DNA of 63,538 nt, the filler included, from Reticulomyxa filosa (lineage: Eukaryota > Protista > Foraminifera): NCBI GenBank assembly GCA_000512085.1. It is 14 parts of 14 records of this genome, joined end to end, with 100 filler letters (N's around TTAATTAATTAA, not from the genome) between each part and the next. Parts side by side here need not be neighbours in the genome. Positions count along the whole stretch, not along the records: positions 19,175 to 27,392 come from ASPP01008627.1; 13 more parts are not named here. One strand, written 5' to 3'. Numbering within the stretch: position 1 is the stretch's first letter; every line of letters begins with the position of its first letter. Under the pieces are notes generated by a model. The model was not told where the DNA came from. It did not search any database and was given only the letters and a program-made list of their open reading frames with translations. Positions 1 through 63,538 of this stretch are shown in pieces. A program made the position numbers and the translations under genes.

Positions 1-3
1 TAC

Positions 4-693
4 CTTTCCCCACCAGGCGACTTCATGGACGAGACAAACGACATCATCTCTAGCGAGGTTATAGTATTCCCCAGTTATAACAAATGGAGTGATAACAGTG
101 GCGACAATGAAATAGGCAATGGTGCACACATAAATGAAAGTGATAATGCATTGAACATTTTTTCGAAGTGGGCTGTCACCAAACGCCAAATTTAATCTCA
201 ATATCAATACAATGTAGATTAAACATTTGATATATTGCGCCATCAACACACTCAGTTGTTTGTTAATACTGCACGATTTAATTATATGCGGTAAGATACC
301 CCACGCATCTACCATTTTGTGGAGTTTTTTTTTTTGTTTTTGATTTTTTGGATGCCATGGATACGTTTCTTTCTTCTCTCCGTGCCCTCCCCCTTTTCTC
401 GTCATTTTACAGACACATGGGTGGCACACAAGTACGAAACTTGAGCCATAATACAATGCATATAGCGTAGCAAATGCCAAACTGATGGACGTAAAGATAT
501 TAGACAATTGCTGGTATTTTCTTGTCGTTTTTGAATTTTCTAGAGTGTCGGCTTGTTTGTTCCGCAAAAGTCGGTACGTGTGGTGTACCCAAATTGTTAA
601 GGAAATAAATATCGCCAGACAGCTAAGACCGCGCTCAGCGATCCAATAGTACGTCTCAGTTTGCAAGAATTTATCATAGGCTACTAAGAGCAT
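4..693 (-). CDS. Multi-pass membrane protein, GPCR-like (TM1-TM4 visible; continues off the window edge)
   Basis: The frame is open from ATG 693 to the window edge, so it is absent from the ORF track. Probable in-frame GT-AG intron at 440-309. The translation has four hydrophobic segments, a Cys at the start of TM3 (KSCSINK...YIVLILRLNLAF) and a Cys after TM4 (DDVVC). Confidence 0.6.
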
Positions 694-1058
694 TGTTTTG
701 AGGATTCAAATCGACTGGGCAAAAATTAAGCCTTGTTCATCTTACTTTTTAAAACTTGCAGAAAAACAACTGAATTGTCCACCAGTACATATTGCAAATA
801 AAAAAGTACAAAAGCTGCTCACAACACTGACAAACAAGCAATTATCTAAACATTTTTGGTTTTTAGAGCTAGTTATCTCTTTTAGTTTATTATTAGGTTT
901 GTTTTATCTTTCACTTCAAAACGTTTTCATTACTTTCTCAACAATGATAATATGCTTAAAATTGCATAATGGACACATTATTACACTACAAGAGTCGTGT
1001 ATGCTCATAAGATAATAAAAACGATCAATTAAAGCTATAAACACTAATTCAAATTGCA

Positions 1059-3263
1059 ATGTCATTCTCATCACCACACCGGCTCTCTCAAGCCCCAGAC
1101 GCAACTATAGTACAAACTCGCTCTAAAGACACTTTGTACGCACTTGCAGAGCAAATGGACTTGGAGCAGTTGACACACAGAAAAGTCACCGAAGAGCAAC
1201 AGTTAATTAATTCCTACGTGAATAGCGTTGAATTCATTTTAATTTCGCTTTTTTTTTTAAAAAAAAATTTCAGAAAAGAGCTCGAAAAGGTCAACACCCA
1301 ATTGGAGGAAGTGAAGGCCAAACTCGAAGCAGAAAAGGAGCTACGAAGACAACAGGAAAAAGAGTCGTTGGAATCCTTGGAAGAGTGGTTGCACAAGGAA
1401 ACGGAATACAAATTGACTGTCGATTCCTACCAACAATTAGAACAAAAGAACAACATATTAACTTCTAAGCTTAAAGAAGAACTCAATAAAATTTTGGAAG
1501 AGAAATATCTGGAAAGAGGCAAAGTAATTCAAAAAGAGAATGAAATTGATGAATTAAAGAGTTGCACATTTGTATTTCTTTGTTTTATGTTGTTTCTCCA
1601 ACTCTATTAAAATAAAGTTGCTACTTTTAAAAAATGTTTAGAAACTATTTCCAAATTAACATTGCAGCTGCATAAACTCAATTCGGAACAAGAACAATAC
1701 AATCACTCAATGGAACAATTATCAAGTTTGTTCTTAGAAAACTGAAAATATTTATCATTTTTACTTCTTAATACCGACTTTTTAAATTTAATTTTGTAAA
1801 TTTGCTTTCAGGTGAATTGCAACAGCTAAAAACAAGTGATCAGGAGCACTTAGAAAAAATCACGGACTTAACTTCGCAAATAAGTCAAACCAAAGCGCTT
1901 CAGTACAAATATGCTGCCGCCAATGAGAAAATTTCTGATTTGGACAGGTTTGCTTTGACTTTTCTGGTGTTTGCATTTAGACAAAATGACAAAGACACAT
2001 TGGAAAATGTAAACTGATTACAGCAAATTGTTGGCTGCTAACACCGAGATTAGCAATTTGAAGCATGAAATCTTATTGTTAGAAAACAACAAGATGCACC
2101 TCAAAAACGAAATTATGGAACTATCTGTGCAAAACACATCTTTGACACATTCACTTCACAGCAAAGAAGCTGAGTTAGAAGAATATAAAGCCAACTCACA
2201 AACAGAAAAAGAGGGCTTTGAAAAAGCATCACGTGATCTGGAAGAAACGAAAAACATTCAAATTTTTGAATATGAGTCAAAACTCTTGCAAGCAGAAAAA
2301 AACCTGGAGACGCTTAAAGGTATATCTACAATAATCAATTCAGCCGTTTTCGTTTTTTAAAAAGACTTTTTGAATCTACATTTCGAAATGCTTCAATCTA
2401 GCCTCAGACATGATTGTAATTCTCAAACGATTAAAATATAGGGTTAGAAGACGAAGTATTAAAGTATACCACGAAATGCAGTGAATTAGAAAAACAGCTG
2501 GAGGAAGCACAAACGAGCAACTGCAGCAAGACAAACGCAATCCAAAAGATAAGTGCAGAGATGGCAACAAAAGAAAACGAAGTGCGTCATCTAAAGATAA
2601 ACAATTTAGAGTTGATGGAGAAATGCAGTAAATTGCAACAAGATAAGGATCAAATGACAGCAAAAGTAGAAATTCAGAGTTTGACCAAAGAGCATCTCAT
2701 GTGTTTCGTTCATCAGCTGCACGATTTAAGCACCGAAAATGCGCAACTTAAAGAAACACTCTCTGAGATACTTATACAACCCGAGCGCATAACTCCAGGA
2801 AACTGTCATACGTTTGAGGTATGATATACAAATTTATAATTTTTGTTTATGTGTATCGAAGGACGCTTATAAATAAATGGAGACTTAAAAAATAAAAATA
2901 CAAATTGTTTAGACCTCCAGACTCAATAATACTGATGCTGCATGGGTACAACTGCCTCTGGAAGAATTGCAGAAATGGAGGCATCGCTTAAATGTCGAAA
3001 AAAAGAAAGAAGTGAATGATGACAAATTGAAACAAGATTTGGCCGAAAAAATAACTGATCCTGATCCCAATTACTCTGATTTCTGCACTCACTTGAAGAA
3101 ACAAGACCCATCTACCAACAACTTGTGCAACTCCAACGTTTCGGACTTAGATTTCGCTGATATGATCACACATTTGACCGACAGAGCCGATCCCACTTCT
3201 CATCGCTGTTGCAATCGCTTGCAACACTTGAAAGATATTGTCTCAGATCTCAAAAATGTGTAA
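1059..3263 (+). CDS. Multi-exon coiled-coil protein, unknown function
   Basis: Consecutive E/K/L/Q-rich heptad ORF pieces (1059-1610, 1802-2017, 2028-2360, 2561-2824, 2967-3263) separated by short AT-rich GT-AG introns. Confidence 0.65.
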
Positions 3264-3966
3264 CTTTTTTTGAGGCTTGGGAAATAAAAAATATGTAGAC
3301 ATTGTTTTTGTGTGATTGTGATACATATTTATGTTTACAATTTTCAGTTGTCACTATAGTAATAATTAAACTTGTTAGACAATTTTTTGAGTTTTTATCA
3401 AAAAATGAATGTTTCAATTAGCCCAAATTTTGTATAAGTCCATTGCAACTGAAATAACCAATTTTGTAGACAGACGTTTCGATTTTAATTTTTGTAAGCA
3501 AAAGTAGCTGACAGGCTTAAACTTGTCATTTCAAAATACCTATGGTTAATTCATTGTTTTACTCGTTGCTACTAATGTAACTGTTTTTAAATTTGGATTT
3601 ACATTGAATTTCAGCAGTTTTTCATATTAATACAGTCGAGGTAATAATGATACCATTCCAAAGCATTAAGGATTAATATAAATTAGTCTTGTGATAAATC
3701 ATATGTGCAGTGGACAAATTCGTTACACTTCCAAAAAAATTATTTTAGACGTTCAGTGCACTCCTTCCTTCAGACTATTTCTTCAAGAATTGAGAATTTC
3801 TGTGTTTAGTGGAAACATATCAAGAATAATTATTGATTTTATTTATCCAATTACAGCATTATTTGAACAATTCCAATAAATTTCCCTGGTGATTGGAAGC
3901 TTACGGGAAAGTGACTGGTGAATTTTCCAGCACCGCCAATCAACCCAAAAAGGGAGGATAACAAAT

Positions 3967-6953
3967 ATGAGTAGTAGCAAAGAAAATAACAATAGTAAGC
4001 ACGAAGATGAGCAATTGTTGCGTTTGACCATACAACAAGCACTGCAAGCTCAACATGTTTTAGAGCAAACACGTGGAATTGACCGTTTTTTGACACCTTT
4101 CCCAGGTTTTTTTTTTTTTGTCAGCCACCTTTTTTTTTTTTTTTTTTAATTTAGAACGTGTGCTCTACCCTCATATGAAAAAGAGTAAGTCAACGCGGCT
4201 TGTGTGTTGTGTAAATTGAGTAGAAGAAAAGAAGAAAAAAAAAAAAGATGGAAAAGGCGAAGAGCCTGGAAGAAGCGGTGCGACACAAAGCGAAGAGGTT
4301 GAAAATAGTCTGTCTTCGTTAGTGTCGCAAGCATTGAACGTTAAACAAAAAAAATTTTATTTTTTTTTTTTGCACTGGCTTTTCGCAAAGGAAACGAACA
4401 ACAGTACTTTGCAATCTAGTAATGTACAAAAAAAGGTTGATGGATAAAAAAAAAAAAAAAAAAAGGAAATCAAAAAATCGACATTTAATGGCAGGATTTA
4501 GTGGATCTGCACGTGTTCGAAACCGTGTGAACATGGGGGACTTATCACATTATCAATCGATACTATCTCGACTGTCACGCGAGCTGAGTGCAATTGGCTT
4601 GTCAGCAGACTCTTCATTTTTATCACTTACCAACAAACGCTGTGTCGTTTTGGACAAAATTGTCCATCAATACCAGAAAGAATACAGATTGAAAGGTGAT
4701 GCAAACACTTTATTATAAAAGAAAGGGGTTATACTATTTTTTTTTTTTCACCCTCCCCCCCCCCTCCTCCCCTCTTTGCTTCTTATTTGAAGGAGCGTAT
4801 GTTTGCACGTACGATGTGCATGTTTTTTTGAATCCAAATAATAATAACAACAACAATGTTCGAAAGGCATGGCCTCGTCAATTTGCAAAGATTTGCAAGG
4901 CTCAAGCCACTCACTATTGAAAGTGACGGTCGGCACTGGTGTATATATGATGCTGTCCATATTGGAAGATAATGCGCGTACAAACCCCAAGTTGGCTCTT
5001 CGAATCCTCACATATCTGAAAGAGCAACTGGATAATGTGAAACCTTGCGAATTGCAAACATCGGCCAAACTACCCATCCCAAACATTGCAGAAAGCTCGT
5101 TTGACAGTGTCCATGCAACGTTGTACAGTATCGCCAACAATGACAACGTTGACTTGACCATCCGCACCATGTCGTTGGAGCTCTTGTTAATGCTCTCCGT
5201 CACAAGAGGAACCTTGAGTACGTTATTGTCCGTTTTGTATATGCTATTATTTCGAGTTGAGTTATATATGTATGTATATATATATATATTAAAAAAATAT
5301 ATATATGTATATGTATACATACAATATATGTATGTTTGTTTAAATGGCATATGCGGTTGAATAGTTTTCTGCAAATCAACTGTTTTCGATGAGACCCTCT
5401 TTGGTACGCTTGCGCAAAATGCATCGAGAAGTGCAATTGGAGCTACCATCGCAACGCAATCTTATGTTGCGAGTAAATGCGACAGTGGCGATTGGGAACT
5501 CGCGAAAGCTGTCAATGGGCACGGATGACAACTATTTGTATTTCCACAGCGAAAAGGGTATAACGAAAATTGGGACGGGACTGAACAACACGAATCCCGG
5601 ATTTGTGAGCGGACAGATTCGAGAGTATCGAGCCAACGAAAAGTCGAGCATTTGCGTGATTGGCAATAAAATCTATTATCGCAGCACGAACATTGCCCCG
5701 GCGAGTTTGATTGTGCTGTCCACAGAAACGTTGACGGAAATTGGTCATGTGCTGCGCAACGGCGAGGGTACGTATCCGACAGCGAACAATAGCCACGTGT
5801 GCTTTGGACACAGCGAAATGGAGGAAAAGACAGAGGTGGTGGACGAGAGCACGAACAAGGTGGACGACGAAAAGAACGAAAAAGATAGCAAAGAGGCAGA
5901 AGAGAATGGAACGGGCTTCGAACACATACGCAGACGAATGAGAAGGATAATGGACCAAATTGTTGCGTGCGAGGAAGATGGAGCGGACGACGATGAAATT
6001 ACCCCATTGGAAGAAGAGTATGATCGATTGATGGAAATGCTGCCGCCTGAAATCCAAGACGAAATCGTCGAAGAAAATGAACGAGGCGACACGGATGAGC
6101 AATCACCGGAAGAAAAAAAGGAAGTACCAAAAGGTCCCGAGGCCATCCCCCCTTTCAGTCCAATCTTCACTGACGGCCGGTTTCTCTTTGCAGTGGAGGT
6201 CAACAAATTAGAACCTGATCAAGGAGAGGATGAAAAAAAAGGAGGAGAAGAAGAAGAAGAAGAAGAAGAAGAGGACGAAAAAGAAAAAGAAAACGATGAT
6301 AATGAGGATGACGAAGCCAAGGATGCAAATGAAAGCTGGCATGATATGGCGATTGACTTTGAAGATGATGAAACTTCTATATTGCCCTCACTAGACGATA
6401 TCAACCGAAATGAAAGTAAAGACGCCGAAAACTTGAATGCTAAAACCAAAGAGGAAACAATTCTCAAAACACATTTGACCATTCATGCGTTCGACCCAGA
6501 GGAAAAATTAGAACATTGTCACTCGATCACGCTGAAACGACCACCTCCAAAAATCGAGGAATGTGTATTGGATTTTAATCTCCCAGGTGTTTGGAGAAAT
6601 ATAATATACATGTACATATACATATATGTATACGTAATATATTGTTTCCCCCCCCTTTTTTGTTACAAGTACCGTGCCATAAGTATGACAATATGTCCAA
6701 ACTTGTTTCTTCTATTTTTGTAACTAGAGGACATTGCGGAAAAAAGAAAAAGAATGCCAATGCCGGCGATCAATATTCGCGAACTAAAAAAGTGCAAAAT
6801 CCAAGGAAAATACGTCGTGCATAGACTTGGGCTGTCCCAAGGAGTTGAACTTCAGTGGTGCAATAACGATGGAATGTTGGGTCAGATTTCCAAACTCGGA
6901 AAATCGACAAGTTATCAACTTTTGATTCCATTTTTTTTTTTTTTTTTTTTTTT
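3967..6953 (+). CDS. N-terminal part of a giant E3 ubiquitin ligase-like protein (MYCBP2/HECTD4/HERC-type N-terminus), truncated by the contig end
   Basis: Motifs LSVTRGTLSTLLSVL, TDDNYLYFHSEKGITKIGTG and PIFTDGRFLF resemble N-terminal motifs of HERC2/HECTD4/MYCBP2. Introns 4696-4866 and 5256-5363 splice in frame. The 5' exons from 3967 are inferred. Confidence 0.6.
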
Positions 6954-7053
6954 NNNNNNNNNNNNNNNNNNNNNNNNNNNNNNNNNNNNNNNNNNNNTTA
7001 ATTAATTAANNNNNNNNNNNNNNNNNNNNNNNNNNNNNNNNNNNNNNNNNNNN
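6954..7053. other. Artificial contig spacer N44-TTAATTAATTAA-N44
   Basis: 100-nt spacer with a six-frame stop linker, identical at 13 sites. Confidence 0.98.
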
Positions 7054-7205
7054 TTATGATGATAATTGATTTTATCACTGAAAAATCAACATTTAGACCT
7101 ATTTTTTTTAAAAAAAAATATGTCTAAATGTTGATTTTTCATTGATAAAATCAATTGTCATCATAAGATATGTTTTAGGCGTTCAGTTTTCTTTGCAACA
7201 TACTG
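7054..7205. mobile_element. Palindromic MITE with a Tc1/mariner-type terminus (left end lost in the gap)
   Basis: Near-perfect inverted repeat 7054-7166 centred near 7110. On the minus strand the right end reads TA|CAGTATGTTGCAAAGAAAACTGAAC. Related sequence occurs at 37672-37736 and 53011-53019. Confidence 0.7.
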
Positions 7206-7527
7206 TAAGACTTGTTTGAATGTTCACATCTAAGCATTTGCTTGATTATTTACAACTTATGCCAATCGATTTATAAATTAAAAAAGTAATGATTTAATAA
7301 TAATATAATAATATAATATTAACAATATCATTCTGGAAAAAAAACATCTGTTCAATCATATAAAAAATAACAACATAAATTTATTATAAATAATATACTA
7401 TAATGATAGCACAAGTTGTATCAATTGTTCTAATTTGAGGTCATTATCAGGTATTATCTTGGACTTGTACTAGCTTTTATGTATTGCATTGGAACGAATC
7501 TGGTCAACATACAGTGTCATGATTGTC

Positions 7528-7626
7528 TTACTCGCAATCTTGCCGTATCGATACGTAGCCATTGTCTGTGCCAGTCGCAATGATGTCGATATTCGACATG
7601 ACAACCAAACATGTCACCCATTCGAT
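7528..7626 (-). pseudogene. WD40 fragment resembling RRP9/U3-55K
   Basis: IEWVTCLVVMSNIDIIATGTDNGYVSIRQ followed by a stop; the flanking frames are broken. Confidence 0.35.
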
Positions 7627-9226
7627 TTGCACACCGATGTCATTGCTTGGAGTTGCATCAAATCGTTGAATTTCTCATTCATGAACCGTTATAAGATATC
7701 GATGTTGATGCCTTGTCATTGTCCAACATTGTGTTGCTTTCAATCGTTTTCGCACTCGTGTTTCTGTTAACCCTTCTATGCAATTGCCACAACTTAGTTT
7801 TTACTAACAATCTGTATATTACCTCATTTTCGTTTTTTTCGTCGTCTTTTTACTACTATTGCTATTGTTATTATTACTATTGTAGCTATTATTTGTTGTT
7901 GATTTATCTACAACTAATTCGTCCCACCAATTCGATTTGCTGTCATCTGCATTGATTTCTGACACTGTCACAAATGTTTCTCATTTATTTGCGAGCCGAC
8001 AACACGTTCCATTGACGCTTTTTTTTCAATCGTCACACCAATCAAAAATCCAAAAAAATTATTCATATCGCAATTGTATATCGTTTGTATGTTGTTTTTT
8101 TATTTTTTATTTTTTTGCAAAAAAAGGATTTGAAACAAACTTCTTACCAAATGTTTAGACCCATTTAGATTGGAATTCTTTGTATTTGTCCGAACAAATT
8201 GGAAAATCCACTTCTACTACCAGATGGCAAAGATGAATAATATTAAGTAGATTATTTGTTTGTACCATCATCTGTTCGTGATTGCAACACATCTCCTCTA
8301 ACATAGTCTGTCATTACACACAAATAAATTCAAATGGAACTTACAAATGTGGATTTATTTGTTTTGCTAAACCAAAGAAATCACATAGTCTTCGTTGTTT
8401 ATCAAGTATAGTCGATCTGTTAAATCACACAAATATATTTCTTTTTTTTTATGTGTGTATACTTATACCAAAAAATACTATTTTTTCCAAAAAAACTGAC
8501 TGAACACAATATATGTCGATATCTTCTGCTTGCACTGGTGGCCGAAATCGAAGTCGTTGATCTTTCTTTTCTTGGCCATCAAGTCTGCAGTGGACGTACG
8601 TTATGCCGTGATGCGAGTTGCTTGAACGCCGTTTTCTTCTCGTCGATTTTGAACGAAGTACGCGTTACTTTTTTGCTTGAGTCGACTTCTATATCATAAC
8701 AGCAACATGTAAAAAAAAACAACATACATAAAGAAACAAGTGTTAATAATAATATAATGTTAAATTGTTTGCCTTTTTTTTGACCATTCACTTTTTATCC
8801 TTTTATTGAATCTACATTATATACATATATGTGTACGTATAAATAAATAAAAACTTAGTTTATCTGGTCTTTATAGTTCATACAGCACCGGGATTCTTTG
8901 CAGGGTCGACTTTTCCCTTAACGGCAAGTGCGTCCGATGCTGGAACTTTTTCCTCGGTTCCCGTGGATTCAATTACAATTAACAGTTGAATCTTCGATAG
9001 CCACTTTCTTTGCTGTTGGTGTTATCTTATATTTCAATTCTCTTTATTATACAATTGTGATTTGTGAATGACACAAAACTCTTTGTGCTCTTCATCAGCC
9101 TTTCTTTCGTTTTTGCATCGCCAATGCCGTTTTTGTCTGTTTTTTTTCATATCTTTTTTGCTATTCACATTTCCACTCGTTTCTAACACATTGTCAATAT
9201 TTTCAAACAAATCAACAAACAAAACA

Positions 9227-9318
9227 ACGTCAAAAGATAACAACGGATCATCAAAACAATTAGAACAAGCAGATTTAAAAATCATTTTATTGGATGATTC
9301 TGCTGTTGGAAAATCCAA
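9227..9318 (+). pseudogene. Isolated first exon of a RABL2-like small GTPase
   Basis: LKIILLDDSAVGKSK versus the RABL2-type KIICLGDSAVGKSK (P-loop G->D). The likely start codon is ACG. A GT donor follows but no downstream GTPase exon is seen. Confidence 0.55.
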
Positions 9319-9629
9319 GTTTATAAATAAAATGTAAATATACAAATACACAAATACATAATACATTCAATTGTCTGCTGTACATATCGTAAAGAGACTC
9401 CAAATCTGTAGTATATTATACTCAACGTCTTTCTCTGTTAAATATTATTTTTAGAGAACTTTTCAATAACATTTTAGTTTATATGATTATTTAGAGTGTT
9501 GTGTAAACAATGTATTTAATGAAGACTTGTGAAGGATTCTGTTGTGAACGTTTTTTTAAAGATTGACTTAAGTAGCTAAAAAAAATTTTTTAGGTTTGTT
9601 TTTGATTGATTCGTCAATAAAGCAAAAAG

Positions 9630-10541
9630 ATGACTCAAGTTACTATTCCTTTTTGTTTGTTTTTTTGTCATTTTTGTTTTGACACCGAAAAATCTAAAAA
9701 AATCGTGAGAACTACGTATAACACCAATGTTCGCGCGTTAATTGTCAGAAAAAAAAAACCCTATTTGCTTGTGATAGAGCGAAACATCAGCGAAGACAGA
9801 AACTGAGACATCAACACGACGAAAAACTCTTGAGGACAGCTTGAAAGCAAAGGCAGACCTGAAGGAATTAGAAAGCAAAGGAATCTACAAAACTCCTTTG
9901 CAAGTTACTCAGGAAGAGCTCGGAAAATCGTTAATTCGAGATGCTTTAAAAGAAGAACTGAGTGATCGTCCGGCACCCAAGGAGTTGGAAGACGCAGGTC
10001 CTTCCAAAACAAGATTTTTGTTGTTGTTGTTGTTATTAATTATGCGTAGCTTGATTGATGTGATTTTTGTTTGAAAAAATTGAACAGGCATCTTGAAGTC
10101 ACAAATGGATGTAAAGAGAGAAGAATTGGAAAAGTCTCAAAAAATAGACAGCTTGGAACATGAAATGAAGCAACGAATGGATTTGTCGGAAGTGCAGAAA
10201 TCAGGCATTTATAAAACACCAATTCAAGCATCGCAAGAACACTTGCAAAAACAACAAGTTCAGGACACTGTCAAAAATCAATTGACCAAACGACAATCCG
10301 TTACAGAACTGAACGAAGCAGGTGCGAAAAAAAAAGAAATGTTTGGGGGGGGGGCTTGTCTTTGCAATAAATAAACGTATATTTTGTGTGCCTTTGCCTT
10401 TGATGATCAACAGGTATTCTTAAAACTCCAATGGATGTCAAACGTGACGAATTGGAAAAGTCACGACTCAAGGACAACTTGAATAAACAACTTGAAGACA
10501 ACAAGACAAAGGACACGGAAACGACTAAAAACGGATCCTGA
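9630..10541 (+). CDS. Small RPEL-like repeat protein (putative G-actin binding)
   Basis: Exons 9630-9638, 9778-9997, 10088-10321 and 10414-10541 splice in frame. Four repeats: LKAKADLKELESKGIY, LSDRPAPKELEDAGIL, MKQRMDLSEVQKSGIY, LTKRQSVTELNEAGIL. Confidence 0.7.
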
Positions 10542-11303
10542 CAAAACCAAATAAACAAAAAAAAAACCAAAAAGGGGAAAGGTTGTACATACTAAAAAAA
10601 AAATACAAAGGAAATTTTTTTTTTTTTGTCTCATGTGCGCACTGAACACATGCCGGTGTAATTTTGTTCTTTCATTTTACTTTCTTCTTTTTTGTTTTAT
10701 TTTTTTTTTTCTTTGTCCAAATGGCAGTTTTGCTGACATGTTGCTCCTTTCAGTGTCCTTTTTGCGACTGTTATTTCAGTCCAGAAGGTTGTGCTCGTCG
10801 GTAAAAGAAACGACGAGGAGTAAAAGTTCTTTTGGTTTTTGCCAACCTTTGTTTGTAACCCTTTAAAGAGTAATAAACAAGTATTTTTTAAAAATTGAGC
10901 GATTTTCTCGAATCACAACATTACCTTTTCCTAAAACGACTTTTTTGACAAAGATCAAGTTCGTGTACCGTTCATTAACATTTTCAATACAAAAACTGTC
11001 CATGATATAAGAAAGATTTGACTATTTTGATTCTTTGGTCAGGCCAATGGGGACGTCAATGTACTAGATATACTAGATATCTTGAATCAGTGCAAACGAA
11101 ACAATAATGTATTGTTTCATACATTCTAATAGCCAAAATCTGATGATTTTAACTTGAAAATGTTTGTACAAAGAAAGGGGGGGGGACAAAAAGTGTGCAA
11201 ATCAGATGTGAAATAAGAATTAGTGCAATCAACACTGAAATACAAGCCTTTATGAAACTGCCGGATCAGATAAAAATAGAACAAATCACAACAAAATATG
11301 GCT

Positions 11304-12367
11304 TCATTCTACAAGATTTTTTGCTCTGTCCAAAAAAGGGAGGATATTAATCCTGCCATATGTGATGACTTCACAAGAAAGTTTTTTAAGAGGAAACTGA
11401 AAAACTTTATCGATTTGATATCTGTCGCAAATGCTCCGATGCAAATAGCCTTGTTGATTGGAAGCCACGATAGTGTTCCACTCCTCTTCAGGATGCGTAG
11501 AGTCAGTGGCATCCAAAACACTTTGAACAATGCACTCCATATTATAATGGGTATGTCCAAAAAACCAAGCACAAACAGGGTATTGGAACAAGTGCTCCAA
11601 ATGGCTAAAATTCATTTGTATAGACACCTCATTGAAGGAAAAGGGGTCAATGCACCGGTAGTCTGTCGGCGCATGATGTGTTAAAATGATCAATTGCTTA
11701 CGTGCATCGTTGTGCTCACATTTTTCGTTTTCTTTTTGCAAGTTCTCGATTTGATCCATCAACCATGACACATGTTCGTTATGAATTGCCTTCTGTATCT
11801 TCCACCGTCAATTTTCGTGTATCTTTGCGAGCTTTCGAAAGTTCAGGGTCAGTATCTGGTCCCTCTTCCAATTCTATTTCATATCAAACATGTTTTGCGT
11901 CTCTTTCTTTTTCCAACATGCAACAACGAATGCATGTACAAGCATGGATATATATATACATATATACGTATACGTATATGTATGTCCTGATTACTTTGCA
12001 CATACATATCGACGTAAAAACAAATTATTATTATTATTTATTTATTTTTTGGCAAAATAAAGATAACTAGACTCTTCTGGTGCAGACTGTGTTGCTGTAA
12101 TTTCTTCTTTGCTTTTTTGGATTTCAATCATAGTGTAATCGTTAACTTGTTCCATTGCCTGGGAATGCAGCTTCTTGTCAATGGAAGGCCACAACGTGCA
12201 GCCTGCAATTCTAATGTTCGGCAAAACGTCTGGAAATTCGATTGTGTTGCACTGCAAAAAATGTACGTTTTTGAATCCCTCACAAATTGTTTGAATTGAT
12301 GCATGAACTTTGTGATATTCACTTGTGTAATACTCATGGTTTCCTGCCTTATTTTCCCCATATACAT

Positions 12368-12404
<37 letters not shown>

Positions 12405-12933
12405 ATACGTATATGTATATTTTTATTTATACAATTAACAAATACTTTAAAAATAAAAATAAAAAAACAACTACGTATACATTTGCAAATGACTCGAAAC
12501 AGCTAGAGATAGGGAGAGGGGAGGAGGAGGAGAAGGGCATTCACAAGAATAAATGCTTAACTATGACGATTACATGTTGAAAATTTTTGGAAAGCTCTTC
12601 CAACAAATGACTGTATGTTTTCTCTTGAGGATGGCCAATGTCGCCCAGTAATGCTATAATTGGGGCTTTTGGCTTTATTTTTGGCATTGATTCATATACA
12701 TTTGGAAATTCTAAGTGTATATCACTTACTATCTGGATCGAATTGGCTATTATCTCTTCTTTCTTCACATTGATCACTACATTGTCACTTCGCCTTTCTT
12801 CTTTTTTTTCTTCCTTGTTGTCGTTCGCGCTTCGTTTCATTTCATTCAACGCCTTTTGCACTAACAATGCATTTATATCCTCTTTGCTCAATCCCCAGGT
12901 TGTCAATGTAGGTATTTTTTTTGTCTCTGACAT
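11304..12933 (-). CDS. Calcineurin-like metallophosphoesterase
   Basis: Motifs SDIHLE, LLGDIG, AGNHEYY (after splicing), GCTLW, THHAP, GHTHYN and SNQQGY; introns contain TA repeats. Confidence 0.88.
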
Positions 12934-13669
12934 TTTTTTACTTTTATCAATTATTTTTAAGCTATAATTTAAGAATTGAGTAAAAGGGACTCTTGTTCAG
13001 GCACAGCCGATAAAATGTATTGTTTTGTGTATCAAGTTTTAGCTATATAACAATTACTCTTTCATTGTTTTGCACAATATTTTTACTTGTTTTTTTAAAA
13101 ATGATTCCTTTTGTAGATGATCACTTGCTATTGATTTTTTTGTATAACACTTGTAAAGATATGCAATACCTTTTGACTTATTTATCTAAATTGGATTTTA
13201 TTGGGCATGAAAGAGTACAATTGTGAATTAATGCGACCTTAAAAATGGACGCTTTGAAGAAGAGCTATTAGTGAATAAGATACGATCTGCTTAAAGTGTG
13301 TAATCAGAAAAAAAAAATTTGATCATATGAATTATTACAACAGTTATAAGAAGTGTTATGTTACAATAAGCATCAAAAAAAAAAAAGAAAAAAATAATTT
13401 CTTTGAAATATGTAGTTTGTGTCATACCCAAATGCATTGTTGAATGGTAATAGCAAAGAATCAAATCAATGAATTAATAGTCTATATTTCCCTAAGTTGA
13501 GCGAAAAAAAAGTTCTTGTTGATTAACAAGACAATTGTGTGTGTTCCATTAAAATATTTTCAATCAATTTTGTTTTCATGGACTATAGGGCACATAAAAA
13601 AAAAAACTCTAAGTGTTAGAAAAGGGGGAAAAAACAAATAAAGAAACAAAAGAGAGAGACAAAGCCGAC

Positions 13670-13821
13670 TTAACGCTCCACAATCCATTTGAATATTTTT
13701 GACGGTGACAAAGACCCCTTTATTAGGTTCACAGTCAAACCTTTTGACGCCTTCTAGTTCCCCAGCGCAATCACCGACACCTAATTCCAGTTCGATTCCA
13801 ATCCATCGTCCGTCATAATAC
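13670..13821 (-). CDS. 3' exon of a CAP-Gly domain protein (1-nt frameshift in a G run)
   Basis: YDGRWIGIELELGVGDCAG / ELEGVKRFDCEPNKGVFVTVKNI; the upstream part is lost in the gap. Confidence 0.7.
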
Positions 13822-13908
13822 CTGCACCATTGTGGTTACATTCAAATGAACAACAACAAACAACAACAAAATGTATATATGTATACATATATATAGACAT
13901 GTATGTAT

Positions 13909-14008
13909 NNNNNNNNNNNNNNNNNNNNNNNNNNNNNNNNNNNNNNNNNNNNTTAATTAATTAANNNNNNNNNNNNNNNNNNNNNNNNNNNNNNNNNNNN
14001 NNNNNNNN
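13909..14008. other. Artificial contig spacer
   Basis: N44-TTAATTAATTAA-N44. Confidence 0.98.
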
Positions 14009-14717
14009 ATTTGATTTTATATTTTATATCACTTTTTAATAAAAAAATTTTGAAAAATTTTCCGTTTTGCTTCAAATTGGAAAAGCTGCATAGAGAAACA
14101 TTTGTTTAAGTGAAAAATGGATTAAAAACTTGTCAATTTCAAGATATTATTTCAGTATATGAGCAAATTAGGTGTACAGTAAGTTGCAAAAAACCTAAAG
14201 TGCCCCTTATGATCGATTTTTTAAAAATATCTAGTTTTATAATAACTTTCTTTAGGATGATAAAAACATTGTTTTTCCATATTTTTTGAAAATTTTGCGG
14301 GAATGCACATAAAACGAATATATATTGATACTATGAAACTTTTAAATCTTTATTTCCTTTTTTGAAATCTTCAAATCCGTAGACACTTTTTTAAAATTAG
14401 CATTGTATCTTTTGTAGTTTTTGAGAATATTCGACTCTTAAATTTAACTTTTTGAATTTTTTTGTGAAATTTGAATTTTAGCTTTGAAATTTTATGTCCA
14501 TTTTTTAAATTTTTATTTTAATATTTCATTGATTTTCTTTGCTTTAATTATTGATTTGATTATTTTTTCAGTTAGCGTCTGACATAACTTTGAAACTTTT
14601 TTTAACACAAGTTTTTGAATTGTATGTGACACAATTTTGAATGGAGTTAGTTTTGTGAAAACAAGTACCAAAAAAAATGACTTATTATTCACAAGTAACG
14701 CCAACAAGCAAAAAAGA

Positions 14718-15890
14718 TCAGAATGTTCCTCCGTATTGTCCTACAAAAAACTTCTGTTGAGATGTTAAACTATTTACGTTTTTCCAAATACTACCTTTCA
14801 TTGATAAAGCACTTTGCATGCCCACTTTCCAGATAAGATCCACAGAACTCGTTTTAGCTAAATCAAAAATTTTGCTACTATTACTACCCCATAATCGAAT
14901 TGTTCCATCATCAGAAGATGACACTAATTTTGAACTATCAGGTGATACGTGAATGCAATTAACAGTTCCATTATGTCCTTCTAATACTTGAATTGTTTCC
15001 CTTGAAGAAACATCCAATATTTGAATGGTTTTGTCCTTTGAATATGAAATAATTTTGGAACCATTTGATGATAACTGTACTCCATTTATCACCCCCGATA
15101 CATGCCTGAATTGTAGAATTTTTTTCCAGTCAGCATATCATAAAGTTGAATTCGATTGTATAAACAACAAATAATTTTAGTGCCATCTAGAGATACTTGT
15201 ATTTTTGTAATAAATTCGTGTCCTCTTATTGATAGAATTAGGTTTCCAGATGATATATCATATACTTGAATTCTTCCACCTATTAAACCTAATACAACTT
15301 TAGATTCATCTCGTGAAAATTGCATTCCTTGTATATCTGAATGCGATACAACATCTTTAAGTATACATCCAGATAGTATACACCACAATCTTACTCTTCT
15401 ATCTGAAAGAGTAAGAAGTTTGGACCCATCTAGAGAAAATTGTACTTCCTTTACGCCAGAATATTCTTCAAAACATTGAATTAGTTCTCCTGATGTTATA
15501 TCCCATAGGTTGACTGTCCTATCATCCAACCAATATGACAAAACTTTGGAGCCATCTGGTGAAAATAGAACTCCACGTACAATATTTGAATGACCTTCAA
15601 AAACTCGAATTTGTTTCCCAGATTGTGTCCCATAGCCTAACTGTTTTACCTGCTGAAGATGACACAATCTTAGAACCATCAGGTGAAAATTGTACTACTG
15701 TTAGAATATCTAGGTATTTGTCTGTTAATTGGAAGTATCTTTCTAGATCCAGTACGTGAATGGTATTACAACATAATAAAATTTTCGGTTCTTTTGGAAA
15801 AAATTCCACATGTTCTATACAAGTGAAACTTTTAAACCATCGAATTTGCTTTTCAGACAAAACTTTCCCACAATCTTTTTCTGAAGCCAC
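14718..15890 (-). pseudogene. WD40-repeat gene with two frameshifts (pseudogene or assembly errors)
   Basis: Three overlapping ORFs with GH...V.FSPDG...IRLWD repeats; frame changes near 15625 and 15120. Confidence 0.75.
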
Positions 15891-16144
15891 TTAAATTAGC
15901 AATACATATATTTTTTGGACTATTTTGGCGTGTAACATCTACGACGTGTTGACTGAAAAAAATCAACAATATTTTAGAAAAAAGATTCATTACTTTCTTT
16001 TTGCAGATATTTTATTCACTTTTTCATCTGACAAGATATCATTTTTTATCCCTCTAAATTTTGCATATGCACGTGCGTGGTGTTTTGTGAATCGTTAAGT
16101 CAGAATTTTTTATTTTGGGTCATCTACCAATACACGCTCGCGCA

Positions 16145-17460
16145 ATGGCAGAAGAGCCAGGAAAAGAAGAAATTAAAATTTTTTTAAAAGTATTGAGAAC
16201 ACAGTATGTGGACAAGATTTTAGAGCAACTGTTCGACGTTTTAGAATGCGACGACATGGAAAGCGTAGTCGTCCTACCGGATGAAAAATGGCGGGGTATA
16301 TTCAAAGAAGTAGGGCTGAGTGAAGGTCAACAACCAAAACTATTGAATGCATTGAACGAATGGCGCAGAAAAAAAAATTTGGAACCACTTGATGTCAATG
16401 CATTTATGAGAGGAGGTACCGAAAAACCGCAGTTAAAAAAAAATAGAGTTGCTCTTTTAGTACATTTTCAGTTTATAAAGTGACCAATGGATTTTTTATT
16501 TTTGGAAAAACATTATTTCATTGTAAACAAACAAAATTGAAAGACCATCAAAACCCGTTGAAGCAAACCCCGAAAGCAGTAAAGAACCCACCAAACCAAA
16601 TATCCAAAACAACGAAGAAATCAAAGAAGAAAAACCAAAATGTGGGACAGAGCCTTTTCCAAAGGATAGCGAGAAAGCCAAAGAACCTTCTCTAAAGGAT
16701 GATGAGAAAGCCAAAGAACCTTCTCTAAATGATGAGAATACCAAAGAACCTCCTCTAAAAGATGACGAGAATGCCCAAGAGCATCTCCCAAAGGATGAGA
16801 AACCCAAAGAACCAGTTCCAAAACAAGTAGAGCATGAAGAACAACCCACTCCAACAAAGAGCGAAAGCAAAAGCAAACCCGACCAAAACATCCTCAACAG
16901 TAAAAAAAATACCACTGACGAAGATGTTAAAGACGGAGTAAATCCCACTAAAAAAAAGGAGAACATGAGCACAGAAAAGTCGAAAAAAAAGTAGAGTATG
17001 AAAAAGTCAAAAAAAAAGTAGAGTATGGAAAAGTCGCAAATGTTAATCCGCGATCAAGCATTGTTACTTTTGACTTGAAGGTGACATTGACAGCACTGCA
17101 CATTTTTTTTTAATTTGTACAAATGGAAGAAGATGAGGAAAAGCTTTTTTTTGATTGTTGTTAAAATATCATTACAGAACGGCCAAGAACTGAACTTACA
17201 GTTAAACAGACTGCCGGAACATTTGCAATTGAAGCAAGGCGATGAAATACAGTGCACGTATACATTAAATGAAGATAAAAAAAATGGTGGTGGAAAAAAT
17301 TGAGAAGCCCATGTATGAAGAATGGGTCACGTGTGCTAATAAAACGTTCTTGGTGTCGATAAAACCCCACTCTGACACAAAAAAAGTTACGTGTTTTGAT
17401 GGTTGTGTTGCACAAACAGTTGTTTCTTCACACTCGTAGTTGCTTTTTTTTTTTTTTTTT
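16145..17460 (+). CDS. Protein with a SAM-like N-terminus, K/E/P tandem repeats and a cold-shock/OB-like domain; truncated
   Basis: VGLSEGQQPKLLNALNEW (SAM-like); KDDEKAKEPSL repeats; YGKVANVNPRSSIVTF...LQLKQGDEIQCTY (CSD-like). Frameshifts lie in A runs. Confidence 0.45.
16659..16820 (+). repeat. Coding minisatellite, 30-33 bp unit, about 5 copies
   Basis: aaggatgatgagaaagccaaagaaccttctcta and variants. Confidence 0.85.
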
Positions 17461-17560
17461 NNNNNNNNNNNNNNNNNNNNNNNNNNNNNNNNNNNNNNNN
17501 NNNNTTAATTAATTAANNNNNNNNNNNNNNNNNNNNNNNNNNNNNNNNNNNNNNNNNNNN
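17461..17560. other. Artificial contig spacer
   Basis: N44-TTAATTAATTAA-N44. Confidence 0.98.
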
Positions 17561-17579
17561 TTTTTTTTTTTTTTACACG

Positions 17580-19074
17580 TACCAATTGATTTAATTGATA
17601 TCAAAACACTTCTGTTAACTTTGTGCACTTTCCTGTGGCTACTGCCGTGAAAGTAGAAATTCTTAAATATCATTTGACACCAAACTGTGCCCACGTGCGC
17701 GTAGTTTGTACAAACTTCCAAACGCTTGCTTCTTCATTCTTCAAAGACTTCTATATTTCTTTGGCACTAGATATATTTGAATTTTGTGTGCAATGAATAT
17801 CTAATTACGTAATCTCTTATGCACAAAAAGACGAATTGTCGCAGTAATGATAAACATTAATAAACTCCTACAAAAAAAAGAAAAAAATTTGTATTGGAGA
17901 AGTTGATAATGATGACTCTTCCTTTTTGACTATTTAATTAAAGCTTGATCTATCAAATTCTTTAATTGATACCTTTTCAAGCATCCATTGCTTCAAGCCT
18001 TGCATCAAGTTTTAAGCATTAAAATAAGTGAACTTGTTGCACATTCAATTAAATCGATAAATAATTCAACAAAACTCCATTATTGATTAAATCGAAAATT
18101 AAATAAAAACTTTGTAATTTTTGAAAAAGGATATCCCAAATTTGATTAAACATTCGAGAAAAAAAAAATGTTTGACGAGAAAGAAAACCAAAGTGAACCA
18201 CACACAATAACTAAATTTTACCAACATTGCTATTGAAGCAATTTAACAAATTGATTTATGCTTTTGATTTTTTCTTCAGCAACAATTTATTTAATCCATG
18301 TTTTAGTATTGTAATAGCATTTCTGCAAGTTTTTGATTTTATTCATAAATAATATCTCCAATTTTGTACTGTTCAGAATTGATTTCTCCTTTCTACTCAT
18401 GTGACGGACAGCGTCTTTGTCGTCATTAAAGAGTTGGCAGCTGGCCTGCATTCAAGGCTACAAACTTCACTCATTCTATAGTCAGCCCGGAAAGAGTCTT
18501 GAAATCAAGAATTTCAGCCTATCCAAACAAATTTTTTTTTGGATATACGTAAAAAAAACATTTTTGTTTGCACACGACAAAAAGAAAAGAAAAAAAAAAA
18601 AGAAACCAAACTTCTTCTACGTCACATCTTTGATTCCTGACATAAAAAAAAAATATAATATCCACATTTCATTAGCACTTTTTTTTATCGGCTTGGATAT
18701 GTCCAATACTGTCACGGGACGCACACTTGAGCGGCCATATTTCCATTACTTTTTTTTTCCATCCAAACCGTTTTTGCGTATCATTTGATATCGATCATGA
18801 CTGCGTCGTAGTTTGTACGCACCACAAAAACTCTTGTACTCATTCTTCGATTACTCGTATCTTGAGCAATTTCTTTCTTTTTCTTCATTGCTATCCTACA
18901 CTTGGTGATGTTCTTTAGAGTTTGAAACGGGTCAACGAAACAACTTTCAAATCTTCTTTTGTATCTAACATCACAAATCTCCAACACGTTGAAATCCATT
19001 GTTTTCTATGATGAGGTCTCAAAATTTCCGCAACACGTCATTTTGGGCATTACCCAATGGGGGCCATCCCAATA
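17580..19074 (-). pseudogene. Decayed multi-exon gene, possibly IRG/IIGP-like GTPase C-terminal half
   Basis: Fragments YWDGP, RVFVVRTNYD (compare IRG FYFVRTKVD) and AEILDFKTLSGLTIE*; several in-frame TGA/TAG codons. Confidence 0.3.
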
Positions 19075-19174
19075 NNNNNNNNNNNNNNNNNNNNNNNNNN
19101 NNNNNNNNNNNNNNNNNNTTAATTAATTAANNNNNNNNNNNNNNNNNNNNNNNNNNNNNNNNNNNNNNNNNNNN
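19075..19174. other. Artificial contig spacer
   Basis: N44-TTAATTAATTAA-N44. Confidence 0.98.
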
Positions 19175-19198
19175 TTTTTTTGTTTGTTGTTTGCTTGT

Positions 19199-19630
19199 TT
19201 AAAAGAGATAGTGTTTAGATCTTTCATTTTCTTTTCTTTTTACCTTTCTGAATAAAACAGGATTCAAAGTAAATGTACGCCAAAATGACCTTGACAGAGT
19301 AAACAAATGTTCAAAAGAATCGTGATCCAAGAAAGAGAAAATATATGCCTGCATGGTCGTTGGCAAAATTTCATCAAAGGAGCCTGTACACAAATATATA
19401 TCACGAATCTTGTTTTGTACTGAAAAACATTCTGCATTTTTGTTCTTCTGACACTTTTCTATTTCCACATCCAGCTTTTTCCTGAGAATTTCTTTCAGTT
19501 CTTCAAAACTGAAGACCGAAAAAAATCTTGTCAAGTCTTTTACATTTTGTAATTTGTCCATTCGACGTAGTATTTGCTTGTACATGTGAAATAGTTCTGT
19601 TTCTTTGAAATGTATAGGAAGGGAGTTCAT
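19199..19630 (-). CDS. F-box-like protein, 5' exon (3' part lost in the gap)
   Basis: SFDEILPTTMQAYIFSFLDHDSFEHLFTLSRSF fits the F-box pattern LP.EI...IFSFL....L....VSR.F. Confidence 0.6.
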   Translation of the reverse strand: MNSLPIHFKETELFHMYKQILRRMDKLQNVKDLTRFFSVFSFEELKEILRKKLDVEIEKCQKNKNAECFSVQNKIRDIYLCTGSFDEILPTTMQAYIFSFLDHDSFEHLFTLSRSFWRTFTLNPVLFRKVKRKENERSKHYLF

Positions 19631-19884
19631 CTTTTCCTTTTCTTTTTCCAAGGAGTTTATTAGAAAATTTTTTTACAAGGTGTCCAGTAAAAACTTTATG
19701 AAACTCTTGATCACTTTAACTTAACATTAAAACAAAAATCTACTTTATCTCGGAAAATTGCCTATGAACTACTAATAATTGCATAGCCCTTTGATTAATA
19801 TTTTTGTTTATTTGAAAGTCTTTTGGAATAACTTGTAAGATGCGTATTGTACTCGATTTTGGACAATTGTCTTTCATTGAAGAC

Positions 19885-20100
19885 GGACACATTGGTCGCG
19901 TTGGTAGCATTGAATTTTCACCATTTAATGACAAAACTATTCGTTTATGAGATATTGAAAACCACAATTCATGGTATTCAAAGGACATTAAGTTATAGCG
20001 ATTAGTGTAAAATATGGATCGAATGAAGTAAGAACAGATTTTATCAATTCCGTTAAATGGTTGTGCTGGAATTTTAAATAACGACGAGAGATATATGTTG
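19885..20100 (+). pseudogene. Scrambled WD40 plus Kelch-tail fragments
   Basis: GHIGRVGSIEFSPFN-DKTIRL*DIE, VFKGH*, VKYGSNE, then ILSIPLNGCAGILN, which resembles TLPIQLTGCAGVLS of the neighbouring Kelch gene. Confidence 0.65.
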
Positions 20101-20333
20101 AAGATTTTTATTAGTGATCAGCAGGAACTGAAGATAATAAAACTGCATTCAAATATTTTAAAGAAGCATGAAAAATAACTAATAAATTATTCAAAAATGG
20201 ACTGAAAGAGCTTTAGAAACAAGCAAATAAATTGAGAGAATGTGTGTGTGATATAATTTTTTTTGCTTCCTAAAACAAAATTATAATCATCTTTTGCAAT
20301 TGCTTTGTTGTAGTTGTAGTTGTATTTGCTCTT

Positions 20334-22626
20334 TTACAGTTGTCCCCAAAATTGAACTACTCCATCATTAGAAGCTGAAACAATTCTATTACCATCAGCT
20401 GAAATGTCTAAACCAGTCATATATCCTGAATGTCCTTCCAGTTTTTGTATTTCAACTCCTAATTTCACGTCCCACAATCGAATAGTATTATCCATTGAAC
20501 ACGATATAACAATCTTTCCATCGGAAGAGAAGTGTACATCAGTCGCGGGCGCAAAATGTCCTACTAATTTTTGTAGTAGTGTTCCTGTCATCACGTTCCA
20601 TATTTGAACTGTCTTATTCAACGAACAAGATGCAAAGAGGAGACCGTCTGGAGAAAATTTTACTTTATACACGGATCCTAAATTTCCCTTCAATTTCTTA
20701 ACGATTTCGCCAGTGCTTACATTCCAATTTATAATTGTTTCGTCATTAGATGCTGATAAAAGTTGGTGGCCATCAGGTGAAAATTGTACATCATTTATCA
20801 CTGACGAATGTCCTTTTAAAATGTTTGTTTCTTTTCCAGATTGTACACTCCATATTCGAATGGTTTGATCTTGTGAACTAGATACAATAATTTTCTCATC
20901 TGGGGAGAAGTTTACTTTTGTCACGCCTTTTGTATGTCCTTTCAATATTCGAATTTCTGATCCTGATTTTACATCCCACAATCGAATAGTTGCATCTTTT
21001 GAACCTGATACAACCATATTACCAGTTAATGAGAATTTTGCATCATAAACGAAATCCGAGTGTCCTTTCAATATTTGAATTTCGGTCTCTTGTTTTGCGT
21101 CCAGTATTCGAATTGTCTCATCACTTAACGCTAGAACAAGTTTCGTACAATTTGATGAAAATTGTAGACTTTTCACAGAGCAGGAATACCTTTGAACGAC
21201 ATGTAATGGTTTGAAATATTTCCTCTGTTTATTGTGTTGTAATGTTTGGATACACCATTTGGGACATTAACCAACACCCGAACAAATAGAACGTACCAGA
21301 ATATATCTGCAAATCATAATGTTAAAATCATCTACCCATCCTAATTGGATGGACAATGGTTTCATCCAATGTTCAATTATTGTTTCAATATCTTTCTTTT
21401 TTCTTTTTTTTTTTTTTTTTTTCTCGTACCCACAAAAAAAAGTTTTAAAAGCACATCACTTCTCTCAACTTTATTTCGATATGCATAGAGTAATAAACTT
21501 TTAGCTTTCGAATGTCCAATTCGTCCTTTATTTTTTCCAATTCATGTTTGATCTCTTCAATTTCTATTTTTTCAGTTTCTTCGACATTCCATTGCTTTTC
21601 TATTTCTGTTTCTTCTTCTTTCATCCATGTTTTCACTTCTGTTTTCAGATGTGTGGAAGTTAAGCCCTTTCCATCACTCCCTCCGATAATATGTATAAAT
21701 AAGTCATCTTCACTCAAAACCCCAGCACAGCCAGTCAGCTGAATAGGCAAAGTTTGTTCAAATTTCATCCACTTGTCTTTTGTCATGGAATATCTATACA
21801 CGCTGTTCGAAGCCCGGATAACAGGTCGATCATCTCCACCAAAAATCAAAATAAAATCGTTAACATAAATGTAAGCATATTGATTCAATGGTCTGAGAGT
21901 TGTACAAACTTGTATACTATGTGCTGTAAAGCTATTATTGACTTCATCGTATGTAATAGATATCCCCGTGTGTTTGGAAAATACCACCATTTCACACATC
22001 TTTTTGTCATTCCTTCGTTTTGCCACAAAACAATGTCCTCCAAATGCATAATAAAATGGCAATGTGTCATGCTTGATAAATTGGCATATATTCAGATCAA
22101 ACACGTCAATGTTCTTTGAAGGATAAGTAATGAATAACAAATGATTTTCACTTCCACCAACCAATGCACGCACACCAACATAGTCATCATCGGGCCTTCC
22201 AATTACAATTGGCTTGCCCTCGCTGTTGGTAAGCGGAACCCATTTATTGTAGTCCCTTTGGCTATCCAATTCAATGTTGGCTCCATCGTTATCCCAAACA
22301 CTAACATATCTCATTATTAGTGTATGTCTTTTGAAGAATTTACTTCCACACAGAAACAATACAGAAATATCATTTGGATTCTTGTCGTTCACACGCTTCA
22401 CCACACAGTGCCCATGTAACGAAACATTTTCTGGATAAGAACAAATTAATTTGTACTCTCCTTTTAGTGTGTGGTAAGAAAAACATCTTCGTTCGCAATA
22501 ACCTCCGCAAATGAGAATTTCGTGCTGGTGGATCACACACTGACCTTGAGTCAGCGAAACAGGCAAATGGTTCAAAGATTCAAAATGTGTAGAGGTGGCT
22601 TCTTCGATTTGGCCATTCGTATTCAT
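20334..22626 (-). CDS. Kelch-like propeller + linker + WD40 propeller protein
   Basis: Kelch features (LICGGY, HGHCVV, LIFGG, HIIGG) in 21445-22626. A middle exon (IIEHWMKPLSIQLGWVDDFNIMICRYIL) splices in frame to about 7 WD40 repeats in 20334-21225. Confidence 0.85.
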
Positions 22627-22965
22627 TTGAAGAAAGTCAAAATATTCCGAGCTTTTGCCAACTTTTCCAAAGGGAAATTAGATTCAATTACTTTGAGAGT
22701 TTTTTGAACCCACCGGACTTCAAAAAACAGCCACCTTTAAAACACACGTTTTCAGTACTTATTATTTACAAGGATCATTTTATTAATCTACGTCACAGAA
22801 CGAAGATTTTCACTCCTTTTCTCAGACACCAAGCCCACTTGCAGTGTATTTTGGATTTATTTTATTCTTTTGGGAGCGGATCAACTAGCAAAAAAAAAAG
22901 GTCCTGTTTCTCCGACTGTTAGACCGAAGGGCTCTAAGATTTTTTTCGTCTAAAGGCAAATTTCA

Positions 22966-25284
22966 ATGTGGTCCAGATCATTAATTTCAACATTTTTTGC
23001 ACTGTTCTTTGTATATGAAGTGAGTAACAGCTGCACACAGATAGTAGTAACTAGCGGTGAAAGCAGCGATGTGGACTGGCTAGACGGAGTTTTTGAGATG
23101 GACAAAGAGTTGCGGGTTGATGACCGCTTAGTATACAAAGAAAAGAACGGGACGCGAGTGATTTACCACTACAGTGGAGCAGTGAACAGCAAAGAGCGTG
23201 AGAGCGGAAGATGGTTATTGGGTTCAACAGCCACCATTGGAACGGACAACGCCTGGGCCTATCGTTATTCGTGGAGTATTTCTCCAGACGACCGCAGCAT
23301 CAGCTCACTGCACAACAACGAGCAGCAAGCACAGCCGTGGAAAGTGTTTCAAAGTGATGACTGGGCCGACGTCGACGACTTACATTTTTACTGTGAAAGT
23401 GTATTCGGGGATCATGACGCTATGAATGATTTATTATTCATTACCACGTTACAAAAAAAAAAAAAAAAACTTTTTTTCGCATTAAAAATATGTTGATGTG
23501 TTCCTCCCCCTTTTTTTTTTTTTTTTTTTTTTGAAGAGGTGCGTCCTTGCGAGTTGCAAAAAAAAAAAAAATAATCCCCTTACGTTGCAATGTATACCTA
23601 CCCTCTGCACGCAATTTATAAATACCTTTTTTTATTTTTATTATTGTTGTTGTTTCGTGCCCCCCCCCCTTCTCTTCCTTTCAAAAAAAAAAAAGGGATG
23701 ATCAATTCGAAGATAAAGAACTAACCTATCAAAATATTCATGGGTTTTACATTCGGATCAGTGAAGACACGTTTACGAAGATCACAGGCTCGAAACGGAT
23801 ATTCTTTCGCGAACTAGCAGCCATGTCCGAGCTGTTTGTGGTGACCGATGAATCCACCATCCAAGAGAACGGCTTGCCGCCTGCAGTGTCGCCGAGCACC
23901 AGCAAGCTGACCAGAACCAGTTCGGACGGGCCTTGGACCTTGACCACCAGTGACGGCAAAACTGTCAATGATATCCATTTGATGGTTCTGCAGACGGTTG
24001 AAGACGAAAACCAAAACCAAAACGAAGACGAAGATGCGACGGAAACCATTTACGATTTGATGCGACGATACTTTCAGGAACATAAAGTTGAACAGCGAGA
24101 AACAGAAATTCAAGTATCCGAATTGAATAACAGTTATTTCCAACTCCCTTCTCTTTTTTTTTTTTTGCAGCAATGCAAAATGTGAACACATTTTTTTGTC
24201 TTTTTCTTTTCCTTCAGTCTAACGTTGGGGTGTATTAACCCTCTTTTCTTTTTCAATTTATTTTAATATGCACATATACATAATATGTATATAATATGTG
24301 TGTATGTGTGTATGGACATGGGATTGAAAGAAATGTCTTATCCAATGGTTAGTCTGGGCACTGGGGGATTGAATGGAATGAATGAAAACTATCAAGTGAT
24401 AAAGGACGCTGTGACAAAGTATGGGTATGCTGCCATTGACAGTGCGAGCACGTATGAAAGTGAGTCGACCATTGGCACGTTGTTGACGGAAAACAAGGCT
24501 CTGCGCTCGCAGCTGTTTTTGGCATCGAAAGTGGCACCCACGGATTTGACTTTGAGACGACATTGGACTCAGTTCACAGAACATTGGACGCGATGAAAAT
24601 TAACTATGTGGATTTGTACATGATCCATTGGCCGGTGTGTTATGATGACTTGCCATTTGTTGACTGCAGTCAGAGCAAGGATGGCAAATGGCAACAATCG
24701 TATGATGCATTGACCAAGTTGTATGCAGAAGGAGTTGTTTTAAATCTAGGTGGGCCATATGTGTATGCAATGCTTGTTTTGTTTTGTTTTGTTTTTTAAT
24801 TGGAAAGAAAAAAAATGCATCTACACACACACACATACATGGGCTGTAATTAGGAGTCAGCAATTGGGACGAACAATTATTGAATGATTTGTTACAAGAG
24901 TTTCCCATTATTCCACAAGTAATGCAAAATCATGTTGACTTGACACGATTGGACTGGGACTTCTTTGACGTCCTTCATGAATATAGAATTCTCTTACAAG
25001 CATATAGTCCTCTTCGAGGCTTGGCCCAAGCAAAAGAACCCGAGCAAATTGCTTGGAAGGAATCACTAGACCAACTGGCCCAAGAAATTGAAGAAGATCA
25101 AGGCATTAAGATATCAATTTCACAACTCGTGTTGCGCTTTTTCTTGGAAAATGACATTGCTGTCATTCCCATGTCCACTAAAAGTTTGCATCTACAAGAA
25201 AATAACAATTTTCTCCATTTTGAGCTCACTTCTGACCACAATGTCCGTATGGGTGGTCGAGAACCAGAAAAACAAGAACTGTGA
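22966..25284 (+). CDS. Aldo-keto reductase with a probable signal-peptide N-terminal extension and C-terminal KQEL
   Basis: AKR motifs PMVSLGT, IDSASTYESE, FLASKV, YVDLYMIHWP, GVSN, QAYSPL and VIPMS; 1-nt frameshift near 24552. The link between upstream exons (22966-24113) and the AKR exons is inferred. Confidence 0.8.
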
Positions 25285-25833
25285 AAAAAGGTAGTGTTTA
25301 ATTTGGTTGAGTTTTTTCAGTTTGGCTTGATTTAAAAAAACTCACAATACACGAATCTCGTTGTGCTTTCATATCAGCCAGTTTTTTTGATATAACACTG
25401 TCCTATTGCGTTTCTTTTTTTTTATGCTCTCACAAATTGGGGACAATGCTTTTTTTGTTGTACAAAAACACAACAAATTTGACTTGTCTATACTTTTATC
25501 ACAAAAAATAAAAAAGAATCATATGGATTAATAATGTACATGTTTCATCAACGTATTGTCGGCTACAATATTGTTAATTCATTAAAAAAAGAGCTATCAC
25601 TTTTACAAATCACCAAAATGAATAACTTTAAATCTGAAAAGTCTCGAGCGTGTTTCGACATTGGCTCTAAAGATTTTGATGAACACGAAGCTGCACAAAA
25701 AGATAGGTTTAACGGCTAGAGATTAAAAAATCACTTGAAGAACTCTTATTCGCTTCAAACAAAGTCAATGTTTCTTTATTTTTATTTTTATTTTGATTTC
25801 ATTTGTTTTGTTTTGTTCTATTTAAAGGGCAAA

Positions 25834-27300
25834 TTATTGCACGATTTGTTGTACTCGAGCCATAATTGTGGGATACACGAATTTGTGTCTTCTATGGCCA
25901 GCTTGGATTATAAATAAGCTGTCACAAGTCAACTTTTCGCGGGATCCTAATTCATGATAGAAATTCCATCGCCCAACACGATATTCTAAAATGTAGGGTA
26001 ACATAAAATATATTTTTTTGTTGTAACAAGTGATATCTTTCAAAGTAATATAACACAATTTCCCGTCATACCTTTTTCAATTCGAAAGTTCATTATTCGG
26101 TACAAACGGCGTCGTGCAAATGATGCTAGATACAATATCGATTTAATCATTGTCAAGTCAACATGTTCAGAGAAAGAAAAAGAGACTAAACATTCAAAAA
26201 AGTCACTGGGAAGCAATACGACCAATCTTCCTTTGGGATTCTTATTGATGTTTTTAGCATTTTTTCATATTATACATTCACACAATAAAAACACAAATAT
26301 CTAGTATGCAGATGTTATATTTTTAGATGCCAATGAAATCAAAGAAACAGTTTTATGTCAGTAATTTGTTGTTTTTATAACACTTAACTTTTGCGATCAT
26401 CTTATGAAACAGAACAGTTATAAATATTTGTTGCAGCAGTCCGATCACAAATACAACAACAAACTCTCATAACCCAATGACGACCAAATAAACAAAGAAG
26501 ATAGAGAAAAAAAGCAATGTGTTCATTTGACGAAACTAGCAATCCAACGTACAAAGCTGGAAAGGCAACTATATAAATAAACAAAAAATAAAAAAACATA
26601 TATAAGACGGTTTTTTTTTCTACTCTTTTTTAGAAACATACATTCAAAGTCAGGATTCATAAATACACGATCATAGTTTTGACCAATGTGATCGTTAAGA
26701 ATATAATTTTCAATAAAATCCATATCAAATATGTCCGCATGAACCCACTTTGCATGCCTATTGTCGATTTTGACGATTGTCAAAAACAACAACAACAAAC
26801 GAATAAAAGCTACAAACCGAGCTAAAATTTGTCCAGCTGCATAACGTGACTTTTCTTTTTCAACAGCTAACACATGTTTCCCCGAAATGTGCATTGTGAT
26901 AGCACCGTTACCAGCCATTAAATCGGCAAAGTTTTCCTCCTCTGGTCGACGCATCGAAGCCATATATTTGCTAATTCACGACCATATAACCACAACAACA
27001 TAGAGATGCATTTTGTTTTAGTCCATTTAATGTGTCAATAAAAGCATGTCCAAATCAACAATGACAACAAAAGAAACAAGACCTCAAGGCTGGAGGCGTC
27101 TTGGCAAATACAACGCTTTCAATGAGACGTTCGACTAACTCTTCTCTGAAGTAACAGAGCAAACGGAAAGATAAAAAAAAAAAAAAAAAGGTGGAGTGTT
27201 TGTCAAAGTGGCATTTGACTAAACTTGCCGCCAGAAAAATCTAGTCCCCGTGAAACACACGTGTTTCGAAGTTCTTGAACGTCCAACTCCATAAAACGTT
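25834..27300 (-). CDS. SAP domain fused to a prokaryote-type amino-(N6-adenine/N4-cytosine) DNA methyltransferase-like domain; 5' end in the gap
   Basis: Exons 27300-27225, 27145-27083, 26970-26818, 26757-26642, 26568-26537, 26400-26389, 26240-26192, 26125-26072 and 25985-25834, all with GT-AG introns, give one open frame. SAP: FMELDVQELRNTCVSRGLDFSGGKEELVERL. MTase motifs: X (KTPP), I (DLMAGNGAI), II (AVE), III (HADIF), IV (VFMNPDF) and VI (GRLVVLLP). Confidence 0.78.
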
Positions 27301-27392
27301 CTCGTCTCTTGTTTTCAAAACAGCAAAAGGGAGAAGGAGGAAGAAGAAAGAGAAAAAAAAAAAAAAAAAAAGTAAAATAATGTAAAAAAAAA

Positions 27393-27492
27393 NNNNNNNN
27401 NNNNNNNNNNNNNNNNNNNNNNNNNNNNNNNNNNNNTTAATTAATTAANNNNNNNNNNNNNNNNNNNNNNNNNNNNNNNNNNNNNNNNNNNN
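27393..27492. other. Artificial contig spacer
   Basis: N44-TTAATTAATTAA-N44. Confidence 0.98.
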
Positions 27493-28569
27493 GTATCTTT
27501 TCAAATTCGCCCAGTCGTTTTCCGTCGCTGGTCCAAGCGCATACGGTCTTTATCATTAAAATGACAAACATATATATGTATATATATATGTATATGGTAT
27601 ATAAGATATATATACATATATACATATATAATATATAATATATATAATATATATATATATATTATATATACATATATGTACATATATATACATAACTTGA
27701 TCCGCTGATGCCGTGACGAAAATTGGCAATTGTTGCAATTTAACCTTTGGACACCAGGCAATGCCGGTAATTCTTTCCGAGTGACAGAGGATGGACTTAT
27801 GCTTGGTACCAAACTCGTCCCACAGCTCCACTCTGCCGCCCATGCAGCCCAGGGCGACCAAGAACTTGTGTTTGTGGTCGTTACAAGGGTGTTTGTCGAA
27901 CAGTCCTTGCGGCGATATCTTACACACGGTCAACGGTCGGTCGCAGGCCAACTCGCTGCTTTGCACCGAATGCTGCTTCAAACTTTGGATCAGCTCTTCG
28001 TGCTGCTCGCGTGCTTTCGACAGCGGCAACGGGTTTTCGCGCTGTCGACGCTGCGCCTCCACGCGCAGCTTCGCATTTCGCATCGAATACTTCAGGATCT
28101 TCGTGCGCACCGCTTTCAAAACGGGCAGGCCTTGGCTAAAATAAGGGCGATTTTTGTTTATTGTCTCCGACAGTTTCTTCAGGTCGGTTTGTAGTTGTTT
28201 CCGGTTCTTGCGAAATTCCGGCAGCGGCTTCGATTGCGACAGATACTGTGCCATGATTTCACGTAAGCGGTCTCGACGGTCGGATGCCTCCTCGCCAAAG
28301 TAACATACGGGCTCTTGCAGTGCTCGTAGTCTGGCCTTCACTTCCTCGTCGTCTGTTGGCACGTTCAGATTCATTTTTAGACGCTTTTGACGCATTTGCT
28401 CCAACATTTGCTCGTGTCGTTTGCTCGCTTCTAATGCCTCCTCACTCATCACCATCATCCCCCCATCTTCCACTGATGTTATGTTTATATGCCCTTCCGA
28501 ACTCTCTTCTTCCGGTAGGTGCTTCGAATCTTTCACTTCTTTCATCGGGGCATCTGTTGAGTCCGACAT
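27493..28569 (-). CDS. PRPF4: U4/U6 snRNP protein Prp4 (5' part)
   Basis: PRP4 motif VPTDDEEVKARLRALQEPVCYFGEEASDRRDRLR, then SELACDRPL and the first WD40 repeats. Confidence 0.9.
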
Positions 28570-29098
28570 TTTTTTTTTTGATTGGACAATAATAATAATG
28601 CCAAAAACTATTTAAATATAAATTATTATATCCAAAATTTTATTCAATATTTGCAACCCCTTTGTGGTCTTTTCTATTTCTTTTTTGTCTTTCTGTGCTC
28701 TTTCGAGGAAATTGGGCCATCCTCTGCAACTACGTTTATAACTGACACAGTTTTATTTTACTGTTTATTATTTTTATTCGTCTCAGCGTTAATATCTGTA
28801 TCTTCCTTACTAGTGCACAATTACAAATTTTTTAAAACAATTTCATTTTAACGTAAATTAAAATTGAAATATTTATGCATCGTGTTCATATTCTTTTACT
28901 TTTGCCTGTTTTGTGCTTTTTACTTTAACTTGAACTAGTTTTTTTTTGTTTTCATCCTATTATTGGTCAAGTGTTTAGTGTTTTGATAATGAACATGAAT
29001 AGGTGTTGTGTCACATTAAAAATGATTGAAAATACCAACATCTTCTCTTAAGTATATTATCCTACGCGAATTTGCGCTAGTTTTTTTGCACTTTGGTT

Positions 29099-29198
29099 NN
29101 NNNNNNNNNNNNNNNNNNNNNNNNNNNNNNNNNNNNNNNNNNTTAATTAATTAANNNNNNNNNNNNNNNNNNNNNNNNNNNNNNNNNNNNNNNNNNNN
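29099..29198. other. Artificial contig spacer
   Basis: N44-TTAATTAATTAA-N44. Confidence 0.98.
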
Positions 29199-29229
29199 TG
29201 CCATACGAAACCTTATTCTTGTGTAAAAC

Positions 29230-29350
29230 AAAAATTAAGTTTAAAATGACTCCCTTGACAAAAACAAAATAAAAAAAAAGATGTTCGCCGGCGAATATTT
29301 TTTTTTCATTTTCTGTTTTTCCCAAGGGAGTCATTTTAAACTTAATTTTT
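29230..29350. repeat. Hairpin element with 28-bp perfect inverted arms and a central GC palindrome (MITE-like)
   Basis: aaaaattaagtttaaaatgactcccttg (29230-29257) and its reverse complement (29323-29350); centre ttcgccggcgaa. Confidence 0.85.
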
Positions 29351-29476
29351 TATAAGTCTTATATTTGTGCTACTATTCTATATAGGTGTACTGTCTTTAT
29401 GCTTGAAACATTTTGTTTACACATAAATTACTCAATACATTTAGTATTATTGATGCAATATTTAATTGTCATTAAT

Positions 29477-29832
29477 TGATCTGTTCTGGGTCAGGTAGTA
29501 TGTGATTTAGATACTAACAAACTCATCTAGTATTCAATAATTATGCAACAGCCGTAAATTGTGTAAAATTTTTATCATATTTTTATCAAAAACATTGTCA
29601 TAATTTCATTTGCTTTTCATCTACTGACAAAATTATACGTTTTTGGGATATTGAACATAATCGACAATTTTAAGTATTTAATTGACACACTAATGCTTTT
29701 TGTGGCATTGAGTTTTCATCATTTAATGGCAATAGATATTTATGTTCTGGATCATGTGACAAAACAGTTCGTTTATTGGATGCTAAAACATCTAAATCAT
29801 TACGTATTTTCAATGGACATGAAGATTTTGTT
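29477..29832 (+). pseudogene. WD40 pseudogene fragment
   Basis: VNCVKF...STDKIIRFWDIEHNRQF*VFN*HTNAFCGIEFSSFNGNRYLCSGSCDKTVRLLD...FNGHEDFV, with in-frame stops. Confidence 0.8.
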
Positions 29833-30273
29833 CAAGATTATTTTTTTGTGTTTGTAAAAATTGTAGAAGTCAAGGGAAGGAATCATAAGTACTTTAATAA
29901 ATGCAAGCAATTATTAAACACGTTCAATTTTGTTTAGATTGTCTTGATTTAATCAATGATATATAGAATATCTGTCTGTTCTTGATCTAGTCACCCCATT
30001 CATGAAAAATTATTATTTCAATTTGATGTAATATTTTTTATTAGTCTCAATTATTGCCATTCAATATAAAGACATGTTGTATCAATTTCATTATCTAAAG
30101 AAAGTAAAGAATAGAATTAAGGATTAATTCCATTAATATCAAAACAATATATGATATGCAAATTAAATATTTGTTCTCTATAGGACTACAATGATAAATT
30201 AATGAAAAGAGAATTTTAAACACATAATTGCGCAATTCACTCTAAAATTGTTGTTATTTTTTATTTCATTTAC

Positions 30274-30373
30274 NNNNNNNNNNNNNNNNNNNNNNNNNNN
30301 NNNNNNNNNNNNNNNNNTTAATTAATTAANNNNNNNNNNNNNNNNNNNNNNNNNNNNNNNNNNNNNNNNNNNN
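30274..30373. other. Artificial contig spacer
   Basis: N44-TTAATTAATTAA-N44. Confidence 0.98.
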
Positions 30374-31049
30374 TCATTGGACAATTTTTATTCAGCACAT
30401 TTTAAAGTTTTGAAAGTACAGCCAGTTGGAACAAAATCCACGCTGTTCTCCCTTTCTTAAAATTGTGAGCTGAGGCTTTGAGGAATACCAAAGTAGATTT
30501 TGATCAGACCGGTTGATATCACAATTTTATGAATGAAATATTAAAATGTTTTTGATTATTGTTTTTATGTTTTCATTTGTTTTGCAAATTTTGATATTGA
30601 AATTTATTTTACTGTTGGTCTTTCCCCTTTGGTTGTTTAAGGATTTTGCATGAAACATGCAATTTGTTGTTTGTTGATTACTTTGTAAGACATTATATTC
30701 TGTCAAATCTGATGTATGATTTATTTTTATTTTTTTTTATTGATGTCATCTTGTATTGTCGTTGTTTATTTCTGGTTTCAGTCATATCAACCGATTAGGA
30801 TAAAAACACCTTGTCTCGGCCGTTTGGATCGCATTCGCAAGCCTTGTTATCAGCGATTGGGTTTCGGTTTTGCCAAACACAAAAGACTCTTTTTTTCTAT
30901 TGGTCTTCTTCTTGGTTTTCGATATCCATTCTTATTTTCATTTCCATTAATCTTTGTCCTTTGGCTGCATCAGTATAAGAATAATTCTTTGCTTGTTGCT
31001 GCACATATATTTAATTGTAATGAATTGATTTTTTTTTGCAATGAATTGA

Positions 31050-31415
31050 TATGCCTTCTTCAGAAATAGATCTTTGTTCCTTGTCAATTTAATACCAATC
31101 TTTTCTCTTGTTTTGCGAATCGCATCACATTACAATGAATAGACTGTATGTTTATTACGACATAAAACACATTTGGGTTTGCTTGTGTCATTTTTTTCTG
31201 CATTTGCTGACTCGTGATTTGTAAATCCTCAATACGTATATAATTTACTTTTCTTTGTACACTTATGATTGATATGGATCAATTTGTAGCATTTACTGCC
31301 TTTCTTGAAATGTGACTTTGTACTTGATTTGTTTTTATCGAATGAATATCCAATCTGAATGTCATTGTCTTTCAAATAAAATTCCTTGTTGTATTTCAGA
31401 TAGCTTGTGAGTCAT
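31050..31415 (-). mobile_element. Degenerate gag-like ORF1 (three zinc knuckles) of a non-LTR retrotransposon
   Basis: IQIGY ... KCYKLIHINHKC ... KLYTY*GFTNHES ... KPKCVLCRNKHTVYSL*CDAI, with stops and frameshifts. Confidence 0.5.
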
Positions 31416-33058
31416 GACTAGAAGCCAAAGAATAACAATAAAAACAAAAAATTTGTTGGAATGTTGAAAAAGAAAAGTTTATATTGAAAATTGTGACCGC
31501 AACTAAAGCAAGTCCAACAAGAAACTATCCCCTTCTTCCAATAACTTTTCTAAATTTTTGTTTATTGTTTTTACAAACTACTTATAAAAGTGTAAACGTA
31601 TGTCCAGTAAACCAGAAAAAATAATCACAATTTGCTACTAAAATTTTGTTAGAAACACAAAAAGTTCATATTTTAGGTCAGCTAATTTTTTTTTGTCGCA
31701 ACTGTATTTGTCCATTTCTGTGTCACCTTTCTTTTTGTACTATATTTCGATCGCCGTCTTATCTATTTAATTGAAGTGCAAAAAATTTATCTGATCTAGA
31801 TTCACAAGAAAAGTACGTTGCTATAACCACTTAAAATTAAGGCAATTCAAAAATCAGTGTTAAGTACAAAATAAACAATGCAAAAAAAGAAGCTTAAATG
31901 TTTTCTTCACATAACGAACATTGTGATTTGGCAATGCCACTTACAATTTTTGTAAAAAAAAAAATTAATTTAAACATCCTTCATCATCTAGATAAACTTT
32001 TGAAAAAAAAGTTGTATTTTGAATGAAGATAAGCACAGAACAACTAGATGCTGCAACATCTAGCAGTATCTGAAAGAAGTTCGAATTAATCTTTGATTAT
32101 TAACAACGATTTTCGTCGTCAACAAGATTGTGTCGAAAACAGAAACAAATACAAAGGTACAAAAAAATACTTTCAAGCTACTAGAAAAGAAATTTTTTTT
32201 TACTAGTTGAAACTTTCAGATATAGCTGATATTGCGATTTTGCGCGAGAGCAGACATATACAAGATAACAACACCAAAATGAACAGTCGATTAACAATAA
32301 AGAATGGCGAACAAAATTAAGTAACTTTTCTATTAAATAAGCCGAAATGGCAATATAAACATTCACATTCTTTTCTTTAATAATAAGTATTTAAATTTTA
32401 TTTTTTGTTTTAGTTTGTTTTAATTTGTTAAAAGAGGTGAATTGAATCTCAATATTTCAACACTTCGAAAACAAGGCTCATAGGATTCAGTTGAGCATTA
32501 GCATTGTTCCTGTAATTCCCCACTGATCATTCCACAGTGAAAAGCCAAATTTGTTTTCACAACCGTTAATTGATCTCGCCGTACAACCTTTGAGACTTTA
32601 TTTGTTTTTTTTTGATATTTTAAAGATTAAATTAAAACTTAAAATTTTTTTTTTCACTTGTTGTTGTCGATTTTGTGTGAGTTTTTGATATGTTTTGTTG
32701 ATCTGTGTTCCTTTTGGGACGAGGTTATCATTTTAACTTGGATAAAGTCTCATTCTTGCTAAAAAAAAATAAAAAAACAATTTTTGTAATGAGTTTCGAA
32801 TGACTCTCTTTTTTCAATTTATAACATCAACAAATCCATTTTACGTAATGAAAAAAGAATCATTTCAGTTTTTGAGTTGTAATAAATATTATTGATAGAT
32901 GTACATTCATACACAACTGGCTTAATCATGTAACATAACGACATTTTTTTTTTATCGTCTCCTACCAAAATACACAAAAACTATTTTGTTGTAATGGTTT
33001 CTTTTCAATTTTTTTGTTTGACGTTGTAGTAGTTTTGCTGAAGTTGTCTTTATTCATT

Positions 33059-33854
33059 TTAAGTTTTTGGAAATGGGATTTGATCACTCCAAGAGCACCA
33101 CTCAATGGAATATGTCTCGCCAAGAGATGACCCACAGCCAACAACCGGGACCATCTGATATTTTTTCGCATATCTCCAAGTATCTTTTAGTATCTTACCA
33201 TTCACTGCAAATCTCACCAAACGTTCATTGCAACACAAGTATACTGTCACTTTATCTCCGGTCTTCCACGTTATCTCTGCTCTTGTTTCGCCAGATAGTC
33301 CTCTTTTAAAATAAGATAAAAACAATGAAAATATTTTTTAAAATTGTGTCAATGAATTAATACTGTTAATACATTTGCCTTCATTTGAACCTGTCAAAGT
33401 CGTTGTAGACAACTGAAGAAGGACCATCAAATACAATTCTACGGCCGTGGCAATTTTCTTGTAGATTACCGTTTAAATGATGTTGGTCAATGTGCTTTGA
33501 ATTAAGCACACCAATGCATCTGCTATCTGATACACTTACACTCTCCACCACATGGATTTCCCACACGTGTGTGCCACTCCCTGATTCAAAAAATGAGTTT
33601 GCAATGGCTGAATTGGGTGCGGACAAACTTTGGTATATTGTCGAACCTTGTTCGTCAATCAAAATTATGTTGGGACCACACAAACCCCAACGCATTGCAC
33701 GGCCTCTGTACTCTACTATCAGTTCAACTATTTCTTGTGGAAGGTCTGTTCCAAATGGACTTGTTGATAACTTTTCTTTTATATCTGTTTTATCTTCTGC
33801 CACAAGCTTGTCTGTTGACAATTCATATTTTTTTGGATTTACATAGCCTTTCAT
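33059..33854 (-). CDS. SPRY/B30.2 domain protein with an F-box-like motif
   Basis: LPQEIVELIVEY, then FESGSGTHVWEIHV, RCIGVL, WKTGDKVTVYL and VRFAVNGK; one intron near 33310-33388. Confidence 0.75.
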
Positions 33855-34179
33855 TAAATTCTTCAGCTTTAACTTTTGGGGGCAACTGTATTGGAGTAAG
33901 TCGAGCAAAAGACGTAGTTTTTGAAAAATACAATATTAAAGAAAAAGATGTCAAGCTCACTATGTTGTAGAGCAATTGGTGTTTGTTAGTAAGAATAAAA
34001 CCAGCATATTATACGTGCACAGATTGCAACAATGACACTTTTACGCCTTTCAGTTGGTCTTGCCGAAGCAAAGTGTGGACGGCAAAGTCTAACAAATTTT
34101 TTGAAATCCTTGGTGCCATTTTTTTTTGTTGTCGAAGTTTCATAACCTTTGTGCTTCGATTTATACCCTGAGTTCCAGG

Positions 34180-36007
34180 ATGTCTTTCTTTTTCCAGGAT
34201 TTTTTTGGTGGCATGCCAGGACATGGCCATATGCACGACGAAGAAAACGAGGGGCCTGTTGACACAAACAAAGCTTATGAAGTTTTGGGAGTGAGCAAAA
34301 CCGCCGATGACAACGAGATTAAAAATGCGTCAAAAAAAAAGCCAGAGAGCTGCACCCTGACAGACATCCTGAAGAGCGAGAAAAATATCAGGCACACAAA
34401 ACAGTCATTTTCACGAGCTTCCTTTTTTTCTAATCAAATATCAATTTTTTTTTTAAAAGAAACTATTTCAAGAATTGCAGCATGCGTATGATGCATTGAA
34501 GGATCCTGAAAAACGCAAACTCTACGATAAGTTGGGTACTTTTCGTTTGTTAATTCCTTCGATGTTTGCGTAGTATGGACCTCGCTTTTTTTTTTTTTTG
34601 GGCGCGGAAAAAAGATACGGAGAAAAGGGCGTAAAGCAAGCCGGTCAAAGTGGAAGTGACTTGTTTGGTGGACTTTCAAACAGCAAAAAGGCGAAGAGTC
34701 AGGGCAAAAGAAGTCACCGCCTATCAAACAAATTTTAGAAGTTTCTTTGGAAGAGTTTGGTTTTTGTTCTCGTCTCTTTAGCTCACTTCATACACGACGT
34801 ATATGTCCTTTGAACAAAGCAAGCAAACATAAAAAAAAGAAATGAAACGACAAATGTTTGAATAGCCTTTACAAAGGGTCAATGAAAGAAGTGGAGATTG
34901 AGAGATATATGGTGAGTGCAAAAATAATGATTTGATTCACGTTTGGATAATGACAACGGCCATAGTGTTTATCTGTTTTGTTGCAACCGAAAACAAAAAG
35001 GAGTAACTAATGTGTCAAACAAAGATGGCATTGTGTGTGTGTGATTCGACGTTGGATGATCAGACCGGCCCGAAGACAACCAAATGCGATCGGTGTCACG
35101 GCGACGGCGTAATAACGGTCACTCAACGGATGGGTCCGATGATGTTTCAACAACGACGTGAATGTCCCAAGTGCGAAGGACAGGGACACGAATTGGACTC
35201 GACGATGGTGAAGGTGCAGGTTCACATTCCTGTTGGGGCGAAGAATGGAGAGCTTGTCACGGTCCGGGGCGAAGGACACCGTTATCCCGACCTCGCGCCC
35301 GGAGACGTGACCTTTCAATTGAAAACCTTGAAACATGAAGTATTTACAAGACAAGGCGCTGATTTGGGCATGAGTACCACTTTAACCTTGCGCGAAGCGC
35401 TCTGTGGCTATGAGTTGAAAATTCGGCACGTGAGCGGACATGTGTTAGTAGTCACACCACCCAAAGGGGCGCCTGAAATTGTACAACCTGGTTCTTTGAA
35501 GCGTGTTTTGGGATACGGAATGCCTCAAAGGTACTCACCTCATATCAAAGGGCATTTATATATTGTCATGGATATCAAGCTGCCACTGATGCGCATTTTG
35601 TCAGATGAACAAATCAAACAATTACAAAATATCTTGCCTGATCAGACTATTGACCAGCTTGCTGAAAGCAATGGTGCTCTAACTATTCTTATTTTTATTT
35701 GAAACAATTTCATAGTACTCAGTCACTCATTTCATCATTTGGTCTCAATAGACGAGAAGGAGGAAGTCAAGTCAGATCACAATAATGTCAACTCCAAGAA
35801 CGCAAAAGAGTCAGCTAAAGCCAAAAAAAGTGCCCAAAAAGACTCAGATTCAAAAAGAAAAATAGCAAGACTGAAGAAGAGGAAATCATCGAAGAAGTGC
35901 AATGCCATGAAGTTAGTGGCAAACCACAACCCACACCTGCTGCCTCGAAAGGGGTTCATGACGAAGATCAAGAAGAAGAACGTGGTGTTCCTTGTCAACA
36001 AATGTGA
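34180..36007 (+). CDS. Type I DnaJ/Hsp40 co-chaperone (DNAJA family)
   Basis: J-domain (YEVLGV, LHPD, AYDALKDPEKRKLYD), CDRCHGDG and CPKCEGQG, C-terminal LTLREALCG domain and CaaX end CQQM; 1-nt frameshifts near 34330 and 35860. Confidence 0.92.
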
Positions 36008-37671
36008 ACAGGAAGATAACATCACAAACAAACAAAAGTGAAGTGCGTTTGGGAATGAATTGCGCACTTTAATTTTTTTAAACCCAAGGAAGTCACCACA
36101 CAATGTGGTTTAATCTGGTTCGATCTCGTTCTTCTTTGTCGCAAACATCCAGCATTTTCCTTATATTTTTCACTAATTAAAAAGGAATCAATAGACATAG
36201 TTTGTGAGACTCTTAACTTTTTGAAATGGTTGTGGGTGCACGCTTTTTGTGCTTACAACACGGGCTAAACTTTTTCATCTAATGACAAATCACATAATAA
36301 ATAGAACAACATATCATATAATTCATATTATACTCCAACAATGAAATGTTTCATCAGTGCAGTACGTTCTTCTGAAACAATTCTTATACATTTGTTCACC
36401 AATTCGTGATACTGCAAACACTCATCAAGAAATGTTCGTTCTCTTCTTCCACCAAATGTAATCAAAGGAATACGACATTTTGATTTGATAAAATCAGTTG
36501 TATAATTTCTAAATAGTTGTTTAGCTTGCAAAAACAGAATTTAGACATCAAAATTTGAAACATCCCGAGTGGGACTGTGATTTTATTTGAAAAAAAATAT
36601 TTACTTGAAATTGGAAATTTCCTTGTATAAAGAAATTTGTAAATGAAAATGACAATCATTTACACTGGAACGCGCCCGTAAGCGTTTATAAATTTTTTAG
36701 CTTGTGGGATTTGTGAGAAGACTAAGTGTAATACGAAAGGAACTTAGTTCCCAAAGAACAACTTCAGTAAAAGAAAGTAAATTAAAAAAGAATAATAACA
36801 ACTAAAATGAAAGAAACAAGTACAACGAGAGAAAAGTGAGTTGTGTTGAAAAGAGAGTTTTAACCCAATGGGGGTCCCACCGTTCCGTTAGCAGTTGGGG
36901 ATTTATAATAGGGACTTCCCCTACAAGCTCCAACATACACGCCACTTGAAAATTTTTTAGTTTATCTGAAACTTGGAAAAATTAAAATGCAAATACGTAT
37001 TAACAGTACTCCGTCCCAAAAGGGTAGAGTAATATAAAAGAAAACATAAAGGAAAAGGCTAACAAAAACTTGTCAAACACACAATCAACAACAAGTGAAA
37101 GAACAAAAATTGAACGGATATCAATCAACTGTTGTGAAAACAATTTTCGACTATTCAATGAGAACTCCAGTATCATTAGTATTAACTTTTTCAAAAAGTT
37201 TTGTCTTGAAAGAGATATCTGTTCAAAGTATCTAGATACTCTAACATCTTTCAAGATTTATGGTATTTAAAAAAAAGATTACTTGTATATCGTCGCAAGA
37301 ATTTTCGAAGAAAATCTTTGAAGAAATATACAATTGAAATTATCATTGAAAAAATTGTATTCATTATTGACTTCAATTGATTTTCTTTGAATGACATTGT
37401 AAAATCATTTGTGATATTAAACAACTAATTTGACTGTCTATTATTACGTAGAATGATTGTAGGAAAATAGACATTTTGGATGAAGTGGAAGCATTTGCTT
37501 TTACGAAAAGTAAAAAATTTAGTAAATCAAGTGAAAAAAATTAAATATAAAAGCAGAATTGATCAATGATTGTCACAATATCAAATATGCTTATAGATCA
37601 ATGAATACTTATGTTGTTCATATTTATTACGTGGTATACAAAGAAGTTCGTTTAAGAAAAAAACAAAATTA

Positions 37672-37736
37672 TTTTGCAAAGAAAACTGAACTCATAAAAC
37701 GATATCATATGATGATAATTGATTTTATCCATGAAA
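37672..37736 (+). mobile_element. Second, diverged copy of the 7054-7205 MITE, cut by the contig end
   Basis: tttgcaaagaaaactgaactcataaaacgatatcatatgatgataattgattttatc matches the reverse complement of about 7144-7200. Confidence 0.75.
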
Positions 37737-37836
37737 NNNNNNNNNNNNNNNNNNNNNNNNNNNNNNNNNNNNNNNNNNNNTTAATTAATTAANNNNNNNN
37801 NNNNNNNNNNNNNNNNNNNNNNNNNNNNNNNNNNNN
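37737..37836. other. Artificial contig spacer
   Basis: N44-TTAATTAATTAA-N44. Confidence 0.98.
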
Positions 37837-37929
37837 GTTAATTCTTTTTTCTATGAAAAGATGAATTGTAGTGATAAAATGGAAAAAATTGATGTTATTG
37901 AGAAAATGAAAAAATGATTATTTTTTTAA

Positions 37930-38335
37930 TTACTCGAGCCAGTCCAATGATAAATGAATTGAAGCCAATTACGTTGCCTTTTTTGGTGCCAAATATATCC
38001 AACAATCGCCCTCCAGTAATTTCACTCAAATTGAAATAGTCCAAAACTACTTCATTTGTCGTCTGTAAACAGTTATTCAACCATGAACATACGTACATAT
38101 TGCAAACACACAACTTGTACAAAAAAAAAAGTAGTCTATTTCCATCAAAAAAAAAAATATGTATGTGTAATAGTAGTAAATGGACATATGCTGCGATAAT
38201 AGTACTCACCTCTTGATTGGATCTTGATTCATAGTTCTTTTTTGTTTGCACTCTGTTCTTCTTTTGCACTGCCCTCCGAGTTCGCTTGCCTTTGTCTGCT
38301 GGTTGTTGCATGGGCAATTTCACTCGCATCTTCAT
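37930..38335 (-). pseudogene. Gene fragment with a degenerate EF-hand
   Basis: GGRLLDIFGTKKGNVIGFNSFIIGLA resembles the EF-hand pattern RLFD.FD...NG.IDF.EFI.GL with the acidic ligands lost. Confidence 0.35.
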
Positions 38336-40216
38336 GTGCCTTGCACATTATCCACTCTCTCAAATTGGATTTCAGTTAATAACAACGATGAACAAATCTG
38401 GAGCGCTTGAAGGTTTGAAGATCAAAAAAGGTACTTTTTCCAACTTTGGTTTTGTTCAGTAAATATTTTATGTAATATTTTTTGTATTGATTGTTGAGCT
38501 AGTACTCTTAAAATTTTCTTTCAGTATATAGAAACTAGTGACCAGTTTTCAAAAATAAAATTGACATGAACAGCAGCGAGAATACAAAGATAAAGGACCT
38601 TTTTTACGTGTTGACATCACAAAAAAAAGTACGTACGTAAGGATTACCGAGATTTTTGTTTTTTACACATGAGAACCGAAGTAGCAGTAGAATACTCGTT
38701 AGACGTTCCTGTTCAGGCTACAGATGACGCACAGCTGCTTTTTCCTGCAGAGAGAGTTGTCTCTGGTGACGAGATTTCGTCGAAAATGTCAATTTCTGAA
38801 CAGACCAACCGCAAAAGAAAATCCTGCCAGAGATGTTTCGTTTATTGTTGTTTTTTTTGCAGTTAAAAGGAGTATCTAAACAACAAACTAGCCAAAAAAA
38901 AAAACTTTGGACTTTATGTTGGATACGTTTGAAAAATATAGAAAAAGTTATCAAATGCCGGAGTTGTTCAATTACAACAATCTGACCACTTAGTTAAAAA
39001 AATGTCTTTACAAAAAAAATAATGAACCACATAATGTGTTTTCCTTATATTAATTAGAGGGTATAAAAAAAACTCAACAGCGGCAGAAGTGCCGACATAT
39101 GTGAAAACGATGATGCACGCAAACGAGGAATATCCACTGGCAGACAACATTGAGGTGAAATTTGAACTAGAGAAAGAAGAATGGCACAATCGGAAGAGGA
39201 ATACATTGGAATAGAACAAGAAGAATACAGCCAGCCGAATCGTTTAATTAATTACAACAGCAATAACAATGCTGTGCAACAGATAGATGACAATTTGGCG
39301 CTAAGCATTGTTACCTCCAAATTGATGATCAGGAAGACTTGAATGGGATCATGCAAAGATTCATTTTTGCCATATATTTTCTTGAATACAAAGTCTTTAT
39401 ATTGTTATTTCCTTTTGCTGAGTTCAGTAATGATACGATTACAGACAGTATTCAACTGCAGTCGCATTTTTGACCCTTCTTATTGTCATTACCCTTTCAG
39501 TCACTGTCAGATGGTGTGTTGGTTATAAAAATTAGACTTTATTTGCATTTTCTGTAGCTTTTGGGTAATATCTGTGTTTTTTTTTGTTTTGCAAACAATC
39601 ATCGCAGTGCATCGATAAAAAAAATTCACACTGACAACGCAATTGTTCGACACATAAAAAAGTAACGCAATTAAAATTTTATTTTCTGAAATATGATCAA
39701 AAAATAATGGCAAATTTCACAAATACCAAAAAAAAAAGTAGTGCTAATCTTTTCCAAAAAAGTAAGCGAAAAATCCAAATTTTGGAAAAAATTTCGAAAG
39801 AATAAAAAACCAAACAATATTTAAAAACTACACTTGTGGAGACTTCTAAAAAAAATTGAACAATGAGACGTATTTAAAATTTATTTCTCCATTCTTGACC
39901 TGACTCGATAAAAAAGCAAAAATTGGATAAACATCAAAAGAGACCAAACAAGACGTGGTCGATATTGTCCTTGGCACTGTATACGATCGCAAGTGCAAAA
40001 CGACACTCATTGTGTTTGTCATTAGCAGTTGGATAGTCGCCTTCTTGAAAGGAATAGTCAGTTTTGTCGCCGTACTGTATCTAGTCTTTGGATGCGTATT
40101 CCAACAGCAGATAAATACCAATAGACGGGACAAAGTTGTACAAGGCTTTAAACAGCAGACTTCTTGCAGCTGCACGTGCAATTTCTACTTGATATTACAC
40201 AATTTCAATTTGTACT

Positions 40217-40316
40217 NNNNNNNNNNNNNNNNNNNNNNNNNNNNNNNNNNNNNNNNNNNNTTAATTAATTAANNNNNNNNNNNNNNNNNNNNNNNNNNNN
40301 NNNNNNNNNNNNNNNN
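40217..40316. other. Artificial contig spacer
   Basis: N44-TTAATTAATTAA-N44. Confidence 0.98.
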
Positions 40317-40345
40317 TTTTTTTTTTTTTTTTTTGTATTTAATGC

Positions 40346-42338
40346 AGAACACATGGTGAAGAGAACGAAAGAAATGAAACTCCCCACGCCCCAAGTGACA
40401 GAACGGGAACTCGAAGACGTCGCCAAGCTGAGCAGCAAACCGGCCACGTTTGCGAACCAAGGCAACGAGGCGACTCGGTTTTTGGTGAGTGACGACAACA
40501 AAATTGATCGACAAGGCACCGGCAACACGGGATTGATGTCCATGATGCGAACGCCATTGAATTCTGGCATTCGAACTCCAGGGAGTGAATTGTTCGGAGG
40601 AGGAGCAGGAGGAGCAGGAGGAGCAAACAATGCAGGGAAGGGTGATGCCAACGGCGCAGCAATCTCCTTGCGCACGCCAGGACAGCGAGGGGACCACATT
40701 ATGGAACAAGCGAGAAACGCTTTGCTAATGCAGACCGCCGACACTCCTTTGTTGGGAGGTGAAAATAAGCAATTGGACGATATGGATTGGAGTGGAATCA
40801 CACCAAAGCCTGCCAATGTAAGAACACCTAATCCTTTAGCGACACCATTGAGTTTTGTCATTTTTTTTTTTTTAAAGAATTGATATATAAATAAATAAAT
40901 TATATATATGTATATATGTATATATGTATATATGTATATAGTATATATACATATGAATAGCGGAAGGACATCATGTTGGACATAATGCGGATAAAACGCC
41001 ATTACGAGACACCCTAGGTATACATACTCCTCAGAATCAACGCCCGCAGACACTAGACGATGTTCACATGGCGGACCAAGACAACGAACAGGAACAAGGA
41101 TCACGACATGCGCGGAGAGTGGGCCAAGGCAGTGAGCGTGTCGTGGACGGGAATACTCCGGGTGCGAAAAGTGCAGTGTCAGCAGCGACGACGACGACCA
41201 TGTCGGAACGTGAGAAGCTCAAGCGACGACAAAAACTCCGCCAACGTCTGCGCGAGGAGCTGTCTTCGCTGCCCTCTCCGACCGACGCGTGCACCATTGC
41301 GTTGCCTGATACGCCTCCGCCGCCGCTGCACTTGCAGGAACTGCACCAACATGCAAGCTCGAACAGGGACGGCATGCTGGAAGATGCCAGTGATCGTGAT
41401 CGACGTGCGCATCAGGACGTGGAAAGACAGAAAGAACTCGAGTTTCAGAGACAGTCGCAAGTGATTCAAAAAAACTTGCCTCGTCCGAGTATTGTGAATG
41501 GTAACATGGAACACACGTTTATTGAGTTCCATGACAAATCGCCCAATTATGTCAACGCCGGAGAAATGATTCGCAAGGAAATGCTGATGATGATGGAATG
41601 TGACAACCAAATGTTCGACCGGGAGAACCAGGACGACAAAGGCAGACCTGCTCTCAAAGCTCGCAAAAAACACGAGTCCATTGCACGCTTGCCTCACTAT
41701 TCCGATGACCAATTACAAAAAGCCAAAGATATGCTCGAGGAACAACTCTTTAAGGAAAACGAACTGCATCAATATGACAAACATAAACACGAAAACGACG
41801 AAATCTTAGAGTCGATGATGGAACAGTCCGTCTTCATCCCAAGTCTCAAACGCTTTGGATTCGTCAGCAATAAAACCGAACTTTCCGGGGAAAAACTCCA
41901 AGTTCGACAACAAGAGTTCCATGTCTTGCGAAAACAATTGGATAAAAGTATCACTCAATGCAAACAAAATGAACAAAAGTTGGATGTTTTGTGCAAAGGA
42001 TATCAAAACATTGCCAAGTTTTGTTGTTTTTTTTTTTTAAAAAAAAAAATGTATATGTACATATATATCTTATGTGCTGTTAATACGTCGGTGTATGTCT
42101 TATCGTTTGTTCTAGAAATACTGCAAAAAACATTCGTGAGCTGCACACTAAATTACTCGAGGCGGATACACAAATCAGAATATATCAAGAACTGAAAGAA
42201 AGGGAAGCCGAAGTCATTCCGTATCGACTGAAAGAGTGGAAGTATTTACTTGAGAAAGAAAAGCAAAGAGAAAATGAACTGCAACATAAATTTGAAGATC
42301 TGCGAGCGCAATTGGATTACTTTAAAGAGACTTTTTGA
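40346..42338 (+). CDS. CDC5L: Pre-mRNA splicing factor CDC5L/Cef1 (middle and C-terminal part)
   Basis: LPTPQVTERELEDVAK, IMEQARN...TPLLGGEN, GITPK...TPNPLATP, LSSLPSP, EDASDRD, RQSQVIQKNLPRP; the last exon ends at TGA 42338. Confidence 0.92.
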
Positions 42339-42688
42339 AATTATTGTTAAATGATTTGATTTTTTTTTTCTCCTTCCTCACCCCAATAACATCTCCACAC
42401 ACACACATGTCACACGTAACCATGCTTCCTGATGTTGCTGCAACATTTCCTATTTCTAAAAACTGTTGTCAAAAAATATGCTTTCATCATCTTTGTGTCC
42501 TGCAAAATAAATGTAAATAAGAGTACGCTGTTGATTAACTTCTTGTCTCATTTCTCGTACGTTGTTCCAATTTGTGCAAGGATCGCCACTAAAACAGCTG
42601 CAGTTGCAACAAATTTGGGGTGCATATACGCTTTTTTTCTTTTGGCAATAGAAAAGCTACCAATAATTTAATCTTCTGTCAAGCGAGA

Positions 42689-45600
42689 ATGTCGGAAGGA
42701 GTACATCCATTTTACCCAAGGCGAACACTTTTTGTGTCAAATATTAGATACGGCTTCACTGCTCTTGAGCTGAAACATTTTTTGGAAAGACAAGGATATG
42801 ACGTAGATAGAGTATACATCGACAGTGTACAACAACGCCATATGGGGACAGGAAAAATAGTATTTTCATCCCCAAGTGAAGCCAAAAGAGCATCAAAGCA
42901 ACTATTCAACATAGACAGTAAGTACTTTATTTTTTCCTCTCCTCCAGGTTAAGGCTCACTTCAAAAAAAAAAAAAAAGATTGTGTCAGTAAAAGTTGTAG
43001 TGATAAATATCAGATCGACAGTTGGGGCTGCGAAGGCCTCGTCGTGGAGAGTTGAACGCAGTGCACGACGAAGAGAGTGAAAGTGACTCTGAAGATCGCG
43101 ATATCGAGGCATGTAGAGAACGGGATGTATTAATAAATTTTGCAATTCGCTCGGTCACGTACAGCGCAAACAACCAATTGATCCCGTCATTTCAAATTGT
43201 GAAGTCAGTGATTTTTGACAGGGTGATATTTAACTTTATTAAGAAAACAGTCACTTGTACTGAAACGTCATCAGAAATAGTATATTCCTTTCCTCTGCGG
43301 TTGGGTATGGAAACGGATAAAGATGGAAAGAGAATATTTATCGAATTGGATAGCCCTGGTCGTTTGTCGCTTGTTGGGACAGTATCTTCGTCGAAAGAAT
43401 GGGACACGTTTAGTGACTCTCTTTTTCCTCCCCTCTCTCTCTCTCTCTCTCTTTATTTCTCCTTTCTCTCCAGCCTTGCACTGGCTCCAACACAAATGCC
43501 CTTAATACACATTTTTCTTTGGAAGAAAGAAGAAGAGACAAGGCAATAGTAAAACAATTTAATGTATTGGGAATGGGTTTAGGGATGAAGAACCCAGGGA
43601 GGTATTATTTCGTGCACAAAGCTCGGACTTGGGAGAGTGCTGGATATTAATGATGCATATCTCTCCACGCAAACTGTCAAAGTTGGAAGAAGCCAAATGG
43701 CTGGATCGCACGAAATCGCAGCTGTCCACGGTGACAATACAAGAAAGGGATCCCAACAAAGAAATATACACTGTAAACAATATCCCAGCATGGATCAAAC
43801 AACTCAAAGATGAGAGAGTCATCTATTTATTGATTTGCTTGCACAGTCGCACTACGCCTGTTCTAACCTTCCAGGTTTTGTCTCATCTTGGTAAAAAGAA
43901 GAGGAAAGAAGGAAGGAAGAAACAGAGGGACATTACGTATACGTTATTTTATTATACCCCAAACAAACAAACAAACAAATAATAATAAAAGGCAATGGAT
44001 GAATGCGTAGAATTTAAAGAGTTTATAATAGATTACGTAAATAAAGGCAATAAGGCTGATATCACTAAATTGTGCGTGGCGTTGAGAACTTTGCACGAAA
44101 GTAAAAAATGGATGTTCAATCCCAAATCAGATTTATTACAGACATTGGAGGTGTGTATATCTTTAATGAATAATCACATATGTATATATGAATCTATTGT
44201 TATCCATGTGGTCTATTTAAAAGGCTTGTAATTGCTTCATTGATTCTTGCCCTTCGTATTGCGCCCGGATTCGACGCTGCTGGCGCACATTGTCAAAAAC
44301 AGAGTTCTTCCCGGAATACACAGAAGAGTCCAATCGTGTGATTCGCTGGTTGAAGAACAACGACCATTTTCTTCGAGTCCACTTTTGTGACGATAAGGGC
44401 TTTCCCTTGCCCAAACCAATGCTCCAAATTACTGTAAATGGTCTTGTTGGAACAGTTTTGCTTTTTTTTTTTAAACGATATGATTATACGTAGCCTATGT
44501 TTATACGTATATACAAAATCGAGTGATTGTTCGCCACAAGATATTTGATAGAGGGATTTGCGTTGGAGATCGATGTTACGTATTCTTGGCTTACAGTTCG
44601 TCCCAACTCAATGAAAATTCTGCCTGGTTCTATTACCAAGGAGATTCCAATGTTTCCGCTGATGACTTGCGCGCTCGAATGGGCGATTTGTCCCACATCA
44701 AAAGCGTGCCCAAATATGCTGCGAGAATGGGCCAAAACTTTACTACTACACAAGAATCTATCAAAACTGACGTAAAAAAAAAAAAAAAAAAGGCTCTGAC
44801 AATGCCGACAAATATTATATACGCACACCTACATGTATATATGTATGTACATATATAACAAACCAAATCAAAACACATAAACAAAACTAAAGAATTATGA
44901 AATGAAAGAAGACGTTGTAGTAAAGTATGACGATTTGACAAATCCTTTTCCGAAAGATTTCTTCGAATGTCCTGACATTGACTTCATGTACACTTTTTTT
45001 TTTTTTACTTTTGCAAAAAAAAAAAGAGTCAAATGGAATAAATAAATAGGAACATTAAAATGAAGCCAAAAACTGAAGTTTGCTTCAGTGACGGCGTTGG
45101 TGTAATGTCACCTCAATTTGCAGAAAGCGTCGCAAAAAAACTTGGGATATATGATCCTGTTTCTGCGTTTCAAGTTTAGGGAAACAAAGTTTTTTTCGCT
45201 TCTCTTTTTTTTTTTTGTAAAATAAATGAATTGTTGTTTTTGACTTTGACTTTACAAAACAAAAAAATTTGGGGGGAAATGAAAGATTCGGTTTGGAGGG
45301 TGCAAGGGGGTAGTAACAAAACACCCAGAGTGCATCAAAGACTTACAACTGACTCCATCGATGAGAAAATTTGAATATAAACATGAAAAAGAATTCATGT
45401 TTGAAGTGTGCCGAGCGTCGTCTTTTTCTCCGTGTCATTTGAATCGACAAGTCATTACGTTGTTTGAAACAGTAAATCGAGACTCGGCCAATGTGTTCCT
45501 CCAACTTCTTGAAGCTACTTTTAAAAAAATGAAGGCTATCCATACGAAACGAGTCGAAGCGATAAAATACATACGCTCAAGAGTTAGGTGCAAGAAGAAA

Positions 45601-47627
45601 TGTAAAAAAAAAAACTGAGCAAAAACATTACAATTTGGACTCCGTTTTTTTCATTTTTCCCTTCCCCCCCCTCCCCCCCCCCCGCCTCCCCTTCTTTGCT
45701 CTCATCTGGACAGTATTGCAAACAACACACATTGTCTCCGTTATTCGCATTGCAACACATAATTTACTGTGGATTCGAATTGGATATTCCTTTCGTAACA
45801 TTCAGCCTTGACGTTACTTTTTATGTGCAAGGATGTGTAAGAACAAAGCCATGAAGTGAGACAGAGAAAATATAAATCTATACGTTATATGTGCATATAT
45901 GTGTATATGTATATAACAGCTACTTATTCAATATGAAATCAAAGAAATTCGAGATAAGCAAAGATTGACAATTGAAGATGGTGCGTCATTGATAGGTGTA
46001 ATGGATGAATATGGAATCTTAAAAAATGACGAAGTATTTATCCAGGTTGAGGGCCTTCATAGCAAGGCCAAAGTAATCACTGGCGATGTCATTGTTACTA
46101 AACCTCCAGCATTAGCCCCAGGAGATCTTAGAAGATTTCATGCTGTCGATCATTCCCAGTTGCATCATTTAGTAAATGTCATTGTTTTCTCTCAAAAGGG
46201 GCCTCTCCCACCACCAATGGTTACATCAGAAACTTACAAATTTCTATATATGTTTATACATATACATATATTTTTTATAACGTATACATTTTTTTTTGTT
46301 GTTGTGACAAAACATCGAGCTACAAAATAAAAAAAGCTAATGTCTGGATCCGACTTAGATGGAGACACTTTTTGGATAACATGGAACGAAGAACTGTTAA
46401 AGGTTTTTCCAGAGATAAATCAAAAACCATTTTTGTATCCAGACCCGATGCCAAGAACAGCGGAAAGTAGAGTCGCTGTTGAAGACCTGCAAAATTTTTT
46501 TATTGATTACATTAAATATGATTGCCTAGGTTTGCCAAAAAAAAAAGATGATGTACACGTTATATATATATGTATATACACATACATATATGTGTATATA
46601 CAGAACACGTAACGTACATAATTTATATATACGTTTAACTTGTGTAAGAATTTTTTTTAGGATTGATCTGATAATTATATGTGTACATATACATATATGT
46701 ACACATATACACAAAGGGGTAGTAGCACACGCTCATCTTGTCCTAGCCGATCGCCTTCCAGAGATGGCTGAAAGCGAAGAATGTCTGCAATTGACAGCAC
46801 TGCACTCTTTGGCAGTCGATTTTCGCAAGACTGGAGTGCCAGTGATCTTAGACATATGTGAAGAAAAGCACCCAGAATTGATACCATGGACCTTCCCCGA
46901 TTTTATGCAGAATAAACAGCGCCCATATTACATGTCCGATAAAGCACTTGGAAAAATATTCCGCAAGTCCAGACAATCGAAGAATGCGAGAATTTTCCTA
47001 CAAAATTTTGTGGCAAATTTTGTAAACAAAGCGCCAGAGAAACGCAGAATTGCAGCAATACAGGCCCAACAACAGACCTTACCAAAGCACTTGCAACCAA
47101 AATTCGGGGAATTGATAAGGCTGATGCAAGAAGATCCAAAGCATTTTGATCAACTCTATCAACCTGTATTGAACATTTTCGATGGCTATCGGAAAGAGAT
47201 GTTATCCATTCAAAAGCGGTTTGAGGTGCGCACTGAACTTGAACTGTTCATGAACAGAGTATTGCATTATTTTTCCATCCCGGGCATGCGAGAGTACGAA
47301 ATTCGACAACGCATTGAAGCTCAAGTTAATGTGGTTAAAACCAAATTTCGTGGCCTATTTTTCCGGGAATTTTATCTCAAACAAAAAATAACGGAAGACT
47401 CAAAGGAAGAGGAAAACAAAGACCAGGAATTGAGTGACTTTGAAATTGTTCAACACTTTTCGCCAGGCGGTTTTGATATCACTGACAAAATGGTAACTAA
47501 AGCCCTTTTATGGTACTTGGTCTCTCTTGATCGGCTTTGCAAAGATGACAAAGTCGCCTTAGGTTTTCCATTTATTGTCTTTGATGTTTTATGTCCATTA
47601 CCAACAAAATACAAAATAAATAAATAA
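42689..47627 (+). CDS. Eukaryotic (RNAi) RNA-dependent RNA polymerase with an N-terminal RRM
   Basis: RRM-like TLFVSNI...GKIVF; FLAYSSSQL; KYAARMGQ; FSDGVG; AFQIRFGGCKGV; LNRQVI; GVMDEYGIL; KPPALAPGD; catalytic SGSDLDGD; HSLAVDFRKTG; PDFM. Many introns. Confidence 0.95.
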
Positions 47628-48183
47628 TTGAAAATTGCATTCTTTTCTAAATTTAAAAGAGACTTAGAACACAATCATTTGTTCATCGACAATTATTTTG
47701 CAATCAGTTCGGCAAAATTTCACTCATACTTTCTGGAGCCACTTCCGAAACTTTGGAGGCATTTATACTTATCATCAGTTGTGTTACTCCACAAACAATG
47801 GCCACAAGTTTTTATTGGACTTGCTGCCTCAGGAGATTTTTTTGAGTTTGCATTATTGCTAAGAGATTATTTATATAATCTCTTAATAAAAAAACAACTT
47901 CCACTTATTAAAAAAGCATATGAATTGTACTGATCATAAACAGTAACAATTGTGATAGAATTGTAAAGTAGTAATAACAATATTAGTATCTGCACTACAT
48001 TTCATTTTAAACAAAGTAGATCAATTTGTAAGCCTTTATCTTTATGAGAAAAAAACAGCTAAGTTTTGGATAAATATACAAAATTGCTCAAACTAAAAAA
48101 AAAGTCTTGTGATTAATACTTTAATGAAAAAGTATCACCGGTAATTTACTTATTTTTTTGTACTCAAATTAAATCAATTCAAC

Positions 48184-49357
48184 TTATTTCTGTTCAAGAT
48201 TAGCATGTAATTCCTGTGATGGTTTGTACCATCCCCATAATTGTGATGTTTTATCATACGAAGATGACACAATTGTATCGCCATCTGGTGAAATATCCAC
48301 CCCTGTTACACTGTCGGCATGTCCTTGTAATTTTTGTATTTCCTTGGCTGTATGTAGGTCCCACAATCGAATTGTTTTATCATGTGAACAAGACACAATA
48401 GTTTGACCATCTGGCAAATATTGCACATCACTGACCCAATCAGAATGTCCTTCCAATTTTTTAATCTGTGTGCCTGATTTCAAATCCCATATCCGAATAA
48501 TCTTATCTCCAGAGCAGGAAACGATCCTTTGGCTATCAGGAGAGAATTTTGCCCTTGTAACATAAGCAAAATGCCCTCGCAATTCATTCAATCGTTTGCC
48601 CGACTTTAGATTCCATATTCCAATAGTCCTATCACTGGAAGATGATACAATAGTTTGACCATCAGGTGAAAATTGCAATCCAGTTACCCATCCCGAATGT
48701 CCAACCATCCTTTTTATCTCTTGTCCTGACTCTACATCCCATAGTCGAATTGTTTTGTCAAAAGACGATGATATTACAATATGACCATCTGGTGAAAACT
48801 GTGCTCGTGTTACACCATCTGAATGTCCCTCCAATTTTCTTATTTCAAGTCCTGATTTCACATCCCACAATCGAATTGTTTTGTCTTCAGCACAAGACAC
48901 AACCATTAGATTGTCTGGTGAAAATTGTGTATCGGTAACCCAATTCGAATGTCCTTTCAATGTTTTAATTGGATTCCCCGATTCTCTGTCCAATATTTGG
49001 ACCAATTTGTCATGTGAAGATGAAACAATTTTAGTACCATCAGGTGAAAATCTTGCACTTGTTACAATCTTAGAATGTACTTTAAGCACTTTTTGTTGGC
49101 TATAACATTTAGCCTGGTTCAATTTTTTGTTTACGAAAAAGTGAGCCTTCAATGAGGGAACAAAAAAAAATGTAAAGACAAAGTAACTATACTCAACAGA
49201 CTTTGCGACAATTTTGTTAAAATCATCAATCCACCCTCTTTCTATCGACGAAGATCGAATCCAATTGTCCAATATTAGACTTACCTTTTTTTCGATCTGT
49301 TTTGTTTTGTTTAAATTGGAGTTGCTCTAGATTTGTAGTTTTTTTATTGTCATCCAT
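48184..49357 (-). CDS. WD40-repeat protein
   Basis: Seven highly regular GHS.WV...QFSPDG..IVS.S.DKTIRLWD repeats; N-terminal ILDNWIRSSSIERGWIDDFNKIV motif; the 5' frame shifts in an A run near 49288. Confidence 0.9.
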
Positions 49358-50373
49358 TTGATAAATGTACGACACATTTAGCTTACCGAATATTGATGTG
49401 TATTGCCCTGACATGAAAATTGCAATTTGGAATTGATTGACAAGCGCTGCTTAGTTGGTCGAGTAGATTGATCCATCTTGCTATTTTCTGAGCTTTAGTA
49501 TAGACGGGAATCAGTCTCGGCTACTTCTTGATGACGCTTCAGATGTTGTAGTTCTGATTCGCACTGCTATGATTTCAATTGGATTCAAAGTAAAAAAGAT
49601 TCACCAATTATTCTGCCTCCTTTTTAAATAGGCAGACACTTCACAAACTTAACTTTCCTTGTTTATACAAGTAAAAAATGAACATTACCAAGGATTAAGT
49701 TGGTACACAAAATTCTTTGTCATTTCTAACACAAAATTATTGTCCTTGAAACTAAAATACAATTTGCTATTTGTCTGTTATTTTGAGAAATCTAATTTTT
49801 TAAGTGAAACAAATTTTGCTATGTTGCCAATAACATAACAGCCAAAATTTTAGTTGTAGGTTTTCTGTCTTATCGTGGCCTAGTTGAAGCGTTGTTTGCA
49901 GTTGTGTCGAGATATAATGTTACGTATTTTGTTTTACACGAAAGCTCAATTTAGCAGTTTACACTACTCTTGAGAAAGAAAATGTTACCTTAACAATTGG
50001 TCACACTCAAAACGCGTCAAAGCGCACTCCGTTTCTTGGAAAAGTGCAGCCGGTGGGAAGGTCCCTTTCTCTGGATGTTTTTTAAGTTTTTCCTTGTCCT
50101 TCCTCCTTAAACTCAATTTATCCTTGAATATAATAGAATTATGATAAAGAAAGGAAAGGGACTTGTTTAATTCGAGAGATTATAATCTTTCATAAAATTG
50201 TCATATACTTTTTGAATAATTACTGGGCTTCAATTATTGTGTAAATATGAAAAAAAATATCAATTGCATGACAAATACAAACCACAACACCGATTTTAAT
50301 TTTCTGAATGATTTTTTGTCAAAAGGACTTCAATAATAGTTGTGAATCTTTTTTGTTATCATACTCAAAAAAG

Positions 50374-52849
50374 ATGTGGTGGCAGAATAAACCCAAAACA
50401 AGTTGACTTACTCTCAAACACACACAAAAAAAAGAAGGAGTAAATAAGATATTCAAACAAAAAAAATTTCAACAGAACCAATTGTTCAACCGACAGAACA
50501 GTTGAGAAAACAAAAATTCTTTGAAAAGCTTCAAAAAGAAACTGACACCTATGTTTTTTCAGACCAAAGCCTCCTGAACAACGAGAAAACAAGTTTAAAT
50601 ATACAGTTGCAATTGACTTTGGGACGCACGGAACAGCAGTGGCGGTGCGCTCAAAGGAGTTTTGGAGTGAGATTAATAACGGATTGGAATGCAGGAAACC
50701 GACTCGAAAGAAATGGCAACGCTGGTAAAACCAAAACAGCAATTTTGCTAGATCGATCAAATCAAGCTATTGCCTTTGGAAACGAAGCATGGAATTTGTA
50801 AACTAATATGCAACACCTGGCTTACTTTTCTTTACCTCCTTGTTCCCTTCACGTCTAATGATCGTCCACTCCAAACAATAACAAAAAAAAACCGACACAT
50901 ATACAACAAACAGATACGTTCAAAAAATGAATGAAAAAATGGACTGGCTCTTAGTTGACAACTTTAAAATGGGTTTTTATGGTATTGCTGTTCTTTTCTT
51001 GTGTTTGAACAGCGATACGCAAAAGCAACAAAAAACTAACAAACAATAGATGCCATCCGAAAGCGATCGACGCAAGCAGTAGAAGCGAATCTCCAATTAA
51101 CTGCAGTAAACAGAACACCTGTCAGCGCGGCTGCAGTGTTTATTGAAGCTTTGAAGTGCTGCAAAGAGAGTGCAATGCAATATTTATCAAAATTGAACTT
51201 TAAAGCCAGTGAAAGAGATATTCGATGGGTGATTACTGTCCCAGCGATTTGGAGTGAAGAAGCGAAAGGATTGATGAAACAATGGGCTAGACAAGCGGAT
51301 ATGTGGAACCCATCGATAGATGGCCATCAACTAATGATTACTTTGGAGCCAGAATGTGCAAGTTTGTCTATGATGCTTGAAGTGTATAACAACGCGACTG
51401 GATTACAATTCAACATTGGAGATTGCTATTTGATGCTGGACCTGGGAGCAGGGACGGCCGATATGGTGTGTCATGAAGTTACTGGACCATTCCAGGTGAA
51501 GGAAATAGTGAGTCCATTTGGTGGGCCTTGGGGAAGCTCCGCAATTGACTCTGATGTTATTACCCTATTTCAATGTTTATTTGGAGAAGGTAATATGAAA
51601 CAATTTCAAAACTTGTATCCTCAATGTTATTTGCAATTGTTACGAAATATTGAGCACAGTAAACAACGATTTTCTAAGATTCAAAAGAAAAAAGATATTG
51701 CAATACATCGAATTGAAATCCCTTTTGAATTTGATGAGTTTATGCAAAGCAAATTCACCAATAATTTGCAAGAGCTGGTTGCCGATTTTGAATATCTTGG
51801 ACAATCTGGGTCTTATACGACTTTTTATTTGTGTGCACTATGTATACATATACATATATATACGTATGCATATACGCTAAAAAAAATGGATGTAGTTACG
51901 AATATGATCAAGAATATTTGTCTATCCCTTGCACATTGTGGACGACATTGTTTGATCTGAGGATCGACCCCATAATCAAACAAATCAATGAAGTACTGTT
52001 GAAAAACGAAAAAAATTTGAAAGGGAGATTGAAATATATATGTTTGGTGGGCGGGTTTAGTGAGTCTCGGCATTTGCAAGACAAACTCAAAAAGCACTTT
52101 GAGCGTCAATTTAAATTTGTAATCCCGCAAAGACCTCTTTTGTCAGTGATTGAAGGTGCAGCACAATTGGATAAAACCCCTCCCCTTTTTGTCACTTCCA
52201 GAATTTCCAAACTCACCTATGGGATTGGTGCAAGCTGGACCCTCGAACAGGCTCGGTCTCATCCTAATATCAATGTAGATCACATCAATAAGCACAAGTA
52301 TACGTGCAATATCGACTCCCAAGAGTACGTAGATTGTTGCTTTGTCGTTTTTGTCAACAAAGCTGATACCATCAAAGCAGAACAAGTTTTTTTTCTAGCA
52401 TTCTCCATTCTATATTTTTTATGTTACGATTCAAGTCCTTCAATTACACGTGTGAGCAATATATATTTTTTCAACACAGGTGATAGAGCTGACATTCTCC
52501 AAACCAAATCAACTTGAGAAAAATGGATACGTTTCAGTTTATTGTAGTAATAAAAGAAATCCAGGTGTGATTACTGGATGCAAGTTATTAGGAGAAATTG
52601 CAATTCCACTGCCTGAAGATTTCGACTCTGTGCAAGATAAGCTGACTGTTCGATTTTACTTAGGTGAAACTGTAATTCGAGTAACTGTGAAAACTAAAGC
52701 AAATGAGTGCACTGAAAACGAACTGGTTATTAAGTACGAACTCGGATCTGACCAGTCAGAAATCGAACAAAAGGTAAGGTTATATATTTTTTGTATCCTT
52801 TAAAAGCAAAACATGATGAATTATAAAATGTGTGTATCAGATCAAATGA
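50374..52849 (+). CDS. HSPA12-like atypical Hsp70
   Basis: VAIDFGTHGT, KTKTAILL..AFGNEA, WVITVPAIWSEEAK, LEPECAS, LDLGAGTAD, GGPWGS, LVGGFSES, VIEGAA and TYGIG; 1-nt frameshift in a T run near 50662; start codon uncertain. Confidence 0.88.
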
Positions 52850-53019
52850 AATAAAAATGGACATGTACAATTTGATATTACATTTTTGTTAAGTTTTCTC
52901 TTTAAATCAAACTAATTGGTTTGAAACAAGTCATAAGTTGAAATTTTTTTTGACCAGAATGGTGATTTTCGGTTTATTCAAAAATTATTTTTAAAAGAAG
53001 AAAGGCATTATACAGTATG

Positions 53020-53119
53020 NNNNNNNNNNNNNNNNNNNNNNNNNNNNNNNNNNNNNNNNNNNNTTAATTAATTAANNNNNNNNNNNNNNNNNNNNNNNNN
53101 NNNNNNNNNNNNNNNNNNN
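53020..53119. other. Artificial contig spacer
   Basis: N44-TTAATTAATTAA-N44. Confidence 0.98.
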
Positions 53120-53728
53120 TGAATGAAATTTTATAAAGGGTAACGAACCAGGGCAACAATAAGGTTTTTAACTACCTGAAGTGGTAGTTTAAAAGAAGAC
53201 TAGATTTTCTTACTGTCCAGTATCTTAACTAATGAGCAGCTCCTGCGACATGTTGGATTTGGCTGATTAATTTCTGATCTTTTTTTCGCTCAAAAATCAT
53301 TTTTTATTTTTTTGTCATTGATAAAAAAAAACATTTTATTTGCCGATTTATTATTTTTGATCTTTGAACATTGAACTTTTAGTTAATGCTGTCTCTATAC
53401 CAGTATTTGTCTCCGATGAGTGAAATGATCCAACAAATAGGATCATGACCAACATTAGCTTTGCAAAATTTTTTTAAGTGCGATTAGTCCTTGATGTTTT
53501 GAAAAAGTTCGACATAAAAAAAAGTTCATTGCCAATTCGAGCACCGAATTTCATCTCAAACAAGAAAGAAAGAAAAACAGAAGAAAAAAAAAGATTACAT
53601 TTAGTAAAAAGCATCAAAGCAAACTCAAAAACAAACAAAAAACAAGGTTTGTCTTAGACGTTTTTTTTCAAACCTCTTTTACAAAAAAAAAAATGTGCAA
53701 GGGAACAAAAAGTCTCACAAAATAGGGT

Positions 53729-55155
53729 TTATTTTGTAAAGCGTTTCCATCTGGTCAACAGAGCATTCCAAACACGTTCTTGTTCGTTCTTTTCCATATG
53801 TTTCAATTCCGCATAGGAATTTACCAAGATTGGGTTCAGTTCAGGGCTAGCATAAACATCTAACAATTGTTCTCTCAAATCTTCCGATTGTCTCAAAATG
53901 AACGTCAATAATGTTTCATACGCTTCGGCTGTATTCAAACAAACCAATAGGAAGCCAACAAACATCCTTTTGACTAATAGCCCTAATATGTATATATACG
54001 TATATATATAAATTATTGCCTGCAGACACCCCGATCAAATTTGCCATTGTACTGGAACGCCGCCTATGATGCGAGTCATTGCTGGGAGAAGCATCTCCAA
54101 GTTTGGCCGAGCCAACTGGTACCTGTGTCTCGGAGACATTTTCCTCAGCGGAGTAATTTGCTGCAGGAGACTTTGCAGCAGGAGACTTTGCTTCTGCACT
54201 TGGCTGTGGTTTCTCTTGCCCTGTTGTTACTCCGTTTGTAGACGGACCATTTTCTTCAGGCACTCCATTCAGTGTTGGGCTGGAGGGTTTGTCACTTTGG
54301 ACTATGTTCCGGTCATTGTGCAAAAAAAAAAAAAAACTTTCAGTATTTTTTATTCAAACATATTCAAAGTTTATCAACATTAATCAAGATAAATGAATAT
54401 TTTTGGGTAAAAAAAAAACCAACAAACAAAACCATGCCATATCTAACCTGAAGATTGCTTGCGTTCCTAAGTGTATTTATATTAAACATTGAAGAGATCA
54501 AATTCTAAACAAACAAATAAAAAAAAATTCAAAACTTGTATAAGTCGCATTGAATCATGTTTTTTGTAGTCCCGACTTGTCATTTTTCGTCGAATTTTGA
54601 TCGATTTTACAAACAGTGCACGCTTTCCTTCGGTCTGGCCACATCAAAATTTTTGTTTTGTTTTGTTACCTCCCCCTTTTTTTTTCTTCGGACCCCTTCT
54701 TATCATTAAAAAAAAATGTAAACTGTGAAATATCGCTTTCCGCGCACGCTCCCGTCCGACTGACCAATAGAACCATCAATCAACTCTACTCCATACCACA
54801 AACCATTTCCCAGTTCGGGGAGATCACCCACGTATCGAACAATGCCAATGCGGTCTTTGGACATCAATACTTCGTCACCAATTGCATACAAAGGTATTTC
54901 TGGTTTCTTTTTATTTTGTTCCCACAAGTGTTATTTTTGCACTCAGTTTGAAAAATCGGAACATTAAAAAAAATAAAAATAAAAGGAAAAAAATGTGCTA
55001 TTATAATATTTTGCATCTCTCATATTATTAATTGATTGTCGTCAATTAACTTCGTCTTTTGGCCTTTCTTCAGGCTTCTCCACTTCATCATCTTTTTCTT
55101 CGTCTTCTTCTTTTTCTTTCTCTTTCTCTTTTTCCTTTTCTTTTTCTTTTTCCTT
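53729..55155 (-). CDS. CAP-Gly domain protein (3' part)
   Basis: IGDEV...GIVRYVG...GLWYGVEL...GQSDGSVRGKRYFT spliced to TEGKRALFVK; downstream S/P-rich and helical exons end at 53729. Confidence 0.85.
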
Positions 55156-55255
55156 NNNNNNNNNNNNNNNNNNNNNNNNNNNNNNNNNNNNNNNNNNNNT
55201 TAATTAATTAANNNNNNNNNNNNNNNNNNNNNNNNNNNNNNNNNNNNNNNNNNNN
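55156..55255. other. Artificial contig spacer
   Basis: N44-TTAATTAATTAA-N44. Confidence 0.98.
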
Positions 55256-55818
55256 AGTCATCTTTCAATCTCGCTTACTTTATTGAGATTATCTTAAATG
55301 TAAGATCGAAAAAAATGTTTGAACTTTTTTCTTTTTTATCAACGAGGGGCAACCAAACTTAAAAGAGGAAGCAGCCTGTGCAAAATCAAGTATGGTACAT
55401 GACTACGATATGTCTAATATTTCAAAAATGTGAAATATAATAACTATTACGCTCTGTATAATAGCAGATGTTAACAACAATGAACTATAATTATCTTTTT
55501 TAGTTGGTACAAAAGTACACTTGAAAGTCTTTTATTAAATTTTGAATATCTTTGTACTTTGTCTTTAGTCCTAATACTAGTGACATGTTTACATTGTAAG
55601 CAAAATAAAATTCCAGGAAGATCGTTATTCATTAGTTTTTGTTTTTGTTTTCGTGTTTTCTAAAAAAAAGCAGAGTTATGAGTGGAGAGATTATTCAAGT
55701 AAGGATTTTTCTTGCTTCTTTGTTTATCGTATAACAATCCCTACTCTTAAAACAGAGCAAATCTCAAATTTCACAAATATTTTTTTTTTTTCTCACGCTC
55801 TCCGTTGATTTTCTTTTC

Positions 55819-57745
55819 TCAACATAATTTAAGCATCCTTTGTTTTGTGCTCCTTGTTATGATATTCCATTCTCCAAGTAGCACAGTGTAGACCTCCCAA
55901 GCCTCTTCATAATATTTATACGCTCTTTTGTATTCCTTTTTCTTTTCCAATTTTAACCCTAACTTCCACAACAAACCCCCAACGTCCATGTCCCATTTTC
56001 CAAACAATTTCTTTGTAATCTTCAGAAGCTCTTCGTTGATTTCAATTATTTTGCCATCACCTTTCATAGAATGAGCCTTTTCTAAAAAATTGTACGAATA
56101 AACAATCCAACTGTAATTATCTTTGAATACCTCCAATCTAATATTCAGAGCCTTTCTATGACAATCGATTGCTTTTCCATACTCACCGTTGTTACGATAG
56201 CTCACTCCTAAATGATCATATAAATTAGCTGTCCATGCATGATTGATACCAAAAACATCCAAACTAATTTTTAATGCCACTTCATGACATTCAATTGCCT
56301 TGTTATGACATTCTTTATCACGATAAGCAGATCCTAAATTACTGTACGCATTGGCAACATAAGGATGATGGTTTCCAAACGTTTGAATCGAAAGATGCAA
56401 GCAATTTTGCAAATGAACAATAGCATTACCAGCACATGCCATTTGTGTGCAGGAATTAGCTCGATTTTCGAGATATTGGAATTGTATTGGTATATCATGA
56501 TGAATTTTTTTATTCCATTGAATTGGAGAAATGGATGATGTTAATAAAGGATCAATTATAGATTGACTTGTAACAAAAAGCTGCGTTGTAATATTTACAT
56601 TTTCTTTGCATTGGATTTCACATTGAATTGCATAAACATTTCCATCAATTGTTATTTCTTCTAATATTATTAATCTGCTTTTAATAATATATACCCAATA
56701 ATCTCGAAGTTCTAATTTTTGAATGTCATTATTAATTAACCTGTGAAATGAAAATTCATTGCAATTGGTTGTGGTTTTCCAATGCGAAATGTCATTTGTT
56801 ACAACAATTAATCCTTGCTCATTATTATCAATCATCTCTTGCACTATTTTTACTGCTTTAACATTTGCTTTTATCCATTCCAAAGAATGATGCCTATGGA
56901 AATTCAAACTTTCTGGAATGTCTTTATTTATTGATAAAAGATTATTGTCCTTATCATCATCATGTGATCTGGGAGTCAAATAAATACTCAAATGAGTATT
57001 CGTGGAATTAACTCGCATAAAGTCCTTTCTTATATTTTGATTTGAAAGATCTTCTGCTACTTGTTCAAGCATTATTTGAAAACTTTTGTCCATATTGTTT
57101 TCAATACTTTGACAAAAGAGTTTTACAAAATAACTCCCTTTGTTATTGTCATTATAATCAGCACTACTTTCATCCATATCTTCTTTTTCATCATTTTTTG
57201 GAGTGTCGATAATTGATTTCACAAATATAGTCAAAACATCTTTATCATTTATGCATTGCGCATCAATTTGCGCTCGCGTTGAAATGGAATCTTGTTTTTC
57301 TTCGTAATAACTAATTTTTAAAAATATTTTCGGTTTTTAGTAAAATAATCGATATCAGATACAAACTTTTGTTGAATGTCTCCAAAGTATTTAGTTTCAT
57401 TATCACTTGTATATAATAGATTAATGTCATTATTGTCATTGCTTTTGTTATATCCACACCATATAAATATTAACCCATCATAAGGCATCATACCATAACT
57501 TTGTGCTACAATATCTTCATGTTCGGGAAGAAAGTCATTCAAATTATCTAATGTCAATGATTCTGAAAATGCATTTTTATCACAAGTTATAAATACTTGA
57601 TAATTTAGTTTTTCTTTAAAAAGCTTTTCTAACATATGCAAATCTTGTCTTGCATCTTTTACTACATAAGTCATCTTCTATATCTTATTACTCCTGTTAA
57701 TAATACTAGTGGATTTTTTAATTTATAATGCGATTCTTCTTTCTC
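55819..57745 (-). CDS. Caspase-like (C14 fold, apparently inactive) domain + C-terminal TPR repeats; frameshifted
   Basis: KNPLVLLTGV, LF..KLNYQV, YDGLIFIWCGY, LYTSD and (after a 1-nt correction near 57335) KPKIFLK; TPRs such as HPYVANAYSNLGSAY and KAIDCHRKAL. Confidence 0.7.
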
Positions 57746-57825
57746 TGATTTTTAAAATTGTTTCATTTATTATTTTTTAAATTATATATATATATATATC
57801 ATGTATCATCACAAACAATTAAAAT

Positions 57826-57925
57826 NNNNNNNNNNNNNNNNNNNNNNNNNNNNNNNNNNNNNNNNNNNNTTAATTAATTAANNNNNNNNNNNNNNNNNNN
57901 NNNNNNNNNNNNNNNNNNNNNNNNN
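57826..57925. other. Artificial contig spacer
   Basis: N44-TTAATTAATTAA-N44. Confidence 0.98.
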
Positions 57926-59146
57926 ATATTGTTTTTACAATATAATTTTTAGTGAAGTAATATTGGATTTTATTGAATGCTCCATTAATTCAAATGTATT
58001 TGAAAGAAGATATCAATATGTAATAATTATTCTATCTTTACTTTCATTTTTTAATTTATTCAATCAATATTTGTTTGTTTATTTGTGGCTGTGAAAATCT
58101 ATCAATAGCAAAATGTGATCAAAGTGGTTCGAGTTAAAATATTTATTTTATTCTTTTTCTTTTCTAAGCAATTTAAATTCATTTGTTGTTTGTTTTTTTA
58201 TAAAATAGTGTGTTAGAGCCACAAGCAGCAAATTGACAATAAGTCAAGTGATGGAATTACAAATGAAGAGGAAGAAAATTTGGACCAAAAAATTGAACAA
58301 GTGCTGATAACGAAAGCCAATTCAAATATGCTCAATCAAAGATAAAGACTATTTCTACGGAAACAAATACTTCAGATGATTGGGTTATTAACAAACAAAA
58401 AAGAAAAAAATCATTCATTGGAAACAAGAAGAATTTAAAAGTATGCTCGAATATTGGAAGTTGCGGTGGTCAAATAGAAGCAGAAACCATTTTTTTTGAT
58501 TTATTTTTTTTCTTTCTTGTTCCTTGGTTTTACAAAGAAGAGTTTTTATTATTTATACTTTGTAAACACCTTCTTTGAAGCGTCTGAGTGTCTGACAAGG
58601 AAATTGTTTTCCTTGAAAACGTTCATTGAAGGTTATATGCTTTGACTTCTTTGTTATCACACATTTTGTTTTACTTAAAGAAAAATCGTGTAGTTTACAT
58701 GGCAAATCTCACTTAAATATTATTTCAAAAAAGCTCGAATAATGTTCACCAAGCCACTTAGAAAAAACGAGGTTTTCTCAAACTTTTTTATGGGGAAAAA
58801 AAGACGGATTCATTTAATATTAAGATTCTGCTAAAGTTGGCTAGTGAAAAAAAGAAACAAGGAAGCAATTGATGAATTATAGTAAATGTGTTGACAATTT
58901 TTTTTCTATAAAGACTGAGAAGAAGAGAGGAATGGAGACAATATGAGTAAATTAAAATAGCAGGACCAGGTTGAGCAAACTGAAAATTTCGAGTTGATAT
59001 GCAAAAGGAAAGCAAATTGAGTCATTTTGACCGATACATGAGTGTCCTCTCTTCATTTATGATGATTGTTAGTAAAGAGAAGCAAAGGCCAGGTCTAAAT
59101 TTGGATTATATAAAAGTAGTAAGCAGAAGAGTCTGTGCTGAATCAA

Positions 59147-59728
59147 TGTTGTTCAAAGATTTGTTTCTTGTAAACATAGCAGTTGTATAGGAAGCAAGCA
59201 TCATTATGTGAGTGATTAATAAAAAGCGTTTTGGTGGAACATAGCAATAATTCTCATACGTGAGTCAATCTCTTTGGAATTTTGAAAAAACCTAGATCAT
59301 CGTTGGTGTTCTCATTTTCCATATTTTGCTGTTCAGTTTTGGTTTTATCGTTATTTTTTCCCCGATTTCTGCTTCTGCTTCTGCTTCTACTTCTGCTTCC
59401 GCTTCTGCTCCTGCTCCTACTTCTGCTCCTACTTTTGCTCCCGGTTTTACTTTCACTCTCATTTCTATTTTGGCTTGCAACTTTCCCACCACTCCTATCT
59501 TTTGCTCTTTCTTTGGCTCTGTCCTTGTCTTTCTCCCCACTCGCACCTGCCATTCGGTATACGTGGCCCCTATTTATCCACTCTTTTCTTGCCGGCGGAG
59601 CATCATTGTTTGAAGTGTTAACCAAGTGGCCAGCCATAGTGGTGACAGCATTGGCATTGGTATTGATATTTGCAGGAATAGTCACATTTGCATTTGTATT
59701 TGCATTTGTATTTGCATTTGCATTTGCA
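59147..59728 (-). CDS. 3' part of a low-complexity protein with AN repeats and an RS-dipeptide tract
   Basis: (gcaaat)n at 59685-59728 and SRSRSRSRSRSGSRSRSRSRSR; probable short last exon KQIFEQH*. Confidence 0.55.
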
Positions 59729-59828
59729 NNNNNNNNNNNNNNNNNNNNNNNNNNNNNNNNNNNNNNNNNNNNTTAATTAATTAANNNNNNNNNNNNNNNN
59801 NNNNNNNNNNNNNNNNNNNNNNNNNNNN
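59729..59828. other. Artificial contig spacer
   Basis: N44-TTAATTAATTAA-N44. Confidence 0.98.
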
Positions 59829-62800
59829 AATCCCAATATGTTGTCAATTGAACTTGCAATTCTCTCACTCCTTTTTCATATACTTGTTCAAATGTTATAT
59901 TTCTTGGCAATTCAGGGTGACTTCTTCCATCTCGTTTCAATCGAACACATATTTCAAACAACAAAAATATTCGAAGAGCAAGAAATGGAATTGGATGCCA
60001 TCCTTTATCAAATCTTTGCTTTTTACAATTTTCAGGTTTAATAAATTCAACATTTCGACTGGCTCCCCAATACAATAAATTTTTATTCATTAATATACCT
60101 TTTAACCCTTTTTGATTCTTTCCCAACAAGAATGTCGCACCTTCAAGTAATAATGTCTCATAACTTGTATCATCAATCACTTTACTTACACCATCTTCAT
60201 CAATTAATTTATCTTTCACATAGTCAATTGCATATTCAATTTGTTTCATTGGATATATTGTCCGTTGTTTCAATATCCATTTACACATGTTCATCGTTTC
60301 CAAATACACTTGTTCATTATCATTATTTTTATTTTCCTCTTTTCCAATTTTTTTTACCATACATTCAACAGGTGTCTGCAAGGTATTTTCATCGAAGGCA
60401 CCTCCTCGAACATCAATCCATGCACCTTGTTCAATACAATAACGAGCAATATCCCAATGTTTGCTATGTATTGCCAAAATTAATGGAGGGTTTCCATATT
60501 TATTGAATGCTTCATTGATGTCAATACGATGACGTTGCAATGCAAATACCAATTGAGACATATCACCTAATCGTGCTGATTCACATACAACATTACAACG
60601 ATCCTTGTATTCGCTTGTGTCACAGTGAGGGTATGGAATGTCATCACCAACATTCCATTTCTGTTTTATTGGAAATTTCCAGCTAATGGCTTTTGCATTG
60701 CAACACTGTAGTAATTTATTGAAAGCATCAGAATTGATAAGACTTTTATCATTAGAATTAAATTGAATACGAAGGGTAAATATCCACAAACAAAATGCCA
60801 GCATTTCCATTTGAATATCATTGAGATTATTCATTTCTTTGTTTTCATTCAATTGATTTTGTTGTGTGTATTTCTTATCAATCAATTTTTTTTTCTCCTT
60901 TTCCTTTTTTGGGGTATCCCTTTTCAACACACACATTACAACACGTTGCCACATATTCTCTGACATTCTTGACAGTATTTCAATTACCCTATGGTCCGTT
61001 TTCCAGATTTGCGAATAATATTTCGTACATAAATACAATTGCTTGTCATTTAAATTTTCAAGTGTTTCATTTATTCGATATCTATAAAAATCAAGAAAAA
61101 GAGAATTATTGAGACCAAAGGGCAAATATTCAAGCACTTCGTCCATTTGTGTTTCATTTAATTTCAGTGCTATTCCATCAATTACGCGGGCACATAAGTA
61201 GCGAACATATCCATTCTTATCCTTGAGTCCATTAGCCCAAACTTTGAAAGCAGAATTAAATTGTTGTTCATTTAATTTACATAAGAGTTCTTCCAATTCT
61301 TTGACACAATTTGATCCGATACAATTTGGGTCTTTTAACTTATTGAACAACAGCATGAAGGTATCATTGAATTGTTTTTCCTTGAATATTGTCAGAGTTG
61401 TTTCAAGTGGTTGCCTTAATGATAAAGTGTTTTCATCGATTTCATTTAATTTCATTAAAAGTCCCTTAATCGAGTATGCACAATATTTACGAACAAATCC
61501 ATTTTCCTGTTCATCATTTAAACCATCCACCAAACATTTCAAAGCATCATTCAATTGTGATTGACTTAGTTTCACTGCTATACTTCCAATAGATTCTGCA
61601 CTTGACATTCTAACTAATATGTCTTCATTCTTATCATTCAATTTTTTTATTACACATTGAAATGCAATATTCAATTGAATTCTATTCAATTTTTCTACAA
61701 TCTTTCCAAGTGATTTTGCACATAAACATTGAACATTTTTATTTTTATCTTTGAATCCACTGATCAAATATCCAAAAGTTGCATTGATTTGTATATCATC
61801 CAATTGTAACAAGAGTTTTTGAATTGCCTTTGCGCATGAATAACGAACATGTTTATTTCTATCTTTCGATCCTTTCATCGTCAAGCGCACAAAGAAGGTA
61901 TCCAATTGTACTTTATTCCATTGCATTGATGCTGCTGTCAACAAATCAACGCATACTTTGCGTATACGCTGTTTGTTATTGTTTAATCCATCCATCAAAT
62001 TTTGGAAAGCAATATCCAAATATGTATCCTTCAATTTCGTCAAAATGTCTTTAATGAAATCTGTGTATTTCCAATGAATATTTTTATTTAATCTATTCAT
62101 TAAACATTTGAAAGCATAATCGAATTGTACTTGACTCCATTTTATTAGACGTACTAGTAATTCTGCATATTCTTTGTGTACATTTATATCTTTATCATTC
62201 AATTCACACATCAAACATCTGAAAGCATAATCCAATTGTACTTGATTCCATTTCATCGAAAGTTCTACTAGCATTTTTGCATATTTTTTGTGCGTAAATC
62301 TGTTTTTATCTTCCAGTTCATCTATCAAACATTGGAAAGAATATTGTAATTGTTCTTCGTTCAATTCCATTGAAATGTTTTTAAACGATTCTGCGATATA
62401 TGGAGAGTAATATAATCTTCTGCTTAAACATCTGAGAGCAATATTCAAGTGTTTTCCTTTCAATTTCATGGATATTTTTTCAAGTACTTTTGCACATAAT
62501 CCATTGAAAAAATTATTTTCATTATCTAATCCATTGATCAAATATTGAAAAATATCTTCACTCCGTTCTCCCTCATGCAGTTTTATTAAGAGCATTTCGA
62601 GTTTATTTTAAAAAACGTACTGCGTATATTCGAATATTCAGACAAATAGTTGAATGCATCCTCCAAGTATTCTCCACCAAATTTTACTGCTATTGGTACA
62701 AGTAACGTTGCATATAGCTTGTTATTTCCACAATTGAGTCGACTCATCAAAATCGAAAAAACATATTTTGCTTGTTTTTCATTTAATACTGATACTACTT

Positions 62801-63538
62801 TTAAAAGTAAATCTATAGAATCCTCACAAATGTCTGCTTCACTTATTAAAATTTTGATAACAGCATCCAATTGATCTGTTAGTTCCATTAATATTTCATT
62901 GCAGATATAATATATTCCTCGTCGAAAAAGTAGTTCAAAATAGTGCACTAAAATGTTCGGTGTTTTTCTGAAGATATATATGCATGGAAATAGATCATCT
63001 GCGTATAAATTGTCATGTAGAAATAGATTACTTGCGTATAAATTGTCATGTGGTTTGCGTTTAAGTTGCGTAAGTTGAGCAATAGCACATGATTGGATAT
63101 CTGGATGAACAAGAACATACTGTAAAGTAAGCGAGTGCATTTCCATCACATCCTTAAAGTCTCTGTTTTTCTTTAGGATTTTGAAAATATCTAATTCGTA
63201 ATTATAAAATTGGTTTTTGCCAAAATTGATCCAAGCAATGAGCCACGATTTGAATGAATGAATGAGTGCTTTATGACAATCTTGGAGCTGTGATGAAAGA
63301 AAGGAGCTTTCTGTGTCTGCTTTGCAGGCGTCCAAACAGCGCAGGAAAAACATCATTTGATGAATGGGAATGAGTTGAGGTGGTGATGAGTGTAACAATT
63401 TCCAAAAATACAGCAAACCAGATCCTGATGGATCTTTTCCATTTTCAGTGTTACTATATAATATTCCAGCCATAAATGGGATCATTACTGCATATTTCGG
63501 AGTGAGTTGTTCATTGATCAAAATGGAACATACTTCTT
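59829..63538 (-). CDS. Large intronless HEAT-repeat + ankyrin protein with a NACHT-associated helical region (NLR-like); both ends outside the view
   Basis: PKYAVMIPFMAGIL...LLYFWK...HQMMFFLRCLDAC; about 38-aa HEAT repeats (QLD.AF.CL...L.D....VR..CA); ankyrin-like YGNPPLILAIHSKHWDIARYCIEQGA. The two ORFs join with one extra A near 62607. Confidence 0.72.

Follow-up and report, generated by a model that had tools for sequence, protein, structure and literature searches.

A spliced Reticulomyxa filosa gene for a SAP-methyltransferase protein of an apparently unnamed and possibly chromatin-directed family

The window analysed here is a stretch of 63,538 nt joined from 14 parts of the genome of the foraminiferan Reticulomyxa filosa (GCA_000512085.1). 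The part comprising positions 19,175 to 27,392 (ASPP01008627.1) carries on its minus strand the 3' portion of an intron-rich gene (25834-27307) that encodes a SAP-like segment followed by a methyltransferase domain. Its exons were aligned to P0001, a metagenomic intron-less ORF of 239 residues carrying SAP and methyltransferase. The following features were assigned:

27308..27392 (-): 3' end of an intron, cut by the edge of the piece; pyrimidine tract and AG
27225..27307 (-): exon 1 of the visible part; first SAP helix; 12/27 identities to residues 5-31 of P0001
27083..27145 (-): exon 2; carries the second helix of SAP as well as motif X (TP, approximately 27099-27094); 13/20 identities to P0001
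26818..26970 (-): exon 3; motif I DLMAGNG at 26924-26904 and motif II Glu at 26861-26859; 32/50 identities to P0001
26642..26757 (-): exon 4; motif III Asp and motif IV NPDF at 26657-26646; 22/38 identities to P0001
26537..26568 (-): exon 5; helix after motif IV; 9/10 identities to P0001
26389..26400 (-): exon 6, a 12-nt micro-exon (MIAK) with AG/GT flanks; fills the gap at residues 151-154 (MIRN) of P0001
26192..26240 (-): exon 7; strand of motif VI, with LLPSDFFE as family signature; 13/16 identities to P0001
26072..26125 (-): exon 8; basic helix in which arginines are conserved; 13/17 identities to P0001
25834..25985 (-): exon 9; last strands with conserved G..Y and K..DS.F, short tail and TAA; 33/49 identities to P0001

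Joined, the nine exons comprise 714 nt, i.e. 237 codons and TAA, with matching phases and each exon open. All introns are of the GT..AG type, 60-148 nt long and lower in G+C than the exons. The stop-free frame of nine GT-AG exons including the micro-exon, assembled earlier in a sequence-only reading, was borne out by the ordered match to the intron-less P0001: Aligned singly, eight of the nine exons fall on P0001 in order (44-90% identity). On P0001, exon 5 ends at residue 150 and exon 7 begins at residue 155, leaving four residues between them. Position and phase of the first intron (phase 2) are common to L001 and L004, two relatives from Tara, where it measures 81 and 67 nt compared to 79 nt in the Reticulomyxa gene. 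Since pN (0.23-0.28) lies below pS (0.66-0.82), the gene is under purifying selection. Judged from these comparisons, the SAP-methyltransferase exons are those of a real, conserved and spliced gene. A chance splice model was ruled out by the exon match to P0001, the pN/pS values and the conservation within the family.

The start of the frame had been placed at 27300. This had to be revised: exon 1 follows an AG at 27307, and a pyrimidine tract extends up to the edge of the piece. With an acceptor AG ahead of exon 1 and an intron at the edge of the piece, the gene continues beyond it and its 5' part is missing. Within the piece, no match to the PHD region of the relatives was found. Reticulomyxa exons were compared singly or via naturally open stretches, and database homologues were used instead to build the fold and the trees. 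With the open stretch over exons 3-4 as query, three relatives were obtained at 46-50% identity, and five in a full HMMER scan. Matches to ribulose-phosphate epimerase were short and were judged to be due to chance.

An aldo/keto reductase gene with several exons (window 24285-25284, +) is convergent with the methyltransferase gene. A WD40-repeat ORF is located at 20334-21176 (-) and a Kelch-repeat ORF at 21445-22626 (-). Both repeat types are expanded in foraminiferan genomes. For ORFs of 176, 150 and 82 aa at 22966-23496 (+) and 19199-19988 (-), Pfam gave nothing convincing; the first of them (22966-23496) has a signal-peptide-like start, and the 150-aa ORF displays, by eye, an F-box-like end. 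Prokaryotic or viral contamination was ruled out by the eight introns of the methyltransferase gene and by these eukaryotic neighbours (WD40, Kelch, split aldo-keto reductase).

Profile searches yielded about 40 relatives with a G+C content of 30-59%. Judged from the neighbouring genes where these were readable, the loci appear eukaryotic (introns, RPS28, V-ATPase C, Ras, P450, JmjC, protein kinases); several short contigs carry no informative neighbours. Exact peptide patterns, with which distant members could be missed, found no family member in 185,579 GTDB prokaryotic genomes or IMG/VR. A domestication in one lineage does not fit the occurrence of relatives on many unrelated-looking eukaryotic contigs. 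Short intron-less versions of the family are present in metagenomes (P0001, P0029, L006). The literature searched, with subscription papers, the supplement of PMC4738411 and a 2011 survey of the same group outside its coverage, holds no description of the PHD-(SAP)-NPDF family. Apparently, this PHD-methyltransferase family with an NPDF motif is unnamed and separate from N4CMT and chlorophyte Dam.

Some loci of relatives display individual features. P0038 (ENA contig, 3804 bp) is a divergent NPPW member behind a stretch resembling the C-terminal domain of a retroelement integrase (Integrase_p58_C, E 0.016; MLVIN_C, E 0.21) and may represent an LTR retrotransposon that carries a family methyltransferase. 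In L004, a JmjC-domain gene (3839-5374, -; E 6e-26) is convergent with the family gene, an adjacency not seen at the other loci. L001 contains tandem RPS28-like genes (11142-11414 and 11829-12113, -), of which one is ordinary and the other has diverged strongly.

In every cellular-type member examined, the enzyme forms the C-terminal part. A PHD lies shortly upstream of it in L001, L003, L004, L006, L010, L011, L014, L015, L016, L019, L021, P0029, P0031 and P0033; in L006, L010, L011, P0029, P0031 and P0033, both are part of one ORF. The Pfam scores of the PHD are under the cut-off but consistent, and the best PDB matches are PHF23, ASH1L, PHF20, BPTF, SET3 and MLL5 (E 3.5e-5 to 0.01). The PHD fingers of these proteins read methylated H3K4. 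From its closest relatives, we infer that the Reticulomyxa gene itself encodes a PHD beyond the edge of the piece. The proposed fusion of SAP and methyltransferase stood in part: SAP (PF02037) passes the cut-off in the orthologue P0001 (24.3 bits versus 23.9), whereas exon 1 alone, with the domain split by an intron, remains under it (Pfam E 0.004, 17.1 bits). SAP or SAP-like segments occur in only one subclade (P0001, P0004, P0009, P0010, P0014, L001, L004, L016; support 100/98), where they are inserted between a shared helix with a Y-R motif and motif X. By contrast, PHD precedes the enzyme across the family, and the assignment of SAP as core targeting module was abandoned. Because of its confinement to one subclade, we regard SAP as having been added later, with PHD as the constant partner.

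A beta domain before the PHD is common to both subclades (hhalign 65%, E 6e-5) and weakly resembles Kre9/KNH Ig-like domains (score under 0.9). In some members, a MORC3-like zf-CW (E 0.004) or FYRN/FYRC is present in addition. RNA-binding domains (CCCH, KH, THUMP) were seen in no relative. Tudor/Agenet-like stretches noted by eye in L001, L004, L014 and L016 were backed by neither Pfam nor PDB matches. Upstream of the Ig-like domain, a helix YE..R..N..RN...L..LG is conserved (L006:2049, L010:1209, L011:911, L015:1805, L019:3710, L021:7312), which may resemble the HELLS-binding helix of CDCA7. If this likeness is real, it would tie the family to the HELLS/DDM1 remodeller. L003 has an in-frame TAA between PHD and SAP (305-307) where relatives have Tyr, which would be explained by an error in the assembly, by a nonsense allele or by codon recoding.

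In the family model and the alignment, the catalytic domain displays a class I Rossmann fold with the motif order X-I-II-III-IV-VI, in agreement with the gamma-order amino-methyltransferase layout deduced before. Two further early assignments were corroborated: The enzyme is not of the MT-A70 type, as its order is unpermuted and the relatives lack a Pfam match to MT-A70, and no large target-recognition domain is present in the family fold model. Motif IV, previously taken as NPPF/Y, reads NPDF, which is also the family norm. Among 40 protein entries with the motif, NPDF is found in 29 (near-duplicates included), NPPF in four family members, and NPAF, NPSF, NPPW, NPDL and TPEP once each. This departs from the consensus [DNSH]PP[YFW] at the end of strand 4 by replacement of the second proline, with N, P and F retained. 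Each of these three residues is found in 24-26 of 27 members. Conservation across about 27 members extends to the SAM-pocket residues D, G, G, E and D and to six Arg/Lys positions, and pocket, Asn and Phe are retained in 80-100% of members. In amino-methyltransferases of this clade, the target amine is bonded to the side chain of the first motif residue and to a backbone carbonyl, and the last aromatic residue provides the stacking surface for the base (PMC4738411, Box 1). Activity despite the Pro-to-Asp exchange appears plausible. In a sub-branch of the SAP subclade (P0010 and P0014; L014:6251-7378), motif IV is degenerate (NPDL, TPEP), and these proteins are possibly inactive paralogues.

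A structure model based on a 20-sequence family alignment reached pLDDT 85 (single-sequence folding: pLDDT 38). Its structural Z scores are effectively tied for Lmo1582 (17.0), METTL5 (16.7), HsdM (16.2), PH1948 (16.0) and M.TaqI (15.7). BpuSI is also among the top folds, and HEMK2 ranks low (13.7 versus 17.0 at the top). The Foldseek matches are mixed, with M.BseCI, HsdM, TaqI and CamA alongside TrmM. DNA methylases and TrmM align to the end of the model (residue 201), whereas METTL5, Trm11, KsgA and HEMK2 stop near 180; alignment to residue 201 is a weak discriminator, as TrmM reaches it and the tail of the model is of lower confidence. The TP and helix 12-20 as well as the fold matches to HsdM (16.2) and TaqI (15.7) agree with Group 2 of Iyer et al. 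(M.EcoKI/M.TaqI-like), with METTL5 tied. A nucleic-acid substrate is likely for the family enzyme.

Prokaryotic or phage DNA methylases had been expected as nearest neighbours. With the mad2 profile of PADLOC, 18 of 20 members gave a match spanning almost the entire domain (best E 1e-12). In MADS, genomic m6A requires Mad2 (10.1101/2023.03.30.534895). PHROG 3820, 'DNA methyltransferase', was matched with E 2e-7, and the neighbours in the ESM Atlas and a viral library are mostly phage N6_Mtase/Eco57I/MTS clusters. For these phage and plasmid neighbours, DNA-methylase function is based on annotation. With the N-terminal half, plasmid and KP27-type enzymes score 37-40 bits, E. coli TrmN 35 and PrmC 30; with the C-terminal half, the phage-type P0052/P0053 alone score (hhalign 98%). 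A sequence search of the PDB returned RsmC, RlmG and HemK as best matches, all weak and confined to motifs I-IV, and METTL5 is matched by sequence with E 0.05 over the same motifs. This means, the expectation holds for the profiles, where Mad2 and orphan phage/plasmid enzymes are the best matches, but is weakened by the structure comparison, in which METTL5 ties.

Two phage-type loci were recorded in the course of these searches. In Aeromonas phage 32, L033:1177-1761 is designated 'acetyl-coenzyme A synthetase' in GenBank, yet its motifs are those of a small NPPF methyltransferase, and it is probably misannotated. In the phage-like operon L025 (4550 bp), the NPPF methyltransferase P0053 adjoins a DUF6610 gene and, by eye, a PAPS-reductase-like ORF. 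This operon is possibly a DNA-modification cluster.

In the tree with long rows removed, the family forms one clade (97/97), and NPPF members branch first on the midpoint drawing. In a first tree, it was joined weakly with the KP27 type (80/78). Fragments, near-duplicates and RsmA were omitted from the trees, the second of which also omitted P0038, P0048, HsdM and R16L; sequences of METTL5, Mad2 and PCIF1 were absent from both. AU tests retained all four alternative sister groups, including RNA/protein and phage enzymes (p-AU 0.23-0.41). With no sister group rejected and METTL5 tied in structure, the phage or bacterial donor inferred at the outset is a candidate, as is DNA as the substrate. 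An origin from a mobile-element DNA methylase would be the best-scoring lead and not a result.

We favour, with modest confidence, the interpretation that the family comprises chromatin-directed, histone-reading DNA amino-methyltransferases which probably generate 6mA. From the gene structure, the predicted fold, the conservation and the architecture of the relatives, we infer histone binding, DNA as substrate and activity. The visible exons would represent the C-terminal SAP-methyltransferase end of a larger chromatin protein that follows the family layout: a variable low-complexity/reader region, the Ig-like beta domain, PHD, SAP (in one subclade) and the gamma-class NPDF methyltransferase. 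The PHD (ASH1L/MLL5/SET3/PHF23 type) would dock on the histone H3 tail, probably at methylated K4, and SAP, where present, together with conserved basic residues would hold nearby DNA. The enzyme would then flip a base against the Phe of motif IV and transfer the methyl group of SAM to an exocyclic amine. Adenine N6 is the most probable target because motif IV begins with Asn and not with Ser, the usual first residue in N4C enzymes (PMC4738411; PMC8885841). Since a target-recognition domain is lacking, the sites would be selected by the state of the chromatin and not by a long sequence ('histone-read, DNA-write'). DNA is favoured as substrate because the partner domains bind DNA and histones and none is an RNA-binding domain. 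Against a DNA writer count the motif IV without second proline, which drifts further in a few members, and the tie with METTL5, the high rank of TrmM, the weak matches to RsmC, RlmG and HemK and the score of E. coli TrmN near those of the phage enzymes.

The latter matches would also suit a chromatin-tethered RNA amino-methyltransferase (m6A/m2G on nascent mRNA, snRNA or rRNA) brought to active genes by PHD and SAP, an alternative that we consider unlikely. With PCIF1, a DNA-methylase-like fold acting on RNA is already known, METTL5 and PH1948 tie for the top fold, TrmM/TrmN, RsmC and RlmG are among the matches, and one clade of the family with RNA/protein enzymes was retained (p-AU 0.41). Moreover, N6A-MTases have been recruited to RNA several times (PMC4738411). 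However, CCCH, KH or THUMP domains occur in none of the relatives, the sequence matches to RNA enzymes cover motifs I-IV only, and the patchy distribution and divergence appear unlike those of housekeeping RNA enzymes.

NPDF in place of NPPF in most members, and NPDL or TPEP in paralogue-like ones, could in turn indicate a catalytically dead or weakened fold, kept as base-flipping reader or scaffold as in METTL14 or the DIRS1 MTase domains. This is rather improbable in view of the high conservation of SAM pocket, Asn and Phe, of a motif IV Asp that is itself conserved instead of drifting, and of the earliest branches on the midpoint-drawn tree, which keep NPPF. About equally improbable is a histone or other protein amide or amine methyltransferase with HemK/N6AMT1-like chemistry that is placed by reader domains: HEMK2 ranks low in the fold search, and PrmC scores under the phage/plasmid enzymes without a match to the C-terminal half, although HemK-type enzymes have the same motif and appear among the weak matches. 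Reader-plus-writer architectures are common in histone enzymes.

Accepted eukaryotic writers of DNA amino-methylation are few, AMT1 for 6mA and N4CMT for 4mC, while further claims are disputed. If the family consists of histone-reading DNA amino-methyltransferases, the fixed fusion of PHD and methyltransferase predicts a further writer and a direct link from an H3 mark to a DNA mark in poorly studied protists. We tentatively raise the possibility of an old, unnamed eukaryotic writer, independent of AMT1, DNMT and N4CMT, in which a phage/plasmid-type enzyme was permanently joined to a preceding H3K4-reading PHD, dispersed over several protist lineages, acquired a new NPDF site and performs chromatin-directed methylation to 6mA (or 4mC). 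In addition, NPDF tests how far the active site of an amino-methyltransferase may depart from the textbook consensus. With RNA or protein as substrate, the family would still be an undescribed group of chromatin-coupled enzymes.

Among known enzymes, MT-A70/AMT1 are circularly permuted with DPPW, in contrast to the unpermuted Reticulomyxa family. The RNA m6A methyltransferases METTL5/TrmN6 share the fold with tied Z scores, but their sequence match is restricted to motifs I-IV. To our knowledge, they have no chromatin-reader fusions. The best profile matches are Mad2 (whole domain), PHROG 3820, KP27 gp35 (KP27 type, N-terminal half) and P0052 (both halves). Mad2 and the orphan phage/plasmid enzymes differ by NPPF, the lack of reader domains and an identity of only 25-30%, and none is resolved as donor.

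Prokaryote-type N6A-MTases from Reticulomyxa and other rhizarians constitute Group 2 clades 5/6 (PMC4738411). These enzymes carry an MTase-S specificity domain as fusion partner, and one of them a restriction nuclease in addition (PMC4738411). Unlike them, the protein described here ends in exon 9, about 30 residues past the last core strand, without an S domain, and no MTase-S domain was detected in any relative scanned. Similar in concept is the Dam of chlorophyte type (family 1), which Iyer et al. place in Group 2 clade 2 (PMC4738411), likewise a Group-2-type N6A-MTase with histone readers. It is fused to PWWP and ZfCW/PHD-X, or to ParB-HTH (PMC4738411), and zf-CW is also present in some relatives of the Reticulomyxa gene. 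Compared by description and Pfam rather than directly, the family differs from chlorophyte Dam by a canonical PHD, the Ig-like domain and SAP instead of PWWP; PWWP and ParB were not matched in the relatives scanned, nor Pfam Dam, D12 and PCIF1 in 20 members at E up to 0.5. Bdelloid N4CMT has a permuted beta-class domain (PF01555), SPPY and a C-terminal chromodomain and is limited to bdelloids (PMC8885841), whereas the Reticulomyxa family combines the unpermuted gamma order and NPDF with an N-terminal PHD (and SAP or zf-CW) on many eukaryotic contigs. In both cases, an intron-bearing prokaryote-type amino-methyltransferase is joined to a reader of histone marks (PMC8885841 for N4CMT), and the Reticulomyxa family would probably follow the same read-write logic.
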